Assembly: GCF_009792795.1 (NCBI RefSeq)
Contig: NZ_VKHQ01000003.1
Span: 517,601-549,600, forward strand
Origin: Cognatiluteimonas profundi
GTDB lineage: Bacteria; Pseudomonadota; Gammaproteobacteria; Xanthomonadales; Xanthomonadaceae
Direction of reading: 5' to 3'
DNA length: 32,000 nucleotides
Part shown: piece by piece, positions 1-32,000 of the stretch
How positions within the stretch are numbered: position 1 is the first letter of the stretch
How the letters are laid out: every line of letters begins with the position of its first letter
Position numbers and translations under genes: made by a program
The notes under the pieces: generated by a model
Seen by the model: the letters and a program-made list of their open reading frames with translations, nothing else
What the model was told of the DNA's origin: nothing
The model's database searches: none

Positions 1-2073
1 GATCATCGCGAACGCATAGTGGTAGAGGTAACCGGACTGGGTCTTGCGCAACAGGCCGGCGGCGATGTCGATGACGCTCGCGCTGCCGTTGACGAACACG
101 CCGTCGATCACCTTTTCGTCGGTGGCGCGCGACAGCCGGCCCAGCAACAGGCCGCCGCCTGCAAATCCGCCGATCCAGAGATCGTCGGCTCCGTATTTCC
201 GCTCCAGGATCCGTACAGGCAGCGCAAACAGCTTGCGCGCCTTGACGTGCAGCTCGGGCTTCCACCAGTACATGACGGTGGCCAGCAGGAATCCCGCCAG
301 CGCCAGCCAGAAGGCCGGCCCCATGAATCCTGCGAGCGCGTACGCAACCGGCCCATGGAACTCCGCGGCGAGCTTGCCCACGACGTCATGCGCAGCCGGC
401 ACATCGATCGATCCGAGGAAGAACGGAAGCTGCTTGTGCTGGCCGAGCACGTCGGTGCCGAACAGCATCGGACCAACCGTCAGGAAGCCGATGACCACCG
501 ACGGGATCGCCAGCAGCACCAGGGGAACCGTCACCACCCACGGCGATTCGTGCGGATCGTGCGCGTGGTCGTCATGGCCATGGCCGTGGTCGGCTTCATG
601 CTCGTGCGCCAGCTCGGCTTCGTGCTCGACCGAGTCCGCCTCCGGCGCGACATATCCCGCTGGTGCGGCGTCGTGCCAGCGTGGCGTGCCGAAGAACGTC
701 AGGTACAACAGCCGGAAGCTGTAGAACGCGGTCACGAACGCACCGAGCAGTACCGCGTAATAGCCGTAGGTCGCGATCCAGTCGTGTGCCTCGTGCGCAT
801 GCTCGGCGGCGGCCTCGATGATCGTGTCCTTGGAATAGAACCCGGCGAAGAACGGCGTGCCGACCAGCGCCAGCGTGCCGACCAGGCTGGTCCAGAACGT
901 GATCGGCATGAACTTGCGAAGCCCGCCCATCTTGCGCATGTCCTGCTCGTGGTGCATGCCGATGATCACCGAGCCCGCGGCCAGGAACAGCAGCGCCTTG
1001 AAGAACGCATGCGTCATCAGGTGGTAGATGGCGGCCGAATAGGCCGACACGCCCAGTGCGACCGTCATGTAGCCAAGCTGCGACAGCGTCGAGTAGGCCA
1101 CCACCCGCTTGATGTCGTTCTGGACCATGCCGATCAGGCCGGTCCAGAAGGCGGTGGTCGCACCGATGAACAACACGAAGTTCAGCGCCGTGTGCGACAG
1201 CTCGAACAGCGGCGACATGCGCGCCACCATGAAGATGCCGGCCGTGACCATGGTCGCGGCATGGATCAGCGCCGAGATCGGGGTCGGGCCCTCCATCGAA
1301 TCCGGCAGCCACACATGCAGCGGCACCTGCGCCGACTTGCCCATGGCACCGATGAACAGGCAGATGCAGATCAGCGTCGGCACCGACCAGTCATGGCCGG
1401 AGAACACCGCGACCGTCGTATGGGCGATCGTGGGTGCGTTGGCGAAGACGGTGCCGTAATCGAGCGAGCCGAACCAGAACAACACGCCGGCGATACCGAG
1501 CAGGAAACCGAAGTCGCCAACGCGATTGACCAGGAACGCCTTGAGGTTGGCGAAGATCGCGCTGGGACGCTTGAACCAGAAGCCGATCAACAGGTAGGAC
1601 ACCAGGCCGACGGCTTCCCAGCCGAAGAACAGCTGCAGGAAGTTGTTGGCCATCACCAGCATCAGCATGGAGAAGGTGAACAGGCTGATGTAACTGAAGA
1701 ATCGCTGGTAGCCCGGGTCATCGGCCATGTATCCGATGGTGTAGATGTGAACCAGCAGCGACACGAACGTCACCACGACCATCATCATCGCGGTCAGGTT
1801 GTCGATCATGAAGCCGACGTTGGCGTGCAGCCCGCCGACCTGGAACCAGGTGTAGACGTTTTCATTGAACGGCTGCGCGCCCTGCACCACCAGCTGCCAC
1901 ATGACCCACGCCGACAGCGCGAAGCTGGTGGCAACGCCAAGGATGGTCACCGACTGCGCGCCAACGCGTCCCAGCGGCTTGCCGAACAGGCCGGCCAGGA
2001 TCGCGCCCAGCAACGGCGCGAGCACGATCGCCAGGAGGACCGCATTCGAGATTTGATGTACGACGCCCGGCAT
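1..2073 (-). CDS. nuoL: NADH-quinone oxidoreductase subunit L (3' end truncated by left window edge)
   Basis: Absent from the ORF track because no stop lies in-window. Own minus-strand translation from ATG at 2073 stays open for all 691 codons to base 1: MPGVVHQISNAVLLAIVLAPLLG...FGWEAVGLVSYLLIGFW...VPLHVWLPDSMEGPTPISALIHAATMVTAGIFMVAR...VVAYSTLSQLGYM...PHESPWVV. These are typical antiporter-like subunit L motifs. The gene starts 3 nt after the nuoK stop. Confidence 0.93.
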   Translation of the reverse strand, partial: MPGVVHQISNAVLLAIVLAPLLGAILAGLFGKPLGRVGAQSVTILGVATSFALSAWVMWQLVVQGAQPFNENVYTWFQVGGLHANVGFMIDNLTAMMMVVVTFVSLLVHIYTIGYMADDPGYQRFFSYISLFTFSMLMLVMANNFLQLFFGWEAVGLVSYLLIGFWFKRPSAIFANLKAFLVNRVGDFGFLLGIAGVLFWFGSLDYGTVFANAPTIAHTTVAVFSGHDWSVPTLICICLFIGAMGKSAQVPLHVWLPDSMEGPTPISALIHAATMVTAGIFMVARMSPLFELSHTALNFVLFIGATTAFWTGLIGMVQNDIKRVVAYSTLSQLGYMTVALGVSAYSAAIYHLMTHAFFKALLFLAAGSVIIGMHHEQDMRKMGGLRKFMPITFWTSLVGTLALVGTPFFAGFYSKDTIIEAAAEHAHEAHDWIATYGYYAVLLGAFVTAFYSFRLLYLTFFGTPRWHDAAPAGYVAPEADSVEHEAELAHEHEADHGHGHDDHAHDPHESPWVVTVPLVLLAIPSVVIGFLTVGPMLFGTDVLGQHKQLPFFLGSIDVPAAHDVVGKLAAEFHGPVAYALAGFMGPAFWLALAGFLLATVMYWWKPELHVKARKLFALPVRILERKYGADDLWIGGFAGGGLLLGRLSRATDEKVIDGVFVNGSASVIDIAAGLLRKTQSGYLYHYAFAMI

Positions 2074-2076
2074 CGG

Positions 2077-2400
2077 TCAGCCCTTCAACGTGTCGATGTC
2101 GGCCACGTCGATCGTGCGCCGGTTGCGGAACAAGGTCACCAGGATGGCCAAGCCGATCGCGGCTTCCGCGGCCGCCACGGTGAGGATGAAGAACACGAAC
2201 ACCTGCCCCGCCGCGTCGCCCATCTGGCGCGAGAACGCGACGAAATTGATGTTGACCGCGAGCAGCATCAGCTCGATGCACATCAGCAATACGATCACGT
2301 TCTTCCGGTTGAGGAAGATGCCGGCAAGGCTGATGCAGAACAACGCCGCGCCCAGGGCGAGGTAATGGCCAAGCGCCAGGCTGGTCATGGCCGTCGTCAT
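2077..2400 (-). CDS. nuoK: NADH-quinone oxidoreductase subunit K
   Basis: Internal start of track ORF 2077..2634: [57 protein letters not shown]..., 107 aa, three TM helices. Its ATG at 2400 overlaps the nuoJ stop (ATGA). The upstream part of the track ORF is a frame artefact. Confidence 0.93.
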
Positions 2401-3044
2401 GGTGTTGGCTCCTGCGGATCGGCCGCGGGAGGTATCGGCTGGGCCGATGCCATCTTCACCATCCGCAGGCGATCCCCCGGGCGGACGCGCGACTGCGCCG
2501 CTGGATCCTGGTGCTTCGCGCCGACACGGCGACGCAGCGTCAGCATCACGGCCGCGATGACCGCGATCGTCAGGATCACGGCGGCGACCTCGAAGGGCAG
2601 CAGGAAGTCGGTGAACAGCGAGCGCGCGAGCCATGTGGTGTTGGGCACGTCGCCACCGCCGGTCGCCATGGCGACGTTCTCGCCAAACGGCGTGGAGGTG
2701 CGCGCGCGGATGCCGATCAGCACCAGCATCTCCACGAGCATGGCGACGGCCACGATCAGGCCGACGGGAAGATAGCGGACGTAACCCTCGCGCATCTTCG
2801 CCACGTCGATATCGAGCATCATCACGACGAACAGGAACAGCACCATCACCGCGCCGACGTAGACGAGCACCAGGGCGATGCCCAGGAATTCGGCACCGGC
2901 GAGGATCCAGGTGCAGGCCACCGTGAAGAAGGTGAGCACGAGGAACAGCGCGGCCTGCACCGGGTTGCGAACGCTGATGACGGCGACCGCGGACATCACG
3001 GTGGCCGCGGCGAAGGCATAGAACGCGAGCAATGGGTAATCCAT
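2397..3044 (-). CDS. nuoJ: NADH-quinone oxidoreductase subunit J
   Basis: 215-aa hydrophobic [43 protein letters not shown]...[21 protein letters not shown], in the position between nuoI and nuoK. Confidence 0.93.
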
Positions 3045-3062
3045 CGGGTCCTCGGTGCTGCG

Positions 3063-3551
3063 TCAGCGGTACGGGGAATCGGCGGCACGCCGTTCGGCGA
3101 TATCCGCCTCGAGGCGGTCACCGATGGCGAGCAACTGCGGCTTGGTGACGACGTTCTGGCCACGCTGGTCGAAGTGGTACTCCAGCAGGTGGGTTTCGAC
3201 GATGGAGTCGACCGGGCAGGACTCTTCGCAAAACCCGCAGTAGATGCACTTGAACAGGTCGATGTCGTAACGCGTCGTGCGCCGGGTGCCATCCGCGCGC
3301 TGCTCGGAGTCGATCGTGATCGCCAGCGCCGGGCACACGGCCTCGCACAACTTGCAGGCGATGCAACGCTCTTCGCCATTGGGATAGCGGCGCAGGGCAT
3401 GCAGGCCGCGGAAGCGCACCGACTGCGGGATGCGCTCCATGGGATACATGACCGTGTATTTCGGCTTGAACAGGTATTTGAACGTCAGCCACAGGCCCTG
3501 ACCAAGCTCGATCAGCAGCAGGCTTTTGAAGTAGTGGGTGATTCTGCGCAT
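3063..3551 (-). CDS. nuoI: NADH-quinone oxidoreductase subunit I (2x[4Fe-4S] ferredoxin)
   Basis: 162 aa with two CxxCxxCxxxCP motifs ([12 protein letters not shown] and [12 protein letters not shown]) and operon position. Confidence 0.96.
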
Positions 3552-3564
3552 CAGATCCTCGCCA

Positions 3565-4632
3565 TCAGCGGCCGGCCTCGAACACGCCGTAGTACGCCAT
3601 CAACGCCGTCGCGAAAATCCAGACGATCGTGATCGGAATGAACACCTTCCAGCCCAGCCGCATGATCTGGTCGTAGCGGTAGCGCGGGAACGTCGCCCGG
3701 AACCAGATGAAGCAGCTGGCGAAGAAGAACACCTTCGGGAACAGCCACCACCAGCCGTCGACGGACGCCACCGGGATGCCCATGCCGTGGAACGGACTGA
3801 GCCATCCGCCGAGGAAGAAGATCGAGGCCAGGAAGCTGACCAGGATCATGTTGGCGTATTCGGCCAGGAAGAACAGCGCGAACTGCGAACCCGAATACTC
3901 CACCATGTGGCCGGCGACGATTTCGGACTCACCCTCGACGACGTCGAAGGGCGCGCGATTGGTCTCGGCCACGCCGGACACGAAGTACACCACCAGCAAT
4001 GGCAGCAGCGGGAGCCAGAACCACTCGAACAGCCCGGCGTTGCCCGCCTGCGCCATCACGATGTCGGTGAGGTTGAGGCTGCCGGCCGCGATCAGCACGC
4101 CGACCATGGCGAAGCCCATGGCGATTTCGTAGCTGACGACCTGCGCGGCGGCGCGCATCGCGCCCAGGAACGCGTATTTCGAATTGGATGCCCAGCCCGC
4201 GATGATGATCCCGTAGACGCCCAGCGACGTCATCGCCAGCAGGTACAACAGGCCCGCATTGGCGTTGGACAACACGATCTTCGCGTCGAACGGCACCACC
4301 GCCCACGCGGCGAACGCGGGAACCAGCGTGATCAGCGGCGCCAGTACGTACAGGACGGGCTGCGCCTTCGCCGGCTGGATGACTTCCTTGAACAGCAGCT
4401 TGAAGACATCGGCGAATGCCTGGAGGATTCCCCGCCCCACGTACATCGGTCCGTGGCGGACATGCATCCAGCCAATCAGCTTGCGTTCCCAGACGACATA
4501 GAAGGCGACGGTGATGATCACCGGCATGGCGATCGCCAGGACCTTCAGCACGATCCAGACCAGCAGGCCCGCGGCGCCGAAAGACAGCAGCCAGTCGCGG
4601 AAGGGGTCGAACAGCGGCGCGATCTGCATCAT
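3565..4632 (-). CDS. nuoH: NADH-quinone oxidoreductase subunit H
   Basis: Track ORF 3565..5409 carries an artefactual Arg/Ala-rich N-terminal extension. The real start is ATGATG at 4632, overlapping the nuoG TGA. Product: [16 protein letters not shown]...[21 protein letters not shown]...[28 protein letters not shown]..., 355 aa. Confidence 0.94.
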
Positions 4633-6845
4633 GCGCTTTCGACCTCCACGCGCGCGGACGACAGGGCGGCCGTGGCGCCATAACCCGACTCGACCCACAC
4701 ACAGCCTTCCGCGACCTTGTCGGTGATGGCGACGGGCAAGGTTGCCGTGCCGTTGTCGTTGCGGATCTTCGCAACGGCGCCGTCGGTGATGCCGGCCTGC
4801 CGGGCAGTGTCGGGATGCATGACCGCGCGTGCGCCGAGCGTCAGTGGATGCGCCTGCAATGCCGCGGCACGACGCACGACGCCGTCGGTGCGATAAATGG
4901 CCTGCGACACGGCGACCTCGAGCCCCTTGCCGGCCGGCGCCGGCAATGCATGCCTGGCGACCGACACCTCGCGCGGCTGCAGACTGTCGCGCAGTCCCGG
5001 CAAATCCGTGAACGTGAAGCCGGCCGCGTCGAGCATGCCGCCAAGTGCGCGCAGCACGCGCCAACCCGGTTGCGCCTGGCCGGGCAGCTTGCCGCCGGCA
5101 ACCGCTCGTTGCTCGTGGCCTTCGAGGTTGGTCAGCGTCGCGTCGATCTCCGGCAACAGGCCGATCGGCAGGATCACGTCCGCCACCGCACGCGTCGAGG
5201 CGCAGGCGAAATGGCTGAAAGCGACAACCTGCGCACTGGCGAGCGCCTGCATGGCCTGGCCCTGCTCGGCGAAATCGAGGCCTGGCTCGACGCCATACAG
5301 CACGTAGGCGCTGCGACCTTCGCGCAGCATCTGCCGCGCATCGCGCGAAGCCGGAAGCACGCCGGCGCGCGTCAGACCGATTGCGTTGGCACCTTGCGGA
5401 ATGCGGCACAACGCCGCGCCCTTGCCTGCTGCGAATCGGGTCGCGGCGGCACGGATCGCGCTTGCGTGCGGGCCAGCCTCGGCGACCGCACCAATCAGGA
5501 TCACCGCATTGCTGGCTTCGCCGAGGTCGACCCTGGCCAGCGCGTCGGCCATCTGCGACGGCGGCACGATCTGCTTGCTGGCGATGTCGAAGGTGAAGTC
5601 GAAATCAATCGGGCTGACGACGTGGACCTTCGCCCCCGACTGCACGGCCTTGCGCACGCGCGCATGCAGCAGCGGCAATTCAAAACGCAGCTGCGAACCG
5701 ACGATGACGATGGCATCGGCCTTGCCGATGTCGGCCAGCGATCGGGCGAAGGGTTCGGCGACCGCGCCGTCGGATAGGTCGAGTTGCGAGATGCGGTGGT
5801 CGATGTTTCCGGTGCCCAGCGCCTCCGCGAGGCGGGCCAGCAATGCGCCCTCCTCGTTCGAGGTCGATGGATGCACCAGGATGCCCAGCTCGTCGGCGCC
5901 GTTGTCGCGCAGGATCTGCGCCGCGCGCGCGAACGCCTCGTCCCACGTCGCCGGCCGCCACTCACCGCCATCCTTGATCAACGGCTGCGTCGCGCGGTCC
6001 TCCGCATACAGGCCCTGGTGCGAGTAACGATCGCGGTCCGACAGCCAGCACTCGTTGACCGCTTCGTTGTCGCGCGGGACGGTGCGCAGGATGTCGCCGC
6101 GGCGCGCATGCAGGAACAGGTTGCTGCCCATCGCGTCGTGGTAACCGAGCGACTCGCGGGCGATCAGCTCCCAGGGGCGTGCGCGGAACCGGAACACCTT
6201 GTTCGTCAACGCGCCAACGGGACAGACGTCGATGACGTTGCCCGACAGCTCGGTCGACAGCGGCTTGCCGTCGTAGGTGCCGATCTGCAGGTTTTCACCG
6301 CGCAGCATGCCGCCGAGTTCGTAGGTACCGGCGATCTCCGCGGTGAAGCGGACGCAACGCGTGCACTGGATGCAACGTGTCATGTCGGTGGCGACCAGCG
6401 GACCGAGGTCCTCGTCGGCGACGACGCGCTTGCGTTCGCTGAAACGGCTGACCGAGCGGCCATAGCCGAGTGAGAGATCCTGCAACTCGCACTCGCCACC
6501 CTGGTCGCAGATCGGGCAGTCGAGCGGATGGTTGATCAGCAGGAACTCCATCACGTTGCGCTGCGCCTTGAGCGCCTTGTCGCTGCGCGTGCGGACCTGC
6601 ATGCCTTCCATGACCGGCGTGGCACAGGCCGGAGCCGGCTTGCCCATCTTCTCGACGTCGACCAGGCACATGCGGCAATTCGCGGCGATCGCGAGCTTGT
6701 CGTGGTAGCAGAAGCGCGGAATCGGGATGCCGGCCTTGTCGGCGGCATGGATGATCATCGAGCCCTTCGGCGCGGTCATCGACACGCCATCGATCTCGAT
6801 GGAGACATGGTCTGGCGGCGTCGGCGTCACCGGTTGCGCGCTCAT
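4629..6845 (-). CDS. nuoG: NADH-quinone oxidoreductase subunit G (75-kDa Fe-S subunit)
   Basis: 738 aa. N-terminal 2Fe-2S and 4Fe-4S cysteine clusters ([47 protein letters not shown]) are followed by a molybdopterin-oxidoreductase-like domain. Confidence 0.96.
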
Positions 6846-8206
6846 GCGGCCACCTGCTCGATGACGTTGCCTGCGCGCTGGTCATCGACCAGGAATCGCC
6901 GGTTGACGATCGCGTACTCGAATTCGTTCCAGTAATGACGCAGGAAGCCCTGGACCGGCCACGCTGCCGCCTCGCCGAATGCGCAGATCGTGTGGCCTTC
7001 GATCTGGCCAGCCGCGGCTTTCAGCATCTGCAGGTCGTCCAGCGACGCCTGGCCATCGACGATGCGCGTGAGCATGCGATACATCCAGCCGGTGCCTTCG
7101 CGGCAAGGGGTGCACTGCCCGCAGGACTCGGCGTAGTAGAAGCGTGCGATGCGCTGGCAGGCGCGGACCATGCAGGTGGTTTCGTCCATGACGATGACAG
7201 CGCCGGAGCCAAGACCCGAGCCGGCCTTCTGCAACGCGTCGTAATCCATGGTCAGGCCCATCATCGTGTCGCCCGGCAGCACCGGCATCGACGACCCGCC
7301 GGGGATCACGGCCTTGAGCTTGTGTCCGTTGCGCACGCCACCGGCGAACTGCAGCAGGTCCGCGAAGCTCGTACCGAGCCGTACCTCGTAATTGCCCGGC
7401 CTGGCGACGTGGCCCGATACCGAGAACACCTTGGGTCCGCCATTGTTGGGTTTGCCCAGGTTGAGGAACCACTCCGGTCCGTTGCGCACGATGGCCGGAA
7501 CCGATGCGTAGGTTTCGGTGTTGTTGATCGTCGTCGGCTTTCCGTAGAGGCCGAAGTTCGCGGGGAACGGCGGCTTGTAACGCGGCTGGCCCTTCTTGCC
7601 CTCCAGCGATTCCATCATCGCGGTCTCTTCGCCGCAGATGTAGGCGCCCGCACCGAGCACGTTGTGGATGTCGATGTCGATGCCGCTGCCAAGGATGTCC
7701 TTGCCCAGCCAGCCGTTCTTGTAAGCCTCGGCCGTCGCCTCTTCCAGGTGCTCGAATGGCTCGTGGTGGAACTCGCCGCGCAGGTAGTTGTAGGCGACGC
7801 TGCTTCCGGTCGCATAGCAGGCGATCGCCATGCCCTCGAGGACGGCGTGCGGATTGAACCGCAGGATGTCGCGGTCCTTGGCGGTGCCGGGCTCGGACTC
7901 GTCCGAGTTGCAGAGGATGTACTTGGTGCCCGCGCCCTTGGGCATGAAGCTCCATTTCAGGCCGGTCGGGAACCCTGCCCCGCCGCGGCCACGCAGTCCC
8001 GACTGCTTGACCATGTCGACGACCGCCGACGGCTCGATCTTCTGCTCGAGGATCCTGCGCAGCGCGCTGTAACCACCGGTCTTCAGGTAGTTCTCGTACG
8101 ACCACGGCTTGTCGAAATGCAGCGTCGTGTAGACGACGTTGTGTTCCTGCGGGGCCGGACCGACCGGGCCAGCGCCGCCTGCCGGATGCGTGTGTTCGTG
8201 CGCCAT
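6842..8206 (-). CDS. nuoF: NADH-quinone oxidoreductase subunit F (NADH/FMN-binding)
   Basis: 454 aa with [18 protein letters not shown] (FMN site), [14 protein letters not shown] and [12 protein letters not shown] (4Fe-4S). Overlaps the nuoG start by 4 nt. Confidence 0.96.
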
Positions 8207-8215
8207 GCCTGCTGC

Positions 8216-8743
8216 CTACTTCAAGCCGTCGAGCAACTCGTCGACCTTGTCGGTGTCGAGTTTCTCGTGGTAGTGACCATTGATGACCATCATCGGCGCG
8301 CCGCAGCACGCCGCGAGGCATTCTTCTTCGGGCTTGAGGAAGATGCGGCCGTCGGCGGTGGACTCGCCGAGCTTGCAGCCGAGCTTCTTCTCCGCATGCG
8401 CGACCAGCGCCTCGGCGCCGTTGAGCCAGCAGCTGATGTTGGTGCAGAAGGCGACGTTGTTGCGACCTACCGGATGGGTCTCGAACATCGAATAGAAGGT
8501 CGCGACTTCGTAGGCCCACACCGGCGGAATGCCCAGGTACTTCGCGACGGCGGCGATGAGTTCATCGCTCAGCCAACCACCGTTCTGCTCCTGCGCGGCG
8601 TGGAGTGCCTGCAGGACCGCCGAACGCTTGCGGTCGGGCGGGAATTTCGCGGTCCAGTGGTCGATATGCGCGCGCGTGGCATCCGTCAACGCGACCAGCG
8701 GATCGACATTGCGCGCTGCTTCGAAGTTTCCCGTTGCCTTCAT
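8216..8743 (-). CDS. nuoE: NADH-quinone oxidoreductase subunit E (2Fe-2S)
   Basis: 175 aa with thioredoxin-like 2Fe-2S subunit motifs ([10 protein letters not shown] ... [15 protein letters not shown]). ATGA overlap with the nuoD stop. Confidence 0.94.
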
Positions 8744-10050
8744 CGATCGATCTCGCCAAAGACCACGTCATAGGTACCGATCATCGCCACCACGTCGGCC
8801 AGCATGTGGCCTTTCACCACTTCGTCCATCGACGACAGGTGGGCGAAACCCGGGGCGCGCACATGCATGCGGAACGGCTTGTTGGCGCCGTCGGACACGA
8901 GATAGCAGCCAAGCTCGCCCTTCGGCGCCTCGACCGCGCAGTAGGTCTCCCCGGCCGGCACGCAATAGCCTTCGCTGAACAGCTTGAAGTGGTGGATCAA
9001 GGCTTCCATGTCGTCCTTCATTTCCGCGCGCGACGGCGGCGCGACCTTGAAGTTGTCGAGCATCACCGGACCCGGGTTCGCCTTCAGCCACGCGACGCAC
9101 TGCTGGATGATGCTGGCCGACTGGCGCATCTCGGCGACACGCACCAGGTAGCGGTCGTAGCAGTCGCCATTCGTACCGACCGGGATGTCGAACGCGACCT
9201 CGGCGTACTTGGCGTAGGGCTGCTTCCTGCGCAGGTCCCATTCGACGCCCGAACCACGCAGCATCGGGCCGGTCATGCCCCAGGCGAGCGCGAGATCCGG
9301 CGGGATCACGCCGATGCCGACGGTGCGCTGCTTCCAGATGCGATTGTCCGTGAGCAGCGTCTCGTACTCGTCCACGCGCTTGGGGAAGTCGAGAGCGAAT
9401 GCGTGCAGGTAATCGAGCATCGAACCATCGCGCCACTCGTTGAAACGCTTGAGCTTCTCGCCCTTGCGCCACGGGGACTCGCGATAACGCGACATGGTTT
9501 CGGGAAGATCGCGGTACACGCCGCCGGGGCGGTAATACGTGGCGTGCATGCGTGCGCCGCTCACGGCCTCGTACACGTCCATGAGCTCTTCGCGCTCACG
9601 GAAGGCGTAGAGGAAGACGGCCATGGCGCCGAGGTCGAGCGCGCTCGATCCGATCCACATCAGGTGGTTCAGGATGCGCGTGATCTCGTCGAACATCGTG
9701 CGGATCCACTGCGCCCTCGCCGGCGGCTCGATCCCCATCAGGGTTTCGATGGCACGCACGTAGACGTGCTCGTTGCACATCGGCGAGACGTAATCCAGGC
9801 GATCCATGTAGCCGATCGACTGGTTGAACGGCTTGGACTCAGCGAGCTTCTCGGTGCCCCGGTGCAGCAATCCGATATGCGGATCGGCGCGCTGGACGAC
9901 TTCGCCGTCCATTTCCAGGATCAGGCGCAACACGCCGTGGGCCGCCGGATGCTGCGGTCCGAAATTGAGCGTGTAGTTGCGGATTTCCTTGTGCAGTTCG
10001 GCCGAATTGCTGGCGAAGCCGAGGCTGGCTGGCTGGATGACCGTGCTCAC
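8740..10050 (-). CDS. nuoD: NADH-quinone oxidoreductase subunit D (49-kDa)
   Basis: 436 aa with [24 protein letters not shown]...[12 protein letters not shown] and a C-terminal VVFGEIDR. Separate from nuoC, not a fused CD subunit. Confidence 0.96.
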
Positions 10051-10886
10051 CTGGTGGCCCCCGCCGGCGTGGGCGTCGGCCCGGTGGACGGAAGCGCCGC
10101 GTCGGCGGGTCCCAGCGTGCTGGCGATTTTCAGGTCGTGGTCCTCACCCGCAGCGGTCGCATAGCGGGCGTCGTCGCGGATCACGCGCGGTACCAGGACG
10201 CGCGGCTCGACCGAGGTGACCGGCTCATAGATGACGCGCTGGCGCTCGGGGTCGTAGCGCACCTCGACGTTGCCGATCAAGGGGAAGTCCTTGCGGAATG
10301 GATGGCCGACGAATCCGTAATCCGTGAGGATCCGGCGCAGGTCAGGGTGGCCGCTGAAGATGATGCCGAACATGTCGAATGCTTCGCGCTCGAACCAGTT
10401 CGCCACCGGCCACAGGTCGGTCACCGAGGGGATCACGGGAAGCGAATCATCCGGCGCGAAGCAGCGCATGCGCAGGCGCTGGTTGTGGCGAACCGACAGC
10501 AGCTGCAGCACCGCGGCGAAGCGGCGCTCGGGCACCAGCGTGTCGATCGTGCCTTGCGGCTCCGCGGACTGTTCGCGCAGCACGTCGCCGTAGCGCAGGC
10601 GGCCGGTGCTCCGGCCCTCGACGCCACGGGAAAATCCTTCCGACGAGACATCGGTGTCCCACTCGTCGCTGCCATGGCCGAGGTAGTCCATCCCGGCGAC
10701 ATCGATCAACTGCTCGAAGCCGAAATCGTCGCGCAGCTGGCGGCAGGTGTCGTGCCACGCATCGGCTTCGACCACCATGCCGACTTCGCCACGGGGCTCG
10801 TCGACGCGGACGACGGCATCGGCGAATCGCTGGCGCAGGCGCGTCGCGAAGGCGGAAGCCGATTCCCTCGGCAGATCGGGCGTCAT
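10047..10886 (-). CDS. nuoC: NADH-quinone oxidoreductase subunit C (30-kDa)
   Basis: 279 aa with [46 protein letters not shown] overlaps at both ends (nuoB stop, nuoD start). Confidence 0.94.
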
Positions 10887-11458
10887 TCGCGCAGTCCCGT
10901 CTTGACGGCGCCGAAGTTGGTCGCGCGGCGGATCTTCTTCTGCAACTGCAGGATGCCGTAGGTCAGCGCTTCAGCGGTCGGCGGGCAGCCGGGCACGTAG
11001 ATGTCGACCGGCACGATGCGATCGCAACCGCGCACGACCGCGTACGAATAGTGGTAGTAGCCGCCGCCGTTGGCGCAGCTGCCCATCGAGATGACCCATT
11101 TGGGGTCGGGCATCTGGTCATAGACCTTGCGCAAGGCCGGCGCCATCTTGTTGACCAGCGTGCCGGCGACGATCATCACGTCCGACTGTCGCGGCGATGG
11201 ACGAAAGACCACGCCGAAGCGGTCCAGGTCCAGGCGCGCGGCGCCGGCATGCATCATCTCGACCGCGCAGCACGCCAGGCCGAAGGTCATCGGCCACATC
11301 GAGCCGGTGCGCGCCCAGTTCAGCAGCGCATCGGAACTGGTGGTGACGAAGCCACGCTCGAGCAGCGGGTTTCCGCTGTCCGGGATGAGGATGTCATCGA
11401 CCCGGCCTTCCGGCAGCGGGTTGTTCATCAACCCATCGATCGTCTGCCTCACTCCCAT
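10883..11458 (-). CDS. nuoB: NADH-quinone oxidoreductase subunit B (20-kDa, N2 cluster)
   Basis: Internal start of track ORF 10883..11869: [18 protein letters not shown]...[18 protein letters not shown]...[16 protein letters not shown]...VPGCPP, 191 aa. ATG at 11458 overlaps the nuoA 3' end by 10 nt. The upstream extension of the track ORF is out-of-frame nuoA sequence. Confidence 0.93.
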
Positions 11459-11805
11459 TCCAGCGCTCCCTTCTTCCAGACGTAGGCGAAGCCGATGACC
11501 AGCAACGCCAGGAACACGCCCATCTCCACCAGCCCGAACACGCCGAGTTCGCGGAACACGAGTGCCCAGGGAAACACGAAGGCGATCTCGAGGTCGAAGA
11601 CGATGAACAGGATGGCGATCAGGTAATAGCGCACGTCGAACTGCATGTGCGCGTCCTCGAACGCGGGAAACCCGCATTCGTAGGGCGACAGCTTCTCGGC
11701 CGTCGGGCGCTTGGGGCCGAGGACATTGCCGATGACGATCAGTGCCACACCGATTCCGGTGGCCACCATCAGGAACAGCAAGGTCGGCAGGTATTCGGCC
11801 AGCAC
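11449..11805 (-). CDS. nuoA: NADH-quinone oxidoreductase subunit A
   Basis: 118 aa, GTG start at 11805 preceded by GAGAGGA. Sequence [26 protein letters not shown]...[41 protein letters not shown]. First gene of the operon. Confidence 0.92.
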
Positions 11806-11829
11806 GCGCGTCCTCTCGATTGGCTGCAG

Positions 11830-11849
11830 CGCCCGCGTTGCCGCGGGCG
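11830..11849 (-). terminator. GC-rich stem-loop in the 55-nt segment between the tRNA remnant and nuoA. It may be the native hairpin that followed tRNA-Leu.
   Basis: Plus strand reads cgcccgcg-ttgc-cgcgggcg: a perfect 8-bp stem with a 4-nt loop. No U tract follows it on the minus strand, so its role as terminator versus leader structure is unresolved. Confidence 0.3.
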
Positions 11850-11860
11850 GTCGAAACTAA

Positions 11861-11895
11861 TGGTGCCAAAGGGGGACTCGAAAAGTCGACCTAAG
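11861..11895 (-). repeat. int-distal att site: degenerate copy of the tRNA-Leu 3' end
   Basis: tggtgccaaagggggactcgaa (11861-11882) matches tggtgcccaaagggggactcgaa (19910-19932) except for a 1-nt C deletion. Weaker similarity continues through cgacctaag (variable-arm region) to about 11895. The T-stem 5' strand is not conserved, so this copy is non-functional. Confidence 0.85.
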
Positions 11896-11936
11896 GCCTT
11901 GTTTGCGCAAACCATCCGGCTCGCGCTCTTTGAAAT

Positions 11937-11959
11937 CTACCCCCAAACCTACCCCCACG
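11937..11959. repeat. Tandem pair of CTACCCCC (GGGGGTAG) motifs, int-distal arm; candidate integrase arm-type sites
   Basis: ctacccccaaacctacccccacg is identical at 22 of 23 positions to 19767-19789 (ctacccccaaagctacccccacg), in the same orientation, 54 nt inside the att core. Confidence 0.6.
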
Positions 11960-12228
11960 ATGCGCCCGCTAGGCGGTCGGCAATGTGCAGGGGCGAATGA
12001 GGCGGTAGCCGCATAGTTTAAAGAGCGCCGCCAAATCACGCCAGCCCAGCAAGCGCTACGCCAGCAGCTATACACGGCTCACTTACGGGATCTGCCTCCT
12101 GGCCCGGTTTGGCCGACTGCCGCCTTCATGCGACCTCGCGCGCGGGCGCGTACTCGTCAGCAAACTTCACGGATGGCAGGGCTAGTGCGCGACCGGCCTT
12201 CTCGCCGCGCGCCGACAGGACCAGCAGC

Positions 12229-12552
12229 CTATGCACATACCGCCCTGCCGCAACCTACCCTCTTGCCGGCGTTAGAGCCCACCTCCTCCAGCCGGCGCGC
12301 CCCAGATTGCATGAGGTAGCACCAGGGTCGAGCTCGACCACCTGGAAAACCTTGCCGCTTCGTTATCCACCGCTCCACGAATCGGCGGCCTTGCGCCAGG
12401 CTGGCCGCTTGGGCCACCAAGGTGCATCCGCGCCACGTCACTTCCGTTTGGTAGTGCCGGCCATTCGGTTTAACGGTAGCAACGCACACATATCGGAAAT
12501 GGAGGAAGGCCCGATCCTCATAATCGATCCAGCGGTAGTCTTGTCGGAGCAT
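12229..12552 (-). CDS. Hypothetical protein, 107 aa, possible paralog of ORF 15025..15330
   Basis: The N-terminal 65 aa have a protein-like composition (MLRQDYRWIDYEDRAFLHFRYVCVATVKPNGRHYQTEVTWRGCTLVAQAASLAQGRRFVERWITKRQG). Three collinear blocks resemble the ORF at 15025..15330. No obvious SD, and the C-terminal tail looks low-quality. Confidence 0.4.
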   Translation of the reverse strand: MLRQDYRWIDYEDRAFLHFRYVCVATVKPNGRHYQTEVTWRGCTLVAQAASLAQGRRFVERWITKRQGFPGGRARPWCYLMQSGARRLEEVGSNAGKRVGCGRAVCA

Positions 12553-12634
12553 GCCCAGAGCTTATGGACGGGCGTCCCATGTTTTGCGACAGTCCAGCGC
12601 GGGGGCGCAAGCGGCGCCAGGGCAGAGGGGGCGC

Positions 12635-12928
12635 GTGGACACAAAGCTAAAGGCCGGTGCCGTGTTCAAACCAAACGGACTCCACCGCGATGCCACCATT
12701 GATGGAGATCCGCCGAATTATCTCTGGTGCTTGCATTGTGAGCGTGCCTACGTTCGTGGCGAGTACCGCCCGGTGCGTGACCTGCAAATGTGCCCTTATG
12801 CCGACTGCGCTGGAGACACGGTGATTGATGCTTGGGCTTGGGAGTCAATCCGAGAGGAGAACCCAACCTACCCGGAGAATCCAGTTGAGGGTGTCGTCTA
12901 CCCTATGTATGGCAAGGCCGTGCCCTAA
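12635..12928 (+). CDS. Small zinc-ribbon-like hypothetical protein
   Basis: Contains WCLHCERAY...QMCPYADCAGD (CxxC ... CxxxxC) and an aromatic-rich C terminus (DAWAWESIREENPTYPENPVEGVVYPMYG). In-frame GTG at 12635 follows GAGGGGG at about 5 nt. The track's longer start at 12551 adds an Ala/Gly/Arg-rich, unconvincing N terminus. Confidence 0.5.
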   Translation: MDTKLKAGAVFKPNGLHRDATIDGDPPNYLWCLHCERAYVRGEYRPVRDLQMCPYADCAGDTVIDAWAWESIREENPTYPENPVEGVVYPMYGKAVP

Positions 12929-12939
12929 CAATTCATTCA

Positions 12940-12965
12940 AGCCGAAACCGCTTGGCGGTTCGGCT
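12940..12965. terminator. Hairpin between the convergent zinc-ribbon and csrA-like genes
   Basis: agccgaaaccgc-ttg-gcggttcggct: an 11-bp stem with one bulged A, lying in the 45-nt gap between the two stop codons. No clear U tract on either side. Confidence 0.45.
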
Positions 12966-12973
12966 GTCCTTAG

Positions 12974-13147
12974 CTACGCGGCGACAGAAGCGTTTAAGCG
13001 CTGCCACACTTCTTCGCGATGCACGGGCACGTCCATAGGGGCTTGAATGCCGAGCTTAATCTGCCCGCCTTGGACAGCGATGACGGTCACCGTAATTTCG
13101 TTTCCGATAGCGATTGTCTCGCCCTCCTTGCGCGTAAGAATCAGCAT
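12974..13147 (-). CDS. csrA: Carbon storage regulator CsrA/RsmA family RNA-binding protein (island-borne paralog)
   Basis: Internal start of track ORF 12974..13225: [57 protein letters not shown] (57 aa). It aligns along its whole length with the canonical CsrA pattern MLILTRR.GE...IGD...TVL...G.QV+IG..AP..V.VHREEI. AAGGAG lies 7 nt upstream of ATG 13147. Confidence 0.85.
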
Positions 13148-13413
13148 TTTCACTCTCCTTGTGTGAGCCGCCATCGTAGCCGCCTGGCTATAGCTTGGGA
13201 ATGTCAGAAAATCCCTACATGCCATCGGGGCTTGGGCTGACTAGTTGGGCCCCTATTTCCGCGCAACCTACTACGGCTGGCAACGTGCATATCTCTTCAA
13301 GGTCATCTACGCGCACGGGGGCCGTAGGGATGCGGCCCTGCCGTTAAGCTTAAATGTGCCGACGAAGGCCGTGGCAATGGGGATCGTTTGAATCCATCAA
13401 CAGGAGAAGAGAC

Positions 13414-13719
13414 ATGAAATACGCATTGCTTGGGTTTGCTCTGCTCGCCTTCACTGGCGTCTCGTTGGCTCAGTCACATCAAGTCAAAGGGTACGTCCGC
13501 AAGGACGGAACCTACGTTGCCCCGCATCAGGCGTCGAACCCAAATGCCTACCGCTACGACAACCGCAGCTCACAGACGAATGGCGGCACCCAGCGGGACG
13601 AATACAGCGCAAAGCCCGCAACGAATAAGCGCAATCCGAGCTACGGCGCTTACGACAACGATAACGATGGGAACCCAAACTCGTCCGATTCAACACCTAA
13701 CAGTAATGACAACAACTAA
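13414..13719 (+). CDS. Small secreted protein with an Asn/Asp-rich tail
   Basis: Internal ATG at 13414 after CAGGAGAAG. Sec signal peptide MKYALLGFALLAFTGVSLAQ, then VKGYVRKDGTYVAPHQASNPN and a low-complexity tail NPSYGAYDNDNDGNPNSSDSTPNSNDNN. AT-richer than the flanks. Confidence 0.7.
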   Translation: MKYALLGFALLAFTGVSLAQSHQVKGYVRKDGTYVAPHQASNPNAYRYDNRSSQTNGGTQRDEYSAKPATNKRNPSYGAYDNDNDGNPNSSDSTPNSNDNN

Positions 13720-13736
13720 AATTTAGGCGCCAAAAA

Positions 13737-13760
13737 GCCCGCTTCGGCGGGCCAGTTTCA
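13737..13760 (+). terminator. Rho-independent-type hairpin after the secreted-protein gene
   Basis: gcccgc-ttcg-gcgggc followed by cagtttca. It is preceded by aaaaa, so it could act in both directions. Confidence 0.5.
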
Positions 13761-13794
13761 GTGGGGGTCTCGAAACACTAGAGGGGGGTATCGC

Positions 13795-14109
13795 TTGAGC
13801 TTAAGCATGCAAGGGAAATCCGCTTGGTTGCGCGCCTCAGACGTGGTGGCGCTCGGCGTCGGCCTGGCTACCGGACTATTTTTACTCGGCACCTACGGGG
13901 GGCGCTTTCCGCCGGAATACTCGCTTGTCGTCAACGTGGCGTTTCCGCTCGCGCTTACGGCTTGCTGGTACCTAGTGGCGCGCGACCTGTCTGCCAAATT
14001 GGCGGCCCGTAGCCCAGGCAAATCGCATGCGGGGCTTGCGGCATTGCTCGTAGGCGCCAACGTCGCGACCTTTCTTCTAATCGCGGCCATCGTGGGCATG
14101 GTCAAGTGA
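13795..14109 (+). CDS. Small inner-membrane protein (about 3 TM helices)
   Basis: TTG start 6 nt after GAGGGGGG (alternative ATG at 13807). Hydrophobic segments VVALGVGLATGLFLLGTYGG, SLVVNVAFPLALTACWYLVA and AGLAALLVGANVATFLLIAAIVGMV. Its stop overlaps the next gene's GTG (GTGA). Confidence 0.6.
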   Translation: MSLSMQGKSAWLRASDVVALGVGLATGLFLLGTYGGRFPPEYSLVVNVAFPLALTACWYLVARDLSAKLAARSPGKSHAGLAALLVGANVATFLLIAAIVGMVK

Positions 14110-14402
14110 GGTCGGCAGCGATTGCGTCGTCGCTCTTGCTGGCGCTGGCGAATCACCCTGCCCTCGCCACCCAACCGCAATGCGACGCCATCAGTGATGC
14201 TGCCGATCAAGTCGAAACAGCCGTGGATGACCTCAACGACTGCATCCGGCGCGCAGATTACTCCGATGACTGCTCACTGCAAGCGCGCGACGTGCGTGAC
14301 TCGACCGACGAATACGAGGAAGCGATCTCGACGGCCGAATCCGATTTTAATGGAGAAGCCGAAGACGTCTGCCGCCCGAAGTCTAAGGCTTATCACCTCT
14401 AG
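14106..14402 (+). CDS. Small secreted acidic four-cysteine protein
   Basis: Signal peptide MRSAAIASSLLLALANHPALA. The mature part is Asp/Glu-rich with 4 Cys (QCDAISDAADQVETAVDDLNDCIRRADYSDDCSLQ...EDVC). Translationally coupled to the membrane-protein gene. Confidence 0.6.
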   Translation: MRSAAIASSLLLALANHPALATQPQCDAISDAADQVETAVDDLNDCIRRADYSDDCSLQARDVRDSTDEYEEAISTAESDFNGEAEDVCRPKSKAYHL

Positions 14403-14481
14403 CGGAAGTCGGGCTACGATTGGGTTCACTGAAGCGCGCAGATGCAATCTGCAAACGCGCGCATATCCTGGGGAGGATGGA

Positions 14482-14778
14482 ATGGATCGGAAACTAGCTG
14501 GATTGATGTTGCTGGCACTTTCAGGCTGCGCTTCAAACTCAGGCGTGGTCGCAATGGGGCCGGACACATATTTTGTCAGCCGCCAAGCCGCGACCGGATT
14601 TACCGGGGCGGGATCACTTAAGGCCGATGCGATGGCGGAGGCTGGGCGGTTTTGTACTAAGCGCGGGGAAACGGTTCAAGTGGTGAACGTGACCGAGTCG
14701 CACCCCCCTTACATACTCACAAACTTTCCCCGCGCTGAACTAGAGTTTCGTTGCACGAAGGAGGTCCCTTCGTCATGA
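14482..14778 (+). CDS. Small lipoprotein, paralog 1
   Basis: Internal ATG at 14482 after GGGGAGGA. Lipobox in MDRKLAGLMLLALSGCAS, then VAMGPDTYFVSRQ...AMAEAGRFCTKRGETVQVVNVTES...EFRC. The upstream part of track ORF 14122..14778 is an artefact. Confidence 0.7.
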   Translation: MDRKLAGLMLLALSGCASNSGVVAMGPDTYFVSRQAATGFTGAGSLKADAMAEAGRFCTKRGETVQVVNVTESHPPYILTNFPRAELEFRCTKEVPSS

Positions 14779-15044
14779 AGATCCCTTTCTTGCTCGCGGT
14801 TACTGCAATTGCAGGATGCGCCAGCACAAGTGCACCCGTTGCGGTGGGGCCTGACACTTACACGCTGTCCATTTCACAGATGGGCGGGATGAAGAGCCAC
14901 GGATCGGTGCGCGCCGATGCACTAAGAAAGGCTAACGAGCATTGCGGCAGCCTTGGGAAAACGATGGTGTTGCAGACTTCGGAATCCAGCGGCGCACGTG
15001 GCTGGACACCGATTGAGGAGGCTGTCACTTACAGGTGCCAGTAA
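14775..15044 (+). CDS. Small lipoprotein, paralog 2
   Basis: ATG at 14775 overlaps the preceding stop (ATGA), with AAGGAGG upstream. Lipobox in MKIPFLLAVTAIAGCAS, then VAVGPDTYTLSIS...ALRKANEHCGSLGKTMVLQTSES...TYRC. Collinear with paralog 1: the GPDTY motif and two conserved Cys. Confidence 0.7.
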   Translation: MKIPFLLAVTAIAGCASTSAPVAVGPDTYTLSISQMGGMKSHGSVRADALRKANEHCGSLGKTMVLQTSESSGARGWTPIEEAVTYRCQ

Positions 15045-15330
15045 CGGCAAGGGGACCAACCCCAGTGCTGGCAACTTCCGCTATCAGCCGCTCTGCATGG
15101 ATCTCTGCCCATCGATTTGCCATGCGCAGGGCGAGCGCCTTGCTTGCCAGCACTGAGGTTCCCCGACAAGCCCAATCCTTATGCCGGTTGGTCGTTGTGC
15201 ACCAGCCGGCGCCATCCACACGCGGTGACACCAGCACCACCTCTTTCCCATACATGCCACCGATGCGCAGGCACAGCTTCCCGGATGCTTGGAAGTCAGG
15301 GAACCAGGCGAAGTCGGCCGCGAGAGTCAT
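15025..15330 (-). CDS. Hypothetical protein, 101 aa, possible paralog of ORF 12229..12552
   Basis: MTLAADFAWFPDFQASGKLCLRIGG...HKDWACRGTSVLASKALALRMANRWAEIHAERL shares three collinear blocks with the other ORF (DYRWIDYEDRA / LHFRY / WRGCTLVAQAASLAQGRRFVERW). No SD. It begins right after a terminator-like hairpin and overlaps the lipoprotein 3' end by 20 nt. Confidence 0.35.
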   Translation of the reverse strand: MTLAADFAWFPDFQASGKLCLRIGGMYGKEVVLVSPRVDGAGWCTTTNRHKDWACRGTSVLASKALALRMANRWAEIHAERLIAEVASTGVGPLAVTGTCK

Positions 15331-15339
15331 CGCTAATTT

Positions 15340-15372
15340 TAAAGAGAAAACCGCACGGCGATCACGCCAGCG
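15340..15372 (-). terminator. Rho-independent-type terminator after the HGGxSTG gene
   Basis: Minus-strand RNA cgcuggcg-ugau-cgccgugcg (4-bp and 3-bp GC stems with a small internal loop) followed by GUUUUCUCUUU. Lies 10 nt after the TAA at 15382. Confidence 0.5.
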
Positions 15373-15381
15373 ATTGGCCCC

Positions 15382-15912
15382 TTACCTGGGTCTCTGCCGG
15401 TGCTGTTTCAGGTTCGCCAGCGCGCGCAGCTTTCCCTCTGGCGTCCGGGGACCCGTCGCGCATCCGCCGTGCCACTTGCACCGCTGCTTGCCAGGCTGAC
15501 TCTTAGCCTGGCACGGTTTCCCATCACGATGCCGTCGGGCGCCGCAGATTACGCGCCGGCTGGCCTGTTTCGCCCTGTTCTCAGCGAGCCACGATTCCCC
15601 CCAGGACGGCAGATCGCTACCGAACTCACGCGCGGGCGCGCGTATGGCAGCAGAAATTCCGGCAGCATCGGCCGAAGTCATTGGCGCCTCTACTTCGCCG
15701 TACTTTATTCCGGTCAACTCGGCCCACTCGATGACGATGGCATCGATAACCCCGCTGTTTGTGCATAGCGGTAGATAAGGCCCCCGTTTGGAATCGATCG
15801 CCGCCAGTGCCTGCGGACTTGGCGTGTAGTCGATGCGAACCAGGCGTGCGCGACGTGCGCGTTGCATTTTGGCCAGGTGCGCGCGGTCCTTGGACAGATA
15901 GCCATCGCTCAT
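15382..15912 (-). CDS. HGGxSTG-domain protein (phage/island-associated, function unknown)
   Basis: 176 aa. C terminus ICGARRHRDGKPCQAKSQPGKQRCKWHGGCATGPRTPEGKLRALANL fits the CGA..R.G.PC......G..RC..HGG.STGPRT.EG pattern, with Ala replacing Ser. GGGGAGGAAG lies 6 nt upstream of ATG 15912. Confidence 0.72.
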   Translation of the reverse strand: MSDGYLSKDRAHLAKMQRARRARLVRIDYTPSPQALAAIDSKRGPYLPLCTNSGVIDAIVIEWAELTGIKYGEVEAPMTSADAAGISAAIRAPAREFGSDLPSWGESWLAENRAKQASRRVICGARRHRDGKPCQAKSQPGKQRCKWHGGCATGPRTPEGKLRALANLKQHRQRPR

Positions 15913-15983
15913 CCGATCTTCCTCCCCTGTTCGAGCTTGTTAGAAGTGCAGATCCACCAGCCCGTATTGGGCAAGCGGCGAGC

Positions 15984-16025
15984 CGTTGCGGCGTTGCGCA
16001 CCCTAGGGAACGCAACGACGCAACG
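15984..16025. repeat. 42-nt near-perfect palindrome built from four CGTTGCG heptamers around CCCTAGGG
   Basis: cgttgcg-g-cgttgcg-ca-ccctaggg-aa-cgcaacg-a-cgcaacg. The 15-nt arms have one mismatch. Located in the 118-nt gap between the ATPase stop (16031) and the HGGxSTG start (15912). Confidence 0.7.
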
Positions 16026-16030
16026 ACGGG

Positions 16031-16942
16031 TCAGGCGGCATCCCGGAGCTTGTCCAAGCGACGCTTTACTGTTGACTTGTCACAGCCCACCACCTCGGCA
16101 ATTTTTGCCAAACTTAAGCCCTGGGCTTGCAACTCCAGAAGCTGGCTATGGTCTTCGGCTTCCGTCAAGCGCCAGGCCATGCGGCCATCATCGCCAGTGA
16201 TCAACTGCGCCTCGACAGGTGCAACCGCGTCGCCATATAGCGAGCGAGCCTTGTCAAAGTGCACAGAGAAACGCGCGCCTTGCTCGGGTCGGTAGTCCGT
16301 CGGCCGTTGCAGCTTGATCACAACGTCAAGCAGATCTTCCCGTTTGCTCGTTCCGCGCTGGCTGCCGCCCTTCCCCGCGTGATGGATGAAAATCAAGGTT
16401 CGGCCCTGCGCCCGCTGCTTGATCGCCCATTGCCCGACTGGTTCCCAGCCTTCTGCCTCGTTTTCCTTGGCCCCATGAATGAGCGAGCTCAGGTTGTCTA
16501 GGATGATGACGCGGGCATTGCCCACCTGTCCGCCGATTACGCTTTGCCCGTCGGCATCGCCCAGGTTGGGCATGTCGTTGAACGGCTGCACGTCGCGGGA
16601 TACCACCCGCAGCATTCCGTTTTCCGGCTCCCTTCCGGTGGCCTCGAACAAGGCTCGCCAGCGCGCTTGCATATCAGGCGCAGGCATTTCGCCGTCAACG
16701 TATAGGACTGGCGTGGGCTTCGCGGCAGTCCATTGCAGGAAGGCGCCGCCTGTCGCCAGGGCGTGTGCTATGTGCATGGCGAAATGCGTTTTGCCCACTC
16801 CGCGCGCCGCATAAATCATGGCTAGCGATGCCGACTCCAGCCATGGCGACAACAACACCTCGCGTGGTGGAATGTCTAAGCGGATGAAGTCTCGAACATC
16901 ATGCACGGCCAGCGCCGGCGCATCGGTTGCCCACTCTTTCAT
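16031..16942 (-). CDS. AAA_25/RepA-like (RecA-fold) ATPase with C-terminal HTH
   Basis: 303 aa. Walker A AARGVGKTH, Walker B RVIILDNLSSL, IFIHHAGKGG...RGTS motif, and C-terminal HTH LSLAKIAEVVGCDKSTVKRRL. This is the typical replication/helicase-like ATPase of small integrative elements. Confidence 0.82.
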   Translation of the reverse strand: MKEWATDAPALAVHDVRDFIRLDIPPREVLLSPWLESASLAMIYAARGVGKTHFAMHIAHALATGGAFLQWTAAKPTPVLYVDGEMPAPDMQARWRALFEATGREPENGMLRVVSRDVQPFNDMPNLGDADGQSVIGGQVGNARVIILDNLSSLIHGAKENEAEGWEPVGQWAIKQRAQGRTLIFIHHAGKGGSQRGTSKREDLLDVVIKLQRPTDYRPEQGARFSVHFDKARSLYGDAVAPVEAQLITGDDGRMAWRLTEAEDHSQLLELQAQGLSLAKIAEVVGCDKSTVKRRLDKLRDAA

Positions 16943-17217
16943 GGGGCACCCCCGACCCTAGCCGGTGCGGCGTGGCATGGGCCTTGCGCGCGAGCCGGCG
17001 CACGTTGGGCACGGGGTTGCATCCAAAATCCGCGATCGGTCCTTCGCCAGTTGTGCGCCTCCAATTCCTCAAGGCTCATGCAACGGCGGCTTCCATTGCG
17101 CCGCCCGATCTCGGCATAAGCGCCCAGGCGATGCCGCTCAAACTCGCGCGTGCCGGTGAAGTAAAGGCCACAGGCGGCACACTGGCAGCGTCCCCCGGTC
17201 AATCGCGGGACGCTCAC
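16939..17217 (-). CDS. Phage-type zinc-finger-like hypothetical protein
   Basis: 92 aa. RCQCAACGLYFTGTREFERHRLG...RRCMSLEELEAHNW...RGFW resembles a C2H2-like motif seen in prophage/island small proteins. 4-nt overlaps with both neighbours indicate translational coupling. Confidence 0.6.
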   Translation of the reverse strand: MSVPRLTGGRCQCAACGLYFTGTREFERHRLGAYAEIGRRNGSRRCMSLEELEAHNWRRTDRGFWMQPRAQRAPARAQGPCHAAPARVGGAP

Positions 17218-17519
17218 GCTTCAGCCTCGCGCACGCGGGCGATGCCGTGGGAAACGACGGTAGATGCCAGGCAATCCGCCGCTGCATCGAGCAGGTCGGC
17301 CGCATCCACCATTCCGGGCTCTGGCGTGTCCGTAGCCCGCGCGTATCGGGCCAGGTGCAGGCGAGCCAGGTTGACGGAAGACAACACCCTAGCTCGCGCC
17401 TGCGCTCCCTCCGGGCTATGCTCCGCGTGGCACGGGCCTAGCGCCTTTGCCCTCTCGCCTCGATTCCCATCGGTCGCCAAACTTGCTGGGGTCGAGGCGA
17501 TTTCATTGGGCCGGATCAT
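17214..17519 (-). CDS. Hypothetical protein, 101 aa
   Basis: Internal ATG at 17519 (MIRPNEIASTPASLATDG...) overlaps the alpA-like stop (ATGA), and its own stop overlaps the next start. No recognisable motif. Confidence 0.5.
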   Translation of the reverse strand: MIRPNEIASTPASLATDGNRGERAKALGPCHAEHSPEGAQARARVLSSVNLARLHLARYARATDTPEPGMVDAADLLDAAADCLASTVVSHGIARVREAEA

Positions 17520-17755
17520 GCGGGCCCCTTCGCATCGCGCGCGGCGATGCGGTCTGCTATCCAGCAGTCCACTTCGAGAGCGCTCCACGCGCTGGCCCTG
17601 GTTCCCAGCTTGCATGGGGCAGGAAAGGTCGGCGGATTGGCGGCGATGCGTCGGTAGATTTCGGACCGCGACAGCCCGGTGCGGGCTTTAACTTGCGGCA
17701 ACCGTTCAAGGATCAAGGCGCCCGTTGCGGATGCCGTTAGGTAGTTGCGAGTCAT
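17516..17755 (-). CDS. alpA: AlpA-family DNA-binding protein (excisionase/transcriptional regulator)
   Basis: LERLPQVKARTGLSRSEIYRRIAANPPTFPAPCKLGTRASAWSALEVDCWIADR matches the AlpA/phage Xis-like HTH pattern (L.LP.V...TGLSRSTIYR.I..G.FP.P.KLG.RAV.W...E...W). ATG at 17755 lies 7 nt after GGGGAGA. The track's TTG at 17770 is less likely. Confidence 0.85.
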   Translation of the reverse strand: MTRNYLTASATGALILERLPQVKARTGLSRSEIYRRIAANPPTFPAPCKLGTRASAWSALEVDCWIADRIAARDAKGPA

Positions 17756-17838
17756 TGTGTGTCTCCCCAAGCCGTGGCGGGATTGCCTTCGGCTTGGGAA
17801 GTGATGCTGGCCGCCTGAGAGCCACGTGGCGCCCCTGA

Positions 17839-17865
17839 GCTAGCACATGCCGGCGTTAGCTAGCA
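17839..17865. promoter_or_regulatory. Two GCTAGCA boxes spaced 20 bp apart, upstream of alpA; candidate operator
   Basis: gctagca at 17839-17845 and 17859-17865, each containing the palindrome GCTAGC. The second box overlaps the stop codon of the 184-aa ORF. A 9-bp inverted repeat cccaagccg/cggcttggg lies at about 17766-17798. Confidence 0.3.
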
Positions 17866-18414
17866 GGTGCCTGTTTTACGTAGCGCTGTGAGCCATTTGC
17901 GGGCGGTATCAGGGGCAATGGCATGCCCTCGCCGTGCTAGCTCGGTATGAAACTGGACCGCCGTCCAACCCTTCCGATTAGCTTCCGGCCAAAGGCCACG
18001 CGCGGCTTGCCTGGTGATCTGTTTTGGATCAGCTGCCAGCCGCCCTTGCGCGCCTTTAGCAGCAGTTGCACGACGAGCCTTGCCGGCGCGCTTGACGGCA
18101 ATTCCCATTAACACTTCGCACAGTGTCGCTAGATTTCGCGCGACCCCAACAAGATCAATTAGCTGGCGCTTTGCCTGCTCTTCGCTTAAATCTCCAACCA
18201 TTGCACCCACGTCGCGCGGCTTATATTTGACGCGCAATTTCGAGCGACTTGCAAAATAATCACGCAAGAGCGCAGTTAGATCTAAGGAAAAGTCGTCGCA
18301 TATTGCAGCTAGCTCAACCCAAATAGGCGATATGGGCCGCCCATTTTCCATCGACTCCCTAATCCACCTAAGTTCTAAATCGTCCAGTGCGTTCCTCGCA
18401 TACGGTCGCTTCAC
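17860..18414 (-). CDS. Hypothetical protein, 184 aa (between int and alpA)
   Basis: GTG start. AT-richer 5' half with balanced composition (MKRPYARNALDDLELRWIRESMENGRPISPIWVELAAICDDFSLDL...). The C-terminal basic segment WTAVQFHTELARRGHAIAPDTARKWLTALRK looks HTH-like. No family recognised. Confidence 0.55.
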   Translation of the reverse strand: MKRPYARNALDDLELRWIRESMENGRPISPIWVELAAICDDFSLDLTALLRDYFASRSKLRVKYKPRDVGAMVGDLSEEQAKRQLIDLVGVARNLATLCEVLMGIAVKRAGKARRATAAKGAQGRLAADPKQITRQAARGLWPEANRKGWTAVQFHTELARRGHAIAPDTARKWLTALRKTGTC

Positions 18415-18505
18415 ACGGTGCCCCCCCTAGTGCCCTTAAAAGAGCCGCCCCAGCGCCGCTTGGTCACGGCGTCTTTGCCCCGTCGGGCTAGGCGCGGTTA
18501 TGCGG

Positions 18506-19732
18506 TCATTTCGCCTGGCGCTTGAACGCAATCACGTTAGCGCCTTTTTTCAACTGGTCCAGATAGTCGGCCCATGCCTGCATCATTGTCGTGCGCTCGG
18601 CCATGTACTGCGCGCGGTTGTAGGCGGCCCGGACGTTGTTGCGCTCGGCGTGCGCGAGTTGACGTTCGATCACGTCGGGTTTCCAGCCCATTTCATTCAA
18701 GCGCGTCGATGCCATCGCGCGGAAGCCATGCCCCGTCATCGTGTCCTTGTCGTACCCCAGCCGCCGAAGTGCGCCATTGACCGTGTTTTCGGACATGGGG
18801 CGGTCGCCCGTGCGCAGGCTCGGGAAACAGTAGCGACCGCGTCGGGAAGGCGTCGGGCCGGTCAAGGGTTGCAACTCGCGAAGGATGGCGACGGCCTGCG
18901 ACGGCAGCGGCACGGCATGGGCCTCGCGCATTTTCATTTTGCCGGCGGGGATCCTCCACATGGCGGCATCCAGGTCGAGCTCGGCCCACTCCATTGCCCG
19001 CAGGTTGCCTGGGCGAGCGAACAGCAGCGGAGCCAGCTTCAGTGCGGCCAGCGTTACGGGCTGCCCGGTGTAGGTGTCGATGGTGCGCAGCAAATCGCCC
19101 ACGTCGGCGGGGTCAGTGATCGCCGCGCGCGCCGTGGAAGTAACCGGGGTTAGGGCGCCGCGCAGGTCGGCCGAGGGGTCGCGATCAGCGCGGCCCGTGG
19201 CGATGGCGTAGCGAAACACCTGCCCGATGCGCTGCTTCACCCGGCGCGCCGTTTCATGGTGTCCGCGCGTCTCGATTACTCGAAGCACCGCTAGAACGTC
19301 CGGGGCCGCGATTTCAACCATGGGCCGGCTGTCCAGCTTGGAAGCCATGCCCAACAGCCACTCGGCCTTGGTGGCGGTGACTGGTGCCAGCGTGGCCCGT
19401 TGCTTGTCCAGCCACTCAGTAGCGATGGCGCCAAAGGTGTTGGCAGCGGAGAGGGATGCACGGGCCTTGCCCGCCTTGCGCTCAGACGACGGGTCGCGGC
19501 CATCCCGCAGCAGATCGCGGGCAGCATCGCGACGCTTGCGTGCCTCAGCCAGCGTGACCTCGGGATGCACCCCAAAGGACAACAGGCGCTCCCTGCCGCC
19601 GTGGCGGTACTTCATGCGCCAGTAACGGCCAGCTGGCATGACGTGCAGGAACAGACCGCCGCCGTCGAAATGCTTGCCCGGGCCTGCGGCGCGGATCGCC
19701 AGAGCCGTTAGCTTGCCGGAGTCATTCGCCAT
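18506..19732 (-). CDS. int: Tyrosine-type site-specific integrase, P4-like (DUF4102 arm-binding N-domain)
   Basis: 408 aa. N terminus LTALAIRAAGPGKHFDGGGLFLHVMPAGRYWRMKYRHGGRERLLSFGVHPEVTLAEARKRRD is the typical DUF4102 pattern. Catalytic region: HGFRAMASTRLNEMGW...ERQLAHAERNNVRAAYNRAQY. Adjacent to the tRNA 3' end. Confidence 0.93.
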   Translation of the reverse strand: MANDSGKLTALAIRAAGPGKHFDGGGLFLHVMPAGRYWRMKYRHGGRERLLSFGVHPEVTLAEARKRRDAARDLLRDGRDPSSERKAGKARASLSAANTFGAIATEWLDKQRATLAPVTATKAEWLLGMASKLDSRPMVEIAAPDVLAVLRVIETRGHHETARRVKQRIGQVFRYAIATGRADRDPSADLRGALTPVTSTARAAITDPADVGDLLRTIDTYTGQPVTLAALKLAPLLFARPGNLRAMEWAELDLDAAMWRIPAGKMKMREAHAVPLPSQAVAILRELQPLTGPTPSRRGRYCFPSLRTGDRPMSENTVNGALRRLGYDKDTMTGHGFRAMASTRLNEMGWKPDVIERQLAHAERNNVRAAYNRAQYMAERTTMMQAWADYLDQLKKGANVIAFKRQAK

Positions 19733-19735
19733 GAC

Positions 19736-19796
19736 CTACCCCCAAATAACGGCGCCCTGCCGTCCCCTACCCCCAAAGCTACCCCCACGTACCCCC
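19736..19796. repeat. Cluster of CTACCCCC (GGGGGTAG) motifs between int and the tRNA; candidate arm-type integrase sites
   Basis: Full copies at 19736-19743 (3 nt upstream of the int ATG on the minus strand), 19767-19774 and 19779-19786, plus a partial TACCCCC at 19790-19796. The 19767-19789 pair matches 11937-11959. Confidence 0.6.
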
Positions 19797-19840
19797 GGCT
19801 GCAATGGGCCTCGTTGGGACGCCTCAGGAACACAAGGCAA

Positions 19841-19866
19841 CAAAAAACCCGCCTCATCAGCGGGTT
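19841..19866 (-). terminator. Rho-independent terminator just downstream of tRNA-Leu, supplied by the island
   Basis: Minus-strand acccgc-ugaugag-gcgggu followed by UUUUUUG. Lies 44 nt past the tRNA 3' end and upstream of int. Confidence 0.75.
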
Positions 19867-19909
19867 AGGTGTTGATTCAAGGAGTTTTGGACGCCTTGGA
19901 ATCGTTACA

Positions 19910-19932
19910 TGGTGCCCAAAGGGGGACTCGAA
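19910..19932 (-). repeat. int-proximal att core (last 23 nt of tRNA-Leu)
   Basis: tggtgcccaaagggggactcgaa is repeated at 11861-11882 with a single-base deletion. Confidence 0.85.
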
Positions 19933-19994
19933 CCCCCACGACCTAAGTCGCTACCACCTCAAGGTAGTGCGTCTACCAATTCCGCCATCTGGGC
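19910..19994 (-). tRNA. tRNA-Leu (anticodon GAG), class II with long variable arm, CCA encoded
   Basis: Reverse complement GCCCAGATGGCGGAATTGGTAGACGCACTACCTTGAGGTGGTAGCGACTTAGGTCGTGGGGGTTCGAGTCCCCCTTTGGGCACCA folds as a cloverleaf: acceptor GCCCAGA/TTTGGGC, anticodon stem CTACC/GGTAG with loop TTGAGGT, T arm GGGGG-TTCGAGT-CCCCC. Confidence 0.93.
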
Positions 19995-20093
19995 AAAACG
20001 TTTGTGGCCATCATGGCCGCTGCGCCGGCGTTCCATGCCGCGCGCTTGAAGCGTTGGATCAGGTGCGATGCAACAGGTTGCCAGCCGTGGCGA

Positions 20094-20552
20094 TCAACCG
20101 CCCGAAGCCGGTTTTGCCGGAGCCGGCGGTTGCGCAGGGGTCGTTGCCGCTGGCGCCTGCTGCGCCGGCGCGACCGGGACGCTGGATGCCGGCGCCGCCG
20201 CGGGGGCCTTCTCAACGGGGACGCCGGGAACGGCACCGCCGGAAGCAGGCGCCTGCGCGGGCGTCGCCGGAACCTGGGCCATGACGCCAAGGTCCTGCTG
20301 CGCCGGGGTCGGCTGCGCCTTGTGGGTCGCGTACCAGGCCATGAACAGGCTGATCACGAAGAACGCCACGCCAAGCCACTTGGTGCTCTTGGAGAGGAAG
20401 TTCGACGATCCTCGCGACCCGAACACGGTGGCCGAGGCCCCGCCGCCGAAGCCTGAACCCGCCTGCGCACCGGCACCGCGCTGCATGAGGATGAGCACGA
20501 TCATTCCGATCGCGAGCAGGACGTAAATCACGTTGAGGGTCAACAACAGCAT
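20094..20552 (-). CDS. secG: Preprotein translocase subunit SecG with a Pro/Ala-rich C-terminal extension
   Basis: 152 aa. MLLLTLNVIYVLLAIGMIVLILMQRGAGAQAGSGFGGGASATVFGSRGSSNFLSKSTKWLGVAFFVISL is the SecG core, followed by a PA-rich tail of about 70 aa. Confidence 0.9.
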   Translation of the reverse strand: MLLLTLNVIYVLLAIGMIVLILMQRGAGAQAGSGFGGGASATVFGSRGSSNFLSKSTKWLGVAFFVISLFMAWYATHKAQPTPAQQDLGVMAQVPATPAQAPASGGAVPGVPVEKAPAAAPASSVPVAPAQQAPAATTPAQPPAPAKPASGG

Positions 20553-20563
20553 TTGCGAATTCT

Positions 20564-21334
20564 CTATTGGGCCGCGTCAGGCGCCGCCGCGGCCGCGATG
20601 GCGAGGAAATCCGTGGCGATCAGTGAAGCGCCACCGATCAGCCCGCCATCGACATCCGGCTGGGCGAACAGCGCGGCGGCGTTGCCGGGTTTACAGCTGC
20701 CCCCGTACAGGATGGGCAGCGAGCCAGCAATTTTAGCATCGCGGGCAGCGACTTCGCCACGAATGAAGGCGTGGACCTGCTGCGCCTGCTCCGGCGAGGC
20801 GGTCAGGCCGGTGCCGATCGCCCACACCGGTTCGTAGGCAATGATGGCGCCGGCAAGGGCTTCGACCCCGCCCAGGTCGAACAGCGGCTGCAACTGCCGC
20901 TCGATGGTGTATTCGGTCTGGCCGCCCTCACGCTGCTGCAGGCTCTCGCCCACGCACAGGATGGGCCGCAGCCCGGCCGCGCGGGCGGCCATGAACTTCC
21001 GGGCGACCAGTTCGCTCGACTCGTGGTGGTACTGGCGACGCTCCGAATGACCGACCAGGCCATAGCGGGCGCCGACATCGACCAGCATCGATGCGCAGAC
21101 CTCGCCGGTGTAGGCGCCCTGCACGTTGGCGCTGACGTCCTGCGCCCCGAACGACAGCATCGCGTAATCGGCAGCCAGCTCGCCCAGGTAGGGCAGCGGC
21201 GGCAGGATCACCAGCTCGACTCCCTGGGGCAGTGGCTGCGCCACCAGCGCATCGAGCAGGCCATGCGCAAACACGCGATCGCCGTGCAGCTTCCAGTTGC
21301 CGGCCACGATCGGTGGACGTTGCGGTGATCCCAT
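20564..21334 (-). CDS. tpiA: Triose-phosphate isomerase
   Basis: IVAGNWKLHG, GHSERR, AYEPVWAIGTG and LYGGS motifs. ATG at 21334 has AGGA 6 nt upstream. The track start at 21340 (MHMG...) directly abuts that AGGA and is less likely. Confidence 0.94.
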   Translation of the reverse strand: MGSPQRPPIVAGNWKLHGDRVFAHGLLDALVAQPLPQGVELVILPPLPYLGELAADYAMLSFGAQDVSANVQGAYTGEVCASMLVDVGARYGLVGHSERRQYHHESSELVARKFMAARAAGLRPILCVGESLQQREGGQTEYTIERQLQPLFDLGGVEALAGAIIAYEPVWAIGTGLTASPEQAQQVHAFIRGEVAARDAKIAGSLPILYGGSCKPGNAAALFAQPDVDGGLIGGASLIATDFLAIAAAAAPDAAQ

Positions 21335-21420
21335 GTGCATTCCTGGCCGTCGGGGACGCGCAGTTTACCAGCCAGCCGCGGCGTGTCTCCCGCTCGCGCC
21401 GTCGTATACAGTCGCCCTCC

Positions 21421-22098
21421 ATGAGCACGTTGCCGCCACGCGTCCGCCTGCCGATCCTTCCCTACCGCACGCCAACGGTTGGGCGGGATTACTGGGTCAT
21501 CGACGACGTCCTGCCCGATCCCGACGCGGTACGCGCGCGCTGCCTGGCCCGGAACGACTGGATCGAGGGCTATCCGCACAAGCCGGAAAGCTGGCCGGGC
21601 CTGCGCACGATTCCAGGCCTCGAACCGGACGAACTGGCAATCGTCGAATCGCATGCGCTGCGCGCCACGGGAGCGAGGAAGCTGTGGGTGCAGGCGGCGG
21701 CCGACGGCATGCGCCTGAACCACAACTGCCTCCAGGTCGTCGGCATCGACGAATGCGAACCGCGTCCGCACACCGACTCACGCGCGCTGTGCCGTTATGC
21801 CGCCGTGCTCTACCTCAATCCAATGGTGCCCGACAGTTGCGGCACCAGCTTCTACCGCCAGCGGCTCGCCAATGGCCAGCGTGGCGGCAATGTCGTCATG
21901 CCGCCGCATGCGAACCTCGTCGAGGCGCTTGGCACGCGATTCGTGTCGCCTGACGCGTTCGTCGAGGACGTCGCCGTTCCGCATCGCTACAACCGGCTGC
22001 TGCTGTATCGCGCCAACCTCATCCACAGCGCCACCGGCTACTGGGGGCATGCGCTCCAGGACAGGCGGATGGCGGCTGTCTTTTTCTGGATGGCCTGA
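21421..22098 (+). CDS. Conserved hypothetical protein, possible 2OG-Fe(II)-oxygenase/cupin-like fold (HxD...H)
   Basis: Internal ATG of track ORF 21232..22098, whose upstream part overlaps tpiA. 225 aa: MSTLPPRVRLPILPYRTPTVGRDYWVIDDVLPDPDAV...PRPHTDSRALCRYAAVLYLNP...YRANLIHSAT. The only plus-strand core gene; convergent with glmM, 6 nt between stops. No clear SD. Confidence 0.6.
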   Translation: MSTLPPRVRLPILPYRTPTVGRDYWVIDDVLPDPDAVRARCLARNDWIEGYPHKPESWPGLRTIPGLEPDELAIVESHALRATGARKLWVQAAADGMRLNHNCLQVVGIDECEPRPHTDSRALCRYAAVLYLNPMVPDSCGTSFYRQRLANGQRGGNVVMPPHANLVEALGTRFVSPDAFVEDVAVPHRYNRLLLYRANLIHSATGYWGHALQDRRMAAVFFWMA

Positions 22099-22104
22099 GC
22101 GGCC

Positions 22105-23466
22105 TTACTGCACCGCCGCCCGCACGGAATCGGCGAGCGCATCCAGCGTGGCACGCATCAGCGTCACGTCGTCGGCCTCCACCGTCACCCTGACGACAGG
22201 TTCGGTCCCCGAGGGACGCAGGAAGGCACGGCCGCGACCTTCCACGGCGCGCTGGGCGATTGCCAGCGCTGCCTGCACACCGGGGGATTCGACGGGCCGC
22301 GCTCCGCTGTCGAAGCGCACGTTGATCGTTTCCTGGGGCACGCGCTGCATGCCATGCAAGGCCTCGCGCAGCGTCAGCTTGCGCCGCCGCAGCACTTCCA
22401 GCACCTGCAACGCGCTGACGATGCCATCGCCGGTATTGGCGCGATCCAGGCACAGCAGGTGGCCCGATGCCTCGCCACCCAGCACGCCCTCGTGCTTCAA
22501 CAGCGCCTGGTGTACGTGCCGGTCACCGACCTTGGCGCGCACGAAGCCGATACCGCGCTCGCCCAGGGCGCGCTCGAGGCCAAAGTTGCTCATCAGCGTG
22601 CCGACGACAGGGCCGCGCAGGCGACCGCTGCGTTGCCAGTCGGTCGCCAGGACGTAGACCAGGTCGTCGCCATCGCAGATGGCACCGTCCGCATCCACGA
22701 ACAGCACGCGGTCGCCGTCGCCATCGAAAGCGATGCCGAGGTCCGCATGCATCGCCAGTACGTGCGCGACGAGGCCCTCCGGATGCGTCGAACCGACACC
22801 TTCGTTGATGTTGGTTCCGTTGGGATCCACGCCGATGGCATCCACGCGCGCGCCCAGCTCGCGCAGCACGAGCGGGGCAAGCTGGTAGGTCGCGCCGTTG
22901 GCGCAATCCATCGCGATGCTCATCCCGCCGAGGTCGAATCCCTTGGGCGTGGAATTCTTGCAGGCTTCCACATAGCGACCGAGCGCATCGCGGGTGCGGA
23001 CCGCCTTGCCGAGTTTTTCCGACGGCATCGTCTCGAAGGGGCGCGTCAACGCGGCCTCGATCGCCAGCTCCGCGGCGTCGTCGAGCTTTTCGCCGTGGGC
23101 CGAGAAAAACTTGATGCCGTTGTCGTAATGGGGGTTGTGCGAAGCCGAGATCACGATGCCGCCATCGGCGCGCAACGAACGGGTCAGGTGCGCAACCGCC
23201 GGCGTGGGCATCGGCCCCATCAATTGCACGTCGACGCCAGCGGCCACCAGGCCAGCCTCGAGCGCGGCCTCGAACATGTAGTTGGAGATCCGCGTGTCCT
23301 TGCCGATGATGACCAGCGGCTTGCGCCATTCACGCGTGCCCTGTGCCTGCAGCTTCAATGCATGCCCATAGGCGTTGCCCAGCCGCAGGACGAAATCCGC
23401 GGAGATCGCCCCCTCGCCGACGCGGCCGCGAATGCCGTCCGTCCCGAAATACGCGCGCGCACTCAT
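22105..23466 (-). CDS. glmM: Phosphoglucosamine mutase
   Basis: Internal start of track ORF 22105..23868: [19 protein letters not shown]...[19 protein letters not shown] (phosphoserine loop)...FDGDGDRV...GGEASGH, 453 aa. ATG at 23466 overlaps the accD TGA (ATGA). Confidence 0.94.
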
Positions 23467-24353
23467 GCAGCGGCCTCGGCATCTTCCGGCGGCTGCGGAA
23501 GCTTCATGAGCATTGCGATCAGGTGCGCGATCCGGCCGCGCAGCTCGCGTCGATCGCAGATCTGGTCGATCGCGCCATGCTCGACGAGGAACTCGCTGCG
23601 CTGGAATCCTTCCGGCAGCGTTTCGCGCACGGTCTGCTCGATCACGCGCGGCCCGGCGAAGCCGATCAGCGCTTCGGGCTCGGCCATGTTGATGTCGCCA
23701 AGCATCGCCAGCGAAGCCGACACGCCGCCGGTCGTGGGATGCGTCATCACGGAAATATAGGGAAGGCCCGCCGCGCGCAGCCGGCCGAGCGCCGCCGAGG
23801 TCTTGGCCATCTGCATCAGCGAGAACAGGCTTTCCTGCATGCGCGCACCGCCGGTCGCGGAAAAACACACCAGCGGACTCCCGATCGCGAGCGCCCGCTC
23901 GGCGGCCAATGCGAAACGCTCGCCAACCACGGAACCCATCGACCCGCCCATGAAGGCGAAATCAAAGGCGCAGGCGATCATCGGCTGGCCACGCAGCGTT
24001 CCCTGCATCGCCACCAGGGCATCGCGTTCGCCGGTGGCCTTCTGCGCGGCCTTGATCCGGTCCGAATACTTCTTCTGGTCCTTGAAGGACAGGACATCGA
24101 TCGGGCCCAGGGCCGCGCCGATTTCGGACGTGCCCTCGGGGTCCAGGAATGCCTTCAACCGCACGCGTGCGCGGATCGGCATGTGGTGGTTGCACTTCGG
24201 GCAGACCTCGAGGTTTTCCTCGAGTTCCGGCCGGTACAGCACCGCTCCGCAGCGTCCGCACTTTTCCCACAAGCCTTCGGGCACGCTGCGCTTGCGGCCG
24301 GCTGGCGCCTCGGTGCGGATGCGCGCGGGCATCAGTTTCTTCAGCCAACTCAC
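23463..24353 (-). CDS. accD: Acetyl-CoA carboxylase carboxyltransferase beta subunit
   Basis: 296 aa, GTG start after GAGGTGG. Zinc ribbon [26 protein letters not shown], then the carboxyltransferase core [16 protein letters not shown]...SGGARMQE. Confidence 0.94.
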
Positions 24354-24506
24354 CTGAAAGCCACCTCGACGATTGGAGATTTGGCGCCGGAGCGCGATGT
24401 CCTGCGTACAGGATGCTTCACCGGACCGGCGTGAAGTCTACCGCAGCCTCCCGCCTCCACTGCCCGGACGCCATCGGTGCCCGGCTCCGCATGGATGTCG
24501 CGGGCA

Positions 24507-25325
24507 CTACGCCGGTGCTGTCGCCAGCGCATCGAGCGCCGCACGCAGCGGCCCGAGGAAGTCATGCGCCAGCCGGGAGGCGTCCTGTGGCGACGTGGCG
24601 CCGGCCATCGCCGCCACCAGCGCGCTGCCGACCACGACACCGTCGGCTTCCGCGGCCATCGTGGCTGCCGAGGCCGCGTCCTTGATGCCGAATCCGGCAA
24701 CGACGGGGACCGGGCTGCGCGCGCGGATCGACCGCAACCGCGCGATGGCCGTGGCCGTATCGAGCCCATCGGCGCCGGTGACGCCGGCGAAACTGACGTA
24801 GTACAGGTAACCCTGCGCTGCATCGCAGAGCAGTCCGATCCGCGCATCGGACGTGGTCGGCGCAGCCAGCAGGATCAATGCCAGCCCGTGGGCGCGAAAG
24901 CGTGCGTGCAGGTCGCCGACCTCCTCCGGGGGAAGGTCGACCAGCAGCACGCCGTCGACTCCGGCGGCAGCCGCGTCGCGCGCGAATGCTTCGGCGCCGC
25001 GGATCTCGACCGGATTGAGGTAACCCATCAGGATCACCGGGGTGTGTGCGTCGGAGTCGCGAAATGCGCGGACGCAGTCCAGCACGAACCGCATCCCGGC
25101 GCCGCGCGCGAGCGCACGCTCGGAGCTGCGCTGGATGGTGGGCCCATCGGCCATCGGATCCGAAAACGGGACGCCCACCTCGATGACATCCGCGCCGGCG
25201 GCGACCAGCGCGTGCATCACCGGGACCGACGCTTCCAGCGATGGATCGCCGGCGGTGAAGAATGGCACCAGCGCCTTGCGGCCGGCGGCCTTGAGTTGGG
25301 CAAAACGGGCATCGATTCGGGACAT
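24507..25325 (-). CDS. trpA: Tryptophan synthase alpha chain
   Basis: Internal start of track ORF 24507..26189: MSRIDARFAQLKAAGRKALVPFFTAGDPSLE...IEVGVPFSDPMADGPTIQ...GFGI, 272 aa. The upstream extension is out-of-frame trpB sequence. Confidence 0.93.
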   Translation of the reverse strand: MSRIDARFAQLKAAGRKALVPFFTAGDPSLEASVPVMHALVAAGADVIEVGVPFSDPMADGPTIQRSSERALARGAGMRFVLDCVRAFRDSDAHTPVILMGYLNPVEIRGAEAFARDAAAAGVDGVLLVDLPPEEVGDLHARFRAHGLALILLAAPTTSDARIGLLCDAAQGYLYYVSFAGVTGADGLDTATAIARLRSIRARSPVPVVAGFGIKDAASAATMAAEADGVVVGSALVAAMAGATSPQDASRLAHDFLGPLRAALDALATAPA

Positions 25326-25390
25326 TGGATTCCAGGGGGCGGCATGTGTCGTGGCCACGCGAAGGCCGGCGCGTGCCTGTCGCGACGGCT

Positions 25391-26605
<1,215 letters not shown>

Positions 26606-26661
26606 CTGCACGATGGGGTTCGTGGCGGCCGTGCAGTGTAGCGAATCGATCCCCGGCGACT

Positions 26662-27339
26662 TCAGGAGTGCTCGACGTGGCAATCCGCGCGACGCACTTC
26701 CTCGACGAAACGGCGCATCTGGTCGCCATCCTTAACCCCTGGCGCACCCTCGATGCCACTGGCGACATCCACGCCCCAGGGCATCGTCGCCATGATGGCG
26801 TCGAAGACATTGTCCGGGTTCAAGCCACCAGCAAGCAGTACGGGTTTGGTCAGCGAGCGCGGAATGCGCGACCAGTCGAAGGTCTCGCCGGTACCACCAC
26901 CCTCCTCGCCATGGCTGTCGAACAGGAATGCGGCGGCGCCCGGGTAACGCACCTGCAGGGCCGTGGCTGAACTTTTGTCCGCCAGCCCCATCGGGACGGC
27001 CTTGACCCACGGCAACCCGAAGCCGCGGCAGAAGGCATCGTCCTCGCTGCCATGGAACTGCAGCAGCGTCGGCCGCACCTGGCGGATCGCATCGCGGACT
27101 TCCTCGGCAGTGTTGTCCATGAACAGCGCCACGGCGTCGACGAGCGGCGCCAGCGCATTGCGCATCAACCGGGCTTCCTCCGGCCGGATGCGGCGCCGGC
27201 TCTTCTGGGCGAACACGAAGCCGACTGCGTCGACGCCCAGTTCGCTGGCCAGGCGTACGTCGCCGGGACGCGTCATCCCACAGAACTTGATGCGGGTGCG
27301 GAAGAGCGTGCGTCGTTGACCAGTGGTCAGGGACATCAT
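26662..27339 (-). CDS. trpF: Phosphoribosylanthranilate isomerase
   Basis: 225 aa. [13 protein letters not shown]...GVDAVGFVF...LQFHG...[10 protein letters not shown]...GVDVASGIE are typical TrpF motifs. Upstream of trpB-trpA. Confidence 0.9.
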
Positions 27340-27346
27340 TCCAGCC

Positions 27347-28135
27347 TCAAAGGGTCACCTCGGCGGGCAGCCGGCAGGCAGGCGGATAGCGCGGACCGAC
27401 GAAGACCAGCCCGTCGGGCGGTGCAGTCGGCCCGGCAAGCATTCGATCACGCCCTGCCAGCAGGGCGGCAAGCCAGTCTTCGGGCTGCTCGCCGCGGCCA
27501 ATGACGAGCAGACTACCAACGATGTTCCGCACCATGTGGTGAAGAAAGGCGTTTGCCTGTACCTCGACTTCGATGATGTCGTCCGTCCGGCGCACCTGGA
27601 TGTCGTGCAGGTCGCGCCTGGCATGGGGTGCCTGGCAGTGCACGGTGCGGAACGCCGAGAAATCGTGTTCTCCGACCAGGGCCTGGGCAGCCCGCTGCAT
27701 GGACCGTGCATCCAGGGGGCGCCGCTCCCATGACAGGTACTGGCGCTGCAGCGCCGGCCGCACCGGCCGGTTGAGGATGCGGTAGCGATAGCGCCGCGCA
27801 CGCGCCGAGAAACGCGCATGGAAACCCTCGTCCACCGCGACACACCAGAGGATGCAGACCGACGCCGGCAACCGCGTGGTCGTGCCAAGTACCCACGACC
27901 GCGGTTCGCGCGGGGCATCACTGTCGAAATGGACCACCTGGCAGGCCGCATGGACCCCGGCATCGGTGCGTCCCGCGCAGACGACGCCAACCGGATGCCC
28001 TGCCACGAACGACAGCGCATCCTCGACCGCAGCCTGCACCGTGGCCTCGCCCCGGCGAGGCCCACCACGCGCTTCCAGCCGTTGCCAGCCGGAGAATTCG
28101 CTGCCGTCGTATTCGACGCCCAGCGCGTACCGCAC
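27347..28135 (-). CDS. truA: tRNA pseudouridine(38-40) synthase
   Basis: 262 aa. [18 protein letters not shown]...[11 protein letters not shown] (catalytic Asp)...ARRYRYRI...[11 protein letters not shown]. Confidence 0.93.
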
Positions 28136-28162
28136 CGGCTCAGCCCCCTCGACCGGGGGAGA

Positions 28163-29965
28163 TCACAGGTCGCGCAGCAGGCGCGCCGCGGTTTCGCGAG
28201 CGACCGGATCGCGGCCGTCCAGGACTTCGCGCAACAGCAGGCGTGCCGCGTCCTCGTCGCCGCGATCCAGGCAGGATTGGGCCATCTCCAGCTGCCGGCC
28301 GACGGTCGACGTTGCCACCTCCTGCGCACCCGGTGCAGTCGTGGCGTCGCCGTGCCAGGGCGGGGTGACCGGATCGATCACCGCGGCGCGGCGGGGTGGC
28401 TGCATCGGTCGCGGGGCGACGGGCTGGTCAGGCATGAACGCACTCGCCACGGCCGGATCCGCGGATGCTTGTGGCACCGGAATGCTCGCCGCCAGGGCTT
28501 CTGTATCGAAAATACGCTTGGGCAACACGGTGGAACGCTGGCGCTGGCGTGTCATCAACCAGCCCAGCAAGGCCGCGACGATCAACGCCAGCCCGCCCCA
28601 GAGCCAGAGCCCACCAGCCTGCGGCGGCGCTGCGGGCGGCTGGGTCGATGGTGTCGATTGCGAAGCCACGGCAGGCGGCGGCGATACGGCGCGGTTGGAC
28701 TTCGCCAATGTCTGCTGCGCCGACGCCAGCGCGCTGTCCTTCATGGTCAGCAACTGCTGTTGTTGCTGCTGCAGCTTCTCCAGTTCGGCAACGCGCGTCT
28801 TGAGCTCGTTGACCTCGGCGTCGCGCGCGGCCAGGGTTTCCTTGGTTTCCTGCAATTGCTGTCGCAACATCTCACCCTCGCCACCGGCTTCGAGTCCGGA
28901 TTGTGTACCCGCCCGCTGACGGCCCACTGCCGACGGTGGAGCAATTTCCAGGCGCGCACCGACCGTTCGCGCCGACTTGACGGCCGCTGTCGGCGCAGCC
29001 GGTCCACGCGAAGCTGCGGCAGCGCCCGCGACCAACTCGGGCTGCGGGCGCGCCGCGCGCCATTGCGCGACCTGCTCATGCAGCAACCGGGCCGCCTCGC
29101 TGCGACCAATCGCCGCCACGTCGTCGCTTGCGGGAACCTTGAGGACGGCACCTCGCTTGATGAGATTGACGTTGCCTCCGATGAAGGCATCGGGGTTGGC
29201 GCGCAACAACGCGAGCATCGCCTGGGCGGTGCTGTAGCCGCGCAGGCTGTCCAGGTTTGCGGCGATCTGGCCCAGCGTCTGCCCGGCGCGCACTGGTCCG
29301 TATTGCCCCGCGACGCCGACCTGGGTTGGTTCGGCTGCGGGCAACGACGCCGGTGGTGTTGCCGCGACAGGGCGCGGGGGGGGCGGCGCGGACGCCCGCG
29401 GCGCGGGAGTCGGTACGGCGGCTGCCGGTGGCGCGGCTTGCGGTGGCGCCTGCGTCGCGATCGCCGGCGCAGCTGGCCGGATGACGAGATTCGGCTGCGC
29501 CACCGATGGCGCCTGGATCGGCGGCGGTGCCGTGGCGGCAATCGACTCGGGCGTGTCGACCAGCGCGGAATACTCGCGCACCAACCGACCCTGGCTCCAG
29601 TCCACCTGGAGCAGGAAGGTCAGCGCCGCGGCCTGCACCGGCTCGGGACTGGTGACACGGATGACCGGTCGCCCCGCGGCGTCCAGCGCCGGCTCGAACC
29701 GGAGGGAAGACACCTCGCCTTGCGGCGCATCCAGGCCGACGCGGGTGAAGGTCTCGGGCGGAGCGAGCTGGACCTGCAGGCCCTGCAGTTCGGTCGGGTC
29801 GCTGGAAATGATCGGGATTTCCGCGACCAGCGGCTGCCCCGGCTTCGACTTGACCTGGAGCTGGCCCAGCCCCAGCGCTGCGGCAGGCCCGGCGGCAAGG
29901 GCCAGCGCAATGGCAAGCACCGATGACAGTGCGATTGGCAACCTGCTGCTCACACCCACCCCCAT
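28163..29965 (-). CDS. fimV: FimV/HubP-family peptidoglycan-binding protein (type IV pilus assembly-associated)
   Basis: 600 aa. Signal peptide; FimV N-domain (LGLGQLQVKSKPGQPLVAEIPI...REYSALVD); LysM-like segment (YGPVRAGQTLGQIA...NPDAFIGGNVNLIKRGAVLKVP); coiled coil with a Q run; TM helix (LWLWGGLALIVAALLGWLM); C-terminal FimV motif LEMAQSCLDRGDEDAARLLLREVL. Sits in an asd-fimV-truA arrangement. Confidence 0.85.
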   Translation of the reverse strand: MGVGVSSRLPIALSSVLAIALALAAGPAAALGLGQLQVKSKPGQPLVAEIPIISSDPTELQGLQVQLAPPETFTRVGLDAPQGEVSSLRFEPALDAAGRPVIRVTSPEPVQAAALTFLLQVDWSQGRLVREYSALVDTPESIAATAPPPIQAPSVAQPNLVIRPAAPAIATQAPPQAAPPAAAVPTPAPRASAPPPPRPVAATPPASLPAAEPTQVGVAGQYGPVRAGQTLGQIAANLDSLRGYSTAQAMLALLRANPDAFIGGNVNLIKRGAVLKVPASDDVAAIGRSEAARLLHEQVAQWRAARPQPELVAGAAAASRGPAAPTAAVKSARTVGARLEIAPPSAVGRQRAGTQSGLEAGGEGEMLRQQLQETKETLAARDAEVNELKTRVAELEKLQQQQQQLLTMKDSALASAQQTLAKSNRAVSPPPAVASQSTPSTQPPAAPPQAGGLWLWGGLALIVAALLGWLMTRQRQRSTVLPKRIFDTEALAASIPVPQASADPAVASAFMPDQPVAPRPMQPPRRAAVIDPVTPPWHGDATTAPGAQEVATSTVGRQLEMAQSCLDRGDEDAARLLLREVLDGRDPVARETAARLLRDL

Positions 29966-30014
29966 GACCCCGATTGCGCCGACTCTAGCCGTCCGCGACC
30001 GCCAACCGCAATGT

Positions 30015-31031
30015 TCAAGGGTTCAGGACCAGCCATTCGGCGATCTGCACGGCGTTCAGCGCAGCGCCCTTGCGGATGTTGTCCGACACGATCCAGAGGT
30101 TCAATCCACGCGGATGCGAGATGTCGTCGCGGATGCGGCCGACGTAGACCGGGTCGGTTCCCGACGCGTGCGTGACCGGCGTCGGATAACCACCCGGCAC
30201 GTGTTCGTCGACAACCTCCACGCCGGGCGCGGCCTCCAGCAGCTTGCGCGCATCGGCTGCAGAAAGTTTGTCCCGGGTCTCGATGTTCACTGCCTCGGAA
30301 TGCCCGTAGAAGACGGGCACGCGGACCACCGTCGCGTTGATCGCGATGGCGTCGTCGCCGAGGATCTTCCGGGTTTCCCAGACAAGCTTCATCTCCTCGG
30401 TCGTATAGCCGTTGTCGGTGAAGTCGCCGCCGTGCGGGATCACGTTGAAGGCGATCTGCACCGGATACACCTCGGGCGTCGCCGGCTGGAAGTTCAGCAG
30501 CGCCGCGGTCTGCCGGCCGAGTTCCTCCAGCGCAAGGCGACCGGTGCCGGACACCGACTGGTAGGTCGCGATGTTCAATCGCTCGATGCCGGCCTTGCGA
30601 TGGATCGGCGCCAGCGCAACGACCATCTGCATGGTGGAGCAATTGGGGTTGGCGATGATGCCGCGCGGACGATCGCGCGCTGCCTCGGGATTGACTTCGA
30701 CCACGACCAGCGGGACATCCGCGTCGTAACGGAACGCCGAGGAATTGTCGATCACGACCGCGCCGGCGGCGGCGAACCGGGGCGCGTATTCCTTCGACAC
30801 CGACCCGCCAGCGGAAAACAGCGCGATGTCGACGCCCGCCGGATCGAATGTCGCCAGGTCCTGCACCACGAGCTGGCGATTGCCGAACGACACCTTGCCG
30901 CCTGCGGAGCGGGAACTCGCCAGCGCCACGACCTCGCTGGCCGGGAACCTGCGCTCGGCCAGGATCGACAGCATCACTTCACCCACTGCGCCGGTGGCCC
31001 CGACGACGGCGACCTTGTACGTCTTGCTCAT
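30015..31031 (-). CDS. asd: Aspartate-semialdehyde dehydrogenase
   Basis: 338 aa. VAVVGATGAVG NAD(P) fold, active-site IANPNCSTMQ, and SDNIRKGAALNAVQIAE at the C terminus. Confidence 0.94.
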   Translation of the reverse strand: MSKTYKVAVVGATGAVGEVMLSILAERRFPASEVVALASSRSAGGKVSFGNRQLVVQDLATFDPAGVDIALFSAGGSVSKEYAPRFAAAGAVVIDNSSAFRYDADVPLVVVEVNPEAARDRPRGIIANPNCSTMQMVVALAPIHRKAGIERLNIATYQSVSGTGRLALEELGRQTAALLNFQPATPEVYPVQIAFNVIPHGGDFTDNGYTTEEMKLVWETRKILGDDAIAINATVVRVPVFYGHSEAVNIETRDKLSAADARKLLEAAPGVEVVDEHVPGGYPTPVTHASGTDPVYVGRIRDDISHPRGLNLWIVSDNIRKGAALNAVQIAEWLVLNP

Positions 31032-31088
31032 TGTTGTGCCGTGCTTCCGGTTGATATCGAGATTGTGGCAGGCAAAGCGCCTGGAGAA

Positions 31089-32000
31089 TCAGGCGGATCC
31101 CGCGCTTGCGGGAATGCGCGGCGACACCTCGCCGACATCGCCGCACTGGGCGCGATGCCGCAGCGCCTGGTCCATCAGCACCAGCGCCATCATGGCCTCG
31201 CAGATCGGCGTCGCGCGGATGCCGACGCAGGGATCATGCCGGCCGGTGGTGACGATCTCCACCGGCTCGCCGCGGACGTCCACGCCGCGCGCCGGCAAGC
31301 GCAGGCTCGACGTCGGCTTGAACGCCGTCGACACGATGATGGCCTGGCCGCTGCTGATCCCGCCGAGGATGCCGCCGGCATGGTTGGACAGGAATCCGGC
31401 CGGCGTGGCCTCGTCGCGGTGCTCGCTGCCCTTCTGCGAGACCGATGCGAAACCGTCGCCGATCTCGACGCCCTTGACCGCGTTGATGGACATCATCGCC
31501 GCGGCGAGTTCTGCATCGAGCTTGCCGTACACCGGCTCGCCCCAGCCCGGCGGCACGCCTGTCGCAACCGTGGTCACGCGCGCGCCAACCGAGTCACCCG
31601 ACTTGCGCAGCGCATCGACGTAGTTCTCGAGCTCCGGGACCTGGCCGGCATCGGGCCAGAAGAACGGATTGGATTCGACCGCCGCCCATTCGCAGGCGGT
31701 CGGCAAAAGGCTGCCGATCTGCGCGAGGTAGCCACGCACCTTCACGCCGTGATGCTCATCCAGCCAGTGTTTGGCGATCACCGCGGCGGCGACGCGCATC
31801 GTTGTTTCCCGGGCACTGCTGCGTCCGCCTCCGCGCGGGTCGCGGATGCCGTACTTGTGCCAGTAGGTGTAATCGGCGTGACCCGGCCGGAACTGCTCCG
31901 CGATGCGGTCGTAATCCTTGCTGCGCGCATCCTCGTTGCGGATGAGCAGCGTGATCGGCGTGCCCGTGGTGGTGCCCTCGTACGCACCGGACAGGATCTC
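31089..32000 (-). CDS. aroC: Chorismate synthase (5' end beyond right window edge)
   Basis: Track ORF 31089..31799 is only the part after an internal Met. The same frame stays open to base 32000 (own translation: [77 protein letters not shown]...), which carries chorismate synthase signatures. Confidence 0.93.

Follow-up and report, generated by a model that had tools for sequence, protein, structure and literature searches.

A possible mosaic of three modules, with a paired-lipoprotein candidate for envelope protection, on a tRNA-Leu island of Cognatiluteimonas profundi

Five small plus-strand genes, P1–P5, occupy positions 13414–15044 of a 32,000-nucleotide stretch of Cognatiluteimonas profundi DNA (the window). 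Our preferred reading, to which we assign a probability of roughly 40%, is that this cluster combines, as a mosaic, three modules that were acquired independently, and that one of them, the P4–P5 lipoprotein pair, acts as an exclusion or envelope-protection factor for the carrier element. Module 1 would be P1, a secreted and largely disordered protein whose family rides on mobile elements. Module 2 would be P2–P3, a coupled and lineage-specific pair comprising a membrane protein with three segments and a helical hairpin that is acidic and disulfide-bearing, and module 3 would be P4–P5, a translationally coupled pair of paralogous lipoproteins.

The original prediction had treated the five genes as one system, and this is the part of it that failed. 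All five genes occurred together in none of about 110 related loci, and a homologue of P1, P2 or P3 lay within about 8 kb of a P4 relative in 0 of 99 loci. In addition, P2 and P3 are orphans, and a related island (L101) carries P1 without P2–P5. These results suggest that a run of small envelope-targeted genes on an island need not constitute a system, the run described here probably consisting of three unrelated modules.

The island and its five open reading frames

The cluster is hosted by an 8-kb tRNA-Leu island, the features of which are as follows.

11862–11882, no strand: left island boundary, a direct repeat of the tRNA-Leu 3′ end (TGGTGCCAAAGGGGGACTCGAA), read in the sequence
12974–13147, minus strand: island-borne CsrA gene, divergent from P1 (Pfam CsrA, E = 1.8e-23)
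13414–13719, plus strand: P1, signal peptide and secreted protein, 101 aa
13728–13749, no strand: GC-rich, terminator-like hairpin between P1 and P2
13795–14109, plus strand: P2, orphan basic protein with three hydrophobic segments, starting at TTG 13795 or ATG 13807
14106–14402, plus strand: P3, orphan acidic four-Cys protein, 98 aa, its GTG start overlapping the P2 stop
14434–14462, plus strand: hairpin GCGCGC-AGA-TGCA-ATC-TGCA-AAC-GCGCGC in the P3–P4 spacer (−15.5 kcal/mol, z = −2.3)
14482–14778, plus strand: P4, canonical member of an unnamed lipoprotein family, 98 aa, lipobox LSGC
14775–15044, plus strand: P5, divergent P4 paralogue, 89 aa, lipobox IAGC, its ATG overlapping the P4 stop
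18433–18498, minus strand: int-alpA RNA motif adjoining the integrase gene (Rfam RF02996, 36.5 bits against a gathering score of 35.8)
18506–19732, minus strand: island tyrosine integrase (Pfam Arm-DNA-bind_3, Phage_int_M and Phage_integrase)
19910–19994, minus strand: tRNA-Leu(GAG), the integration target

The int-alpA motif beside the integrase gene identifies the element as an int-alpA-type integrative island, inserted at tRNA-Leu. The boundary repeat is an exact 17-nt identity (11866–11882 = 19916–19932), and its right-hand copy is the 3′ end of the tRNA-Leu gene (19910–19932). The G+C content is 0.57–0.59 in the cluster, whereas it is 0.62–0.72 in the remaining window.

All five predicted plus-strand ORFs are present (89–104 aa), and an independent gene caller reported the same five in a public contig of identical sequence (L001), in which the CsrA gene was called as 57 aa. 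The GTGA overlap of P2 and P3 (14106–14109) and the ATGA overlap of P4 and P5 (14775–14778) were both read directly in the sequence, as had been described. Shine–Dalgarno (SD) sequences, which had been claimed for all five genes, are clear for P1 (AGGAGA), for P2 from its TTG start (GAGGGGGG), for P4 (GGAGGA) and for P5 (AAGGAGG), but the SD of P3 is only weak, so that P3 translation probably depends on coupling to P2. The block had also been described as the only plus-strand block of the island. The five-gene block itself was confirmed, but a putative Cys-rich ORF at 12551–12928 may be a second plus-strand gene.

The envelope-targeting features proposed for the cluster were recovered for four of the proteins, as the signal peptide of P1, the three hydrophobic segments of P2 and the lipoboxes of P4 and P5; the leader of P3 is not firm. 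In agreement with the statement that no family could be named, Pfam, NCBIfam and PADLOC scans assigned none of the five proteins to a named family, the PADLOC models giving no match at E ≤ 0.1. The single hit to a catalogued group was that of P1 to phrog_29674, of unknown function, in PHROGs (E = 1e-7).

A scan of the cluster for transcription signals found no sigma-70-like promoter and one terminator-like hairpin, at 13728–13749, the T run of which is stronger on the minus strand. Its presence speaks for a division of the cluster into two or three transcription units at least. P4 is preceded by a 79-nt structured spacer, in which the structured element predicted to separate the two coupled pairs does exist, as a GCAGAT-GCA-ATCTGC repeat with GCGC(GC) flanks. 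Its assignment as a known RNA or as a terminator was rejected, as it has no Rfam match and no U tract, and it occurs as a single copy in the window.

The P4–P5 lipoprotein family and its genomic contexts

P4 and P5 are predicted lipoproteins, both matching the lipobox pattern [LVI][ASTVI][GAS]C at residues 13–16 (LSGC) and 12–15 (IAGC), respectively, with Ala at +2 in each case. The lipobox Cys is invariant across 40 family members. Judged from their alignment by BLASTP (38% identity, E = 2e-15), the two proteins are paralogues. We defined the P4-type family by the motifs GCAxNSGVV, SRQAATGF and PPY[ILV]xGNFP, two conserved Cys and a length of about 90–115 aa. P4 carries all of these motifs, including SRQAATGF, PPYILxNFP and the conserved Cys58 and Cys91, and is 52–81% identical to 38 aligned members. 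P5 retains the scaffold and the two Cys but has neither of the loop motifs, which marks it as a member of a divergent subfamily; it has motifs of its own, GGMKS and GWTP.

The AF2 model of P4 (pLDDT 85) is a single domain without repeats and has a β-α-β-β fold. A Foldseek search with this model against PDB and BFVD gave no match with E < 0.001 (best values, 0.057 in PDB and 0.013 in BFVD), and the family profile gave only chance immunoglobulin matches among PDB sequences.

The family comprises more than 270 protein clusters, with 207 matches in species-representative genomes from many phyla and with members on 17 IMG/VR viral contigs; distant relatives were found on 13 small plasmids. Its members are 50–65% identical across phyla, some copies are fused to a SHOCT domain, and the family is scattered over unrelated elements. 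In the literature, no characterised homologue was found, the only related entries being the analogues Ltp, Cor and Lpp, and a search for 'HGGxSTG' returned no paper.

Among 18 independent viral or prophage loci, 9 have the family gene immediately behind a gene for a CI-type repressor, in the same orientation. For most of these loci, the gap is 0–60 nt after an HTH_3 and/or Peptidase_S24 repressor (L002, L085, L086, L087/L089, L088, L093, L098 and L100); the repressor has the S24 domain only in L085, L087/L089 and L100, and the HTH domain only in L002. For L091, the gap after an HTH-only regulator is 345 nt. L111 and L112 additionally have a divergent Cro/YdaS-like gene on the opposite side, which is the arrangement of a classic immunity region. 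In L003 and L084, the family gene is located one or two genes behind S24 proteins. Two further copies reside in other mobile settings, an integrase/transposase island (L113) and a locus with an IS element, DruA and PemK (L114).

In the species-representative genomes, the upstream neighbour was an HTH_3 protein in 12 of 79 loci and an S24 protein in 2 of 79, most copies are not beside a repressor, and many neighbours are housekeeping genes. The window itself has no CI repressor upstream of P4 and P5. A Pfam scan of 79 upstream and 78 downstream neighbours revealed no recurrent effector-like gene, and none was present in the window; among the downstream neighbours, no partner of any kind recurred. 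Furthermore, when the ORFs up to 4 kb away from the lipoprotein gene were clustered all-versus-all for 83 loci, no conserved partner gene emerged.

The pair does recur. Tandem copies of a canonical and a divergent member were found in six other loci (L039, L058, L081, L085 and L087/L089), and the second genes of these pairs also encode lipoboxes. In L058, a Rhodanobacter island with an integrase that is 57% identical, the two genes overlap by 4 nt as they do in the window. L087/L089 matches the window in gene order and has a P5-type gene, with GGMKS and GWTP, in second place. The recurrence in six other loci indicates that the pair is the unit that moves.

Candidate functions of the lipoprotein pair

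The gene anatomy, the family to which P4 and P5 belong, their paralogy, the distribution, the location behind CI and the recurrence of the pair were observed. We infer the localisation and expression of the two lipoproteins, as well as their role as a factor of exclusion or protection that the resident element would express. P4 and P5 would be exported by Sec and lipid-modified at the lipobox Cys. Given the Ala at +2, their predicted destination is the outer membrane, on its periplasmic face, according to an E. coli rule that may not hold in Xanthomonadales. Each would form a small disulfide-stapled β-α-β-β domain. Expression from the resident element would be constitutive, like that of the prophage homologues, which would be co-transcribed with CI in the lysogen, and the proteins would bind a conserved envelope component or a part of the incoming phage or element, so that entry or damage is blocked. 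The site just behind the repressor gene is where phages usually keep functions protective of the lysogen, the rexAB genes of lambda being an example of lysogen-expressed genes at this position, and the position of the family behind CI thus implies expression in the lysogen.

The lambda rexA–rexB pair and the repressor-linked family members share a position: both follow cI immediately and in the same orientation, with a divergent cro-like gene opposite (in L111/L112 for the family). RexAB are, however, cytoplasmic or inner-membrane abortive-infection proteins, whereas P4 and P5 are predicted exported lipoproteins.

[quoted passage not shown] The prophage relatives of P4 are found at the corresponding site, immediately after the repressor gene, but P4 and P5 in the window have no upstream repressor. 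The proteins also differ in architecture: in Ltp, a serine-rich spacer is combined with a repeat domain whose binding target is the tape-measure protein, whereas P4 and P5 are single domains of 75–83 aa, predicted to be β-α-β-β with one disulfide and no repeats. No sequence or structure match to Ltp was obtained.

The original prediction had pointed to phage lipoproteins of the Cor and Llp type. Cor (phi80, N15 and HK022), Llp (T5) and the mEpimmI Lpp proteins are small outer-membrane lipoproteins that are made by the resident phage and prevent other phages from using a receptor or delivering their DNA, and phage exclusion has been demonstrated by experiment for Lpp021, Lpp010 and Cor (PMC11893012). 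P4 and P5 are similar in size and have the same lipobox. Genomic context supports this kind of lipoprotein for P4 and P5 only, through the position of the family behind CI; the link does not extend to kinship in sequence or fold, as no homology was detected in Pfam, NCBIfam and PHROGs at E ≤ 1, in a PDB sequence search or with Foldseek. Moreover, the mEpimmI Lpp genes are located in the structural gene cluster, whereas the prophage relatives of P4 are behind the repressor, and the Cor, Llp and Lpp families are narrow, in contrast to the cross-phylum P4 family.

Several observations run against exclusion. Exclusion proteins are usually narrow in distribution and fast-evolving, and the cross-phylum identity of the P4 family is unusually high for such a protein. 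This unusual conservation points to a conserved target. Likewise counting against exclusion are the lack of sequence or fold similarity to Cor, Llp, Ltp or any solved or viral predicted structure, the absence of a CI repressor upstream in the window, the absence of a PADLOC match, the absence of matches in 50,697 phage genomes and the many genomic copies that are not beside a repressor.

We consider it rather unlikely, although worth weighing, that P4 and P5, and P1 with them, are cargo for lysogenic conversion or fitness that helps the host and is unrelated to exclusion; the roles considered were outer-membrane homeostasis, stress tolerance, adhesion and metal binding. The many family members in chromosomal settings with housekeeping neighbours fit such a role, as do the SHOCT fusions, the Adhesin_E-family gene that follows the lipoprotein gene in the same operon in L098, and the disordered P1, which has a motif resembling the thrombospondin type 3 Ca-binding motif. 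The repeated placement behind CI (9/18) fits fitness cargo equally well, and this context therefore separates neither reading from the other.

An unlikely reading is that P4 and P5 are not entry blockers but periplasmic inhibitors or orphan immunity lipoproteins directed against a conserved periplasm-acting enzyme. Candidates for this enzyme are a T6SS or X-T4SS effector, a lysozyme, and a peptidoglycan hydrolase of a phage or element. Like the T6SS and X-T4SS immunity lipoproteins and the MliC/PliC-type inhibitors, P4 and P5 are small, are predicted to be periplasmic or anchored in the outer membrane, and have conserved loops of the kind that binds targets. The very high conservation across phyla, with the invariant loops SRQAATGF and PPYILGNFP, fits the binding of a conserved enzyme, one copy (L114) is located in a defence or toxin–antitoxin hotspot, and the host belongs to Xanthomonadales, in which the X-T4SS immunity proteins are lipoproteins. 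However, unlike effector–immunity pairs, P4 and P5 have no adjacent effector gene, nor does an effector-like neighbour recur among the 79 upstream and 78 downstream genome loci. Their fold matches no known immunity or lysozyme-inhibitor structure, and a position in prophage cI operons is atypical of effector–immunity genes. These results weaken the earlier suggestion of orphan immunity proteins.

A bolder form of the exclusion reading, which we regard as quite improbable, is that the P4-type proteins are an undescribed cross-phylum class of envelope exclusion or defence, in which binding to a universally conserved component of the envelope closes the periplasmic entry route and the canonical and divergent members form a heterodimer. 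The mobile carriers would then be prophage cI operons, small plasmids and int-alpA islands. A P4–P5 heterodimer, if it exists, would explain the recurrence of the pair with translational coupling.

If the preferred exclusion or protection reading is correct, the family would constitute a novel group of lysogen-expressed lipoproteins with an unusually wide distribution (>200 species, many phyla), for which Pfam and NCBIfam hold no model and which has no structural relative. It would also imply a conserved target in the Gram-negative envelope, the identification of which could bring to light a general step by which phages or DNA enter.

P1, the P2–P3 pair and the integrity of the cluster

P1 has a single N-terminal hydrophobic segment and a cleavage-like site (VSLA|Q), and the part past the signal peptide is rich in N, D, S and P and is probably disordered. 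It carries the motifs V.GY.RKDGTYV..H, QRDEYS and DNDNDGxxNxxD. About 78 homologues align over the full length with 48–78% identity. The P1 family is one of unnamed small secreted disordered proteins carried on mobile elements. Tblastn searches of the 50,697 phage genomes with P1 and P4 gave no match. In L101, the integrase is 60–80% identical and P1 is 78% identical to those of the window; in L107, a CsrA gene also lies near a P1 homologue.

For P2, the length is 104 aa from TTG and 100 aa from ATG, the latter being the call in L001, and hydropathy analysis places the hydrophobic windows at residues 14–34, 42–62 and 78–104. A search of 1.84 billion representative proteins returned only P2 itself. 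For P3, a search of 5.8 billion proteins likewise returned only the query. P3 had been described as a secreted acidic four-Cys protein; its acidity (pI 4.15) and four Cys were confirmed, whereas secretion through a Sec leader is plausible but not firm, the leader being moderately hydrophobic, with no 17-residue Kyte–Doolittle window reaching 1.5. The single-sequence AF2 model of P3 has helices at residues 22–50 and 56–81 (core pLDDT 70–86), a predicted helical hairpin, and a structure search with it found only generic helical hairpins.

That P2 and P3 are chance open frames in GC-rich island DNA, which would reduce the cluster to three genes, appears improbable. Neither has a homologue in any database searched, and the sole other copy is identical and allows no comparative test; in addition, the weak SD and weakly hydrophobic leader of P3, its NCBI record as a 59-aa protein only and a second open frame that overlaps it (14122–14778) all fit a spurious frame. 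Conversely, of all six frames, those proposed for P2 and P3 score best for codon usage, and they show the pattern GC1 > GC2 < GC3, as do the island genes with homologues. Their stop–start overlap is exact, the SD of P2 is good, both were called by the independent gene caller, and the single sequence of P3 yields a confident helical hairpin model.

It is very improbable that the five genes form one co-functional, surface-acting envelope device, as their adjacency on the same strand, small size, envelope targeting and two translationally coupled pairs would suggest, given that P2 and P3 have no homologues, that P1 is never found with P4 and P5 in about 110 other loci and stands without the rest in L101, that the terminator-like hairpin follows P1, and that the P4–P5 pair is found alone behind CI repressors.

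Among the NCBI-source protein records that were retrieved, P3 and P4 are represented only by shortened proteins that have lost their signal peptides, and such cargo is thereby hidden from routine screens.

The island and its plus-strand genes

Proteins with exact matches identify the organism as Cognatiluteimonas profundi. Past the right-hand end of the nuo operon, the G+C content drops to 0.57–0.62, as against 0.62–0.72, and the low-G+C stretch ends at tRNA-Leu(GAG), beyond which lie tpiA and glmM. The island is about 8 kb long and is bounded by two repeats of the tRNA 3′ end (17 nt exact, or 21 nt with one gap). An int-alpA RNA motif lies directly downstream of the integrase gene, which classes the island with the int-alpA-type elements. 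Just within both island ends, the CTACCCCCAAA(C/G)CTACCCCCACG repeats are candidate arm-type integrase binding sites.

Features of the island and its surroundings (window coordinates)
About 3565–11869, minus strand: nuo operon
11862–11882 and 19910–19932: tRNA 3′-end repeats
11937–11970, 19728–19746 and 19767–19800: CTACCCCCAAA(C/G)CTACCCCCACG repeats
12974–13147, minus strand: CsrA gene, divergent from P1
13414–13719, plus strand: P1
13795 or 13807–14109, plus strand: P2
14106–14402, plus strand: P3
14482–14778, plus strand: P4
14775–15044, plus strand: P5
15382–15912, minus strand: HGGxSTG-domain protein, 176 aa (NCBIfam NF041373, E = 4e-14; phrog_6177 match), with no mention found in the literature searched
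16031–16942: protein with AAA_25 and HTH domains
18433–18498, minus strand: int-alpA RNA motif RF02996 (Rfam, 36.5 bits against a gathering score of 35.8)
18506–19732, minus strand: tyrosine integrase
19910–19994: tRNA-Leu(GAG), at the end of the low-G+C stretch

The five ORFs were all found as described in the original prediction, as were their sizes, both overlaps (GTGA and ATGA) and the 14434–14462 hairpin, and an independent gene caller called the same five ORFs on an identical public Logan contig (L001). By simple sequence rules, P1 carries one leader peptide, P2 three hydrophobic segments, and P4 and P5 the lipoboxes LSGC and IAGC, respectively, in agreement with their assignment as a secreted protein, a membrane protein of about three TM segments and two lipoproteins. 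P3, described as a secreted acidic four-Cys protein, is indeed acidic (pI 4.15) with four Cys residues. The P3 leader shows only moderate hydrophobicity, and the Shine-Dalgarno sequence, said to be recognizable for all five genes, is weak for P3, so that its export is plausible rather than firm. In the NCBI-sourced records, P3 and P4 have only 59 and 74 aa, respectively, compared to 98 aa each in the Logan gene calls; these records are too short, and the signal peptide or lipobox is lost. For P2 and P3, the codon statistics of the proposed frames beat those of the other five frames, and show GC1 > GC2 < GC3, as in the island genes with homologues.

The block, described as the only one on the plus strand of the island, would not be so if an ORF at 12551–12928 (plus strand) is real; this ORF has a CxxC...CxxxxC pattern, a weak coding score and no family match. 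A 101-aa minus-strand ORF (15025–15330), convergent with P5 and overlapping its last 20 nt, had neither a family match nor a homologue in related islands.

A terminator-like hairpin lies between P1 and P2 (13728–13749). The minus strand carries its T run and the plus strand an A run, and it may terminate transcription bidirectionally, although no gene on the minus strand is evident upstream. P4 is preceded by a structured 79-nt spacer, which, together with the hairpin after P1, suggests that the block probably forms two or three transcription units.

Occurrence of the five genes elsewhere

The five genes had been proposed to form a single system. P3 matched only itself among 5.8 billion proteins, and P2 only itself among 1.84 billion representatives in a scan without a word index, whereas P1 had 78 homologues by full-length alignment and P4 more than 270. 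Homologues of P1, P2 and P3 were absent from all the P4-relative loci examined (80 genome, 17 viral and two prophage loci), and P2–P5 were absent from the loci around the P1 relatives. The most telling case is a related island (L101), in which the integrase is 60–80% identical in segments, the small ORFs 50–77% and P1 78%, and which lacks P2–P5 as well as the CsrA, AAA_25 and HGGxSTG genes. The five genes therefore do not pass the check set in the original prediction, namely whether they travel together. These results leave the single-system interpretation unsupported, although the observation itself is confirmed, and the cluster is best read as a mosaic whose three modules were acquired independently.

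P2 and P3 are lineage-specific. P3 is predicted to form a helical hairpin, which two disulfides, placed by the Cys positions, could staple; its model had no specific structural relative.

For P1, the aligned family shares the signal peptide and V-x-G-Y-x-[RK]-x-[DN]-G-T-Y-V, followed in order by Y-R-Y-[DN]-N, Q-R-D-E-Y-S and D-N-D-N-D-G-x-x-N-x-x-D, the last of which we take to resemble the thrombospondin type 3 calcium-binding consensus DxDxDGxxDxxD. The residues N, D, S, P, G, T and Q make up two thirds of mature P1, suggesting that it is probably disordered. The family's contexts are mobile or variable: apart from L101, relatives lie beside gspC amid transposases and toxin-antitoxin genes (L103–L106), and, in L107, in a region that also encodes a serine recombinase, a SHOCT protein and CsrA. 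The L107 CsrA gene (6457–6630), 55–60% identical to that of the island, sits in an unrelated element at a distance of 1.4 kb from the P1 homologue; the CsrA–P1 link may not be chance.

The P4/P5 lipoprotein family

The useful outcome is a widespread unnamed lipoprotein family, often encoded as a two-gene pair, at the position downstream of prophage cI. P4 and P5 are paralogues (38% identity, E = 2e-15), and aligned members share 52–81% identity with P4. Three Cys residues, among them that of the lipobox, are invariant, and SRQAATGF and PPY[ILV]xGNFP nearly so. A search of species-representative genomes placed the family in 207 stretches, covering Beta-, Gamma- and Deltaproteobacteria, Nitrospira, Acidobacteriota, Planctomycetes, Omnitrophota, Verrucomicrobiota and others, with distant relatives on 2–7-kb plasmids of Enterobacteriaceae, Aeromonas, Acinetobacter and Moritella. 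In long forms of 155–170 aa (proteins P0037, P0042 and P0067; loci L005 and L007), a linker leads to a SHOCT domain (PF09851) at the C terminus. The AlphaFold model of P4 (40 sequences) is confident (pLDDT 85) and shows a beta-alpha-beta-beta domain, for which no significant match was obtained in the PDB or among predicted viral structures, nor did the family profile match any PDB sequence.

The pair of a canonical and a divergent copy is a recurring unit, seen in tandem in L039, L058, L081, L085 and L087/L089. In L058, a Rhodanobacter island whose integrase is 57% identical to that of the window, the two genes overlap by 4 nt, as do P4 and P5. In the L087/L089 prophages, the gene order is that of the window, the pair lies right behind cI, and the second gene shares the GGMKS and GWTP motifs with P5.

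No conserved partner gene was found beside the family in the loci compared, though in prophages its position is conserved. In L085, L086, L087/L089, L088, L093, L098 and L100, a CI-type repressor lies immediately upstream on the same strand, with HTH_3 and Peptidase_S24 domains (L086, L088, L093 and L098) or Peptidase_S24 alone (L085, L087/L089 and L100), and the lipoprotein gene starts 0–60 nt past it. The upstream gene in L002 and L091 is an HTH-only regulator. With Pfam labels (L111/L112, the same prophages as L087/L089), the layout is a cro-like gene, a divergent cI, the lipoprotein gene(s) and then recombination genes. The position behind a repressor was occupied in 9 of 18 independent viral or prophage loci, compared to about 2% expected, by rough reckoning, for any gene placed at random in a prophage with 40–60 genes. 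The link is weaker in species-representative genomes, where the upstream neighbour carried HTH_3 at 12 of 79 loci and S24 at two, and many neighbours were housekeeping genes.

Possible roles of P4 and P5

The location behind cI in prophages implies that the gene is expressed during residence of the element. Taken with the signals for export and lipidation, and with the finding that phages, plasmids and islands all carry the family, it fits P4 and P5 being element-encoded envelope lipoproteins that would protect the carrier, as known for Ltp (PMC3952083) and for Cor and the mEpimmI Lpp proteins (PMC11893012). Neither P4 nor P5 is homologous to these, and the likeness is one of guilt by association. 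The phage-lipoprotein idea of the original prediction is favoured by context for these two genes and not for the other three. Exclusion proteins are not typically conserved across phyla as this family is, which points to a conserved target. P4 and P5 may therefore instead be inhibitor or immunity proteins, or may serve generic fitness.

Family members also occur in an integrase/transposase island (L113) and, in L114 (597–5930), between an ISAZ013 transposase and DruA (Druantia) with a PemK toxin, a site that looks like a defence hotspot. In one prophage (L098), the cI operon continues directly past the lipoprotein gene with an Adhesin_E-family gene (8237–8698; PF16747, E = 3e-19), which gives this site a second gene of envelope cargo.
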